Position numbers and translations under genes: made by a program
In this document: in pieces, positions 1 through 64,000 of the stretch
How positions within the stretch are numbered: the stretch's first letter is position 1
How the letters are laid out: each line of letters starts with the position of its first letter
Notes under the pieces: generated by a model
The model's database searches: none
What the model saw: only the letters and a program-made list of their open reading frames with translations
Told to the model about the DNA's origin: nothing
Virus record (IMG/VR): IMGVR_UViG_3300027467_000624
From: a virus
Strand: one strand, 5' to 3'
Length of the DNA stretch: 64,000 nt

Positions 1-235
1 TGACAATAATGTCAGTTTGACCTTCTAACTTTTTCTTGAGCCATTCTTTAACTTCAAGACCAAGTGCCTTTTCTTTAGCATCAGTTGTTCTGCTCTCTGG
101 GGTATCGACACCAGCAAGACGAATTCTTTTTTCTAAACTTATAGAGAACCCCAGATCAATAGCAGCATCTATTGTATCTCCATCCACAACTTTTAAAACA
201 GATTTAATTCTGTAGATATAAGGATCCTTATCCAT
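1..235 (-). CDS. Thermonuclease/SNase-like nuclease, runs off window edge (not in ORF track)
   Basis: Manual translation MDKDPYIYRIKSVLKVVDGDTIDAAIDLGFSISLEKRIRLAGVDTPESRT; VVDGDT and RLAGVDTPE are SNase motifs; ATG overlaps upstream TAA. Confidence 0.8.
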   Translation of the reverse strand, partial: MDKDPYIYRIKSVLKVVDGDTIDAAIDLGFSISLEKRIRLAGVDTPESRTTDAKEKALGLEVKEWLKKKLEGQTDIIV

Positions 236-447
236 TAGAAGGGCAACTTAAACTTCTCACTATTTAGTTTTGGAATAGGTAATTTTTCAAATGCTTTATT
301 GACTTGGTTCTCTACAACCTTACCAACAAACTGTTCTGGGTTATTCAGAATCTTCTGTGCTTTTTGGTAGGTGATATATGCTCCTACACCAATCGCAGCA
401 CTAATGCTCAGACTTGTGAGTGATAGTATCAGACTTAAATGCTTCAT
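235..447 (-). CDS. Small membrane-anchored hypothetical protein
   Basis: 70 aa, N-terminal hydrophobic helix, coupled to next gene by TAATG overlap. Confidence 0.7.
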   Translation of the reverse strand: MKHLSLILSLTSLSISAAIGVGAYITYQKAQKILNNPEQFVGKVVENQVNKAFEKLPIPKLNSEKFKLPF

Positions 448-549
448 CGTTCATCTCCTTATGTGCTAAATTTAATATGTAGTAAATGCAATATGCCGTA
501 AAAGCAAGACCGCAAGATAAAATTATAACAACTCCCCAAGGAAAATCCA

Positions 550-1308
550 TTAATACTTACCCTCAGTACAATACTCTACTTTCTTATTTGGATAATAAGG
601 ATACTTACCTTCTTGTGGTTTCATCCATCCACAACCAATCAACCAATCCATCGTCATTGGTGTAGGACGAATTTGATCCCACAGAGGTCCCTTGGAGCAC
701 ATCTCTAACTTTTCAGCAGTAACATTCGATTGTTCTTCTGCCCAGTTTGCATCTGCTTCCCAAGGAATTGCACGACTTTGCATCATTGATTCATAAGTTA
801 ATCTAGTTTGCTTCATTACCCAAGCAGGTATTTCACTATCTTGATGCACTTGTGCCATAAAGGATGTTTGCAATCCACCACCCATACAGTCTTGAACCAC
901 ATGCCATCCTTCATGCCTCATCGTTCCTAGAAACTCTCTAGGATCTTTGAGAAGAGTTTCATTTACAAAGAAACGATTATAGTTTGGTTTATATAATCCT
1001 ACTGTTCTTGGTGTAAAATATCTTTCCTCTGCGACATATACAGGGACATTTACACTATCAAGAGCAGAAATAATTCTTTTTAGTTCTTCTCTGAATGGAT
1101 CAAAGTCGGGATCATTTAATAGTTCAGAATCTACCGTGAGTTTTTCTATACCCTCAGTGCATTCTAGGAGTATCATACAACCCATTGCCTCTGCACTATA
1201 AGGTCTTACTGTTGGTTGTTTTGGTTCTAACGATGATGCTATAGCAGGAAATGCTAAAGATAAAACTAAACCAATTGAGGTGAATAACTTTTTCATTCGT
1301 TCCACCAA
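550..1308 (-). CDS. Signal-peptide protein with HEXXH zinc-metallopeptidase motif
   Basis: N-terminal signal-like segment; MRHEGWHVVQDC, downstream WEADA glutamate. Confidence 0.6.
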   Translation of the reverse strand: MVERMKKLFTSIGLVLSLAFPAIASSLEPKQPTVRPYSAEAMGCMILLECTEGIEKLTVDSELLNDPDFDPFREELKRIISALDSVNVPVYVAEERYFTPRTVGLYKPNYNRFFVNETLLKDPREFLGTMRHEGWHVVQDCMGGGLQTSFMAQVHQDSEIPAWVMKQTRLTYESMMQSRAIPWEADANWAEEQSNVTAEKLEMCSKGPLWDQIRPTPMTMDWLIGCGWMKPQEGKYPYYPNKKVEYCTEGKY

Positions 1309-1493
1309 CCTTCTTCTTTGTGTATCCAGATTTTCAAATCTTTGACATATTTTCTCAAGATCTGGGCCTGTTCTTCATGCCAAAAATCACCCGTCTCCAT
1401 GTGAAGACGGGTGTGATTATCTATAGCTTTGAGTATTTGGTGGATTGGAGCATTCCAACACTCTCGTTTAGGAGTGTTCCATTCTCTTGGCAT
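1293..1493 (-). CDS. Hypothetical protein (66 aa)
   Basis: ORF track; co-oriented and overlapping neighbours. Confidence 0.6.
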   Translation of the reverse strand: MPREWNTPKRECWNAPIHQILKAIDNHTRLHMETGDFWHEEQAQILRKYVKDLKIWIHKEEGWWNE

Positions 1494-1600
1494 GGGTATG
1501 TAAATGTGTAAATTTGATTTTCACTTAAAAAATCAGTTTGGCATAAATCAGAACCAACTATCACATGCCCAACAATAGTCAAAGTCACAAACTCAATCAT
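1421..1600 (-). CDS. Small hypothetical protein (59 aa)
   Basis: Manual translation MIEFVTLTIVGHVIVGSDLCQTDF; ATGA coupling to upstream ORF; overlaps next ORF by 73 nt. Confidence 0.4.
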   Translation of the reverse strand: MIEFVTLTIVGHVIVGSDLCQTDFLSENQIYTFTYPCQENGTLLNESVGMLQSTKYSKL

Positions 1601-1704
1601 TTTTTCTTTCCACCATTCTTTGCCTTTTTGGCAGTTGCGTTGCCTTGATTTTGTTTGGGTTGTTTACCAGATCCTTTCTTACCTTTATTTGCCGATTTTG
1701 CCAT
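1597..1704 (-). CDS. Small basic protein (35 aa)
   Basis: MAKSANKGRKGSGKQPKQNQGNATAKKAKNGGKKK; start overlaps upstream TGA. Confidence 0.55.
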   Translation of the reverse strand: MAKSANKGKKGSGKQPKQNQGNATAKKAKNGGKKK

Positions 1705-2111
1705 CAGAGATCTCCTCTCTGAAATGGTTTTTCTTCATCAACCTTTGCTTCAAGTGCTTCCACTCTCTCTTCAAGTGATGCATCAGAATCAACTAAAGGT
1801 AATTCTTCAGTTCTCGTTTGAATTGGTTCTTCCCAAACAAGTTCTGGAGGAGAAGGAGGAGAAGGAGGAGTTTCTACAACCTCTTCTCTTCTAGGTTCTG
1901 GTTTTTTTTCATCCTCATCATCACCACCTTTTTTCATAGTATTAATACCAAAGGTAGCAGCAGATGCGGTGAATACAGTAGCAATAAATGTTGGGTCCAT
2001 CTTAGAAAGAGCACCAGCATAACTTGCAGTAAGTAATGCAGCAGACCATCCAAGAATAGCAACACGAATCACAGTATTCATACATGTTTCCCTTTTCTTT
2101 TGTTTATCCAT
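1704..2111 (-). CDS. Two-TM membrane protein with acidic Pro-rich tail (holin-like candidate)
   Basis: Two hydrophobic segments then charged tail; directly downstream of lysozyme. Confidence 0.55.
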   Translation of the reverse strand: MDKQKKRETCMNTVIRVAILGWSAALLTASYAGALSKMDPTFIATVFTASAATFGINTMKKGGDDEDEKKPEPRREEVVETPPSPPSPPELVWEEPIQTRTEELPLVDSDASLEERVEALEAKVDEEKPFQRGDL

Positions 2112-2204
2112 CAGTCCGTGTGATGATGTTCTACCTGATATTTAGGTTAATTAGAAGTGCTATCAACTCCCGAGTTGTTTCAACTAAATGGTTGAAACTA
2201 TTTA

Positions 2205-2660
2205 TCATCCCTTCTTCCAAGATTCACCTTCTGCTTTTCTTCTACGAGCAAGACCTGCTTCCACATTTGAACCAGGATTTCGGTAGAGATAAAGAGCATC
2301 AGGAACTAAATCCCACTCTTTATTTTTCAGGCGTTTAGTAATAGTATTAAAGTTATCACCACCGTAAAAACCGGCACCAAGATTATAAGCAAAGCTGAGC
2401 AAAGCGCCTCTTTTTCCATCTGACATCTCGTTCCAATGTGGGATTTTGCGAAGTGATGGAAGGAACTGATTCTTACACTGTTCAATCAGAAGTTCATCTG
2501 CTTCTTGCTGAGTTAAAGTATCACCAAGTTTAAATGACGAACCATCTTTCTTACGGGTTGATCCCCAACCAATTGTGATTGGAAGTCCTCCAGTTAGGGG
2601 ATCAGGATAAGCATTTAAATGACATCCTTCAAACTCTTTGATTAGTTTAATGCCCATCAT
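2205..2660 (-). CDS. GH24 phage lysozyme domain; probably the -1 frame C-terminal part of the gene starting at 2932
   Basis: IKEFEGCHLNAYPDPLTGGLPITIGWGST (E-x8-D-x-T catalytic region), GLARRRKAE C-terminus; frame open upstream through 2717. Confidence 0.9.
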   Translation of the reverse strand: MMGIKLIKEFEGCHLNAYPDPLTGGLPITIGWGSTRKKDGSSFKLGDTLTQQEADELLIEQCKNQFLPSLRKIPHWNEMSDGKRGALLSFAYNLGAGFYGGDNFNTITKRLKNKEWDLVPDALYLYRNPGSNVEAGLARRRKAEGESWKKG

Positions 2661-2683
2661 TGGAACATCATCACTACCTGTTT

Positions 2684-2723
2684 GGGCAGCACCAGTAGAA
2701 GGAGCTGCCCCTCCTACTTTCCC
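2684..2723 (-). promoter_or_regulatory. Putative -1 programmed ribosomal frameshift signal (slippery heptamer plus stem-loop)
   Basis: mRNA reads CUG GGA AAG UAG: heptamer G GGA AAG at 2723-2717, 6-nt spacer, GGGCAGC/GCUGCCC stem (2710-2704 / 2690-2684). Confidence 0.7.
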
Positions 2724-2932
2724 AGTGGTTTACCACAATGAGGGCACACCTCTGCAGCAGCAGAAGCAGAGGCTGGTTGTGCTTTCTTGCCTCTGTAAAT
2801 CTCTGCCCAATCCACATTGTCTTCAAGATAATCATTTGGAAGATTATCTTCTAACCACTGAACTGCTTTAACGTGGTTGGGGTTCTTCTCGTCATAAAAT
2901 TTGAAGAAGTTATGTAAGTCGATTCTTGCCAT
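2714..2932 (-). CDS. 72-aa zero-frame product: shared N-terminal module, Ala linker, CPHCGKPLGK
   Basis: ORF track; N-terminus nearly identical to that of 3031..3702. Confidence 0.8.
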   Translation of the reverse strand: MARIDLHNFFKFYDEKNPNHVKAVQWLEDNLPNDYLEDNVDWAEIYRGKKAQPASASAAAEVCPHCGKPLGK

Positions 2933-3017
2933 TGTTGTCTCCGAAATACCGTTGATAAAGTTCGTTTGCTTCTATATGCTTACCATTATTTGTAAGATCT
3001 TTAATCACTTTAAGCAT
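2910..3017 (-). CDS. Tiny hypothetical protein (35 aa, MLKVIKDLTNNGKHIEANELYQRYFG)
   Basis: Sits between the two module-bearing genes; ORF-track start at 3146 overlaps the upstream gene. Confidence 0.5.
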   Translation of the reverse strand: MLKVIKDLTNNGKHIEANELYQRYFGDNNGKNRLT

Positions 3018-3030
3018 CTTTCGTTTAAAA

Positions 3031-3702
3031 TTAATCGAAGATTCGTCCCCATCCGTCAGACCCGTTAGGGGCCCAACGGTGCTTAAGAACTGCTTTTGTG
3101 TAAATAGTCTTCTTACCATTTTCAACTGGACCACTATAATTGTCATTTAATGATCCGTATGGATCATTAATATAATACCCCTTACCGTCTGGAGTTTTAC
3201 CAATCACAACACACATATGCCCACCAGTAGGTGCAGAAAGAGAACCCCTATGGAGTATGCCAATAATAACGGGCTTCCCATCGTCCAAACTTTTATCGAT
3301 ATCATCAAAAGATAAATTGTAACTAAAGTGTGACTTAACACCATAACTTGCCAGAACCTTCGTCTGTACGGCATGGTCAGTCGTATCACCAATTGCAAAT
3401 ACTTTCTTAACGTATTCATCATCACCTTTAATTGAACCTGGTTTCAAATAAGCAAGGCACATTGCACAGGAAGATGAGTTACAAGTTCTATGTGCATCTC
3501 TGTAGTTATCTACCTGATTAAAATAAGGAACAGGCAACACTGCAGGTGTAGGTGGAGCAGTCCTAAAAATACCCACCCAATCGGATTGCGAATCATCCAG
3601 GAACTTATCTGGAAGATTATCCTCCAACCACTGAACTGCAGCAACGTGGTTGGGGTTCTTATCATCATAAAACTTAAAAAAGTTATGAAGATCGATTTGC
3701 AT
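3031..3702 (-). CDS. C39-like (papain-fold) peptidase with shared N-terminal module; probable cell-wall hydrolase
   Basis: VPYFNQ...TCNSSSCAMCL, GGHMCVVIG, YINDPYG = Gln/Cys, His, Asp pattern of the C39_2 family. Confidence 0.8.
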   Translation of the reverse strand: MQIDLHNFFKFYDDKNPNHVAAVQWLEDNLPDKFLDDSQSDWVGIFRTAPPTPAVLPVPYFNQVDNYRDAHRTCNSSSCAMCLAYLKPGSIKGDDEYVKKVFAIGDTTDHAVQTKVLASYGVKSHFSYNLSFDDIDKSLDDGKPVIIGILHRGSLSAPTGGHMCVVIGKTPDGKGYYINDPYGSLNDNYSGPVENGKKTIYTKAVLKHRWAPNGSDGWGRIFD

Positions 3703-3747
3703 ATTAATACCTAAATTATTATACTATATCTAGTAATTTATATATAA

Positions 3748-4350
3748 TTAATTGATTTTTAATTGAGTTAATTGATCTGGATCTCCAAAGTTTCCAGATA
3801 TGAATGTATTAAAAGATATACTTATTCTATCATTATCTTTTTCATTTTTTGGAACATAATGTTCAAGGTCAGATGAAAAAAGAACAATATCATTTTTTTT
3901 CACTGGCAATTTCCACTGACTAGAATTATATCTAGTCCATTCCTGTGGAATAATTTGAATCATTTTATGATCAGATTTAGAAAAAGTAATTATTTCTTCA
4001 TCACCACTTAAATATAAAACTCCACTAATAAAACTATTAGGATGCTTATGTGGATGATGTGACTGATCTTTTTTTGTAATGTTAATCCAAGATTGTGTTA
4101 TGTATATAAGTACTTTATCTAAAGGATTTGGATCATAAATTTTTTCAATAAACTCTTGACATCTTTTAGTAAGTTCATGTTTTAAAATTTTCAAGTTTTC
4201 ATGATTTAAAACATAATTATCTTCACTACAAATATTATAATAATTTGATGTCATTTTAAATGATTCAAATGTATTCTTTTCAATACCTGTAAAATTTCTA
4301 TTCAATTGCGTTTTTCCAACTATAGTTGGAAAAAGTTCAATAATTTCCAT
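3748..4350 (-). CDS. 2OG-Fe(II) oxygenase (TIGR02466-like)
   Basis: HHPHKHPNSFISGVLYL, HYV, RISISFN motifs. Confidence 0.85.
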   Translation of the reverse strand: MEIIELFPTIVGKTQLNRNFTGIEKNTFESFKMTSNYYNICSEDNYVLNHENLKILKHELTKRCQEFIEKIYDPNPLDKVLIYITQSWINITKKDQSHHPHKHPNSFISGVLYLSGDEEIITFSKSDHKMIQIIPQEWTRYNSSQWKLPVKKNDIVLFSSDLEHYVPKNEKDNDRISISFNTFISGNFGDPDQLTQLKIN

Positions 4351-4380
4351 ATTTAAAATTAAATTTGTAAAATATTTTAT

Positions 4381-4539
4381 CTAATATCTAAATTCTTCTA
4401 TCTTATCCAATAGTTCATTTAAATGTTTATTTGCAAATGTTTTTGGGTCTGAAGTGAAGTATGGTTGATTATTTAATTTATGTTTTTGTTTTAAAATTAA
4501 ATATTTAATATCATCTTTTGTTATTTGATTTCTTGGCAT
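4381..4539 (-). CDS. Small hypothetical protein (52 aa), paralog of 23313..23474
   Basis: MPRNQITKDDIK...ANKHLNELLDKIEEFRY by manual translation. Confidence 0.6.
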   Translation of the reverse strand: MPRNQITKDDIKYLILKQKHKLNNQPYFTSDPKTFANKHLNELLDKIEEFRY

Positions 4540-4580
4540 AAAAAAGAAAACTCTGCGACCTATTTAGACCGCAGAGTTTT
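4540..4580 (-). terminator. Intrinsic terminator
   Basis: AAAACTCTGCG / CGCAGAGTTTT inverted repeat (4547-4557, 4570-4580) followed by TTTCTTTTTT on minus; CTAAATA late-promoter-like word in the loop. Confidence 0.65.
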
Positions 4581-4620
4581 AAATTAAATATACTGTATTA
4601 TTTAAAAATTATATTATTAC

Positions 4621-5160
4621 TTATACAGTTGTACCTACCTTGACAGAAGATGTCACATATTCAAACACTGAATCTGGAGTTGTTACTTCATATGGATCAG
4701 TGTCTGCATTATCACTTTTATTATTTTCTACAAATAGTTTTTCAATAATGCCATTATTCACAACAGCAGCATAACGCCAAGACCTGTCACCAAATCCAAG
4801 ATTAGACTTATTGACGAGCATACCCATAGAACGTGTGAAGTAAGCATTTCCGTCTGGGATGAGTTTTACTTTCTCAATGTTCTGGTCCTGTGCCCAGGCA
4901 TTCATCACAAACCCATCATTAACAGAGATGCAGTAAATATCGTCGATGCCACTACCAATAAAGTCGTCGTATTTCTCTTCGAATCCAGGTAACTGATAGG
5001 CACTGCAAGTAGGAGTGAAAGCACCAGGCAGGCTAAAAATGACAACACGTTTGCCATTGAACAGATCAGCAGATGTTTTATTTACAAATTCACCAGATTC
5101 ACGAAACACAAATTGAACTTGAGGGATTTCGTATCCTTCTCTACGCATAGAAACTTCCAT
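4621..5160 (-). CDS. Peroxiredoxin (type II / Prx5-like)
   Basis: LPGAFTPTCS, CISVNDGFVMNAW, FGDRSWRYA motifs; start 5160 or 5148 (ORF-track start overlaps hli). Confidence 0.9.
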   Translation of the reverse strand: MEVSMRREGYEIPQVQFVFRESGEFVNKTSADLFNGKRVVIFSLPGAFTPTCSAYQLPGFEEKYDDFIGSGIDDIYCISVNDGFVMNAWAQDQNIEKVKLIPDGNAYFTRSMGMLVNKSNLGFGDRSWRYAAVVNNGIIEKLFVENNKSDNADTDPYEVTTPDSVFEYVTSSVKVGTTV

Positions 5161-5210
5161 ATTTTTATTTGTCCTATTCAAAAATTTATTAATAACAGTA
5201 TTAAATTTCA

Positions 5211-5330
5211 TCACCAAATTCCAGGAATTACTTGACCAGTCAGAAGATAAGAACCTGCAGCTGCAAGAAATCCCATCATTGCAAAACGACCATTCCAACG
5301 TTCGGCAGTTTCAGTAAAAATTTTACTCAT
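5211..5330 (-). CDS. hli: High-light-inducible protein (39 aa; not in ORF track)
   Basis: MSKIFTETAERWNGRFAMMGFLAAAGSYLLTGQVIPGIW; AExxNGRxAMxG chlorophyll-binding motif. Confidence 0.93.
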   Translation of the reverse strand: MSKIFTETAERWNGRFAMMGFLAAAGSYLLTGQVIPGIW

Positions 5331-5375
5331 TTGTTTTTCTCCTTTAATTAGTTTACTTTAAAATAGATAGATGTT

Positions 5376-5510
5376 TCACCAATGCTTATAAAGTTTAGGG
5401 GCAAGGTAAGGTTGAGTGAAAACTTGTTTAAATGACATAGTTTTCAATTCTTCTTTTTGTTCTGGGGATAAAGATCCCCATCGAAGATAGGCAAAAATAT
5501 ACTTAAGCAT
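5376..5510 (-). CDS. Small hypothetical protein (44 aa)
   Basis: [23 protein letters not shown] by manual translation; fills the operon gap. Confidence 0.45.
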   Translation of the reverse strand: MLKYIFAYLRWGSLSPEQKEELKTMSFKQVFTQPYLAPKLYKHW

Positions 5511-5769
5511 TATATGGATGTTTTTGTTTTAGTTCAGGATTTGATTCTGAAGGAACGATTGGATTCCTTGATTTATTTTTAATTACAATGAAAGCATCGT
5601 TTTGGTAAGATACAGTTCCAAATGGTTTTGCCCATTTTGGATTTGCATTTGGACTAGTAGCAGTTCCTGTTACTGCTACTCCTCCAATCTCTACAGAGAT
5701 ATCATCATCAAATCCCCATCCAAGTTCTTGAAGGGCAATTCCAAGTTGCCCAAGCATTCCAGGACTCAC
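5503..5769 (-). CDS. Hypothetical protein (88 aa)
   Basis: ORF track; ATGA coupling with petF. Confidence 0.65.
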
Positions 5770-6059
5770 AGGTTTTCTTCCTGCTCAGTAAGAATCACAC
5801 AGTCACTGGTCGGGTATGCTACACAAGTGAGTACCCATCCATCAGAAAGTTGCTCATCATCAAGGAAAGATTGCTCCTCATTATCTACAGTACCACTAAT
5901 CAGTTTGCCAGCACAAGCAGAGCAAGCACCTGCCTTACACGACGAAGGAAGATCAACTCCTGCTTCTTCTGCTGCTTCTAGAATATACTGATCATCAGCA
6001 CATTGAATAGTAGTTTCAGTGCCATCAGGGGATTGGAGAGTAACATTAAAAGTGGTCAT
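5766..6059 (-). CDS. petF: Plant-type 2Fe-2S ferredoxin
   Basis: [13 protein letters not shown]...[10 protein letters not shown] motif. Confidence 0.95.
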
Positions 6060-6122
6060 TAGTAAGTTTCGCAAATTTTTTCAACGGATGCTGCCAGTAA
6101 AACAAAAAAGGCAACTGATGTT

Positions 6123-6151
6123 ATTGTAAAGATAGTTGAAGTCATTGTCAA
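6123..6151 (-). promoter_or_regulatory. Sigma70-type promoter for petF
   Basis: TTGACA-17-TACAAT. Confidence 0.65.
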
Positions 6152-6154
6152 CCC

Positions 6155-6349
6155 TCAGAAGATCCCGAAGAAGAATTTGTCAGTGAGAGCATAAGAAACA
6201 AAACCAGCAATAATGCCGACCATTGCCCAACGTCCATTATACTTCTCCTTTACTTGGTTAGGTGTATCCATACCATAGTTCTCGTAGTACATGGTGGGTT
6301 CTTTTGCGAACATATTCTGCTGACCATGTTCATTAGTTGTAACTGTCAT
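6155..6349 (-). CDS. hli: High-light-inducible protein
   Basis: EKYNGRWAMVGIIAG motif; N-terminal QQNMFAKEP extension typical of phage HLIPs. Confidence 0.9.
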   Translation of the reverse strand: MTVTTNEHGQQNMFAKEPTMYYENYGMDTPNQVKEKYNGRWAMVGIIAGFVSYALTDKFFFGIF

Positions 6350-6350
6350 G

Positions 6351-6405
6351 ATTGTGAAGATTTATTAACTCTGTTAAATATATAGGAATTGTTAAGATTT
6401 GTCAA
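6351..6405 (-). promoter_or_regulatory. hli promoter with HLR1-like direct repeats
   Basis: TTGACA-17-TATATT; TTGACAAA-N2-TTAACAAT and TTAATAAA-N2-TTCACAAT. Confidence 0.45.
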
Positions 6406-8158
6406 CTTCCTTGCTTTCAGTAATCCGTCCTAGATACGGATCATAATCAGTCAGTCTAGTGATATTCATTTCATGACCTTGAGTTTTCCAAAAATTCAAA
6501 AGTCCATCATGACTTTGTTTATGAAAAATATCTACATGTTCAGGGTGAATAGAAGATCCTAATGAAATTCGATACAAGAATAAAGGAATTGAAAAAGTAT
6601 TTCCAGAATTGTAGATAAGATCATCTGCAACTGCACGAGGTTTTACACCGTTATCAAGTTTATATTTTTCATCTTTACAGTGCAATTTAACTATCTTTTG
6701 AGCATGATGACGAGTAATCATATATGCTGCTGTTGAAAAATCATTTACAAATCTTTTATGTAAAACTACATGAAGTGGTCCAGTGCATATAATTGCAAGT
6801 TGAATTACATCCCAATCATAAGGAATTTTTGAAAAGAATTCACTCCAAGTAAAATTCCAATGAGAAACAGTTTGGAGATCTACATCATCTTCCATAATAA
6901 TTGCATATGGACTATCAGATGTTTCCAACCAGTGTTTTATTGCTTTTAGATGTGATGTAGTGCAACCAATTTCTCCAGAACTCATATTTTCTGGATATCT
7001 TCCTTTAATAATGTCACTTAAGTCATCTTCTCGTCCATCATATGCAGAGATTCTTTCATAATTTTCAATTTCCCAATATTTAAATTGGTTTTCCATATAT
7101 TCTCTTCTATCTTCTTGATCGTCCAAATTTAAGTAATAAATTGGTCCTATATTTTTTAATTTATATGAAGATTTGTTTTTATCTGTTGAAAATTGAACTG
7201 TCATATTTTGCTTCTCTTTTTGAATAACATTTTCTATTGATGGAATGTAATACTCTTCTACTATAGTTTTCCATTCAAACTTTTTAGAGTATTCTTTAAT
7301 TTCCTCCCTATGAGATATTGAATATTTTCTATTTTTAATTATTTCTTTTTCTACATACTCAATATCATTTATTTTATTTTCTGGAATTACTGTAATAAAA
7401 TCTTTGGTTACATCTAAATTTGCCTTAGCATATTCACTTACAACTAATCCAAGTCCTGCAGATAGGGCTTCCATACAAACGAGTGGATGTGCTTCACCAT
7501 CTGATAAAAGAACTAGATTTCCATAGTCAGTCAGATTATTATAAAGGGTTTCCTTATTCCACTCCCCAAGATAATTTTTTTCTTTATCAAATTCATCACT
7601 GGCAATATTTCCAGCATAATATAAAGAATCTATCGATTGAAATAAGTGCTGCCTCTTTCTATAATCTATTTTTGCTAAGTATATACTTCTATCAGGATAT
7701 TCTGGAGTAGTCTTATATGTAAAATTAGAAGAATTAACTCCATTAGGAGTTAGATAAAGATTTTCTTCAGGTATAGAAACTAAAGAATTATATACATTTA
7801 CTATTTCCTGAGACAAACAAAAAACATTTGGTGAATAAGTTTTAAAATGATTTAAAACATTAACGTATGATCCTATTTTTTCTGGAGTTTGTAAGTATGC
7901 AAAATGAGTTGTTATTGCCTTTGGATATTGAATAAATGGATAGGCAACTATCATATCATCATATTCAAAATGAACAAAATCTGGATCAAAGTCTTTTATT
8001 TGATCTATAATTTCATTTAAATTTTGTGTGTTTACAATTTGAACTTGATGTCCAAGTTCTTCATATGCATTTTTAAGATCCCAAATAAGAATTTCTACCG
8101 CACCCCATCCAGTAGGGGGAATTGGCATAATACCTGGACCAACTATTGTAATTTTCAT
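6392..8158 (-). CDS. Bifunctional glycosyltransferase: GT4-like N-terminal domain fused to GT25-like C-terminal domain
   Basis: PIPPTGWGAVE and EAHPLVCMEALSAG (GT4); YYLNLD...RREYM, GEIGCTTSH, IMEDDV (GT25). Confidence 0.85.
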   Translation of the reverse strand: MKITIVGPGIMPIPPTGWGAVEILIWDLKNAYEELGHQVQIVNTQNLNEIIDQIKDFDPDFVHFEYDDMIVAYPFIQYPKAITTHFAYLQTPEKIGSYVNVLNHFKTYSPNVFCLSQEIVNVYNSLVSIPEENLYLTPNGVNSSNFTYKTTPEYPDRSIYLAKIDYRKRQHLFQSIDSLYYAGNIASDEFDKEKNYLGEWNKETLYNNLTDYGNLVLLSDGEAHPLVCMEALSAGLGLVVSEYAKANLDVTKDFITVIPENKINDIEYVEKEIIKNRKYSISHREEIKEYSKKFEWKTIVEEYYIPSIENVIQKEKQNMTVQFSTDKNKSSYKLKNIGPIYYLNLDDQEDRREYMENQFKYWEIENYERISAYDGREDDLSDIIKGRYPENMSSGEIGCTTSHLKAIKHWLETSDSPYAIIMEDDVDLQTVSHWNFTWSEFFSKIPYDWDVIQLAIICTGPLHVVLHKRFVNDFSTAAYMITRHHAQKIVKLHCKDEKYKLDNGVKPRAVADDLIYNSGNTFSIPLFLYRISLGSSIHPEHVDIFHKQSHDGLLNFWKTQGHEMNITRLTDYDPYLGRITESKEVDKS

Positions 8159-9120
8159 TCCATCTCCTCAATATTTTTCACATATTTTTTTACAAGAGTT
8201 TCCCAAGAAAAATTTTGTATTCCATAATTTCTAATTTCATTTCTCATAGATAATGAAATTTTTCTATTTTCAATTAATTTCTCTTCAACATAATTTATAT
8301 CATTCCAATATTCATCATCAATTACAGTAACAAAAGGAAGATTTAAATCCAAATCATGTGCTGCATATTTAGAAACTACAACACCCAATCCACAAATCAA
8401 TGCCTCTTTGATGACTAATGGTGTACCATTTTCACCATCAGATAACAAAAGCATATTTGCATAATGTGTAACCTGCTCTAATTTATGCTGATGGTCCCAT
8501 TCTCCAAGATAGTTCTTTTGAATATCAAATGATGTAGTTGGAGTATAGTGTCCAACAAAATCAATAGTATCAATAGATTGGTAAATGTCTTGTCTTTTCC
8601 TAGGTTCAATTTTCCCCAAATAAAGAGTCCTATCACTCTTTTCTGGTTCTAGAGTGTAAAAATAATCTCTATGTTGTGCACCATTTTTACAAATTAAAAG
8701 TTTTTCTTTTGCTGCATTATCTTTCAAATAAGTATTATAATCCTTTTCTGAGATGCAAAAATTATAATATTTTTTGTTTGAAATTAACCATTTATAAATT
8801 CTATCATATCCATCAAACTTGTGCCTTTCAGGTTGGTCAATATATGGATAATGTGAACTAATAGCAAGTTTTGAATTTGGACATACTTTTCTAATATCGT
8901 CCATCAAATCATAAAATACATCATAGTGAACATGAATGAAATCATATTCATCTTCTTGAAGATCTGACAAAATTTGAGATCTATCTGGGGTGTTAATTAT
9001 TGCTCCTTCATGACCAAGTTCACCAAGTTCTGTTGCATAGTCCCAAATAAGACTCTCAACTGCACCCCATCCTTTAGGAGGTATTTCAATAATACCAGGA
9101 CCAACTAATGCTATTTTCAT
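8155..9120 (-). CDS. GT4-like glycosyltransferase (paralog of the N-terminal domain of the downstream gene)
   Basis: MKIALVGPGIIEIPPKGWGAVE; ENGTPLVIKEALICG. Confidence 0.85.
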   Translation of the reverse strand: MKIALVGPGIIEIPPKGWGAVESLIWDYATELGELGHEGAIINTPDRSQILSDLQEDEYDFIHVHYDVFYDLMDDIRKVCPNSKLAISSHYPYIDQPERHKFDGYDRIYKWLISNKKYYNFCISEKDYNTYLKDNAAKEKLLICKNGAQHRDYFYTLEPEKSDRTLYLGKIEPRKRQDIYQSIDTIDFVGHYTPTTSFDIQKNYLGEWDHQHKLEQVTHYANMLLLSDGENGTPLVIKEALICGLGVVVSKYAAHDLDLNLPFVTVIDDEYWNDINYVEEKLIENRKISLSMRNEIRNYGIQNFSWETLVKKYVKNIEEME

Positions 9121-9977
9121 TTTTCTAAATAACAAACTTTTTTAAAATTATCAATAAAACTATCAGTTATATCAGATTGCCTATCTCTAAAATAACTTAA
9201 AGTTGGTATTTCTTGAATATCATTATGAAATGCGAATACTTTTTTATACTCTTCGTCTTGAGGATTTTTCCCATAGAAGGTTTTCTCATCTTCATCAAAA
9301 TACAGAGGCATCTGTTCTCTTTCAGAACTATGATTCATAGATCCATTAGTAAACTTATATCCCCCAGTTTCATTTAAAGTTACCGATAATATAAATTCAT
9401 CAGTTATCCCTTCTATATCATTATAAGATTTTACATTCTCAAAAATGGAATTAAAATTTTCAGAAAATTTTTCAAAAATATAGTTATGTTTATCTTTTTG
9501 AAACAAAAACAACCCAGAAGAAACATATGGAATTTTATCTGGTTCTGAGATAAACTTTGCAGATGATGTTCTACTGACTCTAACATTAGAAATGTAATCA
9601 TTAAGTGTAGGAACCCACCAATGATTACATATCAGGAAATCTTCAGAAGATTCTTCAATTAATTCATCTACTCTATCATTAATTATTACAGTATCAGTAT
9701 CCATATAAAAACAATATGGAGTATCAAGATATTCATATAAATGATATCTCATTTTCCAATAATGAGGTTGGAACCAATCATCATTTGATTCATTTTTAAC
9801 TGGAAAATGGATTACTTTAACATTATCTAACCCATTTACATCCAACCTATTGTCTGCATCCAATACTAAAATATTGTATGGTTGACTTATTTTTTCTAAG
9901 GATTCAATAGATCGCAAAAGATTATTATAGTGTTTATCTTTTCCACCAACGATATATCCAAATGTAATTTTATTCAT
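9117..9977 (-). CDS. GT-A fold glycosyltransferase (GT8-like)
   Basis: YMDTDTVI DxD motif, SSGLFLF, DEFILS. Confidence 0.65.
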   Translation of the reverse strand: MNKITFGYIVGGKDKHYNNLLRSIESLEKISQPYNILVLDADNRLDVNGLDNVKVIHFPVKNESNDDWFQPHYWKMRYHLYEYLDTPYCFYMDTDTVIINDRVDELIEESSEDFLICNHWWVPTLNDYISNVRVSRTSSAKFISEPDKIPYVSSGLFLFQKDKHNYIFEKFSENFNSIFENVKSYNDIEGITDEFILSVTLNETGGYKFTNGSMNHSSEREQMPLYFDEDEKTFYGKNPQDEEYKKVFAFHNDIQEIPTLSYFRDRQSDITDSFIDNFKKVCYLEK

Positions 9978-10686
9978 AGAATTTCTTATATTGATGTATT
10001 ATAGCATAATTATTATTTTCCCAATTGGGATTATGAGTTACCTCAGTATGAAAAGGATTGACTGTATATTGCTTACCACAAATATAATAGTACACAGTCA
10101 TAAAAAAGTCTACCCATCCAAATCTATGGTCTACTTCTTTTTTAACATATTCAATTTCCTTTTCAAATATAGAATAAATTCTATCATAGTTTTCTAAAAA
10201 TGTTTTAGTTTTAAATATGGATCCTCCACCAGAACCATACCAATCATTATGAAATACTGCTCCATATTTTGAACTAAAATATTCCATCAACTCTGGATTA
10301 AATTTATTGCCAGGAAAAGACATTCCAGAAAATTCTACATTTTCATTTACTTCCAGAGTATTTCTAATGTGAACATCATCTTCCATCATAATTAAATGAT
10401 CAGATTTAGTTACTTCACACCCCATTTTAAATCTAGAGATCCACTCCAAAACTTCATCTGAAGTATATCCATATATCCCAGATGGATCAGTATGATGCCT
10501 ATATCCAAGATTAATTGGAGAGTGATGATAAATGCAATTATATTCCTTTGCCAAATCAGAAAAATCATCCCCACCATCAGATACTAAGAAGTAAGGATTA
10601 GTAGGATGATATTTTCTAAAACTTTTTATTGCTTCTTCTGTAGCAACTTTATTTTTATAAGATTGATGATAAGCACCTAATATCAT
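9970..10686 (-). CDS. Putative GT-A fold glycosyltransferase
   Basis: LVSDGGDD and IMMEDDV motifs; cluster context. Confidence 0.55.
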   Translation of the reverse strand: MILGAYHQSYKNKVATEEAIKSFRKYHPTNPYFLVSDGGDDFSDLAKEYNCIYHHSPINLGYRHHTDPSGIYGYTSDEVLEWISRFKMGCEVTKSDHLIMMEDDVHIRNTLEVNENVEFSGMSFPGNKFNPELMEYFSSKYGAVFHNDWYGSGGGSIFKTKTFLENYDRIYSIFEKEIEYVKKEVDHRFGWVDFFMTVYYYICGKQYTVNPFHTEVTHNPNWENNNYAIIHQYKKFYE

Positions 10687-10695
10687 TTAAATGTC

Positions 10696-11619
10696 CTAGA
10701 GAAGTTTTAACATTCCATTTACCCTATTGAGGTAAGTATGATTTTTTCTTACATAATCCATCTGCCTCAGGATTAATTTTTTATCGTCTTTATATTTTAA
10801 ACCTTCCTCAAATAAATCCGAAATATTTTCTTTATATATTACTTCAGGTCCTGCAAATTCTGCAAGCAAGGATGAATTAGTAAGTCCCAATTGACCATAA
10901 CTAATACTTTTAAAAATTCTACAACTTTTCAATCCCCATTTTTTATGAGTTTCATTTCTTAAATCTGGAGATAAGAAGGATCTTTGCATATAATCCATCA
11001 TTATATCATCATCAAGTGGACTTTGCCAAGGGTTAGACCATCCAAATTTTACACCTATTTTATCACAACATTCTGCAAATTCTTGTATCATTTTAGCATT
11101 TGCAAATCTACCCTCATTAGAAATGCTGCCGATAAAATAGTAAACATTTTCTCTCTCAATGTTGACCCATTCATCAATTATCTCATGGGGAAGTAAATTA
11201 GTTGCCCATGCAATGTATATTACTTCATACCCATAGTCTTTAGACTCTTTTGGATTATATAGAACACCACAATCTAACTCTTCACAAGATTCTTCATCCA
11301 AAACATACTCATAATTATCATTGTCCATACTTTTCTGATGATATCTTATATCAATCAATTTCTTAACTTTTCCAAGATATTTTTCAGGATTTACACAAAC
11401 ATGAACAAAATAGGTGCTAGTTTTTCTTAATGGAATATTTTTATCCGCATATCCTTCTGTAATAAAAACACAATTGTCATAATCAAAATCATCAGGATAA
11501 TTGGAATCATCAAACCAATATACTTCATGATCCAAATAATCCAATGTTTTTTTAAATGAATCGTGAATATATGAGTGAGTATGAGAATGTAAAGGATATC
11601 CCCAAATTATAAATTTCAT
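10696..11619 (-). CDS. Putative GT-B glycosyltransferase (CgeB-like C-terminus)
   Basis: RIFKSISYGQLGLTN...NHTYLNRV C-terminal pattern; cluster context. Confidence 0.55.
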   Translation of the reverse strand: MKFIIWGYPLHSHTHSYIHDSFKKTLDYLDHEVYWFDDSNYPDDFDYDNCVFITEGYADKNIPLRKTSTYFVHVCVNPEKYLGKVKKLIDIRYHQKSMDNDNYEYVLDEESCEELDCGVLYNPKESKDYGYEVIYIAWATNLLPHEIIDEWVNIERENVYYFIGSISNEGRFANAKMIQEFAECCDKIGVKFGWSNPWQSPLDDDIMMDYMQRSFLSPDLRNETHKKWGLKSCRIFKSISYGQLGLTNSSLLAEFAGPEVIYKENISDLFEEGLKYKDDKKLILRQMDYVRKNHTYLNRVNGMLKLL

Positions 11620-11655
11620 GTTATTTCTCCAGATTAAAGCAAAGTATGATGAATA

Positions 11656-12378
11656 TCAAGTAGTTTTTGTTTTTATTTTTCCTAACATATAATCTTCAGC
11701 CTTTTTAGTTTTATTGCTTATGCATTTTAATTCAGAAATTAAATTCATATCTACATGATCGGGATGAACCCACCAATCTTCAAAAGGATGAGAATCATCC
11801 ACAGAGATATTGTTTACCACTAATTCATATCCATGCTTTTTAAAATATTTCCTAGATGCATCTCTAACTTTTGTATTTTCACTATTTTCATCTTTATGAT
11901 TATAGTAATCATGTTCAAATACAATTACTGAAAATGTATACTTATCTAATGGAATTTTTTTAAGTGCTTTAAAAGTAGTAGCAGGAGGTTCACAATCTAC
12001 TTGAAGAAAATCAAAATGTGGTCCCATGTTTACCACACGAAATAAATCATCATAATCTACTTTAGTAGCATCTCCCTGTGCAATTGCATTTTTACGTTCA
12101 TCATTGAACAGGTTAGCATCAGATTCTTTTATTTCCAAAGAAACACCAGTCCACCCAAAACCTAATTCCAGTAGGGCAGTATTATTAGAAATAAATGGAT
12201 GTCCAGATCCTATTTCAACATAAGTACCATTTCTTTTCCCATTTAAACAGGAAAGGACAAACATATCCTGATAACATTGAGAAAAATTATGCTCTATTGT
12301 TTCAGCATCATTAAATTTAAATTTTAAAAGATCATACTTATCTTTAGTATAAGTTGTAGGCCAATCCCAGTTTTTCAT
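11656..12378 (-). CDS. FkbM-family methyltransferase
   Basis: SQCYQD, YVEIGS, FLQVDCE, FEHD, EDWW motifs. Confidence 0.8.
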   Translation of the reverse strand: MKNWDWPTTYTKDKYDLLKFKFNDAETIEHNFSQCYQDMFVLSCLNGKRNGTYVEIGSGHPFISNNTALLELGFGWTGVSLEIKESDANLFNDERKNAIAQGDATKVDYDDLFRVVNMGPHFDFLQVDCEPPATTFKALKKIPLDKYTFSVIVFEHDYYNHKDENSENTKVRDASRKYFKKHGYELVVNNISVDDSHPFEDWWVHPDHVDMNLISELKCISNKTKKAEDYMLGKIKTKTT

Positions 12379-12436
12379 AAAAATTAATGGTTAGTTTTTA
12401 CATAAAAAATTATATACTTAATAATCTAATGATATT

Positions 12437-13159
12437 TTAAGTATGATATTTTGAATTATTTTTTGCTAAGTGAACAATTTTAGGTTCAAATTCACAATAA
12501 CCAGAAAATACTTCAGGATAAGCATACTCTGGTCTTAATGTATTTACACTTTCTTTTTTATCAATAAAAAATTTGTTGAGGTGACTTTCATCATGCCAAA
12601 TTGCAATGACATCATTTTCAAGATCTTCATTAACCATGTTATTAAGATCCTCAATCATTCCGATAACATCAGGAACTTTACCTCCCCACAGACAACCTTG
12701 ATAATAAACTGTTGGCATCTCTTTTTCAACGTCAACATATGCAAGTGACGATTTATTTGTTTCAAATGCCCCTGGAAGTTCATTATGGGGTGGCATTCCT
12801 AGATTATGACATGGATGCCAAACACCAAAGAATGGTTTAGTATCATCAAAAAATTCGTTTTCTGAAATATGATCGACAACTAATGCATCTGCATCAATAA
12901 AAACAAACCAATCATTTTTTTCAATTATATCTTTTGCTTTTAATATAATCTTAAATCTCTTTAACGTGACATAAGGCCATTCAAGATGCTCTTGATAATA
13001 TGGAATAATATCTTCTGGAAGATCGTCAAGTTCACCATCAGTAAAAACTAAAAAGGTTTTTTGACAATCTGGAAGAAAATATTTTTTTATATTTTCATAA
13101 TAGTTTGGAAGAAAATTGAGATAATTTCCAGTTCCAATAAAACAAATTGCAACATTCAT
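12437..13159 (-). CDS. GT6-family glycosyltransferase (alpha-1,3-Gal/GalNAc transferase-like)
   Basis: FIGTGNY, WPYVTLKRF, FIDAD, YYQGCLWGG, WHDESHLNK. Confidence 0.85.
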   Translation of the reverse strand: MNVAICFIGTGNYLNFLPNYYENIKKYFLPDCQKTFLVFTDGELDDLPEDIIPYYQEHLEWPYVTLKRFKIILKAKDIIEKNDWFVFIDADALVVDHISENEFFDDTKPFFGVWHPCHNLGMPPHNELPGAFETNKSSLAYVDVEKEMPTVYYQGCLWGGKVPDVIGMIEDLNNMVNEDLENDVIAIWHDESHLNKFFIDKKESVNTLRPEYAYPEVFSGYCEFEPKIVHLAKNNSKYHT

Positions 13160-13950
13160 TAAATTACTATCCAAGTTTCAGGAATAATGTCTTTAGTATC
13201 TAGGTGTTCATTATTAGACCCAGAAAACCACCCAGAAGGTGCTACAACCTTATTATTTGAAGATAACCAAGCACCCCACCAAGAAAATGAAGAATTTGCA
13301 ATAATATGACCTGAACATAAAGTCATTAAACACAAATCCATATAAGTATCATTAGTTTCCGATACCATAAATCTATCAGACTCAAACAATTTTTGATCCA
13401 TACACCATTTAGGTTCATCTGAGAAAATTATTACTTCACAATTTTCATCAAATAATTTTAATGCTTCTTCATAATATGAAAGATCTAAAACTGTATGATT
13501 TGGATCTATAGTATAATCAGTTCTACGAATATGTAAAGCAATTGGATTTTTCCAATTCGATATTGTTTTTTTAGCAGGTTCTAAAATATCATCAATAAAT
13601 TCAAAATCTTCTAAAATATTATTTCTAATATGTTTAAAATATTTTTCGGTTTGAAAATATCCTTGAATTGAAACATCATCTGGACACTCATTGAATAATT
13701 TTTCATCAAAAGAAAAACTATTTTCTATGATTGTTGGTTTACTTACATCAATAAATTGAATGTTTTTTTCCTCAACATTTTTTAATTTAAAAGGATTGAA
13801 TAATTGATGATCAGTCCATACATTTTTATTTCTTGTTGGTGGCAAACAATATTCATACCCATTATTTTGGGCAATGCCTTTCAGAGCAGCAAATTGAAAC
13901 ATTTGATTTCCCAAACGTCCCATTTGCCCTAATGCATTAAATCCTATCAT
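13159..13950 (-). CDS. GT11-family alpha-1,2-fucosyltransferase
   Basis: GRLGNQMFQFA, GYFQTEKYF, HIRRTDY, IANSSFSWWGAWL. Confidence 0.92.
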   Translation of the reverse strand: MIGFNALGQMGRLGNQMFQFAALKGIAQNNGYEYCLPPTRNKNVWTDHQLFNPFKLKNVEEKNIQFIDVSKPTIIENSFSFDEKLFNECPDDVSIQGYFQTEKYFKHIRNNILEDFEFIDDILEPAKKTISNWKNPIALHIRRTDYTIDPNHTVLDLSYYEEALKLFDENCEVIIFSDEPKWCMDQKLFESDRFMVSETNDTYMDLCLMTLCSGHIIANSSFSWWGAWLSSNNKVVAPSGWFSGSNNEHLDTKDIIPETWIVI

Positions 13951-14866
13951 TTTTATACCATTCGTAAGTTTCATAAATTCCTTGTTGAATCCCAACCTTA
14001 GGACTCCAACCAAGTTCTTTAATTTTATCTACATTCAATACCTTTCTGGGAGTTCCATTTGGTTTAGAAGTATCCCACCTAATTTCACCATTATATCCAA
14101 TAATAGTGGAAATAATTTCAGTAAGTTCTTTAATGGTTAGGTCTTCACCAGTTCCAACATTAATAATTTCAGAACTATCATATGAAATCATACATCTAAA
14201 ACATGCCTCTGCTAGATCATCCACATGAAGAAATTCACGCATTGCAGATCCATCCCCCCAACAATCAACATAAGGAGCATTAGATTCTTTTGCATCATGG
14301 AACTTTCGAATCAATGCAGGGAGAACATGTGAATTTTCAAGATCAAAATTATCATTTGGACCATAAAGATTTGTAGGCATTAATGAAATGGCATTAAACC
14401 CGTGCTGCTGACGGTATGCTTGGCACATCATAATACCAGCAATCTTAGCAATCGCATAAGCATCATTAGTTGGTTCTAAAGGACCAGTCATTAACTGATC
14501 TTCAGTAATAGGTTGAGATGCAAACTTAGGATAAATGCAAGAAGATCCAAGAAATAAAAGTTTTTTAACATTAAAACGATTAGAAGATTCAATAATATTA
14601 GTTTGAATTTGGAGATTTTCGGTTAGAAAATCTGCCTTATAATTGTTATTTGCCATAATGCCACCAACTTTTGCGGCAGCAACAAAAACATATTCTGGTT
14701 GCTCCGAAGCAAAATAACTCTCAGTATCGTATTGATCCGTAAAATCAACATCATCACGAGTTCCTTTGATAATATTGGTATAACCTTTATTTTCAAGATT
14801 TCTCACAATGGCAGATCCAACCATTCCGTTTGCACCAGCAACCAATACTCTAGAATTACTGTCCAT
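13937..14866 (-). CDS. fcl: GDP-L-fucose synthase
   Basis: [38 protein letters not shown]. Confidence 0.95.
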
Positions 14867-15860
14867 GAATACACATATCCTCAACTAATTGTTTAAATGA
14901 AATCTTAGGTTCCCAACCTAATTCTTCCTTTGCCTTGGAAGAATCACCTAATAAAGTCTCTACTTCAGCAGGTCTAAAATACTTAGAATTAACTCTAATA
15001 ACTTCTTTACCGGTAAATTTATTAATTCCTACTTCATTCAATCCTTCACCTTCCCAGACAATATTAATTCCAAAGTAAGGTGCTGCCTCTTCAACAAATT
15101 CTCTCACTGAATATTGAGTCCCAGTAGAAATCACATAATCTTCAGGGTTATCTTGCTGAAGCATTAGCCACATTGCTTCTACAAAATCTTTTGCATGTCC
15201 CCAATCACGTTTTGCATTTAAATTGCCAAGTTCTAATACATCTTGCATACCAGTAGAAATTCTAGAAAGTCCTCTAGTAATTTTTCTGGTTACAAAGGTT
15301 TCACCTCTCCTTGGAGATTCATGATTAAAAAGAATTCCCGTGCAAGCATACATTCCATATGCCTCACGGTAATTTTTTGTTATCCAATATCCATAAAGTT
15401 TGGCACAACCATAAGGGGAACGAGGATAGAATGGAGTTGTTTCTTTTTGAGGTATCTCTTGAACCAACCCATAAAGTTCACTAGTCGATGCTTGGTAAAT
15501 ACGAACCTTTTGCTCCATACCCAAAAGACGGACTGCCTCAAGAATACGAAGAGTCCCCAGAGCATCGACATCAGCAGTGTATTCAGGCATCTCAAAGGAT
15601 ACCTTGACATGACTTTGAGCACCAAGATTATAAATTTCATCAGGTTGTACTTTTTGAATGACACGAACAATATTAGTAGAATCTGTTAAATCACCATAGT
15701 GGAGATTTATTTTTTCATAGATGTGATCAATACGATGAGTATTGATCAATGAACTTCTTCGTACAATGCCATGAACTTCATATCCTTTTTCTAAAAGGAG
15801 TTCTGCAAGATACGATCCATCTTGTCCTGTAATTCCAGTACAAAGAGCAACTTTTGCCAT
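14856..15860 (-). CDS. gmd: GDP-mannose 4,6-dehydratase
   Basis: [37 protein letters not shown]. Confidence 0.96.
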
Positions 15861-15914
15861 AAAATAATTAAACCATCAAAATTATAATAATATGCTTTTA
15901 TAAAATTTGCAATA

Positions 15915-16050
15915 TTTTTATTTTTTTAACTGGAAATAAAAAACCAGGCGGGATTACCCCATCCGCACCAACAGGCATATTTAAAGTCCCTTACCCTGTG
16001 GGGACAAATAGGTCAAATTGGCTCCACCACTCAGTTTTAACTAACTGAGA
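15915..16050 (-). ncRNA. wcaG RNA motif-like element upstream of gmd/fcl
   Basis: Two UGGUG words (GUGGUGGAGCC; UUGGUGCGGA), CUGG/CCAG stem whose U-rich loop can pair with the downstream A-run; context upstream of wcaG-family genes matches the described cyanophage motif (from recall). Confidence 0.65.
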
Positions 16051-16264
16051 AAAGTTGAATTAGTTTTGTTATTTCACTAACTCCAAAAAATGCACATAAA
16101 AATAAAACATCCCAAAGTTTGAGCTTAATTGCAAAGGGTACGGTTAACATCCCTCCGATAGATTTTAGTAATAAACCATTTTTAAAATCACCCCATAACA
16201 TGATTTGATAACCTATTATGAGAAATAAATTTCCAAGATATCGTAAGATACTTGTTTTAGACAT
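16037..16264 (-). CDS. Small multi-TM membrane protein
   Basis: 75 aa, highly hydrophobic. Confidence 0.65.
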   Translation of the reverse strand: MSKTSILRYLGNLFLIIGYQIMLWGDFKNGLLLKSIGGMLTVPFAIKLKLWDVLFLCAFFGVSEITKLIQLFSVS

Positions 16265-16294
16265 TAATAATTTTATCTATTTTTTATTTTTGAT

Positions 16295-16471
16295 TTATAG
16301 TGGTTCAATCCATCCTCTTTTTTGAGAAATTTGAATTGATTCATCAACATTATTTGTTAAAATAACTGCATTCCCATCTGGCATTTTAACAATAAACTTT
16401 TTTCCTAATGAAACTTCTTTCAATACAGATTCAAAGTTTACTTCAAAATAAAAAGAAGTTATTTCAATCAT
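16295..16471 (-). CDS. Small hypothetical protein (58 aa), weak Phd/YefM-like pattern
   Basis: MIEITSFYFEVNFESVLKEVSLGKKFIVKMPDGNAVIL by manual translation. Confidence 0.4.
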   Translation of the reverse strand: MIEITSFYFEVNFESVLKEVSLGKKFIVKMPDGNAVILTNNVDESIQISQKRGWIEPL

Positions 16472-16673
16472 TGTTACTAACTACCGATAGAACTTTTGAC
16501 CATCCAGTAGGAGTTTTATATTCAAGATTTACATCTTTAATATATGTATTCCCGTTTGCATCTCTTGAAAATTGCTTTTTTAATCTTAAATTAGCAATTA
16601 AATTTGAATTAATCGTAAATTTATTTTTTTGTTTTTGATGTTCATACTCATCAAAATATTTCGTTTCACTCAT
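16464..16673 (-). CDS. Hypothetical protein
   Basis: ORF track, co-oriented. Confidence 0.5.
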   Translation of the reverse strand: MSETKYFDEYEHQKQKNKFTINSNLIANLRLKKQFSRDANGNTYIKDVNLEYKTPTGWSKVLSVVSNND

Positions 16674-16783
16674 TATTATTTGATTTTGAATGAACTACCA
16701 TGATACCTAAAATAGGCACCATTGTCAACAAATAACATATCATAAAAAGAGATATTTGATTGGTTAATAATTTTTTTACAAGA

Positions 16784-16975
16784 TTAATCATTATCGTAAT
16801 CCTCAGGGGGATCGTAAGGTTCTGAAAATAGTTCTTGCATTTTCATATCACTAACTCTTTTATAAATTTGATCAAATTTGTCTACAAAAATTTCTTGAAA
16901 ATTTACAGTCAACAATTCTTCACCGTCCTTAACATTTTTCATTTCTGGATGGATGTTTTGTTCTGAATTTTCCAT
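16784..16975 (-). CDS. Hypothetical acidic protein
   Basis: ORF track, co-oriented. Confidence 0.5.
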   Translation of the reverse strand: MENSEQNIHPEMKNVKDGEELLTVNFQEIFVDKFDQIYKRVSDMKMQELFSEPYDPPEDYDND

Positions 16976-16986
16976 TTAAATTTTAT

Positions 16987-17148
16987 TTAATTTTTTAAAT
17001 TGTTTACAATAGTTATCACTCCATGAGTATAAAATCCCAATAAAAATGTTCCAATTAATGCACTTATTAATGATGCAGTTTTATTATGTCTATCAATAGC
17101 TTTTTCAATTGATTTATCTATCATGTTTTGAATTTGATCAGAATTCAT
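16987..17148 (-). CDS. Small membrane protein (about 53 aa)
   Basis: MNSDQIQNMIDKSIEKAIDRHNKTASLISALIGTFLLGF; one TM helix; ATGA coupling. Confidence 0.5.
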   Translation of the reverse strand: MNSDQIQNMIDKSIEKAIDRHNKTASLISALIGTFLLGFYTHGVITIVNNLKN

Positions 17149-17249
17149 TTGATATCACCTAAAAATTTAGCAAGTGGATCTCTACCAGTTTTCATAATTT
17201 CACATGCTCTTTTATAAAACATATTATCTATGTTCCCCGATTCTTCCAT
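17145..17249 (-). CDS. Tiny hypothetical protein (34 aa)
   Basis: MEESGNIDNMFYKRACEIMKTGRDPLAKFLGDIK preceded by AAGGAGG Shine-Dalgarno. Confidence 0.55.
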   Translation of the reverse strand: MEESGNIDNMFYKRACEIMKTGRDPLAKFLGDIK

Positions 17250-17335
17250 TACCTCCTTAATTTTTTTCCAATTTTCGTAGGTGTGGGTATCCATTAAGTT
17301 TAATGCGATTTGATTTTATAATTAAAAAATTAAAA

Positions 17336-17596
17336 TCACCTGATTTCAAATTCTAATTTTCTAATTTTACGATTTTTTCTTGCTTCTTGAAAGGCAAGAT
17401 CTTCCTTTGTTAGGACAGCATTTACATTTTCACTTTTCTTCTTAACAACTCCAGTAATAATTTCAACTAGTGATAGATCATTTGCAGAAATAACGTCATC
17501 ACGAATTGTAGTCATATTTACACATCCACAAGATTTTGTAAGAGTGGAGTGCCCTTGAATTTCACTATTGCAATTTTTACATCTAATTTTTAACAT
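17336..17596 (-). CDS. Hypothetical protein with Zn-ribbon-like cysteines
   Basis: RCKNC...SCGCVN. Confidence 0.65.
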   Translation of the reverse strand: MLKIRCKNCNSEIQGHSTLTKSCGCVNMTTIRDDVISANDLSLVEIITGVVKKKSENVNAVLTKEDLAFQEARKNRKIRKLEFEIR

Positions 17597-17634
17597 TTAT
17601 GTCACCACTAGCAACAATATCTTATTTATGGTTA

Positions 17635-17665
17635 TAAAAAAAGGGTACTGCAAATACAGTACCCT
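17635..17665 (-). terminator. Intrinsic terminator after porin
   Basis: AGGGTACTG/CAGTACCCT 9-bp stem plus T-run. Confidence 0.8.
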
Positions 17666-17705
17666 GTCAATATAAAATTTATATTTTTAATATTCTTTTA
17701 ATATA

Positions 17706-19175
17706 TCAGAACTTAAAGGTCGTCTGAATTACACCACCCCAATTAGAGGAGTTTTCAGCAAGACGTTGGTTGTCACTTCCGTAGATGATAGCAGGAGTGA
17801 CACTGATGTTATCAGATACTTGATACTTGTAGAAGATTTCAAGCATCGTGGACTTTTCAAGGTTCTCACCAGTAGGTGCCTGACCGATAGCAACACCAGC
17901 AGAGTTACCCTTAGCAAATACATCTGCCCATTGGAGACCAGCCATCCAGGACTGGCTGTTGGTAGCATCACTTTGAGTACCACTTACAGTGTTCCAACCA
18001 TAACCTGCCGAGATTGAAGGTGCCCAACCAGATTGGGAAGGTTGCCAGTAAGCATTCAGTGCATAACCATTAGAGGTTTGACCTGGAACAAGAGAACCAG
18101 AAGCACCATTCAGACCATTGTAGGTGCGAACACGAGTGCCTTCAGTACCATAACGATAACCAAATGTAGCACCCCAGTTAGTACCACGATAACCGATTTG
18201 TGCCAGAGTATTCAGAGCACCAGAACGATCAAACTCACCAGTTGAACTATCTTGACCATTTTGTGCAACATAGTTTACACCAGCAACAAGACCCTTCTTA
18301 CCATACTGGATACCGAAACCAGAACCAGTTGCCTTGTTATAAACACCAGGAGCACCTGCTACCTGGAAGAAATCAAGGATCTTGGACTGATATGCTGAAG
18401 GAACCCAAGCAATTTCAGTGTTACGAACCAGAGCACCAGCAGTCAAGGTTGCTTTGTTGTTGAAAGCAGGGAACTGATAGTACAGACGGTCAATTACTAC
18501 GTTGTTGCCGACTTCACTAACAGTGCTATCTGCCTTATCCAGTTTAAAGATGGAAGAACTGGAACCGAAAGGATTGCTGCTGAAATTAGATGAACGTAGA
18601 CGGGTGCGAAGCAGATCTTGACCAGTAAACGAAGTATCCAGGTTCAGACGTAGATCATAGTTAAATGCAGTGTGAGTTACATCACCATCTTTGGTCTGGT
18701 AGTCATCAACACCACCAAGAACAAAGTTTGCTTCACCACGGAGTTTAGTTGTGGTGGAGAACTGAGTTGCTTCCAGTTCACCAACCTGTGCTTCCAGTTT
18801 ATCTACACGACCACGGAGAACAGCAAGTTCAGCAGCAAACTCGTTGGTAAGACGCTTCAGTTCATCGGTAACTTCAGTCACACGATCCAGACAAGCATTC
18901 AGAAGTGCTGCTGCTTCATAACGGGTCATGGCACTACCACCACCAAAGGTGCCGTTAGGATAACCAGCAACGCAACCATAACGTTCTACAAGGTTGCTAA
19001 GTGCTTGATATGCCCAATCGGTAGGACGAACATCAGAGAATTGAGTGACACTTGTGACCTGCTCAGAGGAAGCATACTGGGTTACTCCATTCATATTAAG
19101 GTCTGCTGCAGTCGCAGCAGGAGCAACCATTCCGAGAGCAACAGGTGCAAGCATCAGTTGTTTGAAAAATTTCAT
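17706..19175 (-). CDS. som: Cyanobacterial outer-membrane porin (SLH domain, coiled coil, OprB-type barrel; Som family)
   Basis: FSDVRPTDWAYQALSNLVERYGCVAGYP, TRYEAAA, QFSTTTKL, C-terminal QTTFKF. Confidence 0.93.
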   Translation of the reverse strand: MKFFKQLMLAPVALGMVAPAATAADLNMNGVTQYASSEQVTSVTQFSDVRPTDWAYQALSNLVERYGCVAGYPNGTFGGGSAMTRYEAAALLNACLDRVTEVTDELKRLTNEFAAELAVLRGRVDKLEAQVGELEATQFSTTTKLRGEANFVLGGVDDYQTKDGDVTHTAFNYDLRLNLDTSFTGQDLLRTRLRSSNFSSNPFGSSSSIFKLDKADSTVSEVGNNVVIDRLYYQFPAFNNKATLTAGALVRNTEIAWVPSAYQSKILDFFQVAGAPGVYNKATGSGFGIQYGKKGLVAGVNYVAQNGQDSSTGEFDRSGALNTLAQIGYRGTNWGATFGYRYGTEGTRVRTYNGLNGASGSLVPGQTSNGYALNAYWQPSQSGWAPSISAGYGWNTVSGTQSDATNSQSWMAGLQWADVFAKGNSAGVAIGQAPTGENLEKSTMLEIFYKYQVSDNISVTPAIIYGSDNQRLAENSSNWGGVIQTTFKF

Positions 19176-19287
19176 ATAATTTGTTAAGAATTACAACTAC
19201 GAAAATTATTTATGTTTTTTAAAAAATTTAAGAAACAAATTGGGTAAAACCTAAAAGTGTATTTAAGTTTTACCCATGTTAATTAAC

Positions 19288-19316
19288 ACAATAGGTCAAT
19301 TAACAGTATTTGTCAA
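19288..19316 (-). promoter_or_regulatory. Sigma70-type promoter for porin
   Basis: TTGACA-17-TATTGT; 10-bp inverted repeat TGGGTAAAAC/GTTTTACCCA (19241-19276) in the leader. Confidence 0.5.
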
Positions 19317-19591
19317 GAAGAAATAGGAACTTCTACTTGAACTAAACGGGAGGCATAATCATATGCATATGAAGTGCGGGCACCATGATGCCCCCAACCA
19401 ATCCAACTATAAGCATAGTCCATGTAACGATCAATAGATTTACCAGGAACTTTCATCCTATCTTCGATTCGTTGCCATTGAACTTCAGTTGTTAAATAAC
19501 GAAGTTGCGTGTGAAGGTCTGATGGTGACCCACCATACTTCTTAGCAAAATCACCCAATCCATAATATCTGTTGGCAGATGTCCATTCCAA
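19313..19591 (-). pseudogene. Orphan 3' half of a second allele of the phage-tail-lysozyme gene (21705..22358)
   Basis: 65 of 86 residues identical to that protein's C-terminus by manual alignment; lacks signal peptide and GNIRQES region; only a TTG start. Confidence 0.75.
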
Positions 19592-19732
19592 TTTTATTTA
19601 CCAAGTTCTACTGGTAATTTAATATCGTTCAATTCATCATAAAGAAGTTTAGCAAAAATAAGATGTGGTTTCTGTCTTGTTTCTATTGCTGAACTTGTAG
19701 CAACACTCCACATAATATCAAGTTGTAGTTTA

Positions 19733-19999
19733 TCAGGTAGTTTCTTCATCAGGTAGTTCCTCATTCAAATCAACACCATCTAAAATTTTATCTGCCCATT
19801 TTAGTGCTTCAATATTCCCAATAATAGATTTGATTTGTTTGAGATTATCATAAAGTTCTTTATTGAAATCATAACATTCAGTCAAATGTTCTATGTTATT
19901 GTCCTCAAAGTTAGTTTCCTCACGGATTTCCCAAGACAAACCATCCATATCTGCTGCGGTTTCTGTGAGAAAGTATTCAAGTGTTTCAAGTAAAGTCAT
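19733..19999 (-). CDS. Hypothetical acidic protein
   Basis: ORF track; part of a tightly coupled small-ORF string. Confidence 0.6.
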   Translation of the reverse strand: MTLLETLEYFLTETAADMDGLSWEIREETNFEDNNIEHLTECYDFNKELYDNLKQIKSIIGNIEALKWADKILDGVDLNEELPDEETT

Positions 20000-20174
20000 C
20001 AGTTTTCCCCACAGATACTTCTACTTCCATTTCATTCATAATCATTTGAAGTTTTTTGACTATATTGTTTCGTGTTTCCTCTGTGGAAGAACCAGTCCAA
20101 TACTTACCGTGACTTATAGAGTGTAGCACAGTATCTGTGAGAATGTATAAGTCAAGTGCTGTGAGTTTAGTCAT
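19986..20174 (-). CDS. Hypothetical protein (62 aa), paralog of 20475..20678
   Basis: MTKLTALDL...MEVEVSVGKTD. Confidence 0.65.
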   Translation of the reverse strand: MTKLTALDLYILTDTVLHSISHGKYWTGSSTEETRNNIVKKLQMIMNEMEVEVSVGKTDDFT

Positions 20175-20485
20175 TTTGCTCCTGTCGGTATTCTTCCTCT
20201 TTATCCAATCGTGCTTCAAGTTCAGAAATTTTAGTGTAGAGTGTATCCAAGTGTTCGGTGAGTTCATAAACATTCACAATACCTACATTAAGAGATTTGT
20301 AAATCCCATCCCAAGTTGGTTGTTTGTCAGTCATTTGTTTCTTCTTCTTTTTTACATTCCCACAAGTATAGGTGATAATGCATCATTTCTACACCTGTTT
20401 TAGTAATCAACATATCTGGATTATCATTTTTTTCAATCTCATCCCAATCAATTGGATTTTTTTCACACCATTCTTCATAAGTCAT
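20167..20485 (-). other. Two further small coupled ORFs (about 20327..20485 and 20167..20334)
   Basis: MTYEEWCEKNPIDWD... and MTDKQPTWDGIYKSL... by manual translation, ATGA-type overlaps. Confidence 0.4.
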
Positions 20486-20678
20486 CTTGGGCATCAGTTT
20501 TCTCCACAGTTAGTTCTACTTCCATATTACTCAAAATTGTTTGAACCTTATTCGCAACATTTTCTCTTGCTTCTTTTGTATATCCACCAAGAGTTCCCTC
20601 AAATCCTGCGATAGAAAGAGTTCTATACAAAGTATCTGAAATTACCATCAAATCAAGTGCTGTGAGTTTATTCATCAT
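20475..20678 (-). CDS. Hypothetical protein, paralog of 19986..20174
   Basis: MMNKLTALDL...MEVELTVEKTD. Confidence 0.65.
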   Translation of the reverse strand: MMNKLTALDLMVISDTLYRTLSIAGFEGTLGGYTKEARENVANKVQTILSNMEVELTVEKTDAQDDL

Positions 20679-20877
20679 CAGAACTCCATTTGGTGCTTAC
20701 ATTACTTCTTTCCCAACCTTCATCATAACCCACTTTGAAACCTTCTGTGTAGATTAAAGCAGCAAACTTTAAGAGGTCGTCTTCATCACACTCCCAGTAA
20801 ATATCGTTTGTTATTTTACTTATATGTCTATCAGCACCACAGGTTTTAGCAAGTTTTAGGATTTGTTCGTTAGTCAT
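20668..20877 (-). CDS. Hypothetical protein
   Basis: First ORF after the dyad promoter at 20900-20956. Confidence 0.6.
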   Translation of the reverse strand: MTNEQILKLAKTCGADRHISKITNDIYWECDEDDLLKFAALIYTEGFKVGYDEGWERSNVSTKWSSDDE

Positions 20878-20899
20878 CGGTTTGGTTGCTTATGAGAGT

Positions 20900-20956
20900 A
20901 TTATAAGGCATCACAGGGGCATTTGGAGTGTCCCTGTGCCAGTTCTTCAAGTGTCC
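20900..20956 (-). promoter_or_regulatory. Dyad-N29-TATAAT promoter, copy 1 (putative early promoter)
   Basis: ACACTT-GAAG-AACTGGCACA, 29 nt, TATAAT; same spacing at 50360 and 53503. Confidence 0.6.
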
Positions 20957-21607
20957 TCAAACAACTCTACCATACCAAAAACCACTTGGAACTTCATCAA
21001 TAGAGTTTATGTATTTGTTTTCATTTCCATTTGTAATCCACTTTTTACCATAACAAGGATTTTTCTCACCAAGTTTTGCCTCAATATGTTTTCTTTTTGT
21101 TTCTGGATTTTGATGAGATTTGAGTGCTGCCTGTCTATGGTTCTCAACTACTTCTGGACGATTGTGTGCTTTCTTTCCAACTCTACTTTTTAGTTTTCTC
21201 ATTTCTGGATTACTCAAAGTTCTAATCAAGTTTTTTCTTGCTTTCTCTTTGAGTTTTGGATTACTCATAGGATTGTATTCTGTTTTCATCAACTCACTTC
21301 TTTTCTTGTTTGCTTCTTCACCAGCACCTTTATTACAATAAAATCCAGTAGAAGTTTGTTTTGCCCTATTAGCAAAGTGTGGATTTTTATCTACTTCATA
21401 AAAATCGTGGAGAGCACATTCTGCTTCAAGTGCTTCTTCAACACTCCCAAAAGTTTCTAATATTATTTTTTGAGTTGGATTGAAAGTTTTATCTTTGAAA
21501 CTTCCAAAATAACTTACATCTTCTTCTGGAAGACATTTACATTCTCTTTTTCCAATATAACCTCTTCCATATTCCTCATAGGAATAATACACATAAAAGT
21601 GTTTCAT
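20957..21607 (-). CDS. Free-standing GIY-YIG homing endonuclease (seg-like)
   Basis: FYVYYSYEEYGRGYIGKR, YFGS, EALEAE, FAN; basic repeats; KWITNG...GRV C-terminal motif. Confidence 0.85.
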   Translation of the reverse strand: MKHFYVYYSYEEYGRGYIGKRECKCLPEEDVSYFGSFKDKTFNPTQKIILETFGSVEEALEAECALHDFYEVDKNPHFANRAKQTSTGFYCNKGAGEEANKKRSELMKTEYNPMSNPKLKEKARKNLIRTLSNPEMRKLKSRVGKKAHNRPEVVENHRQAALKSHQNPETKRKHIEAKLGEKNPCYGKKWITNGNENKYINSIDEVPSGFWYGRVV

Positions 21608-21616
21608 ACTACTCTA

Positions 21617-21691
21617 ACTTGCTGACATTACTATTTATACAAGAAAGGAGTGCCGAAGCACTCCAATCCCACCTGAAAAGTGTCAGCAAGT
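21617..21691 (-). promoter_or_regulatory. Terminator, late promoter and RBS-sequestering inverted repeat upstream of the endonuclease
   Basis: GGAGTGC-TTCG-GCACTCC hairpin (21647-21664), TATAAATA (21632-21639), 11-bp IR 21617-21627 / 21681-21691. Confidence 0.7.
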
Positions 21692-21704
21692 CAGGTAAAG
21701 TTAT

Positions 21705-22358
21705 TTAGACATCAGCAAGAACCAATCGTTTAGCATAGTCATAAGCATATTGTGTTCTTGCTCCATGGTGTCCCCATCCAATCCATTCGTAGGCATAATT
21801 CATATACCTATCAATAGATTTTCCAGAAACTTTCATTCTGTTTTCAATACTCTTCCATTGTGGTTCAGTAGTAATATACCGAAGTTGAGTATCAGCAGTA
21901 GAAGGATTACCTCCTATTTTTTTAGCAAAAGCACCCAGTCCATAATAACGAGAAGCAGAAGTAAATTGTATCAAACCATAACCTCTTCCACAATTATAGT
22001 ATGAGGTTCTACTACCACCTTCACAAATGTTAGGCACGAATGTTGATTCCTGTCTAATATTGCCCATGATGGTAGCAAGGGCGTTTCTGTCTCTAATACC
22101 ACGATCCTGGAAAAATGCCAGGGTAGCATTCTCATGTTCATTACACCCTTTACAAATTAGTCTTTTCTCTTTTGGCTTTGGTGGTGCAACCTCTAGGATT
22201 GCTGTCTTCTCGGGTTCAAACTCTTTAATAATAGAATAAGGTTTTTCATCCACTGGGGGAGGAGGACCTTGCAGTTTATAACTAGAGAAAGGCAGTGATG
22301 CCGTATTGGTTGTAACCATTGCTAAAAGAGGAACGGCTACAGTAAAGAAGTTTAGCAT
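21705..22358 (-). CDS. Signal-peptide protein with phage tail lysozyme (Phage_lysozyme2-like) domain
   Basis: ALATIMGNIRQES...GYGLIQFT...QLRY; start MLNFFTVAVP. Confidence 0.75.
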   Translation of the reverse strand: MLNFFTVAVPLLAMVTTNTASLPFSSYKLQGPPPPVDEKPYSIIKEFEPEKTAILEVAPPKPKEKRLICKGCNEHENATLAFFQDRGIRDRNALATIMGNIRQESTFVPNICEGGSRTSYYNCGRGYGLIQFTSASRYYGLGAFAKKIGGNPSTADTQLRYITTEPQWKSIENRMKVSGKSIDRYMNYAYEWIGWGHHGARTQYAYDYAKRLVLADV

Positions 22359-22364
22359 TAAAAT

Positions 22365-22445
22365 TAATTGAACTCTACATCCGTATAGAAAGGGGGTACA
22401 CCCTTTTCTCAAAGGGCACTTTCCACGGCTCTAATTGTCACTCAA
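22365..22445 (-). ncRNA. Structured 5' leader RNA candidate
   Basis: Nested stems CCGU/ACGG, GGAAAG/CUUUCU, CCCUUU-GAGA-AAAGGG (GNRA loop) at 22381-22428. Confidence 0.45.
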
Positions 22446-22487
22446 AGTCTCATTACAAGAAAACCCACCTTATGGTGGGTTATAAAC

Positions 22488-22516
22488 ATTATAAGTTTTT
22501 ATTTAGAATCTGTCAA
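22488..22516 (-). promoter_or_regulatory. Consensus sigma70 promoter
   Basis: TTGACA-17-TATAAT perfect match. Confidence 0.8.
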
Positions 22517-22707
22517 GATTCCACTTCTTCAGAAGTTTCTTTGGATTCTGGCTCTGGCAAAGTAACTCCAATTTGTGTTAGATACTCAATAGCTCCTTGA
22601 ACTTTCCAAAAAAGTTCTCTGTTTTGATTAATTTCTGATTCAAGTTTAACTCTTTGTTCTAAAAGTTGTTGTAGATGTTGCTGCTGTTCTGTCATTTTTT
22701 TTCTCAA
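22513..22707 (-). CDS. Small coiled-coil hypothetical protein
   Basis: ORF track; likely start MTEQQQ. Confidence 0.6.
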   Translation of the reverse strand: MRKKMTEQQQHLQQLLEQRVKLESEINQNRELFWKVQGAIEYLTQIGVTLPEPESKETSEEVES

Positions 22708-22725
22708 ATTTTATTAAAAGTTTAT

Positions 22726-22902
22726 TTAGTAATCTTCAGGTTCTAGAGAGACAATCTCAAGTTCATCATCTTCCGGTTCAATCCACTCATAAAACTCAGC
22801 AAGAATTGCGCGTGCATCCTCTTTAGGAATGCTCATATCAGCGGCACGGTCAAGAGACCATGACCTAACATGAGCAACAATATCTTCAGTCGTTGCGTTC
22901 AT
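22726..22902 (-). CDS. Hypothetical protein (58 aa)
   Basis: MNATTEDIVAHVRSWSLDRA; ORF-track start overlaps upstream gene. Confidence 0.6.
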   Translation of the reverse strand: MNATTEDIVAHVRSWSLDRAADMSIPKEDARAILAEFYEWIEPEDDELEIVSLEPEDY

Positions 22903-23329
22903 AATAGTCCTTTCGGAAGTACCTGTTGAGGATGTTGCTATTGTAGTATCTGGGCACTCCACTGTCAAGGGATTCTGTGAGAACATTGTTGAAGAAGAGT
23001 TGCCTTGTTTCTTCAAAGTTTGTTTTGCCCTTTGTTTTATGTAATGATAAAATAGTGCGCGTAAAATTCTCCCTACCATATTTCTCTATATCTTCTTTGA
23101 GTTCTGGACATGAACCATAGTATTTTTTCCAATCAGATTCTGCCTTAACCTTTCTAGATTTTCCTCTCGGTGTGCGGAAGCTCCAGAAATATTTTCGACC
23201 AATATAGTCACGATTAGTTTTGTTGCAATGAATATGATATACGAAACCAAAATAATCCTGAATATCACTCGAACCAAATTCTTTTCCATTGTAGGTCCAA
23301 GGATTCTCATAGTCAATATCTGTACTCAT
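22886..23329 (-). CDS. GIY-YIG-like nuclease downstream of nrdB
   Basis: GFVYHI...YIGRK, YYGS, EET, YYNSNI. Confidence 0.7.
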   Translation of the reverse strand: MSTDIDYENPWTYNGKEFGSSDIQDYFGFVYHIHCNKTNRDYIGRKYFWSFRTPRGKSRKVKAESDWKKYYGSCPELKEDIEKYGRENFTRTILSLHKTKGKTNFEETRQLFFNNVLTESLDSGVPRYYNSNILNRYFRKDYYERND

Positions 23330-23474
23330 CAATAATATCAAGAACTTCGTTCAGATATTTATGAGCAAGTCCTTTCATATCCATTTCGGGTCTAATATGA
23401 TCTTTATAAAGATTGTCTTTTAATTTCAAAACACGAACTTTAATTTCATCTTTAGTCAGTTGATTTTTAGACAT
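23313..23474 (-). CDS. Small hypothetical protein (53 aa), paralog of 4381..4539
   Basis: MSKNQLTKDEIK...AHKYLNEVLDIIDEYRY. Confidence 0.6.
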   Translation of the reverse strand: MSKNQLTKDEIKVRVLKLKDNLYKDHIRPEMDMKGLAHKYLNEVLDIIDEYRY

Positions 23475-23512
23475 AAAAAAGGGGAAGGATAACTTCCCCT
23501 ATCTATATGAGA

Positions 23513-23662
23513 TTAAGTATTCTCACCTAACCATTCTTTGCAAAAGTCATAATCTCCAAACATAAACTCATCACATTCTGCTGCTTCTTTGTATGCGTTC
23601 AGAATTTCCTGTTCACACCATTCATCATAATTGGAATCCTGCGAAAGTATTTTTGGTAACAT
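23513..23662 (-). CDS. Small acidic hypothetical protein overlapping the nrdB end
   Basis: MLPKILSQDSNYDEWCEQEILNAYKEAAECD by manual translation. Confidence 0.4.
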   Translation of the reverse strand: MLPKILSQDSNYDEWCEQEILNAYKEAAECDEFMFGDYDFCKEWLGENT

Positions 23663-24815
23663 CTTGTTTGATTCCGCCGACTACATAACTCTCGACTTCC
23701 GTTTCCTGGGGAGCAACCTGGAGACCTTTAGAGGAAATCCAGTGCTGTGTCCAAGGAAGTGGATTATTGTTTGCTGAAATATCGTATTGGGGTTTTAGTC
23801 CAATTGCTTTAAGTCTTCTATTTGCTACCCATTCAACATATTGTTGAAGAAGTTTGTCGTTTAATCCAATCATGCTGCCATCTTTGAACAGATAATCTGC
23901 CCATTTCTTCTCTTCGTTTACAGCACGATCAAACATCTTATAAGTCCATTCCTCTTCTTCTTTCATAATCTTTTGCATTTCTGGATCATCACCTTCTCTC
24001 CACTTATTCAGAATGTTCTGAGTAAGTGCTAAGTGTTGGTTTTCATCTCTTGCGATAAGAGAGATGATTTTAGCAGATCCTTCCATAAGCTTAAGTTCAC
24101 CAAAGGCGAAACTACAAGCAAAACTAACGTAGAAGCGAATACCTTCAAGAATATTAACGTTTGCGACTGCTCTGTACAGTTTTCGTTTGACATCATTGAG
24201 ATTTTCCCTTGCGTATGTGACTCCTTCAAGTTGTTGCTTCCAAGTTTCGGAAGTACCATAATTCTGTGCAGATTGAATAAAGTCATCATAAGACTCTGTG
24301 ACGCTCTTAGCACGTTCCAGAATACGCTCATCACCAATAATAGTATCAAACACCTCAGATGGGTCTGAATATACGTTCTTGATAATGTAAGTGTATGAGC
24401 GACTATGGATCATCTCCATAAATCCCCACACTTCCATACATGCTTCTAACTCAGGGAGTGAGCAGTATGGAATGAATGCCATACCAGGACCACGACCCTG
24501 AACAGAATCAAGCATAATCTGATACTTCAGGTTAGAAGTATAAATGTGCTTCTGTTCAGGGCGAAGTGTTTGATAATCTCCACGATCCTTCTGGAGAGAC
24601 ACCTCTTCGGGTCTCCAGAAGTATCCAAGTTGCTGAGTGGTTAGTTTATCAAAAATAGGATATTTGTATGAATCGTATCTTTGAACCCCAAGTGGTTTAC
24701 CAAAAAACATTGGTTGTTTTTTGGTGTCAACTTTTTCAGTATTAAAAACAGTCATTCCTTTAATATTTGTTTGAGGTTCTTCTGTTGAAGAAATTTTAAA
24801 CTGCACAGGATTCAC
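23625..24815 (-). CDS. nrdB: Ribonucleotide reductase class Ia beta subunit
   Basis: FWRPEEV, DSVQGRG, EMIHSRSY, LEGIRFY, RDENQH, QETEVESY. Confidence 0.97.
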   Translation of the reverse strand: MNPVQFKISSTEEPQTNIKGMTVFNTEKVDTKKQPMFFGKPLGVQRYDSYKYPIFDKLTTQQLGYFWRPEEVSLQKDRGDYQTLRPEQKHIYTSNLKYQIMLDSVQGRGPGMAFIPYCSLPELEACMEVWGFMEMIHSRSYTYIIKNVYSDPSEVFDTIIGDERILERAKSVTESYDDFIQSAQNYGTSETWKQQLEGVTYARENLNDVKRKLYRAVANVNILEGIRFYVSFACSFAFGELKLMEGSAKIISLIARDENQHLALTQNILNKWREGDDPEMQKIMKEEEEWTYKMFDRAVNEEKKWADYLFKDGSMIGLNDKLLQQYVEWVANRRLKAIGLKPQYDISANNNPLPWTQHWISSKGLQVAPQETEVESYVVGGIKQDVTKNTFAGFQL

Positions 24816-27093
24816 ACTCTCCCTCCTCTACTGAACTTAACTCACTTAACAAATCTTGAAGATTGGGTTTCTCTTCTACTACCTCATCAGTTTTAATATC
24901 ATAAGTGTTTTGGTAGTAAGAAGTCTTCCACCCGTACTTGTATGTAGTCAAAAAGTCTTGTGCCATCACGGACACTGGGACTTCATTATCCGTATAATTC
25001 TCCGGGTTATAGGACCAGTTGCCTGAGATTGCTTGGTCAAAGAATTTTTGCATCACAGCAACAATATTAATATAACCACGGTTACTAGGCATATCCCAAA
25101 GAAGCGTATACGCATTCTTGAGGGTATGATACTGTGGAACAATCTGTTTGAGTGGTCCCTTTTTACTTTTCTTAACGGACAAGAATCCGCGAGGAGGTTC
25201 AATTCCATTGGTTGCATTTGACACAACGGAACTGCTCTCCGAAGGCATTTGTGCGGACAGTGTTGAGTGCCTGAGACCGTGTTCCAAGATGGATGCTCTA
25301 AGAGTTTCCCAATCATGCTGAAGTTGAACAGAAGAAATTTCATCTACATCTTTTTTGTAAGTATCAATTGGAAGAATTCCATCAGCATACTTAGTGCGAC
25401 CAAAGTATTCGCAATATCCTTTTTCTTTAGCAAGTTGATTAGATGCTTTTAGAAGATAATACTGGAATGATTCGGATAAACCATGAACTGCATCCCATGC
25501 TTCTTGGGAATCATAATTAAACCCAAGTTTTGCCAAATAGTGCGCTAACCCTATAAACCCTATACCAAGAGAACGACGCGCCTTGGTGGCGATTTCTGCC
25601 GCATCCACGGGGTAATTTTGATAATCAATCAACTCATCCAAACCGCGAACAGAAAGGTCACAAAGTTCTTCAAGTTCTTCATCAGACTTTACCTTTCCAA
25701 CATTAATTGCAGAAAGAATGCAAAGTGCAATCTCACCCATCTTGTCATCAATATGCTGAAGAGGGTCTGTTGGAAGAGTAATCTCTTGACAAAGATTACT
25801 CATATTAACTTTGTCTTTAAAAGAAGAATGAGAATTGCAGTGGTCAATATTCATAATGTAGACTCGACCCGTCTCTGCGCGTTCTTTAAGAAGGCTAAGG
25901 ATGAGTTCTTGTGCTTTAATAGTTTTTTTCGCAATGGACGGATCTTTTTCATATTGTACGTAGAGAGAATCAAACTCAGGGAGTCCAAAGCTATCATAAA
26001 GTCCAGGGACATCATGTGGAGAGAAAAGCGTGATCTCACCGTCTTGAATAAATCTTTCATAGAACAACTTGCTAATTTGAATGGAGTAATCAAGTTTGCG
26101 GACACGATTATCTTCCGTTCCCTTGTTATTCTTAAGGACTAAAATATCTTCTATTTCTTGGTGCCAGATTGGGAAGTGGACTGTCGCGGATCCACCTCGT
26201 ATGCCATTCTGCGTGCAACATCTGACAGTTGCTTCAAACTTCTTGAGAAATGGTACAACACCCGTGTGTTGAACTTCTCCCCCTCTGATTTTGCTGTTGA
26301 TGCCACGGATCCTACCAGCGTTGATGCCGATTCCCGCCCTCTGTGCAACGTATCGACCAATAGCCATATCACTGCTAAAGATAGAATCGAGGGTGTCATC
26401 AACATCAACAAGAACACAACTAGCAAATTGTCGAAGTGGCGTTCTAACTCCTGCCATGATGGGAGTTGGGATGTTGATTTTGTGTTTGGAGATTGCGTCA
26501 TAATACCTCTTTACATATGACATTCTAGTTTCTTTTGGATACTCAGCAAAGATAGTCAAAGCAATCATCATATACATGAACTGCGGAGTTTCATATACTC
26601 CACCGCCGCTTCTATCTTGCACAAGGTACTTATCAACGACTTGACGTAAACCCGCATAAGTGAAGAGATAGTCGCGGTCATGATCAATATATGAATCAGC
26701 CCTATCAATCTCTTCTTTCGAGTACTTATTGAAAATGTCATTATCATAAACTTCATGATTAACACATTGGTAAATGTGTTGCTCTAGAGTTGGGAGTTCT
26801 TTCATCTTTCCATAAAGTTGCTTACGAACAGCAAACAAAAGAAGACGAGCAGCAACATACTGATAATTTGGATGATCCAAATCAATCAAGTCACTAGCAG
26901 AGCGAATCAAAATTTCCTGAATCTCCCCCGTAGTAATACCATCATAAAATTGAATGCCAGAAGTCATTTCAACTTGACTCGCAGATACACCTGCAAGACC
27001 CTTACATGCCTCTTCGACCATCAAATGCATCTTGTCTAAGTCAAGAGACTCAATTCGACCATCACGCTTTTTAACCTTTGTACCGTTGCTCAT
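24796..27093 (-). CDS. nrdA: Ribonucleotide reductase class Ia alpha subunit (ATP cone)
   Basis: VKKRDGR cone, PTPIMAG, QFASC, SNLCQEI, KTSYY; uninterrupted. Confidence 0.97.
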   Translation of the reverse strand: MSNGTKVKKRDGRIESLDLDKMHLMVEEACKGLAGVSASQVEMTSGIQFYDGITTGEIQEILIRSASDLIDLDHPNYQYVAARLLLFAVRKQLYGKMKELPTLEQHIYQCVNHEVYDNDIFNKYSKEEIDRADSYIDHDRDYLFTYAGLRQVVDKYLVQDRSGGGVYETPQFMYMMIALTIFAEYPKETRMSYVKRYYDAISKHKINIPTPIMAGVRTPLRQFASCVLVDVDDTLDSIFSSDMAIGRYVAQRAGIGINAGRIRGINSKIRGGEVQHTGVVPFLKKFEATVRCCTQNGIRGGSATVHFPIWHQEIEDILVLKNNKGTEDNRVRKLDYSIQISKLFYERFIQDGEITLFSPHDVPGLYDSFGLPEFDSLYVQYEKDPSIAKKTIKAQELILSLLKERAETGRVYIMNIDHCNSHSSFKDKVNMSNLCQEITLPTDPLQHIDDKMGEIALCILSAINVGKVKSDEELEELCDLSVRGLDELIDYQNYPVDAAEIATKARRSLGIGFIGLAHYLAKLGFNYDSQEAWDAVHGLSESFQYYLLKASNQLAKEKGYCEYFGRTKYADGILPIDTYKKDVDEISSVQLQHDWETLRASILEHGLRHSTLSAQMPSESSSVVSNATNGIEPPRGFLSVKKSKKGPLKQIVPQYHTLKNAYTLLWDMPSNRGYINIVAVMQKFFDQAISGNWSYNPENYTDNEVPVSVMAQDFLTTYKYGWKTSYYQNTYDIKTDEVVEEKPNLQDLLSELSSVEEGECESCAV

Positions 27094-28058
27094 ATTTTCT
27101 TCCAGGTAGTAAATTTAAGTTTTGCTTCTAATCCAGAGTAAGTATTTGATTCTATCACAGACTGAACATCTAGTCCAGATAAAACCATATCATTAATATC
27201 TTTTTCTTTTATTCTTGAGGGCCAGATGACAACTTTTTGTCCACTACTAATAACTCTGGAGATTCTAGAGTGGATTTCTGCATTACGTGGTTCGTTATCG
27301 TATATCCAAACACAATCGCGAATATTCCACTTAGTAATATCACCGTCAGCTCCGCAAAGAGCAATCGAGTTGCGAATGAAAGTTGAGTCGAATGGACCTT
27401 CGGTGATGTAGACAGTTTCACTTTTTTGGACTTCATCGAGACCATAGATTTTTGGTGCGTCATCGTTAAGCATTACTGTAATGTATTTTACCTTGCTGGG
27501 ACCAAGTGCTCTTCCCTGAAACCCGACTAGATTATTTTGATAGAACAAAGGAATGATAATCCTTGGTTCATCTTTATCTGTGCTGTCGAATGTTTGGTGA
27601 AGAGAGTTAGTCCACTCCTTAAATTTTTCGGCGTAATAATAGTTATCTGGATTTAATTTTCTACTTTCCAAATAACTCTTTGCGTCAGTATTTGCTGATG
27701 CTTTAGGTAGATTTAATTTTGGTTTGAACTTAGGTGCCTCAAATTTAAATACTGGTTCTTCTACAGTAAAGTTTTTTCCAGTATGACCTTCCTTAAACTT
27801 TTCAAATGTATATTGTTTGTATATTGCAGTATCAATTTGTTTTAAAAAGTTATTAAAGGATATATTGAGACCGCAATTGTGACATTTAAAATTTGTATTA
27901 TTTTTTACCTGATACAAATATCCCCTTGCTTTATTCTTATTCTTTTGAGAATCTCCACAAATAGGACAACGAAAATTATAAAGGTTGTGCTTTACCTTTT
28001 TAAATTTTTGAAATCTGGAAGAAATCAAATTGATGTATTTAACATCAACAAAATCCAT
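27090..28058 (-). CDS. gp61: DNA primase
   Basis: CPICGDS...CHNC Zn finger, TEGPFDS, YDNE Toprim. Confidence 0.95.
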   Translation of the reverse strand: MDFVDVKYINLISSRFQKFKKVKHNLYNFRCPICGDSQKNKNKARGYLYQVKNNTNFKCHNCGLNISFNNFLKQIDTAIYKQYTFEKFKEGHTGKNFTVEEPVFKFEAPKFKPKLNLPKASANTDAKSYLESRKLNPDNYYYAEKFKEWTNSLHQTFDSTDKDEPRIIIPLFYQNNLVGFQGRALGPSKVKYITVMLNDDAPKIYGLDEVQKSETVYITEGPFDSTFIRNSIALCGADGDITKWNIRDCVWIYDNEPRNAEIHSRISRVISSGQKVVIWPSRIKEKDINDMVLSGLDVQSVIESNTYSGLEAKLKFTTWKKI

Positions 28059-28082
28059 GACAATACACTTAGGAGTCTACTT

Positions 28083-28110
28083 ATTCTACCAGATTATTGA
28101 GTCTTGTCAA
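28083..28110 (-). promoter_or_regulatory. Sigma70-type promoter for primase-nrd operon
   Basis: TTGACA-16-TAGAAT with extended TG. Confidence 0.5.
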
Positions 28111-28224
28111 TACACAAAACGGTTATGAGAGCGGTCCATTTTATAACCGAATTTGTTATTTTTTGGAGAGAATAAATCGTCGTCTTATTTTTAGTTTTCA
28201 CTGGCATCTTGTGCCAACACTCAA

Positions 28225-28572
28225 TTATTTATTTCTTACTTGTTCTGTTAGAGAATTTACTGAAGAAGTTATAAAATCTGTTACAACTGGAACAAATAAT
28301 AAAGCAACAGCAACTATACCTGCTGCCATCCATTTAAATCTAGAAAGTTCGTCTACTTTTACTTCCAACTTACCCATTTTCTCATTGATATCTTCATCAC
28401 TTCTGACACAGTTAAAAATTCTTTCGTCATGTACCGCAAGCATCTTACAAATGTTTTGATTAGTTTCACTCAAAGTTTGGATGGCAGCATCTACACGCTC
28501 AACCATTTCCTCATGGATTTTTACTCTTTCTTCAAGAACTGCAACCTTGATCTTTGAGTCTTGTCCAAACAT
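28225..28572 (-). CDS. Coiled-coil protein with C-terminal TM helix
   Basis: Heptad-like region then KWMAAGIVAVALLFV. Confidence 0.7.
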   Translation of the reverse strand: MFGQDSKIKVAVLEERVKIHEEMVERVDAAIQTLSETNQNICKMLAVHDERIFNCVRSDEDINEKMGKLEVKVDELSRFKWMAAGIVAVALLFVPVVTDFITSSVNSLTEQVRNK

Positions 28573-28576
28573 TAGT

Positions 28577-28792
28577 TTACTGCGATGGTTTGTTTTTCAT
28601 CCAGCGTTTGCGGGATCCCACTCCTAAAGATGCATATTTTTTTCTTCTCGTTAAACCCATAACAGGATCAAAACCAGCAGTTGGACCTTTTGGTTCAGCA
28701 GATGCACTAAACCCAGGAGCACCAGCAGAAGAACCAGTTACCATCTGCTCTCTAACTATTTGAATTATCCAGTCCAATTTCTTCTTTTCCAT
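28577..28792 (-). CDS. 71-aa protein containing a copy of a gp23 N-terminal motif
   Basis: GFSASAEPKGPTAGFDPVMGLTRR versus gp23 GFSGGAAAGGPTAGFDPVLISLIRR. Confidence 0.7.
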   Translation of the reverse strand: MEKKKLDWIIQIVREQMVTGSSAGAPGFSASAEPKGPTAGFDPVMGLTRRKKYASLGVGSRKRWMKNKPSQ

Positions 28793-29165
28793 TGTAGATT
28801 TTATAGAGTTCAGAGAGGCAGTTTATGTCAACTTGAATATCATGTATATAACATTTTGGATATTCGGGTAACCTATTAAGAAAAATAATGAAGGTTTTCA
28901 TGGCAGACCACAACTCTCTTTCTATTTTATAGAAAAGCATTGGAGTTGCTGCCTCCCCAAAAATATTATAAAGAATAATAAAATGATTAAGAAGAAGGTG
29001 AGTTTTTAACTGACCAGTATTCTTATATCGTTTCAATAATCTTTTAATATATTTGAAATGATTTAAATCCTTTTCAAAATCTTCTTTGGTTACTGCTTGA
29101 GGATTTTCATAATGTTTAATAGCGAATAATATAAAATTATCCTCATTCAACTCATTAAAAATCAT
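28752..29165 (-). CDS. Conserved T4-like-phage hypothetical protein
   Basis: LNEDNFILFAIKHYENP...LLLNHFIILYNIFG, recalled from cyanomyoviruses. Confidence 0.7.
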   Translation of the reverse strand: MIFNELNEDNFILFAIKHYENPQAVTKEDFEKDLNHFKYIKRLLKRYKNTGQLKTHLLLNHFIILYNIFGEAATPMLFYKIERELWSAMKTFIIFLNRLPEYPKCYIHDIQVDINCLSELYKIYNGKEEIGLDNSNS

Positions 29166-29168
29166 AGA

Positions 29169-29921
29169 TTATAGAGCAGGTGGATAATTTGTATTTCCAG
29201 TAGTAATTCCAGACATTGCAACAAGAACTTCCTTCCTAACTCTCAGATTACCTTCACTATCTTTATATGTCGTAATACCGACCCAACCACCATGAGTTAA
29301 CTCATAGCGAGTTGCTGATGCCGCAGTAACAACAGTTCCATTAGCACCAATAACAGCAGTCTCACGACCACCAGTTACCCTTGAGAAAGTAACTAAGTTT
29401 CCAGCAGTAATTGCAGTTGCGATGGTTGATGCAAGAGAAACTGAAGTTGATCCAACAGATGCGACAACCTTAGAAACAGCTCCACTGGCAAGAGTATCTC
29501 CAGCAACAACACCAGCAACACTATTAACTAAAACTATATCAGTTCCAACACCTGCAGTATAAGTTGCGGATGTCTTAAGGAAGGTATAGTTTTCAGTTAC
29601 TGACCCAGTTGACTGATTTAAATGACTATCTAAAACTGCATACTTAGGCGATTCGCTAATTTCAAATGCAACTCCAGAAATAGCAGACCCATTTAATCCT
29701 GCAGTTGATGCAATAGAAAGACTCGTCGTACTTGCAATACCAACAATTACAGCATCACCGTAGTGAACACCAAATGCAGTACCAAATCTAATCACATCTC
29801 CAGTTGCAGCAGCACCTACTTGACCAAATGTAGTTCCACTGCCAGTTACAGTAAGGGTTGCATAATCAAGAGATACTGTACCACCAGATCCTTTAGCATC
29901 ATTATTTCCCCAGAGTGCCAT
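29169..29921 (-). CDS. Probable virion structural protein (beta-rich)
   Basis: MALWGN start, G/T/S/V-rich, C-terminal HGGWVG...EVLVAMS; TATAAATA upstream (29955-29962). Confidence 0.6.
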   Translation of the reverse strand: MALWGNNDAKGSGGTVSLDYATLTVTGSGTTFGQVGAAATGDVIRFGTAFGVHYGDAVIVGIASTTSLSIASTAGLNGSAISGVAFEISESPKYAVLDSHLNQSTGSVTENYTFLKTSATYTAGVGTDIVLVNSVAGVVAGDTLASGAVSKVVASVGSTSVSLASTIATAITAGNLVTFSRVTGGRETAVIGANGTVVTAASATRYELTHGGWVGITTYKDSEGNLRVRKEVLVAMSGITTGNTNYPPAL

Positions 29922-29975
29922 GTTCTTTCTTCCGTAAAGTTATTTGCTAAAAATTATTTATAAAAAAAAGAGACC

Positions 29976-30140
29976 TTACTTTTGGTCTCCCTTATGTAAA
30001 ACAACTCTCAAAAAATTAGTTGTTAAATCAAGCAATCCATTCTCCTCAAATCTTTTTGTTTTTGCCAACCACTCGGATGTAGTTAGTAATAGACCAAGAA
30101 TAATGGTTACTCCCCAGTTAGTTACAAGGCAGGTAATCAT
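29976..30140 (-). CDS. Small membrane protein (54 aa)
   Basis: MITCLVTNWGVTIILGLLLTTSEWLAK; ATGA coupling. Confidence 0.55.
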   Translation of the reverse strand: MITCLVTNWGVTIILGLLLTTSEWLAKTKRFEENGLLDLTTNFLRVVLHKGDQK

Positions 30141-30310
30141 GCTTGTGGTGTAAAGAGTTTATCCTTTACTAAATCATAAACGACATTATCAATACTGTTA
30201 TCGGTGCTATCAACATACTTTTTAAGTAGGTCAAGAACAAGACCTTTAACAGCTGGATGAGTTGCAATCTGAATAAGAAGTGGTTTTACCACTGCTACTA
30301 CTGCGCCCAT
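30137..30310 (-). CDS. Small hypothetical protein (57 aa)
   Basis: MGAVVAVVKPLL...STDNSIDNVVYD; GGAGG upstream. Confidence 0.6.
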   Translation of the reverse strand: MGAVVAVVKPLLIQIATHPAVKGLVLDLLKKYVDSTDNSIDNVVYDLVKDKLFTPQA

Positions 30311-30364
30311 AATGTCCTCCGTAAAAGAGTATCCAAAGATATTTAGGATTTTTATATAACAGAT

Positions 30365-32665
30365 TCACTTCATATATTTTTGCATTTCTGGATTATCTCT
30401 ATAGTTAATCCTTCTATCATACTTATTTGCGACATCTGCAACATTTCCTAAAAGAGGAACTCCCTTGAGACCTTTAGCAAGTGCTGCAGATGCAGTTTGT
30501 GGTTTAGATTTAGCAGTAGCAGGTTTTGCTACTGGTTTTGCTGCAGGAGGTTTCTTATCTGGAGTTACGCCAACAGTAGTTTGACCACCACGTTCTTTAC
30601 CCAAAAGTTGATTCATAGATTGTTTATTTGGTTTAATCTGTGAACCAGAACCAACTCTTTGATTATGTCTATTTACATCGGACTGAGAAACTCCTGGTTT
30701 AAAACTTCCAGGAACTGTCTTACCAAAAACTTTCTGAACCGTTCCAGCCTGTGTAAATTTTGATCCAGAATTATATCCTGCTTGAGTTTTTCCAGCAACA
30801 ACTCTACCAGTTCCTAAGAATTCGTTAATATTTTGCTCTGCGATTTTCTTTGCCATTTTAGTAGCAGTCGCATACATTACTTCTTTACCGCGACCAGGAT
30901 ATCTCTTCTCAAAGTCTCCTGCCTTGGACTTCATTGACTTAACGATTCTTTCCTTTTCTTTAGTCTCCGCAGAGGTTAGGGTTTTTTCATCAATTATGTT
31001 TCCATCAGGTTCGTAATGAGCAACCATTGTAGAAGGCTTTTTCTTTAAACTTGCCTGAGGTAGATTTAACCCCGGTGTTGGACGAGGAACATCTCCAGGA
31101 ATTCCCCCTTCCCATGCACCAGATCCACCTGTTTTTTGTGCATCTTTTCTATACCACTGCCCACCAGCAGTTCTACCATATTTATTAGGAGCATACTCAG
31201 CTTCATCAATATGCACTTCCTCACTTCTTACACTTGCAAGAAGATCATCTAACTTAGACTTTCTTTTTGGTTTTGCTTTTGGTTTTGTCTTTTCTTTAGC
31301 ATCAATTTTTGCTTTTACTTCAGCAGGTGATGGAGATCCTTTTCTTGCTTTTTTAGCTGGTCTCCCCTCTTCTTTTTTGGGAGGAGTTGTTGCACTTCCT
31401 TCCCATGGGTCAGCGGGTTTTTCTGCTTTCTTAGGTGCTGCCGTTGGTTTTGGTGCCTCTTTTTGTGCTTTTGATTTTGAAGGTTTGCCACCTTCAATCT
31501 TACGAGCAACATTTCTTGCTCCTCTTGATACCGACCTTGCGGCTTTTGCAAGACCTCTCTTCAATTTTGAACCAATTCTCGAAAGAAGACCTGGTTTTTT
31601 ATCTTCTCCATCTGAAGTTGATTTACCACTACCAGAATCTGAAGTAGTTGAAGTTCCTGAAGTTGTAGTTGATGATGAAGAAGATCCACTTCTACCTCTC
31701 TCATAACCTTTTCTTGCTGCAGAACCCAGTGCTCTTGCTCCTCTTACTGCAGCACCAGCTGCATATCCAAGTCCACCAGCAATTGCTTTACCAACTTTCT
31801 TTACAGCACCTTTGACTTTTTGAAGTCTATCACTCTTAATATCAGTGTCGTGACCATAAGTAACTTTTGCCTCATTTAAAAGTGCAGAAGAAATTTCAAG
31901 AGATTCAAGTAACTCATTTTCAATATCATTGATATCATATCCTTCTTCAATACACTCATAGAAAAATTCTTGGACAACTTCTTCAATTAAAGAATCTGAC
32001 AGTAGGAAAATTTCCATGTCTGACATTTCATCAAGAACTCCATTGAAATCTTCAATCTCATTCATTTCAAGAAGAGTTCCACCAAGTTCTTCAATTTTTT
32101 CCCCAAGATCAAGTTTTGGATTGATGTCAACTTTATTGTTAACTTCCTTTTCAACTACTCTTGGTTCTTTACCTTCACCTTTAATCTTATCTGCAACTTC
32201 AATTAAATCATCTCTCCAATTTGAAAAACTCTCTTTTCTAACGCCAATTGCTTTTCCACGAACTTTTCTACGATGCTTCAGATATTCATCAGACTTATCT
32301 ACATCACCATCATTGTCAATATCCGAATCTTCTTTTCCTACAGGATCAAGTGCTTCTTTTTGGGTTGCAATTGCTTTACCAATTGCTTTACGACGCTTAT
32401 GGAGGTACTTATCTGACTTATCTACATCACCATCATTGTCAATATCCGAATCTTCTTTTCCTACAGGATCAAGTGCTTCTTTTATTTTTTTCTTATCTCT
32501 CATTGCCTTTGCTTTAGCAAGAGTTCTTTCTCTTGCAGCATCCTGCTCAGACTTAGGAATAGCAGTCACTGCACCAAGTCTCTCGGCGGGTTTACCGGGA
32601 ACCGCAGATTCGACAACCTGCTCCAAATAAAGTTTGGAGATATCTTTTAAATTATTGGAGTTCAT
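30365..32665 (-). CDS. Large low-complexity modular protein, probable internal head/core protein
   Basis: E/K-rich modules ending in xxE, duplicated DIDNDGD module, late-promoter word upstream. Confidence 0.6.
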   Translation of the reverse strand: MNSNNLKDISKLYLEQVVESAVPGKPAERLGAVTAIPKSEQDAARERTLAKAKAMRDKKKIKEALDPVGKEDSDIDNDGDVDKSDKYLHKRRKAIGKAIATQKEALDPVGKEDSDIDNDGDVDKSDEYLKHRRKVRGKAIGVRKESFSNWRDDLIEVADKIKGEGKEPRVVEKEVNNKVDINPKLDLGEKIEELGGTLLEMNEIEDFNGVLDEMSDMEIFLLSDSLIEEVVQEFFYECIEEGYDINDIENELLESLEISSALLNEAKVTYGHDTDIKSDRLQKVKGAVKKVGKAIAGGLGYAAGAAVRGARALGSAARKGYERGRSGSSSSSTTTSGTSTTSDSGSGKSTSDGEDKKPGLLSRIGSKLKRGLAKAARSVSRGARNVARKIEGGKPSKSKAQKEAPKPTAAPKKAEKPADPWEGSATTPPKKEEGRPAKKARKGSPSPAEVKAKIDAKEKTKPKAKPKRKSKLDDLLASVRSEEVHIDEAEYAPNKYGRTAGGQWYRKDAQKTGGSGAWEGGIPGDVPRPTPGLNLPQASLKKKPSTMVAHYEPDGNIIDEKTLTSAETKEKERIVKSMKSKAGDFEKRYPGRGKEVMYATATKMAKKIAEQNINEFLGTGRVVAGKTQAGYNSGSKFTQAGTVQKVFGKTVPGSFKPGVSQSDVNRHNQRVGSGSQIKPNKQSMNQLLGKERGGQTTVGVTPDKKPPAAKPVAKPATAKSKPQTASAALAKGLKGVPLLGNVADVANKYDRRINYRDNPEMQKYMK
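32292..32483. repeat. 69-bp exact direct repeat (32292-32360 and 32415-32483)
   Basis: Encodes KEALDPVGKEDSDIDNDGDVDKS twice, 123-nt period. Confidence 0.85.
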
Positions 32666-32666
32666 C

Positions 32667-33968
32667 TTAAAAAGTACTTGCTTTTTTTGCTTTATACTTA
32701 TTTATGAAATTGATACCATAAGCCTTGCCACCCTTCTGCAAATATTGTTTATTAGTTCCCACTGCACCGGGAGTTTTTGATGCATAATGCTTAAATGCCC
32801 CCAATGTACCAACAAGAGTATTTGGATGCTTTTCGTCTCTCATTGGACTATCCATTTGAACTTCGGTATATTCCATCACATCTTTAATCCAAGACTTAAA
32901 CATATAACCCTCTTCAGTCACACAGATTAAATGATTGGTTCCCCTACGCATTACTTCACCAATCAAACCAGTATTAAGGTTTTGAACTTTATCACCGATT
33001 CTGAAAATTTTACCTCTCACATAATTCTCACGAAGATTTCTCATATCATACTTTGGAGCAATCTCCCATAAAGCAAAACTTTCCTTTTTGATTGCTGACT
33101 TTTTAACACCCATTCCCTGACGAACAGCATTGAATAAACCTTGAGTTTCTGCATCATCAAGAGACTTTGGAGTGCCTCTTCTAAAAGATTTAAAATCGCC
33201 ATCAATAACTGCCTTTCTCATCTTCGATGCCGACATTCCCTCAACACCCTCAGCATCAGCATCACGAACACCAGCAGAGATTACCCTAATTTGATCAAAG
33301 GTATAAAGTTCTCCATTATACTTTTGTGCCAGATTTTCAAACTCTGCTTGCCTATCTGAACCAACAACAATATTGACATTAGTATACCCGTCTTCATTAG
33401 CGGTAATGAGAACATTAAAAATTGTCTTCATTTCCTTATCATTAATAATGTTCTCCTCGAACTCAGGGAACATTTTCTTCATATAAGAAACTTTACTATC
33501 AGGGTCTAAAGGATTCTTCTTTGGATCTTGAGACCTTGAAGGATAAATCTTAATATCTCCACCGGCAGAAATTCTCTTTGCTGACTTGAGAAGTTTTTCG
33601 TGCCCCACTGTTGGTGGATTGAAGCGACCAAATACAACAGTGAGTGGTGGAAGTTCTTCTGCAGGTTGCTCTTCGGGTTCTTGTCCTGGTGCTGCTTGAG
33701 GTTGTGGTGCAGGTTCTTGTGCTGTAGCGATTGGTTGAGGAGATGGTGCTTGTGCTGCTTGAGGTGCTTGTGTCTCTGGTTGTTTTGCACCTTTTGCTTG
33801 GCGACCATCAATATATTTAAGTTTCCCCTTCTCCGTTCTCGCAATGACTTTACCGGAACGGTCAATCCATCCACCATGACCATCACCAACCAATCCAAGT
33901 TTTTTCGCTTGCATCGCTGCTTGCGATTGTGTTGCCTCAGACAAAAACTGAAAGAAATTTTTCATCAA
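32667..33968 (-). CDS. Cytidylyltransferase-like nucleotidyltransferase (HIGH motif) with CTS-like N-terminus
   Basis: VVFGRFNPPTVGH, VVGSDR, GMSASKMR. Confidence 0.85.
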   Translation of the reverse strand: MMKNFFQFLSEATQSQAAMQAKKLGLVGDGHGGWIDRSGKVIARTEKGKLKYIDGRQAKGAKQPETQAPQAAQAPSPQPIATAQEPAPQPQAAPGQEPEEQPAEELPPLTVVFGRFNPPTVGHEKLLKSAKRISAGGDIKIYPSRSQDPKKNPLDPDSKVSYMKKMFPEFEENIINDKEMKTIFNVLITANEDGYTNVNIVVGSDRQAEFENLAQKYNGELYTFDQIRVISAGVRDADAEGVEGMSASKMRKAVIDGDFKSFRRGTPKSLDDAETQGLFNAVRQGMGVKKSAIKKESFALWEIAPKYDMRNLRENYVRGKIFRIGDKVQNLNTGLIGEVMRRGTNHLICVTEEGYMFKSWIKDVMEYTEVQMDSPMRDEKHPNTLVGTLGAFKHYASKTPGAVGTNKQYLQKGGKAYGINFINKYKAKKASTF

Positions 33969-34005
33969 TGTATTTTAACGCACTTACCTGTCTTTTAGTT
34001 ATTTA

Positions 34006-34695
34006 TTACTTTGCATATTGTGCAAGTAAAAAATCAACTCCTTTATCAATATCATACTTTGATTTTGGTGGTTTATTTGTGATTTGCAATGCGGTTGTAA
34101 ATCTATAATTATAGATTGTTCCACTCCCACCTCTTTTCAACCTCAATCTAATTCTCAAACCAGGATTAAATTGAGGAACTGGAAGACCGGCAGGGTTTGC
34201 TGCCATATAATATAATCCATATCCACCAATTTGAATATAATAAGTTTGTTTAGAACCATAGTAACCCCATAAAGCACTTGATTTAATTGGTAAAAATGCA
34301 TCAGTAAATCTCGCATAGTCAGATTTTACCATATCATCAGTCATTGCTTTATTATCAATGATTCCTTTATTTGGTGGTCCTTTAGGTCCCCATTGCTTAT
34401 TTGCAAAATTTTCAATGCCAACAGTTCTCATTAAATTTCTAAGTTCTTCAGCTGCGGCAGTTTTTGCTCCACCAAGAACCCATCTTCCATTCTGATATTC
34501 TAAGGTTCCTTGACCATAATCGGCTTTCAAATCAAGTTTTACTTCAAGTTTATATGGTTTTTTATTATATAAAAACATTGCGTCTGGTGCATTAGAATCA
34601 GAACCTGCTGGAGTAAATCCCGGAGGCACTAATTTTTTAGACAACAATTTTCTATGAATTTTACCTTCGTAGATAAACCCCTGTTCGCCAGCCAT
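34006..34695 (-). CDS. Putative PD-(D/E)XK nuclease
   Basis: G..YE helix, APDA...LEVK pattern. Confidence 0.45.
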   Translation of the reverse strand: MAGEQGFIYEGKIHRKLLSKKLVPPGFTPAGSDSNAPDAMFLYNKKPYKLEVKLDLKADYGQGTLEYQNGRWVLGGAKTAAAEELRNLMRTVGIENFANKQWGPKGPPNKGIIDNKAMTDDMVKSDYARFTDAFLPIKSSALWGYYGSKQTYYIQIGGYGLYYMAANPAGLPVPQFNPGLRIRLRLKRGGSGTIYNYRFTTALQITNKPPKSKYDIDKGVDFLLAQYAK

Positions 34696-34732
34696 TTATA
34701 CAAATACTCTTTCAAGTATTTATTATTCTGTA

Positions 34733-34804
34733 TGGAGTGTAAGGAAATCGAATCCTTATTGCTGGAATGCAAATCCAGAGTAATAACCGTTATACGAACA
34801 CCCC
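34733..34804 (-). tRNA. tRNA-Ala(UGC), CCA not encoded
   Basis: Cloverleaf GGGGTGT/ACACTCC with G3:U70 and A73; anticodon arm CTGGA-TTTGCAT-TCCAG; TTCGATT T-loop. Confidence 0.85.
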
Positions 34805-34814
34805 GTGTTTAGAT

Positions 34815-34843
34815 ATTATAAAACCCCTCAACTGAAAAGTCAA
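34815..34843 (-). promoter_or_regulatory. Sigma70 promoter for the tRNA
   Basis: TTGACT-17-TATAAT. Confidence 0.7.
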
Positions 34844-34872
34844 GGGGTTAGAGCAACCTTCCGACTTATTTA

Positions 34873-36078
34873 TCAGTCGTGCTCACCCATTGCTTTTTGC
34901 TTACGGAGTTTCTTAGGATTCTTAGTAATTCCACCAGGACCCTCTGAAGGATAATCGTGGTCGGCACGAGTTCCTACACCGTGAGCAGAACCTGCTCTTG
35001 CTCTTTCTCTATCATCGGCAGTTAGACCCTTTCTTGGAGAACCATAAGCATCCTTTCTGTTGGCAGGATTGGTTCTCCTTTGCATTGCTTTTAAGAATGG
35101 CTTTCTCTTTGCAGTCATCTTGGTTTTTAATGCTGCACTATATGCTTTTGGAGTTTCGCCGTATGAACCTTCTGCTTCAGAAATAATTTCAGATCTCCAC
35201 TCTTCACTCATATTTGCCATAATAGCGATTGCTGCCTCTTCAGTTTCAGCATATCCTTCATCGAGCAAATATCCTTTTACAATATCGAACATATCAAATC
35301 CAGAAACAATACTTCCTGGCTTTTTGGAACCAGTTGCCTTATTTACTGGAGCAGGGGCTGCTGCTGGGGTTGGTTTTAGTGCTGCAACGGCACCACTCTT
35401 TACAATAGCATCAGCTTTTGCTTTTTGTTGATCTGGAGCATTACCAGTTTGATATCCAAATGTCTTTTGCATTAAAGGATTTGGAGTTTTTGGTTTGATT
35501 GATTCTGGACCTGCTGCCTTTGTTCCAGGAGCTGGTTTTGCTGCAGCGGTTGGTGCTGGTTTTGTTGCAGGAGCAGTTGGCGCTGGTTTTGCTGCTGCTG
35601 GTCTTGCTGCTGGGGTTGCTGCTGGTCTTGCTGCTGCTGGTCTTGCTGCTGCTGGTTTTGCTGCTGGTTTTGCTGCTGGTTTTGCTGCTGGTTTTGCTGC
35701 AGGGGGTTTTGCTGCTTGCTTTTGGAGATATTCACCAGTTGTAGAGACTCTTCTGTTTGCCTCAACACCACTCATTCCAGTTTTCATTAATTTTTGAACT
35801 TTTGCTTTACCACCACCAGCAGAAAATGCAGTCATTACAGGTGCTTGTGGTTTTGCTGCAGGTGCAGGTTTTCCACCCATCTGTGTTGATGTGGGAATTT
35901 CGCTCAAATATGCCTCATACATCTCTTCCCAAGTATACTCACTCAGGTCATAACCTTCTTCAATAAGAGAATTGACCCAGTTCTCAAATTCTTGCTGCTC
36001 TTTAATCTCTTGGCGGAGTTCCTCATCATAAACTGCTTGATATGCAAGAGCTGCCTCTCTAAAAATTTTAGAATCCAT
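34873..36078 (-). CDS. Modular Pro/Ala/Lys-rich protein, probable internal head protein
   Basis: YLLDEGYAETEEAA..IM.NMSEEWR and KNPKKLRKQ modules shared with 43482..44030; TATAAATA at 36100-36107. Confidence 0.6.
   Translation of the reverse strand: MDSKIFREAALAYQAVYDEELRQEIKEQQEFENWVNSLIEEGYDLSEYTWEEMYEAYLSEIPTSTQMGGKPAPAAKPQAPVMTAFSAGGGKAKVQKLMKTGMSGVEANRRVSTTGEYLQKQAAKPPAAKPAAKPAAKPAAKPAAARPAAARPAATPAARPAAAKPAPTAPATKPAPTAAAKPAPGTKAAGPESIKPKTPNPLMQKTFGYQTGNAPDQQKAKADAIVKSGAVAALKPTPAAAPAPVNKATGSKKPGSIVSGFDMFDIVKGYLLDEGYAETEEAAIAIMANMSEEWRSEIISEAEGSYGETPKAYSAALKTKMTAKRKPFLKAMQRRTNPANRKDAYGSPRKGLTADDRERARAGSAHGVGTRADHDYPSEGPGGITKNPKKLRKQKAMGEHD
35648..35695. repeat. 12-bp tandem repeat x4 (KPAA codons)
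   Basis: gctgctggtttt x4, in frame. Confidence 0.85.
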
Positions 36079-36106
36079 TTTTACAAATACTTTTTTAGTT
36101 ATTTAT

Positions 36107-36127
36107 AAAAAAAGACCCCGAAGGGTC
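36107..36127 (-). terminator. Intrinsic terminator
   Basis: GACCC-TTCG-GGGTC plus T-run. Confidence 0.75.
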
Positions 36128-36311
36128 AAACACCAAGAACGGCAGCAATATTATCATCCAGTTGTTGAATAACTCCACGAATATCAGAGACGCGAGGAGG
36201 AACACTTACTTCATCATAAGTATATCCTTTTTGTGCGTCAAACAAAACTTGACGAACTGCTGCTGCTGTACGAGCATCCATTTTAATTGCTACTTGTTTT
36301 TCTTTAGTCAC
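36126..36311 (-). CDS. Hypothetical protein
   Basis: ORF track; GTGA coupling to mazG. Confidence 0.65.
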   Translation of the reverse strand: MTKEKQVAIKMDARTAAAVRQVLFDAQKGYTYDEVSVPPRVSDIRGVIQQLDDNIAAVLGV

Positions 36312-36721
36312 AGGTCTCCCTCCTTACGATTTTCAGAACGATAAACATCAAATGCTCCTTCAGGATAACGAGCACTCAGTTTTTCATAGTTCATCTTAAG
36401 AATTTCTTCGAAGTTAGTATCGAGTGCCATAAATGCTTGAGACAGATACCAACAGATATCTCCAAGTTCACGCTTCAAGTGAAAGGCATTCTCTTCATTG
36501 TATGGTTTACCTTGAAGGATGATTTTTTTTACAACCTCAGTAAACTCCCCCGCTTCAGCACTCATACCAAGAGCAGCAGTAAGAAGACGCGGAACATCAG
36601 CATCATTAGTTGCTTCAAGTTCAGTCATACGAGCAAGTAGTTGAGCAAAATCACTGCTTGCTGGACTTGTAGTTTGACGAACGAATTCAATATATTTGTT
36701 TGTATCAATAACTTGAGTCAT
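36308..36721 (-). CDS. mazG: MazG nucleoside triphosphate pyrophosphohydrolase
   Basis: GMSAEAGEFTEVVKK...ELGDICWY...KLSARYP. Confidence 0.93.
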   Translation of the reverse strand: MTQVIDTNKYIEFVRQTTSPASSDFAQLLARMTELEATNDADVPRLLTAALGMSAEAGEFTEVVKKIILQGKPYNEENAFHLKRELGDICWYLSQAFMALDTNFEEILKMNYEKLSARYPEGAFDVYRSENRKEGDL

Positions 36722-36722
36722 A

Positions 36723-38099
36723 TTAGAATTTAAATCCTTCAAATGATTTTTTAGGTTTTCTTTCTTCATAATCATACTCTTCATCCTTTCCATTGTCAAG
36801 GATATCTTGTTGAGCAGATTGTTCGCAATCATAAAGACGCATTTTAGCACGGTCAATACCAATCACAAATCTTTTATGAATGGTAGGATCATTATAACGA
36901 TTCTTAAGTTGTTTTACAAGAATCTGTCCAAGACCTTCAAGTTCTTCGGTAGAAATCAACGCAAACATTAAGTCAGCAGTTGCAGGAAGACCAAAACTCT
37001 CAGAAGTATCGGTCAGTTCCACATCAGAAGAACCATAACCAGAACGAGTAGTCTGTGTAGCACTAACAATAGGAACATTAAACTCTACAGCAAGACCACG
37101 AAGTTCTTCTGCAATTGCCTTTACAAAGGTATAAGAGTTGATATTACTATTGCCCTTATACCTTGAAGATGAACAAATGTTCAGATAGTCAATGAAAATA
37201 ATATCTGGTTTAAATGATTTCTTAAGTGCAAGTTCATTTAAGAGAGACTTGAAGTGCCCAGCATGTGCAGAAGCAGTTGGATACTCTTTAATGATTAGAG
37301 TTCCTTGAGTTTTCTTTGCAAGATTCGTGACCTTGTTCTCAAACATTTGCTTGGGGAGGTCTACAATATCTTGAATAGGGACATTCAGGAGGTTTGCGTC
37401 AATTCTTTCAGCAATGCGTTCTTCTGCCATTTCCAACGTAATGTACAGAACGTTCCTCCCTTGGAGCAAGACGGAGCTAGCCACATGGCACATGAATAGA
37501 GACTTGCCGACGCCCGTACCAGCAAGAGCGATGTTAAGAGTTTTGTTAGGGAGACCACCTTTCGTGATTTTATTAAAGTATTCAAGATCAAATTCAATTT
37601 TATCCTCCTTTTTATGATAAGATTCGTAGCGTTGTTCATAATCCTGAAGATAATCGTGCCCTACATGATTATCAAAACTTACAGCAAGAGCATCAGAAAG
37701 AATAGAAGGAATACTATCACGATTCTTCTTTTCATCATTTCCATCAGCAATATGAATAGATTCCATAAGTGCCAAATAAATGGCACGATCCCGACACCAC
37801 TTTTCAGTTGTGTCAACTAACCAATTAAACTCTGTAGGAACATCTTCAAGACAGGAAATGATTTGTGCAATTTCCTTAAAAGATTGCTCATTTATATCTG
37901 TTCTTTTTTCTACTTCAATACATAGAACTTCTTTTGTTGCTGGTTGATTATATTCTTGAACAAAAGAAAGAATTTCTTCAAATACAATCTTTTGATTACT
38001 ATCTTCAAAATATTCTGATTTAATGAAAGGTATTACTTTTCTAATAAACTGCTCATTGTGTAAAAGGTTTCTAAGAATTAGAAACTCAACTTTCTCCAT
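36723..38099 (-). CDS. gp41: Replicative DNA helicase
   Basis: AGTGVGKS Walker A, LEMAE, IDYL, SATQTTR. Confidence 0.96.
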
Positions 38100-39093
38100 A
38101 ACTGAATTCCTTGCGTGCGATTTCGTCCAACTGTTGCATTACTTCTTCGGTGAAATATACTTCAGGTTCTTTTAGAATCTGTTTAGCATAAATTTTCTTA
38201 CCATCAATCTCATAGCGACCCGCTACATTCTTCCAGAGTCCACCAATCTCACCAAGTTCCAAAAGACCATAGTAACGATCAAGACCGCGCTCATCATAAT
38301 ACAGACGGACTTCAACATCTTTGTTCTCCTTACTCAAACGCGACTTAGCAGTCTTAGCTTTGATAATATTGCCGACCACTTCTGTTCCATCCTTTTCTTT
38401 CTTTTTGCTGAGATAAATGATTGAAGACGCTGCGTATTTGAGTCCGCTGCCTCCACCCATTTCTTTAGTTGGTACGTAAGCTCCGATAACATCATAAGTG
38501 TGATTTGTTACTATCATTGGAATTTTTGCTTGACCTAGTTTTAAGGTAAGCATACGAAATGCACCTTTGATTAGTTGTGATTTAGTCATATCACGAACTT
38601 CTTTATCATTCAATGCATCATTAATCTCTTTGCTGGTAGAAAGCATTCCCAAAGAGTCTAGCACAAACATGCAAGGATTGCGCTCTCCTTCAGGTTTTTT
38701 CATGTACATATCTACTGCTTTGAGTGCCGTTCCACGAAACTCTTCAACAGTGACAACATTAACAACCACAAGACGAGAAGTATCAATTCCACGGGATTCT
38801 AGAAGAGATTTAGTTATAGCAGCTTCAGTATCAAAGTAGAGGCAATAACCATCGGGATTATTATCCAAAAAATTCTTAACAACGGCGAGACTGAAGAAAG
38901 TCTTTCCAGTAGAAGACTCTCCAGCAATAGCAGTAATCTTATTGCCAGATACACCACCAAATATGCTACCTGAAACCAGTGCATTAAAAATGTACGAACC
39001 TGTGTCAACATACTTTTCAGTTTCATCAATATCCGAAGCAAGTTGTGTGTACTCACCACCGATTTCTTTTACAATGTCTTTAAGAAAATCCAT
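38086..39093 (-). CDS. uvsX: RecA-like recombinase
   Basis: [26 protein letters not shown]. Confidence 0.95.
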
Positions 39094-41588
39094 TAGGCAA
39101 AAAATAATTCAAGGTTTACTGTTTTTTCAACGCTCCACCCAATTGCATCAAGAATGATTTTGAGTGGCTCTAGAAATGCTTTCTCAAATTGTAGTTCATA
39201 GTCTATGTATTTGTCAAGATTAAGTTCCTTTGGAAATTCCTGAATGAAAGAAATAATATTTTCATGAATACTATTAGGTTTCTTCAGATAGATAAACTTA
39301 ATTTTTTCCCCATTTTGGATAAGTGAATACTTATTTGTAAGTTTATTTTGTTTAATGTAATGATTAAAGAGAAGTGCTCCACGAATATGAATTGGAGTTC
39401 CCTTGATATAAATTTGAGACGAAGACTGATACTTAACTACATCAGAGGCAGAGCGAGGGAATGAAATTTGCTCTGGTGGGAGGTTTTTAAATTCTTTGCG
39501 AGCATTCTCAATAAAATCAATTACTTCATCTTCTGTTCCACTCATCATAAGTTTTAATGCATCCTTAATCATTTTGCGACAAGGAGCTGGAGTAGAAGAT
39601 TTAACAGCTTCAATACCCATCATTTTCAGTTTAGGTTCTTCATAGCGAACACCCTCACTATCCCAAACGTTAAGAATGTATCGTTTCTTAGCGGTCCAAA
39701 TTCCACGGTCTGCAATGTTCTCCCGCTTCATTTGCATTTTTTGATCATATGCATTTACATAGTCCGCCAGTTCTTGGTAAGAACTTTCAATATATTTTTC
39801 AAGTTCCAACGAAGCGACCTTATCAAGGAACGAAACAACGCTTTCAGTAGTTTTCTCTCTTCCTTTGAATACAGTTTCAACCAAAGGACCCATATTAAGA
39901 TAAATGGAATCAGTATCTGAAGCAATAACATAATCTACATTATCTGTTTTAAGAATTTTATTGAGGTAAGAATTCATTTTACCTTCAATCCAACGAATAG
40001 AAACCTGACCACTTAAAGTAATTGCTTCAGCATTTTCAAGTTTGTAATAACGGAAATACTGATTACCAATCGCACCATAAGCAGAGTTCAAAGAAATCTT
40101 CTTTGCCATCTGAATATTATTACAACGAGCAATCTCTTTTACAAGTTCCTTGTTCTTAGTCTTCTCATATTCTTTTTTCGCTTCAATCATTTTCTTCTTG
40201 AAGATTACTCGGTCTTGATACATTTTTTCCATTAGTTCAGGAAGAAATCCACGAACGTCTTTGCGGAACATTGCACCATTTGCACATACTGCATAATCTT
40301 TATAGAGTTCAAAACTGATTTCTTGATTCAGAATTTTATCAACAGTTGCTGTGGGATGCCTTTCATCCACCAGAGTTTCTGGTGAGATGTTATATTGCAT
40401 AATCAAGTGTGGATAAAGTGAATTAAGGTCAAAGTTTACAACCCAATCATACTTTCCAGGAATTGGTTCTTTTACATAAGCACCAGCATACTTTTCATTT
40501 TTTTGCGTTTTATTTCTTGGCGGAATTACAATGTTTCTTTTCTTAAGATAATTGTAGATGATGTTGTCCCACATCCGAACTTGATAGAACACATCGGCAT
40601 AATTTACTTTGGCATCATATGCCATCGTAAGTGCCAACTCAATCAGTTTCATCTTATCTTCTAAACGGTCAACAAGTTCTACGTCAACGATGTTGTACTC
40701 AATAAATTTCTGCCAACCTTGGGTATAGAAATCTTTGAAGGTATCAAACTCAGAGTGGTCAAGTTTCTTCTGACCAAGTTCTACCTCAGCAATATAATCA
40801 AGACGATATGATTCCTGTGCCTTATAAGTAAACTTCTTATAAAGATCAAGATAGTCAAGTTGAGTCATTCCACCCACATCAAATGTGGTGTGTTTGCGTC
40901 CATTAATAAACACTTCACCTTCTGTGACAAGTCCCCAATTAGAAAAACGTTTCATCAGTTTTTCGCCAAGAACACGATTCAGACGCTTGCAGATATAAGG
41001 AATATCATATAATTGAATATTCCAACCAGTCACAACATCTGGAACATCAATCATCCAATAATTAATAAAATTATTGAGAAGTTCATATTCAGATGGGCAG
41101 TGATGATACGTTAAGTCACTACGATTATGCTTGAAAGGTCGAACCCCCCAAGTAATAATTTTTTTAGTTGTATAATCTTGAATTGTAATTGCAAGGATTT
41201 CTTCGGAACAAGATTCTACATCAGGGAATCCCTGCTCCGAAGCAACCTCAATGTCCAGAGTTACAAGTTTAATTTTATTGATATCAAACTTAATTTCATC
41301 CTCCGAATATTTTTCAGAGATGTATTGATAGATATATCGATCATTTCCATAGATCTCAAATCCATCAACTTCATCATATTTTTTATAGAACTCTCGACAG
41401 TCCTTTACTGTTCCAGGATTAATTGGTTCTACCGATTCTCCACTTAATGTTCTATACTTAGAATCTTTTTTAGTTTTTACAAAGAGAGTTGGAAAGAACT
41501 CATCTCTTGTCTCAAATCTTTTACCATTTTCTACTCCACGAACCAAAAACTGATTTCCAATCAATTGAACATTAGTGTAAAATCTCAT
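39093..41588 (-). CDS. gp43: Family B DNA polymerase
   Basis: DIEV exonuclease, [22 protein letters not shown]. Confidence 0.97.
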
Positions 41589-41851
41589 TCTTTAATCAAG
41601 TCCTCATATTTTTCAAGTAGAGTTGGAGTTGGATCAACAAGTGTTAGAATCTTATCCGAACTCATCATAAACGAATCTTGTTTTGTATATCCCATCAAAA
41701 AAGGTTCTAAAACTTTCTGAGAACCATCTCTTATTAAGAAAGGTTTGATAAGTTTACAATCAGGTTCTCCAATATCAGCGCCTACTTCTTCAATCTGACT
41801 TATCAGAATTTGATTGTTCAGTAGAACTATTACTTTGGTTATCGTTTCCAT
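41585..41851 (-). CDS. Conserved hypothetical protein
   Basis: ORF track; resembles neighbouring ORF (LLN..LI...E..KP). Confidence 0.65.
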   Translation of the reverse strand: METITKVIVLLNNQILISQIEEVGADIGEPDCKLIKPFLIRDGSQKVLEPFLMGYTKQDSFMMSSDKILTLVDPTPTLLEKYEDLIKE

Positions 41852-42185
41852 AGTTTATAACATCGTTTAAATACATATCTTTCAGTTTATCACTTGGATT
41901 GACCATAGTGACCACCCATTCCTTTGTTAAAGGAATAACACTATCTTTAGATAGTGGCATCCACGGGAATAAGGTAACTCTAAAAGAAGCTTTTGAAGGG
42001 TCTTCTTTCATTTCCTCTTCATCAAACTTTTCTGGAACATTTGATGGGGGTGTCATTTTAACAACGCATGGTTTATTCAAGAAATATCCAACCATAACTG
42101 GATTTTCTTCGTCACCAACTACCATTTCTTTTACATCTGCAATCAAGTCTTCACCAGACTTAAGCAACATTAGTCTTACAGTCAT
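41790..42185 (-). CDS. Conserved hypothetical protein (Sm-like pattern)
   Basis: LKSGEDLIA...PWMPLS. Confidence 0.7.
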   Translation of the reverse strand: MTVRLMLLKSGEDLIADVKEMVVGDEENPVMVGYFLNKPCVVKMTPPSNVPEKFDEEEMKEDPSKASFRVTLFPWMPLSKDSVIPLTKEWVVTMVNPSDKLKDMYLNDVINYGNDNQSNSSTEQSNSDKSD

Positions 42186-42206
42186 TTTTACTCCATACCT
42201 CTTACT

Positions 42207-42235
42207 ATTGTAGCAACAAAAAAAGGAGGAGTCAA
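42207..42235 (-). promoter_or_regulatory. Sigma70-type promoter for the polymerase operon, overlapping a terminator
   Basis: TTGACT-17-TACAAT. Confidence 0.6.
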
Positions 42236-42276
42236 CCTGGATTTTGCCAGGTGCTCCTCGCGCCGACGATATTCAA
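42217..42276 (-). ncRNA. Candidate late small RNA or terminator unit
   Basis: ATAAATA at 42280-42286, ORF-less leader, GAGGAG..ACCTGG-CAAAAT-CCAGGT..CTCCTC stem plus T-run. Confidence 0.35.
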
Positions 42277-42282
42277 TACTAT

Positions 42283-42444
42283 TTATTCCCCACCGTCACC
42301 ATCTCCATTACCACCAGCACTTGAACGACTTCTTACAGGAACTGCTTTTCCTTTTGGAACTTGCTTTTGTTTTCCTTGAGAATAAACAGTATGTGGGATT
42401 GCTCCCTTATATGCAATTGTTTTGAACTCGTCAAAAGATTTCAT
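42283..42444 (-). CDS. Small protein with CTS-like start (53 aa)
   Basis: MKSFDEFKTIAYKGAIPH...GGNGDGDGGE. Confidence 0.55.
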   Translation of the reverse strand: MKSFDEFKTIAYKGAIPHTVYSQGKQKQVPKGKAVPVRSRSSAGGNGDGDGGE

Positions 42445-42458
42445 TTTTTTATTTTTAT

Positions 42459-42893
42459 TTAGAGATAATCCTTTCGTGCATGGTGCTCAGGAACAATCTT
42501 ACCAAGAACAACGGTTAGCAATCCATCCTCGAATAGAACTTCTTTAATGGTTGTATCATCTGATAATGTCCATGCTCTCTTGAAAGATCGTTGAGCCAAT
42601 CCCTTATGGATGTAGTTGGTATCGGACTCCCTATCTTCCTTCTGTCCTTCGACAAAAAGTTTTCCATACTCCGTGTATACATGTACTTCCTCCTTCTTAA
42701 ATCCGGCAAGTGCAAGTTCGAGTCGTGATTCTACATTACTAACTTGAACAAGGTTATATGGGGGGTAATTAGAAGTTGTTTCATGAAGATTAAATAGACG
42801 ATCAAAATATTCATCCATTCCAATACTATTGCGGTTAATCCTTTCCAATAGGGCAGGAAGATCCGACGCGGTATATCGCATGAGGTTAGTCAT
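42459..42893 (-). CDS. hsp20: Small heat-shock protein
   Basis: NYPPYNL, ALAGF, HKGLAQRSF, DGLL; AAGGAG Shine-Dalgarno. Confidence 0.95.
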   Translation of the reverse strand: MTNLMRYTASDLPALLERINRNSIGMDEYFDRLFNLHETTSNYPPYNLVQVSNVESRLELALAGFKKEEVHVYTEYGKLFVEGQKEDRESDTNYIHKGLAQRSFKRAWTLSDDTTIKEVLFEDGLLTVVLGKIVPEHHARKDYL

Positions 42894-42977
42894 TATAGTA
42901 GCTCCTTTGAAAGCGAGGTTTGATTTTGTGATCCCAATAAGGCGATCATTAATAATTTATAACAGTTTTTATTATTT

Positions 42978-43385
42978 TTAAAGTGTGGTTTCTACTACAT
43001 TATTCTTAACTGGTCTTCCAAATGTTCCAGGAGGAAACTTCATACCTTTGTTCCAAGCAGGTTTCCCCTTCATAGACATACCGGTTTTCTGTCTTGACGC
43101 TTTATCTCTTTTTGATCCAGAAGTACCTTCACCACCATCGGTTTTATTAACCAATACACCACCACTATCTTTTTTACCCCAAAACTTTATGAGTGCTATT
43201 TCCAAAGATAATGCTTCTTGTTCTGTTAAGTTTTCTTTTATTCTTACTATTCTATCTCTATCAGGAGGTCGTTGAGCTAATCCTAACTTTCTTTTATTTG
43301 TGTCTCTAAATCCAGAACCTTTCCCAATGTAGTAAGGAGAATATCTATCTTCACGCAAATAAGCGTAAACGTAATACCTTTCCAT
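42978..43385 (-). CDS. Free-standing GIY-YIG homing endonuclease (short)
   Basis: YYVYAY...YYIGKG, R, LEIALI, VNKTDGGEG, PAWNKG. Confidence 0.8.
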   Translation of the reverse strand: MERYYVYAYLREDRYSPYYIGKGSGFRDTNKRKLGLAQRPPDRDRIVRIKENLTEQEALSLEIALIKFWGKKDSGGVLVNKTDGGEGTSGSKRDKASRQKTGMSMKGKPAWNKGMKFPPGTFGRPVKNNVVETTL

Positions 43386-43390
43386 CTGCT

Positions 43391-43468
43391 TTGTTTGTGG
43401 TTATAGTTATTTATAAAAGAAAAGGAGCATTTCTGCCCCCAATCCTTTGCTTGAATAACCACAAACAA
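43391..43468 (-). promoter_or_regulatory. Late promoter flanked by a 14-bp RBS-sequestering inverted repeat
   Basis: TTGTTTGTGGTTAT (43391-43404) / ATAACCACAAACAA (43455-43468); TATAAATA 43408-43415. Confidence 0.7.
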
Positions 43469-43481
43469 GCACTAATATTTA

Positions 43482-44030
43482 TCAACCAATAATACTCTCT
43501 CTCCACTCTTCGCTCATATTCACCATAATTGCTTCTGCTGCTTCTGGTGTTTCAGCATATCCTTCATCAAGTAAGTGTGAGAGGATAATATCGTAAAGGT
43601 CAAAGTTTTCTCCAATCTCACCCATCGCTTGTTGCTTACGAAGTTTCTTAGGATTTTTGGTTACTGTTCCAGAACCTTCTGTATGTTTTTTATATTTTGG
43701 ATCATAAGGAGAAAGTCGTCTAGATCTTGTTGCTGCTGCTTCTCTGTTTCTGTCTCTATCCGATTGAGTCATTCCAGTTCTCATATGCCCACCAGCACCA
43801 AAAGTACCTCCCCCCTTATGTCCAAGAGATTGATGTCGTTTTATAGTTTCTGGTTCTTCTTCTCTTGATCGTGCTTTATTTTTAAGTTTCCTATACATCT
43901 CCTGTCTTTCGGGAGTTTGTCCCTTTTTTTGCCTTTCAAGTTTTGCTGCTCTATCAGCAACATCTCCTGAGGCACCCTCAACAACTTCCATATATGCTTC
44001 TTGAAGACTACGAAATTCTTGCGCGTCCAT
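43482..44030 (-). CDS. Modular protein, probable internal head protein
   Basis: Shares two modules with 34873..36078; TATAAATA at 44051-44058. Confidence 0.6.
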   Translation of the reverse strand: MDAQEFRSLQEAYMEVVEGASGDVADRAAKLERQKKGQTPERQEMYRKLKNKARSREEEPETIKRHQSLGHKGGGTFGAGGHMRTGMTQSDRDRNREAAATRSRRLSPYDPKYKKHTEGSGTVTKNPKKLRKQQAMGEIGENFDLYDIILSHLLDEGYAETPEAAEAIMVNMSEEWRESIIG

Positions 44031-44072
44031 TTTTAATAATACTTTTTAGGTATTTATAAAATACAAGAAACG

Positions 44073-44150
44073 AAAAAAAGAGGTATCGGCAAAACCGAAC
44101 CTCTTTTTAGGGTGTTCCGACTTTTGTAGAGTGCCGCACGAATGGCACAC
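44073..44150 (-). ncRNA. Candidate late small RNA downstream of regA
   Basis: ATAAATA (44154-44160), GTGCC/GGCAC hairpin, single-stranded linker, bulged terminator stem plus T7; no ORF. Confidence 0.35.
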
Positions 44151-44156
44151 TACTAT

Positions 44157-44594
44157 TTATTCGGTTTCTACTGCTTTTCCTTTCTTACCAATATTATACT
44201 TCTGTTCTAAAATCCAATCTCCCTTATCCTTATAAGCAAGGACTTTGATTTGATTCAGGGGAGCAATATCATTTACAGAATCTGGTTTAATAACTGTAAT
44301 TAGACCCCAATCAGCAAGAAGACGGACGATTCTATTTCTTCTCTGCACATCATTAACAGTAAGATTGGCATGTTTACCATCAAGAGCAAATAATTCTTTA
44401 AAGTGAACAATATAATACCTACCTTGCTTATGTAAAATATGGCAAGACTGATAGAGTTTTTTCTCCTTACGTGAAGCAACTCCGATACGGGTCAGGGTTT
44501 CACGAACTTTAAGGAAGTCGTCAGGTTCATTAAGAATTACTTCTACCATTTGGTCCTGAGACCATTCAACAGTAGGTTCTACCGTAGTAGTCAT
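44157..44594 (-). CDS. regA: Translational repressor RegA
   Basis: DDFLKVRETLTRIG, SCHILHKQGRYYIVHFKEL. Confidence 0.96.
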   Translation of the reverse strand: MTTTVEPTVEWSQDQMVEVILNEPDDFLKVRETLTRIGVASRKEKKLYQSCHILHKQGRYYIVHFKELFALDGKHANLTVNDVQRRNRIVRLLADWGLITVIKPDSVNDIAPLNQIKVLAYKDKGDWILEQKYNIGKKGKAVETE

Positions 44595-44959
44595 TTTTTT
44601 CCTCCAATATCAAGTCGTTTTTTGATGAAAGTTAGTTGTTCTTTTGTCAGGATTTTCAGTGCTTGAGATGCTTTTTCATTACTATAACCATAGTATTGTT
44701 TAACACATTCTAAGTCTGTAACCTTATCCTTTCGGAGCCAGGGAGAAAATCTCTTCTTTTTCCTCAAACTATTTAGATAAAACGAATATTGCATATCCTT
44801 GGAAAGATGATGATGCATATTCATTTCATTAGAAAAAAGAACACAATCAATGTGACCAGATAAACACCTATTAATAATAAAAGGTGGATATGAACTAATA
44901 TCTTCGGATAAATCTTCTTTTGTAAAATTAATTGAGTTGAGCCAATCTTTGAGTTCCAT
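44591..44959 (-). CDS. gp62: Clamp loader small subunit
   Basis: YPPFIINRCLS, QYYGYSNEKA. Confidence 0.9.
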   Translation of the reverse strand: MELKDWLNSINFTKEDLSEDISSYPPFIINRCLSGHIDCVLFSNEMNMHHHLSKDMQYSFYLNSLRKKKRFSPWLRKDKVTDLECVKQYYGYSNEKASQALKILTKEQLTFIKKRLDIGGKK

Positions 44960-45779
44960 AATTAAATAGCAGCAATTCTTTTCTATCTTTTTGCTCTCGC
45001 ATATATTCACCAACAGAACGCATCGTATAAGTCAAATCAAACTCGGCAGCGTTCCAATCTTTAAATCGGTCTTTTACGAGTTGGTCTGAGTTATAACTAA
45101 TCAATTGATGCATATTAACACGAAAATCACAATCAGCAGCAAACTTATCATGATCGAATCCTTTGTGCATTGATCCCTTACGCCCATAGAGATTATCCTT
45201 AATATCATAAGGAGGATCGAGATACACAAAAGCAGTAGTGTCTCCATCCAAAAGATAATCGTATGAATAGTTAGTTATACGCCAATGCTTAATTATCTTA
45301 GAATACTCAGGCAGTTTTTCAATCCCACGCAAACTGAAGTTGTTGTTGGATGCCTGTGGTGAAAATGATGAACTCTCCGTGAGACCACTGAAACTACACT
45401 TATTGACAACATAGAAAGCCACAGCACGATCAATGCTTGGCAAATCCTTGTCATTTACTTGCTCCTTTGCTTTAAGAAAAAGTTCTTTTGCCAGGACCGG
45501 AGTATTATTTGTCGTCTTAAGATCTACAAGTTTATCTTTAATATCCACCCCAAACATCTGGAGTTGTTGCCAGAAGTTTACAAGAGGTTCATATAAATCA
45601 TTCACCCAAATATCTAGGTTAGGATACTTCTTTGTGATATAAATCGCAACACTTCCACCACCAAGAAATGGTTCACGGAACTCACGATAATCACGAAGGT
45701 CTGGAAAGTATGGTCCCATCTTTTCACATGCGCGGGATTTACCACCAGGATATCTTAGAGGTGTTTTAAGAGATTTCAT
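44928..45779 (-). CDS. dam: DNA adenine methyltransferase (Dam/D12 class)
   Basis: LRYPGGKS, EPFLGGGS, YLDPPY. Confidence 0.92.
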   Translation of the reverse strand: MKSLKTPLRYPGGKSRACEKMGPYFPDLRDYREFREPFLGGGSVAIYITKKYPNLDIWVNDLYEPLVNFWQQLQMFGVDIKDKLVDLKTTNNTPVLAKELFLKAKEQVNDKDLPSIDRAVAFYVVNKCSFSGLTESSSFSPQASNNNFSLRGIEKLPEYSKIIKHWRITNYSYDYLLDGDTTAFVYLDPPYDIKDNLYGRKGSMHKGFDHDKFAADCDFRVNMHQLISYNSDQLVKDRFKDWNAAEFDLTYTMRSVGEYMREQKDRKELLLFNYGTQRLAQLN

Positions 45780-45940
45780 TCTACAATACACCTCACAGAT
45801 ATTTGAGTTGTTTTAGTTGCTTCTGCCATCTCACGATATCCAGATCCAACATAAATTTGACCCCCAACTACAGCAACTGCCATAGCACCCCAAAAGATGT
45901 AATACCATTTAGATTTTACTTGATGTTGCTTATTTTCCAT
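45776..45940 (-). CDS. Small membrane protein (54 aa)
   Basis: MENKQHQVKSKWYYIFWGAMAVAVVGGQIYVG; ATGA coupling. Confidence 0.55.
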   Translation of the reverse strand: MENKQHQVKSKWYYIFWGAMAVAVVGGQIYVGSGYREMAEATKTTQISVRCIVE

Positions 45941-45942
45941 TT

Positions 45943-46236
45943 TCACAACACCAATTTTTTCTCGTCTGGAGTAATGAGTTTACTTCCATAAATCTCATTA
46001 TATTTTTTCTTAACTCCAGAATCAACTTCTGCAATATAGACAATATGATTCCTAGAAACAATAAGTTCAGGATTATCTTTATCAATAACTGTAGCCCAAG
46101 GAGCAAATCCAACGCTTTGTCCTGTAGGAAGAACTACTAGACCATTCTTTACGGTTACAAAGCTATCATCTTCAGAAATAACTTCTGCGATGATTTCTTC
46201 GCCAGTTAAAATACGAAACAGTTTTACATTAATCAT
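45943..46236 (-). CDS. Conserved hypothetical protein (Sm-like pattern)
   Basis: RILTGEEIIA...FAPW. Confidence 0.7.
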   Translation of the reverse strand: MINVKLFRILTGEEIIAEVISEDDSFVTVKNGLVVLPTGQSVGFAPWATVIDKDNPELIVSRNHIVYIAEVDSGVKKKYNEIYGSKLITPDEKKLVL

Positions 46237-47177
46237 TTGAATTCACACTCCACCATAATTTCAGTAAGGGCAGCAAGAAGATTTATTTCCTGGTCAGCAA
46301 CGAACGCACATTGGTATTGATACTTAGCAATAACAAGAACGGCAGCAGGGATAGATGCGGGAACAAGGCAATCGTAAGCGGCGTCATAAACCCTGCGAAG
46401 AAGACTAGAAGCATCGTTGTCCAGGTTGGAGACCACCCACTTTCTGACTTCAGGAAAGTTTTTATCTTTGAGGTTTTTAATAAGTTCATTTACAGAGATG
46501 TCTGAGAAAGATGCAAGAATGCCCGAGTCAATTTTTCCTCCTGTAGAATACCTCTGGCATTCGTTGAGGACCCTACGAAAATCTGGGAAGTGTTTTGTAA
46601 CCAATTCTGCAACGACTTTTTCATCATACTCAATCCTTTCAGAATCCAAGATTGATTGAAGTCGTTGAAAGAAACTTCCCGCAAGTTGAACTCTTTGCTT
46701 CCCTTTGATGGTGAAGTCGATGACGGCACATCGGGAGTGAAGAGGTTCGATAATCTTGTTCTTGTAGTTACAGGTGAAGATGAATCGACAGTTGTTATAA
46801 AATGCCTCAATATTCGCCCGTAGTAGGAGTTGAACATCGTTGCCCGTGTTGTCAGCTTCGTCAATGATGATGACTTTGTGTTTAGAAGATCCCGTAAGTG
46901 AGACGGTCGAAGCGAAGTTTTTCGCTTGGTTCCGTACAGTATCCAGGAAACGCCCTTCGTCGGATCCGTTGATGACATAATAGTCTGCCCCCAATTCATT
47001 ACATAATGCTTTTGCGATGGTGGTTTTACCAATACCAGGAGGTCCTGCTAGAAGGAGATTAGGAATCTCACCTTTTGCCACAAACTCCTTAAATGTTTTT
47101 TTAGTTTCATCAGGAAGAATACAATCCTCAATTACTTGAGGACGGTATCGTTCCACGAAAAGGAAATCACTGCTCAT
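46233..47177 (-). CDS. gp44: Clamp loader AAA+ subunit
   Basis: ERYRP, GPPGIGKT, IDEAD, LHSRC. Confidence 0.96.
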   Translation of the reverse strand: MSSDFLFVERYRPQVIEDCILPDETKKTFKEFVAKGEIPNLLLAGPPGIGKTTIAKALCNELGADYYVINGSDEGRFLDTVRNQAKNFASTVSLTGSSKHKVIIIDEADNTGNDVQLLLRANIEAFYNNCRFIFTCNYKNKIIEPLHSRCAVIDFTIKGKQRVQLAGSFFQRLQSILDSERIEYDEKVVAELVTKHFPDFRRVLNECQRYSTGGKIDSGILASFSDISVNELIKNLKDKNFPEVRKWVVSNLDNDASSLLRRVYDAAYDCLVPASIPAAVLVIAKYQYQCAFVADQEINLLAALTEIMVECEFK

Positions 47178-47179
47178 AA

Positions 47180-47692
47180 TTAAATCCACGAAGGTCGTCT
47201 TTCGGGCATACGAAGATAGTTATCAGCAACCCAAGGTTTGGATGCAATATATCTTTTGTATGCTTCAAATGTATCAATGGTGTCGTCAAACTTCCATTCC
47301 TCAGGCATAGCACGAGCAAATGGAGTCACCTCCGTAATCTTACCCTTGGGAAACAAATAGTATGCATCCACAAGGGTTTTATAACAGGAGTGAGTTTTAT
47401 TATACCGCAGGCAGTATTCATCAGACAAGTTCAATCCCCACTTGATTAACCAGTAGGCATTATGGATACTCTCCATAGCCCACTTTGTGCAGGGGTGATT
47501 GCGGAATGCTCCTTTCTCGGTCTTGTAGGGGGTTCCATCTGCCTTAGGGAGGGTGCCATACCCATATCCCCACTTATCAGATGCCACGATAGAAAGCATC
47601 TGACAACACTCTAATGGCATCTTAACAATATGTTTATCGGGGAGACAGATAGCACTTTCAGCAGGCCATGGTGATGTAACAAATATATTCAT
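47180..47692 (-). CDS. Pyrimidine-dimer DNA glycosylase-like protein (Pyr_excise/DenV-related)
   Basis: MNIF...DKHIVKMPLE..QML, HPCTKW. Confidence 0.7.
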   Translation of the reverse strand: MNIFVTSPWPAESAICLPDKHIVKMPLECCQMLSIVASDKWGYGYGTLPKADGTPYKTEKGAFRNHPCTKWAMESIHNAYWLIKWGLNLSDEYCLRYNKTHSCYKTLVDAYYLFPKGKITEVTPFARAMPEEWKFDDTIDTFEAYKRYIASKPWVADNYLRMPERRPSWI

Positions 47693-47694
47693 AA

Positions 47695-48114
47695 TCAAAA
47701 ACAATACTTTTGAAGTACGTAATTCACTTTATCTGGTTTATCTTCCATCCAGAATGCTTCATGTTCCATTTGTTCGGAAGCATTAGATAATCCAACAGAT
47801 TTTTGAACATCTTGAAGTTTTTCTGGCAAAAGTGACATATCTTTTAATGAAATATAAAATGGTTTATAACCATTACACATATGGGCAATATGTGTTGCTT
47901 CATGATAAACCGTTTCATTTACATAATGTTTTAGATCATAACCACCTTCTTTAATATTTTTGGTGCAAATAACCAATTTATCAAAGTCACTATAACCAAA
48001 ATAATTTTTATCTCTACAATATCCAATATTTTCTTTAACTGGATAACCTGCTTTGATTACATTATTAATAATTTTATTGGCAGTAGGTGTGAGATAAAGA
48101 AGAAATTCCATCAA
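47695..48114 (-). CDS. HEXXH-motif hypothetical protein
   Basis: VYHEATHIAHMC; EHEAFWME. Confidence 0.55.
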   Translation of the reverse strand: MMEFLLYLTPTANKIINNVIKAGYPVKENIGYCRDKNYFGYSDFDKLVICTKNIKEGGYDLKHYVNETVYHEATHIAHMCNGYKPFYISLKDMSLLPEKLQDVQKSVGLSNASEQMEHEAFWMEDKPDKVNYVLQKYCF

Positions 48115-48776
48115 CCAAAAGTAGAATCGGGTTCCAAAGCAATATAATAGGTCACATCAAATCCAGTATTCTTGAATCGTGACAAAAGTTTGGAAGAAAT
48201 TACAACTTCATAAGCACCAGGAATAATCTTGATGTTTTCTACCTTAAAGTTGAATGTGAACACTTCATCAGTTTCACCAACAACAACAGAAAAATCATTG
48301 GAGGTATCGTTCTTCTTATCACGAACAACCAGTTTCACCACACCTGCTTCGCCAACCACAGACAAGTCAGGAAGTTGATACACAGCAGCAGCTTTAAGGA
48401 GTTTATCAAGTTCCTTGGTATCAAGAATGAAACAAACATCTTCGGAAGGAAGAGAAATAGATTTATCGGGAGGAGTAACGATTACATTAGGGTCTGCAAA
48501 GAAATACTTAGAACGAGACCGACCTTCCTTAATAACTACATAACCATCATTCTGGAAATCAAGTTCAGCATTCTGATGAAGATTGAGACCATTCAGAAAT
48601 TGATTGAGATCGTAGATACCAAAATCTTTGGGAAGTTCTTCTTCGATTGTTGCTTCCGCGAGAATATTCTTCATTACAGAAATAGTACGAAGATTATTTC
48701 CTTCTTTAAACAGAATAGACTGGTTAATAGAAGAGAAGTTCTTGAGGAGCGTGAGAGTTTTATCAGAGAGTTTCAT
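48111..48776 (-). CDS. gp45: Sliding clamp
   Basis: MKLSDKTLTLLKNFSSINQS, FGIYDL..FL, YYIALE. Confidence 0.96.
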   Translation of the reverse strand: MKLSDKTLTLLKNFSSINQSILFKEGNNLRTISVMKNILAEATIEEELPKDFGIYDLNQFLNGLNLHQNAELDFQNDGYVVIKEGRSRSKYFFADPNVIVTPPDKSISLPSEDVCFILDTKELDKLLKAAAVYQLPDLSVVGEAGVVKLVVRDKKNDTSNDFSVVVGETDEVFTFNFKVENIKIIPGAYEVVISSKLLSRFKNTGFDVTYYIALEPDSTFG

Positions 48777-48781
48777 AATAA

Positions 48782-49189
48782 TCAGCGAAATTCAGAGAGA
48801 CCGTTATCTTTACGAGTGTAGTGTCCATCAAAGTGGAGCAGAAGCATAGCATAGTGAATCACTTTAAGCAAATCACGCTTATTGCGTCCATCCTTGTCAC
48901 CGTAGCGACTACCATACTTAATGATGTTTGCTTGACAGAACCCAGCAGCAAGTTCTTTTGCTGCCATTAGGTCAATTGTCTGAACATCTTTGTAATCTTG
49001 TTCATGACCACAGTAGTGACTACCATAAGTGCTGGTTACATAGTCTTGAATATCTTTCAGAATTTTATCTTCATTGTATTTCCAAAGATGATTAGTAGGT
49101 TCGTTCATATTCAAATGCTTTTTTGTGAGTTCAATAATATCTTCACCATCTCTATAAAGAGTGAAGTTGTTGTAAGGATACTTGTCCAT
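48782..49189 (-). CDS. Conserved hypothetical protein (DUF3310-like)
   Basis: TYGSHY, FCQANIIKY.SRYG.K, DLLKVIHY. Confidence 0.7.
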   Translation of the reverse strand: MDKYPYNNFTLYRDGEDIIELTKKHLNMNEPTNHLWKYNEDKILKDIQDYVTSTYGSHYCGHEQDYKDVQTIDLMAAKELAAGFCQANIIKYGSRYGDKDGRNKRDLLKVIHYAMLLLHFDGHYTRKDNGLSEFR

Positions 49190-49224
49190 AATTAAGAAAA
49201 GGGAAGGCACAATTACCTTCCCCA

Positions 49225-49253
49225 ATTATATCAAACAGACTGGTATGTGTCAA
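49225..49253 (-). promoter_or_regulatory. Consensus sigma70 promoter for gp45 operon
   Basis: TTGACA-17-TATAAT. Confidence 0.8.
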
Positions 49254-50334
49254 TGGACTCTTCAACAGGCATCTGGAAGTCAGCATCCACTTTGTCATAA
49301 AGTTCAAGGAATGCTTGCTTGGTTTCATCATCAAAGCGGTTCACACACACTTGGATTGCCTTTGCCTTGTCTTGGAAGATGCTGTAAGCACGGATGATGT
49401 GAACCAGACGGCGGGTGCTGATGATTTCCTCAATACCACCATCGTAGAAGGTCTTGCGGATGATATCTGCCCAGTCAACCAGGCGCTTGCAGAAATCACG
49501 GTCTTCCACGCCAAGGTCCAGAGCGATGCCTTCCAGAATCTTCTGCTCAGTAGCAGGAGCAGGGTAGGACTGCTCAAAGGTCACAGGGAAACGCTCTAGG
49601 AACGCTTCGTTGAGCACATTGGTGCCAATGAAACGTCCGTCATCAGAACCCTTACCCTTAGTATTAGCGGTGGCAATCACATTAAAACCAGCGGCAGGTT
49701 TTACCCAGCGACCAATCTTTTTCAGGAAAACACCTTTACCTTCGAGAATAGATTGCAAACAAAGAATCTTGTTAGAAGCAAGGTCAATCTCATCCAACAG
49801 AAGAATAGCACCACGCTCAAGTGCTTCAATCACGGGACCGTTGTGCCAAGCAGTATTCCCATCAACAAGACGGAAACCCCCAATAAGATCGTCTTCATCA
49901 GTCTCAATAGTGATATTGACGCGAATCAGTTCACGCTTAAGTTGAGCACACGCTTGCTCAACAGAGAACGTTTTACCGTTACCCGAAAGACCCGTAATAA
50001 ACGTAGGATAAAAGAGACGGGACTGAATAATTTTTTTAACATCAGCAAAGTTACCAAACTTGACGAAGGTATCATCTTTATCGGGAATAAGGTTTTGTTC
50101 CACAGCAGGAATCGCAGCAGGTGCTTGGAAAGTGCGTTCAATTTCTTTTACTTTTTGTTGCGTAACTTCAAGATTCCATTTACCACGACCCACTTTAAAT
50201 TGGTCAAGTTTTTTTGTAACAGTTTGATAGTTAGCATCGTTCAGATTACACCAAGCACGAATATCAGCACCAGTGATAGTGCTACCATACAGGTTTTGAA
50301 GAGAAGTGCGGATGTAGTCAGAGGAGAGTGCCAT
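49231..50334 (-). CDS. cobS: CobS-like (MoxR) AAA+ ATPase
   Basis: GLSGNGKT, LLLDEID, TANTKG, AFLERF. Confidence 0.9.
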   Translation of the reverse strand: MALSSDYIRTSLQNLYGSTITGADIRAWCNLNDANYQTVTKKLDQFKVGRGKWNLEVTQQKVKEIERTFQAPAAIPAVEQNLIPDKDDTFVKFGNFADVKKIIQSRLFYPTFITGLSGNGKTFSVEQACAQLKRELIRVNITIETDEDDLIGGFRLVDGNTAWHNGPVIEALERGAILLLDEIDLASNKILCLQSILEGKGVFLKKIGRWVKPAAGFNVIATANTKGKGSDDGRFIGTNVLNEAFLERFPVTFEQSYPAPATEQKILEGIALDLGVEDRDFCKRLVDWADIIRKTFYDGGIEEIISTRRLVHIIRAYSIFQDKAKAIQVCVNRFDDETKQAFLELYDKVDADFQMPVEESIDTYQSV

Positions 50335-50359
50335 TTGTTTGCTTTGTTTCAACATAGTC

Positions 50360-50416
50360 ATTATAGACCAAAAAGGGGTCCTCTTGGGACCCCAGTGGTC
50401 AGTTCTCCAATTGGTT
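50360..50416 (-). promoter_or_regulatory. Dyad-N29-TATAAT promoter, copy 2
   Basis: CCAATT-GGAG-AACTGACCAC, 29 nt containing GGGGTCC/GGACCCC hairpin, TATAAT. Confidence 0.6.
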
Positions 50417-50584
50417 CTTGAGTTCTTTGAGATACTCTTCGCTGGCAATATGTCCAGTATATCCTGGATAGTATTTATTAACTAAAGAAGGAATACCAAT
50501 AGCAGTTGTGCTGCTATTGCATTTAATCCATACTTCTTTAGTATCATATTTTACTACATGTTCAAATGGAAATTTAGTTTTCAT
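50399..50584 (-). CDS. Hypothetical protein
   Basis: ORF track; ATGA coupling. Confidence 0.6.
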   Translation of the reverse strand: MKTKFPFEHVVKYDTKEVWIKCNSSTTAIGIPSLVNKYYPGYTGHIASEEYLKELKNQLEN

Positions 50585-51294
50585 TTTTTATTTCGTTCTT
50601 CTTGTTTACGCTTTGCAAATTGCATATAAGTTTCACCTGGTTTTAGGCGATTACTATAATCTTGTTTTGTTTGTGCAGATGTATTTTGACCTCTGTTTTC
50701 TCGAGCTCTCATCTTGTTGCCAGCGCCACTAATAGCAGCATCTTTTTTGGGATCTGGATGCCACCAGTCACCCGCCTCACTCATATTCTGTTCATAAGTA
50801 AATGTCTTGTTTTTAACTTTAGTATCAAACTCACCAGTTCTACCTGGATTCATTTTACCGACTTTAACACGCTTACCCTCTCCTGGCCAAGACTTATTAG
50901 TTCCCACCAGTTGAGCAGAACCCTTTGGTTTTTTTTGAATTAAGACAGAATCTTGATTATATTTTTTACCAAGTTTAGTGATTGCTTTTTTGAACTTTTT
51001 CTTACCCATTTTACCAGAAGAAACTACATGTGATTTCTCACCTACTTTTTTTTCTTGAGGAGTTCCTGGGTTTTCAGTATATCTACCAGATACCTTAGTA
51101 GGTCCTGGAAGACCAGCACCTCTAATATCTTTCTCCAATTGTTTTGAACGCGCTTTATTTTCTTTCTTTGATTTATCGCCTCTTTGGGCAGACATAATTG
51201 CCATACCACCTTTTTCTGATTTTGAGCGAACTCTATTCAAAGATGTTTCTTGAATAGAGTAACACTCTACCACAAATTCTTGGAATGTTTTCAT
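50581..51294 (-). CDS. Basic protein with T4 CTS-like start, probable internal head protein
   Basis: MKTFQEFVVE; second module after MSEAGDWWHPDP. Confidence 0.6.
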   Translation of the reverse strand: MKTFQEFVVECYSIQETSLNRVRSKSEKGGMAIMSAQRGDKSKKENKARSKQLEKDIRGAGLPGPTKVSGRYTENPGTPQEKKVGEKSHVVSSGKMGKKKFKKAITKLGKKYNQDSVLIQKKPKGSAQLVGTNKSWPGEGKRVKVGKMNPGRTGEFDTKVKNKTFTYEQNMSEAGDWWHPDPKKDAAISGAGNKMRARENRGQNTSAQTKQDYSNRLKPGETYMQFAKRKQEERNKK

Positions 51295-53480
51295 GCTACC
51301 AAAGAAATAAATTCTCCTAATACTTTTTTATTTAGTTTTTTAGTCTTCAAAGATTTCACAAAAGCAGATTTGATTTGAGATTTGGTTGCATCTTCAGCAA
51401 TTTCAAATTCAGTATCTTGAGAAAGTGCGGTTGCAGACATTCCAAAGTATGCATCATATCCAGAGTTAGTAATAGTGAAACTCTTCAGTTTTTTCCAATC
51501 ACTCAGGATTTTATCATACACCTTACCATCATTGATAGAGTGATAAAGACCAATAAACCGACTTGCATTGCGACTTTCAAGAACACGAATACCAATAAAG
51601 TTTGTATTAGAAAACTTATCTTTCAAGTTCCTGAGAAGAGCATCAGTAAACTCATGATAACCATATCCAATCTTATAGGTAGTTCCAAGTTTGCGGTCAC
51701 GCAGGAAGGTTAGTTCTGGATTAATATATCCAGTTCCAAGAAATGGTTTCTTTTCCCACTGGCGTTTGACTTCTTTGTGATAAACAAGTTGATTTGCCTC
51801 ACCATCAGTCAAAACAATACACTGCACCTTCTGAAGTTTATTTTCTTTTTGAAACTTAGGAAGAATTTGGTTAAGAGTAATCAGTGCCTCATTTAGAGGA
51901 GTTCCAGAAAGACAAAGACGACTCGGATAGGTATAAGAAGAACTATAAGTCCTACCAAAACAATAAGCAAGACGCCAAATGTTGAGCATTTGATTCTCAA
52001 GAACTTTACCAGAAACTTTACTAGTAAGAATGTTCATCATCGAGAAAGTTTCATCTACAACCAGAAGACCATCTTTCTTTTGATAATGTGGAGTACGGTC
52101 TGCAGCGAGATAACGATCATTCTCATAATCATACTCACCGCGACGCCACTCACTAGTAAAAGCATAAACCTCAAAAGGAATGGAAACTTTCTTACAAAAC
52201 CAAACAATGTTAAAGAGTTGTTTACAAGTATCAAGCATCACATCGCACATAGAACCACTCCAGTCCAACACAAATACCAGACCATGATTTTTGCCATCAG
52301 GAATCACAGATACTTTCTTGAACAAGTCTTCATTGTACTTGTAAGTATGAAGACGAGTTGTATCGAGAATACCAGTGCGAGCAGTTGATGCACGAGCATA
52401 CTGGTCTGCTGCCTTACGGCACTCAAATTCTTTTACAAGGTAATTGACTTCTTTTTGGGCAGAAGACTTGAACTTCTTGAACTCAGTATCAGATTCTTTA
52501 TAAAGATTTACTGGAGTATATCCCTTTTCTTGTGCGTGTTCATTATGAATTTTTTGTTGATGAGCAAAAGAATCATCAATATCTTTATGAACTTCAGAGT
52601 TCTTACCAATAACAGTATCAAGATTTACTTGAGGAACCTCAATATAAACATTTTCATATCCATCGTTACCCACAAGGTCACGAATCTTATCTTCCAAAGA
52701 CTCTGCAGTGCGAACTTCAGGTTCTTCTTTTTCCCCAGAAGATTTTACAGGAGTTTCATCACCTTGAGCAGTGCCGCCATAGGACTCAGAAGACTCTTTT
52801 TTGGAGGAGTTATCACTCTCACCTTCTTGCTCAGAAGAGGAGTCATTAGTCTCTACAAAATCGCTTGCAGGAGACTGCGAGTTCCCTTGAGTTTCTTGCG
52901 AATCAAAGTCAGCAACCTTCTGCTGTTGTTCCTTTTCTTTTTTACAATACTTATAAAGTTCTTCAGCAGCAATCAATGTATCTGCAAAACTTTCACAAGC
53001 ATCAATGATATTAATGATTTCTTTTTCCTCTGGAGCAAAATCAAGAGTCAAAAAGTTACCAACTTTAAAATAAAGGTTAGCACGATCGGCAAGATTAAAA
53101 GTAGAAATATCTTCTTCTTTAAGTTGAAAGAAATCTTCTTCGTTCAGTTCCTTATAACCATTGAAGAAAGTCTTAGCAAGTCCAGCATACTTACGCTTCA
53201 TCAGTTTCTCAATGCGGGCATCTTCTACCACATTCACAAACTGCTGAGGAACCTTTGCAGTCTCAGTCCAATCTTCATCAGGAGTGAAGAGAGCATGACC
53301 CACCTCATGACCCACCAGAAGGTCATACACAAGACCACTTGCCTTTTCCCACAAAGGAAGGGTGAGAACACGAGTATGAACATTGAAGCACGCTGTAGGA
53401 ACTTTCTTGTGCTCCACTACAAGGTCTTCAGTGGCAAGCAGTTTGGCAAGTTGGGATTTGATTTCGTGAGAGACTGCCAT
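51291..53480 (-). CDS. CobT-like protein: HEXXH metallopeptidase N-terminus, vWA domain
   Basis: GHEVGH, VEDARIE, LDWSGSM MIDAS, LTDGE. Confidence 0.85.
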   Translation of the reverse strand: MAVSHEIKSQLAKLLATEDLVVEHKKVPTACFNVHTRVLTLPLWEKASGLVYDLLVGHEVGHALFTPDEDWTETAKVPQQFVNVVEDARIEKLMKRKYAGLAKTFFNGYKELNEEDFFQLKEEDISTFNLADRANLYFKVGNFLTLDFAPEEKEIINIIDACESFADTLIAAEELYKYCKKEKEQQQKVADFDSQETQGNSQSPASDFVETNDSSSEQEGESDNSSKKESSESYGGTAQGDETPVKSSGEKEEPEVRTAESLEDKIRDLVGNDGYENVYIEVPQVNLDTVIGKNSEVHKDIDDSFAHQQKIHNEHAQEKGYTPVNLYKESDTEFKKFKSSAQKEVNYLVKEFECRKAADQYARASTARTGILDTTRLHTYKYNEDLFKKVSVIPDGKNHGLVFVLDWSGSMCDVMLDTCKQLFNIVWFCKKVSIPFEVYAFTSEWRRGEYDYENDRYLAADRTPHYQKKDGLLVVDETFSMMNILTSKVSGKVLENQMLNIWRLAYCFGRTYSSSYTYPSRLCLSGTPLNEALITLNQILPKFQKENKLQKVQCIVLTDGEANQLVYHKEVKRQWEKKPFLGTGYINPELTFLRDRKLGTTYKIGYGYHEFTDALLRNLKDKFSNTNFIGIRVLESRNASRFIGLYHSINDGKVYDKILSDWKKLKSFTITNSGYDAYFGMSATALSQDTEFEIAEDATKSQIKSAFVKSLKTKKLNKKVLGEFISLVA

Positions 53481-53649
53481 TGGATTTGTTTCGTATGAGA
53501 CCATCATAAAACGAAAGGTCGCCTTTTGGGCGACCCATGTGACGCTTTTTGAACTGGGCGAGTCGTGCTTTCGCTTGCCTCAGTGCTTGCGGTTTAAGTT
53601 TTCGTTTCTGTTCTTTCTTGGAATGGTGCTTCCAGTTTGGGACTTGCAT
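53428..53649 (-). CDS. Small basic hypothetical protein
   Basis: NWKHHSKKEQKRKLKPQALRQAK; 3' part overlaps promoter and next gene. Confidence 0.55.
   Translation of the reverse strand: MQVPNWKHHSKKEQKRKLKPQALRQAKARLAQFKKRHMGRPKGDLSFYDGLIRNKSNGSLSRNQIPTCQTACH
53503..53559 (-). promoter_or_regulatory. Dyad-N29-TATGAT promoter, copy 3
   Basis: CCAGTT-CAAA-AAGCGTCACA, 29 nt containing GGTCGCC/GGCGACC hairpin, TATGAT. Confidence 0.55.
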
Positions 53650-53663
53650 TGTTCTTGAGTGGT

Positions 53664-55376
53664 TCAGACCACCATACGCGAAAAACCTTTTACTTTCTCA
53701 AACTTTATGACACTTTCAAATCTGTCCTCAAGACCTGTCTTATGAGAGATAACAAAAATGTTTGCGTCTTTAATCACATAACGAATAATCTTAAGGAACT
53801 CTTCAGTTCCAAATCCATCAAGTGAAGAATCAAACACCTCATCCATAATCAAAAGATTTGTATTGACGGAGTTCTTCATTCTTGCAACTTCTCTCCATGT
53901 GAAGAGTAGAGCAAGGTCAATTCTCATTTTCTCTCCTTCACTAAAGGAAGCATAAGAGAAATCTTCGTGAATAGGTGACTGGACGGTTTCGTTAAACTCC
54001 TCATCAAGTGTAAAGTTAATGTAGAAGTCCATCATCTGCAAATAGCGATTAACTTGCTGATTGATGAGAGGCAAATACTTCTTGATGATTTTGGATTTTA
54101 CTCCACCGTCTTTAAGTAAACTATACGAAAAATCGTAATAGTTGATTGTGTCTTTTTTAGAAGCGAGGTCGTCGTATGTAGTTTTTAAGTTGTCTCTGAA
54201 GGATTCTAACTTCTCATGTTCAGAATTTCGGTTTGCAAGGTTCTCGGTAAGAACTTGAATTTCTGATTCAAGATTTCGGATTTGTCTCCGCAATCCATTA
54301 ATCTTAATATTGTTTTGAGAAATGCCATTCGTTAATTTTGAAATCTCCTTCGACAGAGTATTGAATTGACGCTCTCGCTCCTCTTCCTCTTTAATTGCCT
54401 CCTCTAGTTCTTTATACCCAGATTGCAACTCCTTTGCTTTAGATTGAGCGTCGTTAATTCTATTTATTCTGAAGGTCTCTTCAATGGATTGAGTGCAGGT
54501 GGGGCATACCGTATTCTCTGTGAAGAACTTATGCTCTTTAGTAATGGTAGATACTTTTTGTGAGATTTTACCTTTCAAGTTTCCCAACTTACGAAGTTTA
54601 TCAGCATATCCAACTAACTTATCTTGCTCTCTAATATACTCATAAAGAGGTTCTTCTAAAGAACCATTTTCATCCATATGTTGTTGAATTTCTTTATCTA
54701 AATCGGAAATTTTCCGATTATTGTTATCAATACTTTCTTTTCCGCGATTCTCAAGTTCTTCGATAAACTCTTGTTGCATCTTAACCTTATCGAGCAAAGA
54801 TTCTTTCTTTAAGTCAAGAACTTTAATATCTTCTTTTGCCTGACGAATCTTTTCTTTAATTACCGCGTTCATTGAAGAGAAAATCTTAATATCAAGAAGA
54901 TCTTCAATCACTTCACGACGATGAGCAGCAGAAAGTTGCATGAAAGGAACAAAAGTACTGGAACCCAAAATTACAATTTGAGTAAAAGACTTGTAGTTCA
55001 TTTTAAGAACAGTCTGTTCAAACCACTTTTGTTGGTCTAGAGCAGCTGAAGACTGGTCTAAAGGAGTATCATTTCTCCAAATCTCAAACAGTGCCGGTTT
55101 TATTCCTCTTACAACTTTCCAATCAGTGTTTCCAATTGAAAACTCAACTTCAACTCTACAATCCTTCTCATTTACAGAGTTGATTAGTTGTGGTTTATTA
55201 ATCTTACGAAATGGTTTTCCAAATAAAGAAAATGTAAGTGCATCCAAAACGGTGCTTTTTCCAGCTCCGTTTGTGCCGACGATTAGATTAGTTTTATTTT
55301 CAGTAAAATCAACTTCCGTATATTGATTTCCAGTACTTAAGAAGTTTTTCCATCTAATAGTTTTAAATAAAATCAT
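53664..55376 (-). CDS. gp46: Recombination endonuclease, Rad50/SbcC-like subunit
   Basis: KNFLSTGN, NGAGKST, CPTC hook, FSEGE, DEVFD. Confidence 0.96.
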   Translation of the reverse strand: MILFKTIRWKNFLSTGNQYTEVDFTENKTNLIVGTNGAGKSTVLDALTFSLFGKPFRKINKPQLINSVNEKDCRVEVEFSIGNTDWKVVRGIKPALFEIWRNDTPLDQSSAALDQQKWFEQTVLKMNYKSFTQIVILGSSTFVPFMQLSAAHRREVIEDLLDIKIFSSMNAVIKEKIRQAKEDIKVLDLKKESLLDKVKMQQEFIEELENRGKESIDNNNRKISDLDKEIQQHMDENGSLEEPLYEYIREQDKLVGYADKLRKLGNLKGKISQKVSTITKEHKFFTENTVCPTCTQSIEETFRINRINDAQSKAKELQSGYKELEEAIKEEEERERQFNTLSKEISKLTNGISQNNIKINGLRRQIRNLESEIQVLTENLANRNSEHEKLESFRDNLKTTYDDLASKKDTINYYDFSYSLLKDGGVKSKIIKKYLPLINQQVNRYLQMMDFYINFTLDEEFNETVQSPIHEDFSYASFSEGEKMRIDLALLFTWREVARMKNSVNTNLLIMDEVFDSSLDGFGTEEFLKIIRYVIKDANIFVISHKTGLEDRFESVIKFEKVKGFSRMVV

Positions 55377-55635
55377 GTTCAGTGTTTGGAGGAATTACAA
55401 TATCATCAGGAGTAATAACAGTATACTGGTATCCATGCATTTCGCAAGTTTTTACCATTACTTCATCTTCAATTTCAATTACATGCATTTCTGGAAATCC
55501 ATCTTCCTCTAGCATCATAGCATATCGAGTAGCATCATCTTCTTCCTGAAAGAGATATAAAATGTGTTCTCCTTCATCGTCAATTACAGAATATGCACCC
55601 TCAGTTTCTTTGCCATTAATTGTTAAGATAAACAT
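55363..55635 (-). CDS. Conserved acidic hypothetical protein
   Basis: Between gp47 and gp46. Confidence 0.7.
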   Translation of the reverse strand: MFILTINGKETEGAYSVIDDEGEHILYLFQEEDDATRYAMMLEEDGFPEMHVIEIEDEVMVKTCEMHGYQYTVITPDDIVIPPNTEHDFI

Positions 55636-56670
55636 TTAAATTAACTCACAAGCCTCTTGATATATTTCTTGCATCATTTTTTGAATGATTGATTTATCAA
55701 GATTTATTTCAGCCTCCTGAATATATCTATTCAGAATGGAGATAGTGTCTTCACTTTCGAATGCTTCAAACTCTACAGGTTCCTGAATATCGAAGTTCTC
55801 AATAATTTTGAGTTCTGCAATATTTGAAGCGTAAAGTTTATCAACAAATTTTTCAAACTTCTTAGTGTCTGATTTCTTACGAACAACAACTTTTACAATC
55901 TTATTTTCATACTCGCGAGTATCAAATGTTTGATAATTTGTATCCTCATAATAAATGTTATGAAACATCTTATAAGGATTATTGATTGGAGTATGTTCTA
56001 AAGTTTCTGTATCAAAGATAGTAAATCCACGAGTATCATTTACATCTGTCCAGTAAATCTCATAAGGATTTCCCAAGTAGAAAACAGTTCCATTATCAGA
56101 ACGAGTGTGGTAATGACCAGAAAATACCTTAGAGAAGTCCTTAAAAAGATTTGCTTCCAGTCCATGTTCCATAATGATTTGACGGTTTACACGAAAACCT
56201 TGGAACTCAAGATGACCCATGGCAACTTTTGCCTTTGTTTTCTTAATCATTTTAAGTGACTGCTCTTCATTTTCCACGCAAATCCAAGGAAGGAGAAGAA
56301 CATCAAGATTTCCAACCTTGATTTCTGTTGGTGAAGAATATGTTTGAATATTAGGATAATCTTTCAACAGAAGTTGAGGTGAATTTGTGTTGTTGGTATT
56401 TTTATAATAACTATCATGATTACCAACAATCATATGGACATGATATTTTTTGAGTGGTTCAAATACTACTCGTTTTGCCCACTCTAAACTTTGATAATCA
56501 ATTGACTTTCTACTATCAAAAGCATCACCCATGTGAATAACTGTATCAATCCCGTACTGTTCCAGCGTCGGGAAAAACACATTCTTATAAAAAAGTTCAA
56601 AATAATCATGAAAAAGTTTTGAACCTTTTCTTGCACCGTAGTGAGTGTCTGTAATAATAGCGACTTTCAT
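55636..56670 (-). CDS. gp47: Recombination endonuclease, Mre11/SbcD-like subunit
   Basis: TDTHYG, GDAFD, GNHD, SGHYH. Confidence 0.96.
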   Translation of the reverse strand: MKVAIITDTHYGARKGSKLFHDYFELFYKNVFFPTLEQYGIDTVIHMGDAFDSRKSIDYQSLEWAKRVVFEPLKKYHVHMIVGNHDSYYKNTNNTNSPQLLLKDYPNIQTYSSPTEIKVGNLDVLLLPWICVENEEQSLKMIKKTKAKVAMGHLEFQGFRVNRQIIMEHGLEANLFKDFSKVFSGHYHTRSDNGTVFYLGNPYEIYWTDVNDTRGFTIFDTETLEHTPINNPYKMFHNIYYEDTNYQTFDTREYENKIVKVVVRKKSDTKKFEKFVDKLYASNIAELKIIENFDIQEPVEFEAFESEDTISILNRYIQEAEINLDKSIIQKMMQEIYQEACELI

Positions 56671-57168
56671 TCAATAACGAAGTTTGGAGTGGACACCATC
56701 TTTGATGCTATTATAATCGGAATAGTTCCCGCCGTCAATAGTGTTGTCGTCAGCAAACACTTCAGAAAATCCAGAGCGTTCAAGGATTTTGTTTTTGATT
56801 TCCAGTTGACGCTTCTCTCTTTGAATACGGCGAAGGAATGCGTAGTGAATGATTTGAGTAAAGTATGCAAAAGGATTTTGTGATTTCTCTGGATTGAAAT
56901 TGTGAATGTACTGAACGCAGTTTTCAATACCGTCAGAAATCATATCTTCCTTGAACATGTAGTTCACGAAGTTTGGTTTGAAGGAAAGATGATTAGCGAT
57001 CTTCAGAAAACACTCTCCAATGTAGCGAGGAATGGGAGGTTTTGGTTTATTCTGTAGAAGAGCGATTTCTTTATCTTCTCTATACTTAATGAGAGCAGCA
57101 AGAAACTCTTTGTTGTTTACGTAATGCTCTGACCTCTTTCTCTTGGTCATAACTGCTGTGGTTATCAT
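56671..57168 (-). CDS. gp55: Late-transcription sigma factor
   Basis: HYVNNKEF, DMISDGIE, FNPEKSQNPFAYFTQI. Confidence 0.96.
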   Translation of the reverse strand: MITTAVMTKRKRSEHYVNNKEFLAALIKYREDKEIALLQNKPKPPIPRYIGECFLKIANHLSFKPNFVNYMFKEDMISDGIENCVQYIHNFNPEKSQNPFAYFTQIIHYAFLRRIQREKRQLEIKNKILERSGFSEVFADDNTIDGGNYSDYNSIKDGVHSKLRY

Positions 57169-57193
57169 AAGTTTTTATCATTATTATGTATAG

Positions 57194-57244
57194 ATTATAC
57201 CATTTATGCAAATGCTTGACAAGGTATCCAAATACCTGTACAAT
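57194..57244. promoter_or_regulatory. Back-to-back sigma70-type promoters sharing a -35 region
   Basis: Minus: TTGTCA(57222-57217)-17-TATAAT(57199-57194) to gp55; plus: TTGACA(57216-57221)-17-TACAAT(57239-57244). Confidence 0.55.
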
Positions 57245-57273
57245 AACCTTTGTCGGGGTTGATAAGTTATATC

Positions 57274-57666
57274 TTAGCTATTTTTATAAAGCTTCTCTAA
57301 TATCTCTTTAGCATCGTTGACATTGGCAAGGTATCCCATTCTACGATTAAGTTTTGATTGATTCGTACCATCCTTACTTGAGTGGCGGACATAGGACTGG
57401 TACATCATGATCATTTCAATATCAGAAGATTCTGAAAGAGTGAGTACGTCTTCTAGATTAATTATAAACATATCTTCTTTGGTTGTTTTCAACCATGGTT
57501 CCAGTTTATATCCAACAACACTAGTTCTATTTTTGATTTCACAAATAGTAATTGGATTTGAAATGATTAATATTGTCCTATCTTCTTCTTCGGAAGCTGC
57601 TACTTTGGCAAAGATTTCTTCGCCTGTTTTTAACTTGATTGTGCAGTAAAAATCATCTTCTATCAT
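57274..57666 (-). CDS. Conserved hypothetical protein (Sm-like pattern)
   Basis: IKLKTGEEIFA...LEPW; ATGA coupling to uvsW. Confidence 0.7.
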   Translation of the reverse strand: MIEDDFYCTIKLKTGEEIFAKVAASEEEDRTILIISNPITICEIKNRTSVVGYKLEPWLKTTKEDMFIINLEDVLTLSESSDIEMIMMYQSYVRHSSKDGTNQSKLNRRMGYLANVNDAKEILEKLYKNS

Positions 57667-59129
57667 TTTTTCTTAAGTTGTATGGTGATTATTTCATAGT
57701 TAAAATTTTCTTCATTATAGATTTTAATTCTTTCAATGAGGTGATTCAGAGTATAATTTTTTCTTGAGTTATAAGTGCAGTCGTCTGAAATATCATAAAG
57801 TATTGCTTTTGTTTTGTTAGTTCCTTTTCTTAGTACTCTTCCAATACTTTGTAAATTTCTAATTCTTGATTTGCTTGGAGAGGCAAATATAACATTATGA
57901 AGATTTTTGATATTGATGCCAGTACTGAAAGTTCCGTAGGATGCTACGATTATGGCATTGTCTTCTCTTTCTGTAATTTCCCTAACTAATTCCCTCTCTT
58001 CAGTATCAACTCCACCATGAATAAAAAATACTTTACGATCATTTCGCTTGTTAGTATTTATCTTTTCGTATAAAATTGCACCATGAGCTTCTACTCGTGA
58101 AAACAGAACAAGAGTGTTACCTTTTAAATCTAAAGAAAGATTTGTAATAAATTTATTTCTTTGGTCATGAGATATTAAGTATTGTATCTCATCTTCATAG
58201 GTTTCAAATTTTTGTGGAGCATGTTTGAGGACAAGGCAGCGAATATCTAATTGAGAAATATGTCCTTGCTGCATCAACTCATAAGTTCTAGTAACTTTAT
58301 ATGAAGGTCCAAAAAGTCCTTCAAGAACCCATTTGTGTGTTTGAGTTCCATCAAGAGTTCCAGTAAAACCAAAACGATATTTTGCATGATGAAGTTTGGT
58401 CATGATATCGACAAGAGATTTGCTCTTGAATAAGTGAGCTTCATCCCCTATGATTACGCCATAATCTTCAAAGAATGGGCGTTCTAGTTTATAGATAGAT
58501 TGCCAGGTAGTGATAGTGACAGAATGTTTATTTGTCTTCTCTCTACCAGAATAAATTTTGTGACAGTATGACTCAGCATCCCAACCATAGTCTTCAAAAT
58601 CCTTGTACATCTGCTCTACAAGAGATGTCGTTGGAACAACTAAAAGAATTTTTTGTCCTTTATCTACATAATACCTTACAAGGGAATAAATCATTAAGGA
58701 TTTACCTGAGGCTGTGGGTGATATCAGCAATTTTCTATTATGCCTTAGAGCATCGTATACTCCCTCTATTTGATAGTCTCTTGGAGAATGAGAACAAATA
58801 GATTGCATATAATCTTTTACACCTTCATATGAGATGCCCTCGTTAATTTCAAAAGGCAATCCATAGAATTTATTTTCTTTAAACTCATAGGTGTAATTAT
58901 GCAGTTTTAGTTTGTCGATAATTTTATCTAACAAACCAGCATATATTTCTCCAGTATGAGTACTTAACAATCGAATCTTGCCGTCCCAGTGCCTGCTTCT
59001 ATACTGGGACATGAATTTCGCAGATTCAACTTCAAAAGTAAAATATGGTTGAAGTTCGTACAAAATATGAGGTTCACAATGTAGCTTAATGTAAACCTCA
59101 TTTTTCTTTTCAATGATTACATCACTCAT
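57663..59129 (-). CDS. uvsW: SF2 helicase UvsW
   Basis: SPTASGKS, GDEAH, FTGT, QSIGR.LR. Confidence 0.96.
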   Translation of the reverse strand: MSDVIIEKKNEVYIKLHCEPHILYELQPYFTFEVESAKFMSQYRSRHWDGKIRLLSTHTGEIYAGLLDKIIDKLKLHNYTYEFKENKFYGLPFEINEGISYEGVKDYMQSICSHSPRDYQIEGVYDALRHNRKLLISPTASGKSLMIYSLVRYYVDKGQKILLVVPTTSLVEQMYKDFEDYGWDAESYCHKIYSGREKTNKHSVTITTWQSIYKLERPFFEDYGVIIGDEAHLFKSKSLVDIMTKLHHAKYRFGFTGTLDGTQTHKWVLEGLFGPSYKVTRTYELMQQGHISQLDIRCLVLKHAPQKFETYEDEIQYLISHDQRNKFITNLSLDLKGNTLVLFSRVEAHGAILYEKINTNKRNDRKVFFIHGGVDTEERELVREITEREDNAIIVASYGTFSTGINIKNLHNVIFASPSKSRIRNLQSIGRVLRKGTNKTKAILYDISDDCTYNSRKNYTLNHLIERIKIYNEENFNYEIITIQLKKK

Positions 59130-59156
59130 AGCATTAATATTGCTATGATTATTTAT

Positions 59157-59594
59157 TTACCCAAGTCCAGCGTTAAATCTCATAAATTCAATTGCATTTT
59201 TAATTTGATAAGTTCTATTTTGAATCATCTTTAGAATACTTTCAATATAAGTCAACATTGTATCGTAGTAATCAATCTTCAGGCATACTGTCGAAAGTTT
59301 TTCATCAGCATCAAGATACTTTTGCATTGTGTCTTTATCACGAATCTTTTTGGGGAATGGATTTTCTACATATACCTCTGGATCTGATTTTCCAGAATAG
59401 TATTCATATCTTTCGTGACGAATATTTCTTTTCTGTTGCTCTGCTTTTTTTCTTAAAAGAAATATTGTATTGTATAAATCAAAATATTTTGCATGAAGAA
59501 CTGGAATATTTGTGGACTCTGTGTGCAAATTATCCATATCAATTTTGGAGTCCTGCTCCCACATCTTTTGAATCATATCCAGATCAAAACTCAT
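59157..59594 (-). CDS. uvsY: Recombination mediator UvsY
   Basis: IPVLHAKY, YYSGK, YLDAD, RTYQIKNAIE. Confidence 0.92.
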   Translation of the reverse strand: MSFDLDMIQKMWEQDSKIDMDNLHTESTNIPVLHAKYFDLYNTIFLLRKKAEQQKRNIRHERYEYYSGKSDPEVYVENPFPKKIRDKDTMQKYLDADEKLSTVCLKIDYYDTMLTYIESILKMIQNRTYQIKNAIEFMRFNAGLG

Positions 59595-60142
59595 AAGGGA
59601 TTTCCACCAAGATCTACTATATTGTAAATAGTATACTTGAAAGATACGTCTGCTGTAAAGTATTGTACATCAGTTTGTGTTGCATCAAAACTTAAAGTTC
59701 CTAATGAGTATGGAAATAAATCTTTAAATGTAATTTGAAAATTTGGAATTGATGAACTTGTCAGTACTTGTAAAGTTCCATCGGAATATAATCCCATTTG
59801 TTTCTGGGATTCAATCTTTGGATTTATGAATCCGGTTTCTTGGAAATCGTAAATTTGTTCCAAACTTTCTGGATACCCAAGACCCCTCATCCAATTTTGA
59901 ATTTCCATATAGTTTTGTAGATCTTCATCTACAAGAAATCTAAGAGTCAAATCTCCAAATACAATTTTATCTCCTGGGACATCAATATCTTTTAGATACG
60001 ATGGTTGAGATGCAAGACCAAGAGTTATTTCTGGAATATTTGCTGAATTGCAGAAGAAAGCAACTTTCGGAGTTCTCTTTAACGTAAATTTAAATCCTGT
60101 TGGAGATAGAAAATTCCTATTCTCTGGTTGTCCAATCGTCAT
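59591..60142 (-). CDS. gp3: Tail completion / sheath stabilizer
   Basis: NFLSPTGF, ANIPEI.LG, FLVDEDLQNY, F.DLFP.SL. Confidence 0.9.
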   Translation of the reverse strand: MTIGQPENRNFLSPTGFKFTLKRTPKVAFFCNSANIPEITLGLASQPSYLKDIDVPGDKIVFGDLTLRFLVDEDLQNYMEIQNWMRGLGYPESLEQIYDFQETGFINPKIESQKQMGLYSDGTLQVLTSSSIPNFQITFKDLFPYSLGTLSFDATQTDVQYFTADVSFKYTIYNIVDLGGNPL

Positions 60143-60158
60143 GGTATTTTTTAAATAT

Positions 60159-60635
60159 TTAGATAACTCTTTCCCATCTACTGCCAGGACCATTATATTT
60201 TATAGACCTGCTTATACTACTTTCCAATACTCCAGTATCTTTCCTTGCTTCTTTCATAGACGAATAAACTTTTTCAGTTTTTTTATCTTTGACTGATACA
60301 ATTCTTGATTGTCTTGTCGCTTCTTTTACATGCTCTGGGCACGAACGACCAAGAGTTCCTCCGTCTCCTCCTAAAGTGGCATTATACTGTGGTTTTAGTT
60401 TATCTATCCAATAAATTTCTCTTTCTCCATTATTATATTCTTCAGTTTGTTCTATTATTTCCCATGTAAAGTTATCTCTTCCATATTTACGTAAAGCATT
60501 TGGAAATGGTGCATTACTATTTTTATTAAAAGCATACCACCAGTGTTTATATTCTCTATTTTCAATAGGACCTTTACATCTACCTATATAAAATTTATTA
60601 TTAATTTTATTAGTTGATTTGTAAATATAAAACAT
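60159..60635 (-). CDS. Free-standing GIY-YIG homing endonuclease (seg-like, NUMOD1-like C-terminus)
   Basis: MFYIYKSTNKINNKFYIG, RKYG..NF, EIYWI, YNATLGG; ORF-track start (60977) overlaps gp23. Confidence 0.85.
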   Translation of the reverse strand: MFYIYKSTNKINNKFYIGRCKGPIENREYKHWWYAFNKNSNAPFPNALRKYGRDNFTWEIIEQTEEYNNGEREIYWIDKLKPQYNATLGGDGGTLGRSCPEHVKEATRQSRIVSVKDKKTEKVYSSMKEARKDTGVLESSISRSIKYNGPGSRWERVI

Positions 60636-60658
60636 ATCACGGAAGTTTTTAACTATAG

Positions 60659-60693
60659 TATTTATAAAAAAAGAGGACCTTTTTGAGGTCCTC
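60659..60693 (-). terminator. gp23 terminator followed by late promoter
   Basis: GAGGACC/GGTCCTC stem plus T-run, then TATAAATA (60659-60666). Confidence 0.8.
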
Positions 60694-60714
60694 CAAGTAA
60701 TCTCCATATGAGAT

Positions 60715-62160
60715 TTACATGAGATTTTTGACCGCAACTCTACGATAGTAACGGTTAGCGTTAACGGTAAGACTACCGAGACCCTGGTTCTTGCCTTCAG
60801 CGAATGGGTTAGCAACAAGACCGTAGCGGGTCTTAAAGCCAATTTTGGGCTGGAAGCTGTTCTCACCAACGGCACGAACCATTTGGAGAGGAACATATGG
60901 GCAATAGAAGAGACCAGCATCATAAGGTGAAGAACCCTTATAACCAACAACATAGTACTGGTTACCTGGAGTCTCATTACCTGAAGTCAGGTTAGATGCA
61001 TATGGGTCAATATATACGCGGAACTTGCCCATTAGAGTACCAGCAAAAGTATTGCCAGTGTCATCAACGGTTAGGTTAGCGTTGAGTGCAGGGGTGTAAT
61101 CGAGAACACCAGCCATGGTCAGTGCTGAAGCAACGTCAGCAGAGCACATGATGATGTTGCCCTTTCCGCGACGAGTTCTTTGTGCGATTGCGTTAGCATC
61201 ACGCTCGATTTGGAATAGAAGACCCTTGAACTTCTCAACGGACCAACGACCATTTGAGTCAATGTCGAGGTCGAAGATACCTGGGGTTGCAACGTTTTGT
61301 GCAGCACCCTGTTCAGCAACCTTGTAGATGGTACGAATAACTTCGCGGTTGATCTCTGCAAGAATCTCAGTTGAGAGAATATTTGCGAGTTCCGCTTCAG
61401 CATTCAGACCATGGATTGCCTTCAGGTCTTGAGCAAGCTCAAGGCTGTACTCTGCTTTCAGAGCGCGGCTCTTAGCAGTAACAGTGACCTTCTCGATTGA
61501 GAAAGCCATCTGATTGAAGTGATCACCATCTACTCCGTCGCCAAGGGCTTCTGCGTCATTAGTACGCATTCCTTGACCGACATTATAAGCAGAAGTGGTT
61601 GCACTGCTAACTGGGTTGAGAACAGATGGGTTCGAACCCTTCTGAGTCGTTGTACCCATACCAGCGGCAACATCGCTGAATCCACCGGTAGCATCGAATG
61701 CTGAATTGTTTCCGGAGAATCCAGTATCTACTTCATCATAGAAGGTTTCAGAGCCACTCTGGTTAGTGTAGCGTGAACGCATTGCGAAGATAAGACCAGT
61801 AGGACCGCTCATTGGTTGAACGCCAGCGAGGTCATAAGCGACCAGGTTAGGCATTGAACGACGAATGAGTGAAATCAGAACTGGATCGAAACCTGCGGTA
61901 GGACCACCAGCAGCAGCACCGCCACTGAATCCGTGTGCAGATGCACCAGCAGCTCCGTATGAACCGGTAGCGTTGGTTGGTGCTTCCATCAGGTTGGTAA
62001 TACCACCTGTGTTAAATGCTGATTCCTCTCTTAGGAATTTTTCTTGGTTTTCGAGCAGGACAGCGGTTACAGCTCTACGATGAGAATCTCTGATTGGATC
62101 AAGACCCTGATAGTCTAAGAGTGGTGCCCACTTTTCCTGCAGATGCTCGGAATGGAACAT
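60715..62160 (-). CDS. gp23: Major capsid protein
   Basis: LQEKWAPLL, QPMSGPTGLIF, LKAEYSLELAQDLKAIHG, FYCPYVPL. Confidence 0.98.
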   Translation of the reverse strand: MFHSEHLQEKWAPLLDYQGLDPIRDSHRRAVTAVLLENQEKFLREESAFNTGGITNLMEAPTNATGSYGAAGASAHGFSGGAAAGGPTAGFDPVLISLIRRSMPNLVAYDLAGVQPMSGPTGLIFAMRSRYTNQSGSETFYDEVDTGFSGNNSAFDATGGFSDVAAGMGTTTQKGSNPSVLNPVSSATTSAYNVGQGMRTNDAEALGDGVDGDHFNQMAFSIEKVTVTAKSRALKAEYSLELAQDLKAIHGLNAEAELANILSTEILAEINREVIRTIYKVAEQGAAQNVATPGIFDLDIDSNGRWSVEKFKGLLFQIERDANAIAQRTRRGKGNIIMCSADVASALTMAGVLDYTPALNANLTVDDTGNTFAGTLMGKFRVYIDPYASNLTSGNETPGNQYYVVGYKGSSPYDAGLFYCPYVPLQMVRAVGENSFQPKIGFKTRYGLVANPFAEGKNQGLGSLTVNANRYYRRVAVKNLM

Positions 62161-62220
62161 TTGCTTTTACCTTTTTACTAAGTGTTTGTTTTTTTTGGGT
62201 TTGAATTATATTAAATTCAA

Positions 62221-63408
62221 TTATTTGCCAAATGCTGAAAGCGTTCTTAGATATGCAGCCATTGAATCCGAATAAGATTCGGGCGCAACGTCAGCACCTT
62301 CGGACAGTGTTTCAGTCTTAGCAGATGGAGATACAACTCTTGAAGGGAAATATGATTCCTTCAAAGTCTCCAGTTTTTCACGATATTCTTCTTCACTTTC
62401 AAACTCAACACTTTCGGCAAGTGAAGCGAGCTTGTCTTTCTGAGTGTCTGCAAGACCATCAGCGACCTGTTCAAAGATTCCATCAGCAACCGACTCTGCG
62501 AGACGCTTGTTGAGTGAAACGTTCTTCTCAATCTGCTCGTTGAGTTTTGTCTCCATTTCATCAAGTTTATCTACCATGCTCTCAAGCACATCATATTTAT
62601 CTTCAGGGATTGATACATAATGTTCTTCAAAAAGACCCTTCATTCCTTGGAGGAATGATTCGGTCATTTCGGTCTTAAGACCTTGCTCAATAACGAGTGC
62701 ATTTTCTTGCATCCACTCGTCAGCAACATACTCAAGATAAGCGTCTACACGCTCAGCAAGCTCAGTCTTAATTTCTTCTACTTCCTCTGCAAGTGCAGTG
62801 GCATACTGCTCTTCAAGTGCCTCTTGAATATCGGCAACTTTTGAACGAAGAGCTGCTTCGAAGATAGTGCGTGCTTTCTCTTGGAATTCCTCAGAAAGCT
62901 CCTCACCTTCAAGTAGAGCATTGACATCTTCTTCGATATCAAACTCTTCCTTCATGTCTTCTTCATCCTCATCCTCATCTTCTTCTTCGTCTTCGTCTTC
63001 TTCTTTCTTTGCTTTTTTCTTGGGTGTTTCTTCCTCTTCTTCCGCAGCCTCAGCAACTACTTCTTCTTCCTCACCCTCTTCAATCTCTTCTTCGATTAAA
63101 TCTTCATCTTCGAGTTCTTCCTCTTCTTTGTGAAGACCCTTCATTGGATCTGCACCTTTAGCACCTTTGTTGACAACATCTCTTACTTGCTTAAGAGTTG
63201 CGCCAGGTGTCTTAAGTTTTGCAGAATCGTCATCAGGACGATAATTAGAAGGATCGGGACCACCAAGATCTTCCCAACCAGCAGTTTGACCATCAGGAAT
63301 TCCTGTGGTTAGTTTTGGCATCGCTTCCGCCGCTTTAGCATTTGCATTAACAGCGGTTCGGGATTGCTTTGTGCCTACTTCCATTTCTTGTAAATCTCCA
63401 CGAGACAT
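62221..63408 (-). CDS. gp22: Prohead core scaffold protein
   Basis: Acidic; IFEAAL, DAYLEYV..EW; position between gp21 and gp23; TATAAATA at 63446-63453. Confidence 0.93.
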   Translation of the reverse strand: MSRGDLQEMEVGTKQSRTAVNANAKAAEAMPKLTTGIPDGQTAGWEDLGGPDPSNYRPDDDSAKLKTPGATLKQVRDVVNKGAKGADPMKGLHKEEEELEDEDLIEEEIEEGEEEEVVAEAAEEEEETPKKKAKKEEDEDEEEDEDEDEEDMKEEFDIEEDVNALLEGEELSEEFQEKARTIFEAALRSKVADIQEALEEQYATALAEEVEEIKTELAERVDAYLEYVADEWMQENALVIEQGLKTEMTESFLQGMKGLFEEHYVSIPEDKYDVLESMVDKLDEMETKLNEQIEKNVSLNKRLAESVADGIFEQVADGLADTQKDKLASLAESVEFESEEEYREKLETLKESYFPSRVVSPSAKTETLSEGADVAPESYSDSMAAYLRTLSAFGK

Positions 63409-63463
63409 TTGAACTCTCCGTTTAACCTTAGTTATAAACTATATTTATTTATAAATTAACAAA

Positions 63464-64000
63464 TTACAATGAATTTAAAAACTCATCGAACAAGGATAAC
63501 TTGTATTCTTCAAGGATACCCTGATCAACTAAAGTATTTATTCTACGTTTAGTGTTTTCCGCTACCTTCTCTCTAAGAATACCACCATCCCAAATCCACT
63601 CCTTTCCTTCCATGATTCCTTGAACAAAGGCATCAGGTGCTGAAGGATCTGCTACAATATCAGCAGCAGTTGCAAGCATAAAGTCTTCACCAACTTCTCT
63701 ATAACCTTTTTGATTCTCTCTTAAAGAACCAATACCACGAGAAGAAACGCCAAGGCAAACACCTTCTTTAAGAAGAGATTCTGCAATTTTGCCCATTGGA
63801 GTTGAAAGGATTTGTGCCTTACCAATGAAATTATTGCCCTCTTGATGGAGTTCAGTAATCTTGTGAGAAACTCTATCAAGGTTTACGGTTGGTCCATCTG
63901 GGTGCCCAAGTTCACCGAGAGCACGACCTTTTTGAACATAGTTTTCGTTATAACGATTGACTTCCCTTTCCATGATTGAAAAAGGATAAAGTCTACCGTT
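63464..64000 (-). CDS. gp21: Prohead protease (5' end outside window)
   Basis: ALGELGHP, VSH, GVSSRGIGS, DIVADPSAPDA. Confidence 0.95.
   Translation of the reverse strand, partial: NGRLYPFSIMEREVNRYNENYVQKGRALGELGHPDGPTVNLDRVSHKITELHQEGNNFIGKAQILSTPMGKIAESLLKEGVCLGVSSRGIGSLRENQKGYREVGEDFMLATAADIVADPSAPDAFVQGIMEGKEWIWDGGILREKVAENTKRRINTLVDQGILEEYKLSLFDEFLNSL

Follow-up and report, generated by a model that had tools for sequence, protein, structure and literature searches.

Organization of the lysozyme locus

The window is a 64,000-nucleotide stretch of viral DNA (IMG/VR record IMGVR_UViG_3300027467_000624). A phage lysozyme domain is encoded on its minus strand and is preceded, in another reading frame, by a short open reading frame (ORF) of 72 amino acids. 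The features of the locus, in the direction of translation, are as follows.

3031..3702, minus strand: C39-like cysteine peptidase of 223 aa (PF13529, E 6.8e-15; phrog_10051 'endolysin') with the same N-terminal module as the 72-aa ORF (66% identical)
2714..2932, minus strand: zero-frame ORF of 72 aa with its TAG stop, the predicted majority (termination) product
2783..2932, minus strand: N-terminal module of about 50 aa with three predicted helices, a predicted homodimer; 21 invariant columns in the alignment
2735..2746, minus strand: CPHC motif (residues 63-66) within a conserved C-P-H-C-G-K-[PS]-L-G-K tail
2717..2723, minus strand: putative slippery heptamer G GGA AAG in X XXY YYZ phase (CTG GGA AAG = 2725..2717)
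2714..2716, minus strand: zero-frame stop UAG, abutting the 3' side of the heptamer
2661..2723, minus strand: -1-frame linker GK-VGGAAPSTGAAQTGSDDVP, which would be decoded solely after a slip
2684..2710, minus strand: hairpin, a predicted frameshift stimulator, with a 7-bp stem (GGGCAGC at 2710..2704, GCTGCCC at 2690..2684) and a 13-nt loop
2205..2660, minus strand: GH24 phage lysozyme (muramidase) domain of 151 aa with its stop; its reading frame is -1 with respect to the 72-aa ORF
1704..2111, minus strand: DUF6450 protein (PF20048, E 2.2e-16) with a hydrophobic N-terminal half, downstream of the lysozyme

The 72-aa ORF starts at ATG 2932 with a Shine-Dalgarno (SD)-like GGAG 8 nt upstream, and in it the N-terminal module is followed by an Ala/Ser linker and a CPHCGKPLGK tail. 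Its final codons are CTG GGA AAG TAG (CUG GGA AAG UAG in the mRNA); the criterion of an X XXY YYZ heptamer in zero-frame phase is met. The -1 frame is closed by a TAA at 2732..2730 and is open thereafter, reading GKVGGAAPSTGAAQTGSDDVP into the lysozyme. The peptides specific to the -1-frame linker upstream of the lysozyme ATG are, for example, VGGAAPSTGAAQTGSDDVPMMGIK and, in relatives, VSSGGGASAPAAASGGDDVPMMGIK. An ATG ATG pair opens the lysozyme domain at 2660, 54 nt 3' of the 72-aa ORF. The predicted trans-frame product has 72 + 19 + 151 = 242 aa, 19 of which form the linker.

The lysozyme domain matched PF00959 over the complete profile (positions 1-125 of 125) with an E-value of 4.3e-22 and 79.2 bits against a cut-off of 22.3. 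It meets the criterion for GH24 membership, a whole-domain profile match above the curated cut-off, and an EFEG...YPDP...ITIGWG motif is recognisable in its sequence. The ORF end, heptamer, frame break, TAA and hairpin were all found where the preliminary description of this DNA had placed them. From the window sequence alone, however, no case beyond chance can be made, because GGGAAAG is not enriched in it (4 occurrences, about 8 expected) and the local RNA fold is only modestly structured (z-score -1.89). The weight of the argument comes from conservation in relatives.

Conservation of the frame break among relatives

Related loci were retrieved by protein similarity from IMG/VR (82 loci) and, in a second and independent retrieval, from JGI/ENA metagenomes. 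A frame break was found in 29 of the 82 IMG/VR loci; every break was -1, and all of these loci carried [CT]TGGGAAAGTA[AG]. The JGI/ENA retrieval added 29 frame-broken loci with the same features. In all frame-broken loci of both retrievals (29 + 29) GGGAAAG was followed by UAG or UAA. Pooling yielded 42 distinct junctions from many samples, which are not to be counted as 42 independent events. On a tree built from the flanking domains, the frame-broken loci do not group as one clade, and at least five changes are forced; therefore, the cassette spreads by recombination or reverts often. The frame-broken form was absent from the cultured phages in the phage collection searched. A scan with the motif VCPHCGK gave no new loci among the matches listed, which were mostly unrelated zinc-ribbon genes, and locus L088 was discarded as a chance motif match within an RdRp-like contig.

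In order to keep Gly-Lys in the protein, neither GGA nor AAG is needed. Among 119 other columns with a conserved residue only 5 were codon-invariant (0 of 13 for Gly, 0 of 8 for Lys), dS between frame-broken loci is about 1, and synonymous sites elsewhere are saturated. Since GGA and AAG of the heptamer are invariant against this background, the constraint on the heptamer is, as judged from the alignments, one at the nucleotide level. The criterion of heptamer conservation beyond the protein requirement is met.

The region between heptamer and lysozyme domain was found in seven different lengths which differ only by multiples of 3, and none of the 42 junctions contained a -1-frame stop. The Val and Pro codons directly upstream of the ATG vary synonymously at their third positions. 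Because of these lengths, the lack of stops and the synonymous variation upstream of the ATG, the -1-frame linker appears to behave like coding sequence. Among differing codon pairs the synonymous share was 33% in the lysozyme frame vs 7% and 1% in the other frames. An open, coding-type -1 frame past the zero-frame stop, a further criterion for a frameshift site, is present. The preliminary description had proposed an alignment of homologous loci as a check, and in the frame-broken loci the GGGAAAG-stop arrangement, the -1 break and compensatory stem changes proved to be conserved.

RNA structure downstream of the heptamer

In the window the hairpin is separated from the heptamer by a spacer of 6 nt. 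Each of the 42 distinct junctions has a helix of 7-13 bp without interruption, which begins 3-6 nt 3' of the heptamer, and 16 distinct outer stems were counted among them. Compensatory changes from G:C to A:U and from C:G to U:A were seen. These helices were counted by script and not by covariance model (CM)-based structural alignment, which was dropped because it gave spurious matches on both strands. In a shuffled-sequence control 28% of the sequences reached 7 bp and 4% reached 9 bp. The linkers of frame-broken loci fold with -21.3 kcal/mol vs -15.9 kcal/mol for in-frame linkers (p 6e-9). Defined as a covarying helix a few nucleotides downstream, a stimulatory structure is present by this criterion. 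A search of Rfam with 2400..3000 gave no family match.

The minimum-energy fold of the window itself is an alternative 11-bp hairpin (2718..2694) which overlaps the heptamer. Ala-rich linkers are inherently self-complementary (GCAGC/GCUGC), and in-frame linkers also fold, with about -16 kcal/mol.

A pseudoknot between the loop CUACU and a downstream GGUAG, which had been suggested as a possibility, is not conserved: in 13 of the 42 junctions the loop is 5 nt long and unable to form it, and a central mismatch in locus L010 additionally disfavours it. An AGGAGG after the stop was considered as a ribosome binding site or stimulator and rejected; it occurs in a minority of junctions only and lies 50 nt from the ATG.

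In-frame relatives and revertants

In-frame lysozymes with the N-terminal module and the GH24 domain exist among the relatives, with or without CxxCGK. The closest comparison with named phages is that with the Kyanoviridae lysozymes of Synechococcus phages DSL-LC02 and DSL-LC03. They share with the window the N-terminal module, an Ala/Pro linker, a GH24 domain that is 91-95% identical and synteny with a C39-like peptidase. In contrast to the window, their lysozymes are single ORFs of 222-223 aa without CxxC, heptamer or stop, and the linker of the window has 56-59 additional nucleotides. The preliminary description had held that in-frame homologs lacking the heptamer would refute the frameshift. 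Such homologs do occur among some relatives, including these two phages, but a large diverged class keeps the break, the invariant heptamer, the adjacent stop and the stem.

The in-frame relative P0006 reads CPHCGKPL-TGE-VEGTSPSP..., which corresponds to the reading of the -1-frame linker. Some of the synonymous changes seen in the linker may go back to in-frame ancestors. Locus L118 contains the cassette with a 4-nt duplication; its heptamer is mutated to GGGGAAG and its stem has decayed. In L120 an 11-nt deletion takes out the stop and the 5' arm of the stem, and the heptamer now reads GGGAGAA. On the basis of their sequences, L118 and L120 are natural revertants of the frameshift cassette. 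Across all loci the frame offset and an intact heptamer were perfectly correlated. This loss of the signals in in-frame derivatives matches what a programmed site predicts.

Alternatives to frameshifting

The same locus could have arisen from an ancestral fusion which is now translated as two independent genes, the 72-aa module and a 151-aa lysozyme starting at ATG 2660, with the heptamer idle. The ATG ATG pair, which the window shares with most frame-broken loci, is compatible with such a start, and annotation pipelines call the two parts separately. The preliminary description had pointed to the lack of an SD sequence at ATG 2660. This observation is correct but uninformative, since an SD core precedes just 14 of the 65 long ORFs of the window, and its absence is no obstacle to initiation. 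Nevertheless, we regard two independently translated genes as improbable. They leave unexplained why GGGAAAG is invariant at synonymous sites with the stop always abutting, why the hairpin is conserved at a fixed spacing, and why insertions and deletions come only in multiples of 3 with coding-type variation upstream of the ATG. Met-Met is also found inside the in-frame proteins and therefore did not evolve as a start. Furthermore, ATG, GTG and TTG are all missing between heptamer and catalytic motif in the L015/L016 lineage, and yet its lysozyme domain is under strong purifying selection (dN/dS 0.04-0.08). For the window itself independent initiation at ATG 2660 is not excluded and could coexist with frameshifting.

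Ribosomes finishing the 72-aa ORF might instead restart at ATG 2660, with the conserved elements serving this coupling. The conserved stop and the closeness of two ORFs on the same strand would suit termination-reinitiation, but the distance from stop to ATG is 44-62 nt across the frame-broken loci and a stable hairpin lies in between. Reinitiation does not need a distance that shifts only by threes, has no start codon to restart at in the L015 lineage, and does not account for the codon-level invariance of the heptamer. We consider it very improbable.

That the gene is a pseudogene in decay, or an ordinary in-frame lysozyme gene with an indel from sequencing or assembly, might be inferred from the in-frame genes of the cultured DSL-LC02 and DSL-LC03, the 56-59-nt insertion of the window and the extra breaks inside the lysozyme domain of some metagenomic contigs (L050, P0011), but is effectively refuted by the identical place of the -1 break in all 42 junctions, by dN/dS values of 0.04-0.11 in both halves among frame-broken loci at a dS of about 1, and by a second, independent IMG/VR contig with 100% identity to the window over the region. 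Transcriptional slippage was also rejected, as it needs longer runs than the three G and three A present.

The N-terminal module, the CPHC tail and neighboring genes

The N-terminal module belongs to no Pfam family, and searches of PDB profiles and of the ESM Atlas returned nothing for it. An AlphaFold2 (AF2) model of the 72-aa product contained helices at residues 6-11, 18-30 and 41-50 with a pLDDT of 57, which is too weak for a fold search; the model of the full-length in-frame relative P0006 (pLDDT 44) was uninformative. The dimer prediction for the 72-aa product reached an ipSAE of 0.65, compared with 0.02 for the best control, and placed residues 1-48 in the interface. This mark was attained by 20 of 30 solved homodimers and by 1 of 23 solved monomers. 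Between runs the contacts agreed to at least 93%, and the pLDDT of the partner was at least 72. Dimerisation of the shared N-terminal module is at present a prediction of these models only.

In 27 loci the amino acids of the CPHC tail are kept while third positions vary (TGC/TGT, CCT/CCA/CCC/CCG, CAT/CAC, GGN, AAA/AAG). The counterparts in in-frame relatives are CSKCGK, CPKCGK or CSECGK. The proposal that both products co-assemble through Zn bound by CPHC received no support. A single CxxC is half a knuckle and does not meet the criterion for a zinc ribbon or knuckle (four ligands in one chain and a profile match); the Pfam zinc-ribbon matches remained below the cut-offs (best E 0.014-0.06, 14-15 bits vs 25-34). 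When the complex was predicted with Zn, residues 63-66 lay outside the confident interface, which gives no verdict on a bridge. An intermolecular Zn or disulfide bridge through CPHC remains possible, without any data on such a bridge.

The DUF6450 gene also lies beside the lysozyme in L118, L119 and L120. We infer that its product may be a membrane component of a lysis cassette.

Comparison with known systems

Tail chaperone genes are the main known setting of programmed frameshifts in phages; further cases have been reported for capsid genes and a small number of others. The preliminary description knew of no described frameshift in a cyanophage lysozyme. Likewise, we found no published description of programmed frameshifting in a cyanophage lysozyme or endolysin gene or in any phage lysis enzyme.

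Bacterial -1 sites such as those of dnaX and IS3 canonically combine an AAG-ending heptamer with a close downstream stem-loop. In dnaX it is the shorter product that results from the shift, with a contribution from an SD-like element upstream, whereas in the window the shift would yield the longer product; here the SD-like sequence, AGGAGG, is located 3' of the site and lacks conservation. The window shares with E. coli dnaX (tau/gamma) and the transposase sites of the IS3 family an X XXY YYZ heptamer that ends in AAG and a stem-loop at short spacing (PMC5009743).

The heptamer G_GGA_AAG shows a high tendency to shift in E. coli (PMC5009743). In lambda G/GT about 4% of the ribosomes shift at this site, with a stop just downstream (PMC3296357). 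The window has the identical heptamer, encoding Gly-Lys in both frames, and likewise a zero-frame stop just behind it (PMC3296357, PMC5009743). In both cases one gene would give two products with a common N-terminal part, an abundant short one and a longer one extended at the C-terminus. The genes themselves are unrelated: the product of the window's gene is a GH24 muramidase that carries a novel N-terminal module, and a conserved hairpin is additionally present 6 nt downstream of the site. The gene does not meet the criterion for a tail assembly chaperone, which calls for chaperone products and a position between the major tail and tape measure genes, as its products are the novel module and a PF00959 lysozyme and its neighbors encode a C39-like peptidase and a DUF6450 protein. 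As interpreted here, the gene works like G/GT yet is no member of the tail chaperones.

Two-polypeptide endolysins (CTP1L, LysIME-EF1 and the phi2638A lysin) provide a second parallel. There a single gene gives the full-length enzyme and a free non-catalytic module, which multimerise (PMC4777826, PMC7098653, PMC12203907, PMC9430671), and the free module of the window is likewise predicted to self-associate. In contrast, the latter is N-terminal and would be made by termination, the full-length form requires a -1 frameshift, and the phage is a cyanophage. The criterion for a two-polypeptide endolysin, an in-frame internal start producing a free C-terminal wall-binding domain, is not met. Frameshifting is not mentioned in PMC9430671. 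A lactococcal lysin has been attributed to two overlapping genes (Shearman et al. 1994, as cited in PMC10885494).

Proposed mechanism and implications

We consider it highly probable that the locus is one gene in which a programmed -1 frameshift of the lambda G/GT type at G GGA AAG links the GH24 lysozyme to the preceding N-terminal module with its CxxC tail. This reading, put forward in the preliminary description, was supported by every comparative test performed. Translation would start at ATG 2932, and most ribosomes would stop at UAG 2716..2714 and release the 72-aa protein. A fraction would slip back by one base, the Gly and Lys tRNAs on G GGA AAG (2723..2717) re-pairing with GGG AAA; the stop directly behind the heptamer and the hairpin 6 nt downstream (2710..2684) would favour this slip. 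The shifted ribosomes would then cross the 19-aa linker into the muramidase domain and produce the 242-aa enzyme. In its architecture this product corresponds to the lysozymes that related cyanophages encode in frame. Computation established how the locus is built, that this layout is conserved, that the linker has coding character and that in-frame derivatives have lost the signals. The occurrence of slippage and its efficiency are inferred; experimental evidence is lacking, and neither a peptide nor a product of trans-frame translation has been seen.

More weakly, we infer from the structure predictions that the N-terminal module is a dimerisation domain common to the muramidase and the neighboring C39-like peptidase. 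If the module dimerises and is shared in this way, frameshifting would determine how much enzyme-free module is made relative to module-plus-muramidase, and this ratio would set the dose and oligomeric composition of a probable lysis enzyme set; this, too, is one of the weaker inferences. Tentatively, and with considerable doubt, the frameshift may be imagined as a means of dosing a heteromeric lysis enzyme. In this picture the abundant 72-aa product, carrying its CxxC tail, would pair with or cap the muramidase and the C39-like peptidase, the slip frequency would set the number of active heads per complex, and the amount and timing of wall degradation would be coupled to the sulfur or redox state of the host. 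In lambda the slip frequency depends on the thiolation of tRNA-Lys, and the shiftiness of AAG depends on the tRNA-Lys set of the host, where tRNA-Lys(UUU) as the sole tRNA-Lys would promote slipping on this codon. The only tRNA encoded in the window is tRNA-Ala.

If the proposed frameshift is true, it is a conserved and widespread case of recoding in uncultured T4-like cyanophages of freshwater and estuaries. In annotation pipelines the gene comes out as a 'hypothetical protein' and a separate, truncated 'lysozyme', which masks its true architecture. The plain in-frame, CxxC in-frame, frameshifted and reverted forms constitute a natural allele series with which the role of the ratio of short to long product is testable. 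The two-polypeptide endolysins of Gram-positive phages would be mirrored here, with the same outcome reached through a different decoding trick. Finally, the presence of one predicted dimerising module on two different wall hydrolases suggests a combinatorial lysin.

Structure of the Gene and Its Neighbourhood

The window belongs to a T4-like cyanophage (Kyanoviridae); of the cultured phages, Synechococcus phages DSL-LC02 and DSL-LC03 are nearest to it (~81–83% DNA identity over the lysozyme region). The lysozyme gene and its neighbours comprise the following features.

Features of the lysozyme locus
3702..3031, minus strand: C39-like cysteine peptidase, immediately upstream of the 72-aa ORF
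2932 (ATG) to 2716..2714 (stop), minus strand: 72-aa ORF with the 3' end TGC CCT CAT TGT GGT AAA CCA CTG GGA AAG TAG
2732..2730, minus strand: TAA closing the −1 frame upstream of the heptamer
2723..2717, minus strand: heptamer G GGA AAG in X XXY YYZ phase
2716..2714, minus strand: zero-frame stop TAG
2710..2684, minus strand: stem GGGCAGC/GCUGCCC, 7 bp with a 13-nt loop, 6-nt spacer after the heptamer
from the TAA to the stop at 2205, minus strand: −1-frame reading GK-VGGAAPSTGAAQTGSDDVP-MMGIK...
2111..1704, minus strand: DUF6450 protein, immediately downstream of the lysozyme, position kept in relatives

The preliminary description had located the ORF, heptamer, stop, TAA and stem correctly. 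Slippage is predicted to yield a product of 72 + 19 + 151 = 242 aa, whose downstream portion matches GH24 phage lysozyme over the complete domain (PF00959, E 4.3e-22). A heptamer followed directly by a stop, with a hairpin 6 nt from the heptamer, is the textbook layout of a bacterial −1 site. In E. coli, G_GGA_AAG ranks among the heptamers most prone to shifting (PMC5009743), and the lambda G/GT site, where ~4% of ribosomes shift, consists of the same heptamer with a stop directly after it (PMC3296357).

Taken alone, the window's own sequence contains no statistically remarkable element: GGGAAAG occurs 4 times against ~8 expected, the local RNA fold has a z of −1.89, and the minimum-energy fold at the site is an alternative hairpin overlapping the heptamer. 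This 11-bp hairpin (AGUAGGAGGGG/CUCCUUCUACU, 2694-2718, minus strand), the fold of lowest energy for naked RNA, extends over the final two heptamer bases and is a competitor of the conserved stem. By eye it is also possible in relative L010, with pair-keeping changes, but could not be discerned in the GCGGCAG stem family. A second GGGAAAG lies at 43319-43325 (minus strand), where the phase-correct frame is open for 62 codons and the −1 frame for 140; the latter is most likely simply a real gene.

The DUF6450 gene keeps its location in the relatives L118, L119 and L120. The protein it encodes is hydrophobic in its N-terminal half and acidic and rich in Pro in its C-terminal half, and is a candidate for the membrane component of a lysis cassette. 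The modules found here are covered by PHROG profiles annotated as endolysin; reading this neighbourhood as a lysis cassette is reasonable, though inferred rather than demonstrated. In DSL-LC02 a further ORF of 127 aa, which begins like a signal peptide, separates the C39-like peptidase from the lysozyme (2135-2518 of its locus L001); it is missing in the window and in DSL-LC03. The sole tRNA gene detected in the window is tRNA-Ala (TGC; 34733-34804, minus strand).

Conservation of the Frame Break

In DSL-LC02 and DSL-LC03 a single ORF (223 or 222 aa) without CxxC, heptamer or stop encodes the module, an Ala/Pro linker and the lysozyme. The window's linker is 56–59 nt longer, an excess which, taken alone, could conceivably reflect a broken gene. 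Searching IMG/VR at the protein level with the 72-aa product yielded 80 loci. The set of loci with both halves (n = 82, including the two cultured relatives and the window) contained 53 in-frame and 29 frame-broken loci; all of the latter have an offset of exactly −1 and carry [CT]TGGGAAAGTA[AG]. A second, independent protein-based retrieval, from JGI/ENA metagenome contigs, added 29 frame-broken loci, again all −1 and all with GGGAAAGTA[AG]. Pooled, the retrievals draw on many samples and provide 42 distinct junction sequences. Among the cultured phages of the phage collection the frame-broken form is absent. Judged from these comparisons, the frame break is a conserved state. In-frame homologues lacking the heptamer had been named as refuting the frameshift; DSL-LC02 and DSL-LC03 are such homologues, the 29 frame-broken IMG/VR loci are not.

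L088 (IMGVR_UViG_3300012770_000145), a contig of 1 kb, was rejected because the pattern had matched by chance within an unrelated ORF resembling an RNA-dependent RNA polymerase (GDD motif). Some metagenomic relatives have a second frame break within the lysozyme domain (L050, IMGVR_UViG_3300047562_003796), and the relatives' proteins P0011 and P0015 are listed with a second break or as truncated products ending out of frame. Assembly errors or dead copies are the probable cause.

The frame-broken loci do not group as a single clade in a tree built from the flanking domains, where supported branches force at least 5 changes. Thus the cassette carrying the frame break was exchanged by recombination, lost repeatedly, or both, which reduces the number of independent observations. 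The same pattern shows it to be maintained in diverged backgrounds.

The heptamer itself is constrained at the nucleotide level. In the tail C-P-H-C-G-K-[PS]-L-G-K the first eight codons are free at third positions, and the last two are always GGA and AAG. Only 5 of 119 conserved-residue columns in the flanking domains are codon-invariant (Gly 0/13, Lys 0/8), at a synonymous divergence of ~1 among frame-broken loci.

Several in-frame proteins contain CxxCGK inside the linker (VCSKCGKG, VCPKCGKG, VCPHCGKPL-TGE-VEGTSPSP...). The last of these, encoded by L118, reads identically to what frame-broken loci encode in the −1 frame of their linker. At the DNA level L118 is the cassette plus a 4-nt duplication restoring the frame, with the heptamer now GGGGAAG and the stem decayed. 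In L120 an 11-nt deletion takes out the stop and the 5' arm of the stem, and the heptamer is now GGGAGAA. Across all loci compared, an intact heptamer correlates perfectly with the frame offset. Such loss of the signals once an indel has restored the frame would be expected if they serve slippage alone.

The Downstream Hairpin and the Linker

All 42 junctions form an uninterrupted helix of 7–13 bp starting 3–6 nt after the heptamer (6 nt in 31); shuffled sequences reach at least 7 bp in 28% and at least 9 bp in 4% of cases. The outer stems comprise 16 distinct sequences in two families, and in the window's family paired changes (G:C to A:U, C:G to U:A) preserve pairing. Frame-broken linkers fold at −21.3 kcal/mol versus −15.9 for in-frame ones (p 6e-9), with the caveat that Ala-rich coding sequence is inherently self-complementary. 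The covariation and the helices speak for a hairpin conserved as a structure. A pseudoknot, also proposed in the preliminary description, is not conserved among the 42 junctions, and AGGAGG behind the stop occurs only in a minority of them.

The distance from heptamer to lysozyme domain takes seven values (60–78 nt), every one a multiple of three, and none of the 42 junctions has a −1-frame stop in between. Among differing codon pairs the synonymous share is 33% in the lysozyme frame versus 7% and 1% in the others. The Val and Pro codons directly 5' of the ATG vary at third positions (GTC/GTA/GTT/GTG; CCT/CCC/CCG/CCA). This stretch is apparently translated in the −1 frame, on codon patterns and without product evidence.

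What doubt remains falls mostly to a split gene with an independently initiated lysozyme. The Met-Met at the start of the domain is also found within in-frame proteins and is therefore an ordinary residue pair that did not evolve as a start. From the heptamer to the catalytic EFEG motif, ATG, GTG and TTG are all absent in the L015/L016 lineage, yet its lysozyme domain is under strong purifying selection (dN/dS 0.04–0.08). The lack of a Shine-Dalgarno sequence at 2660, raised earlier as an argument, has no weight, with an SD core in only 14 of the 65 long ORFs of the window. Frameshifting and independent initiation could also operate together in genomes retaining the ATG. The programmed −1 frameshift, first inferred from the window, is supported by the heptamer with UAG or UAA, frame break, compensatory stem changes and −1 coding linker conserved in relatives; we regard it as very probably real on computational evidence only.

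A full-text literature search found no programmed frameshift described for a cyanophage lysozyme or endolysin gene. One passage of the PRFect paper (PMC10885494) names "lysins" among genes reported with frameshifts, citing a 1994 lactococcal paper. Decoding follows a standard mechanism, but in a new gene family and for a new biological use.

The N-Terminal Module and the Two Products

The same helical module of ~50 aa (DLHNFF..Y D..N..H..QWLEDNLP..D..W..R) heads two wall hydrolases, the C39-like peptidase (3031-3702, minus strand) and the GH24 lysozyme (2783-2932, minus strand), with 66% identity between the peptidase N-terminus and the 72-aa ORF. It has no relative in Pfam, PDB or Atlas. As a monomer it is predicted with a weak three-helix fold (pLDDT 57). 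Prediction of two copies of the 72-aa product with Zn included gave an ipSAE of 0.65 versus 0.02 for the best control, a mark that 20 of 30 solved homodimers and 1 of 23 solved monomers attain in the tool's calibration. Agreement between runs was at least 93% of contacts, with a partner pLDDT of at least 72. The confident interface is formed by residues 1–48, that is, by the module, not the CxxC tail. The model thus supports dimerisation without demonstrating it. With its single CxxC the tail does not make a zinc ribbon; that it connects molecules through a metal or a disulfide is possible, without data.

The pair of 72- and 242-aa products resembles the two-polypeptide endolysins of Gram-positive phages, in which an internal start yields a C-terminal binding domain (PMC4777826, PMC7098653, PMC12203907, PMC9430671). 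Should the module dimerise, possible partners of the 72-aa product are a second copy of itself, the 242-aa enzyme and perhaps the C39-like peptidase; the frameshift would then fix the proportion of subunits without and with an enzyme.
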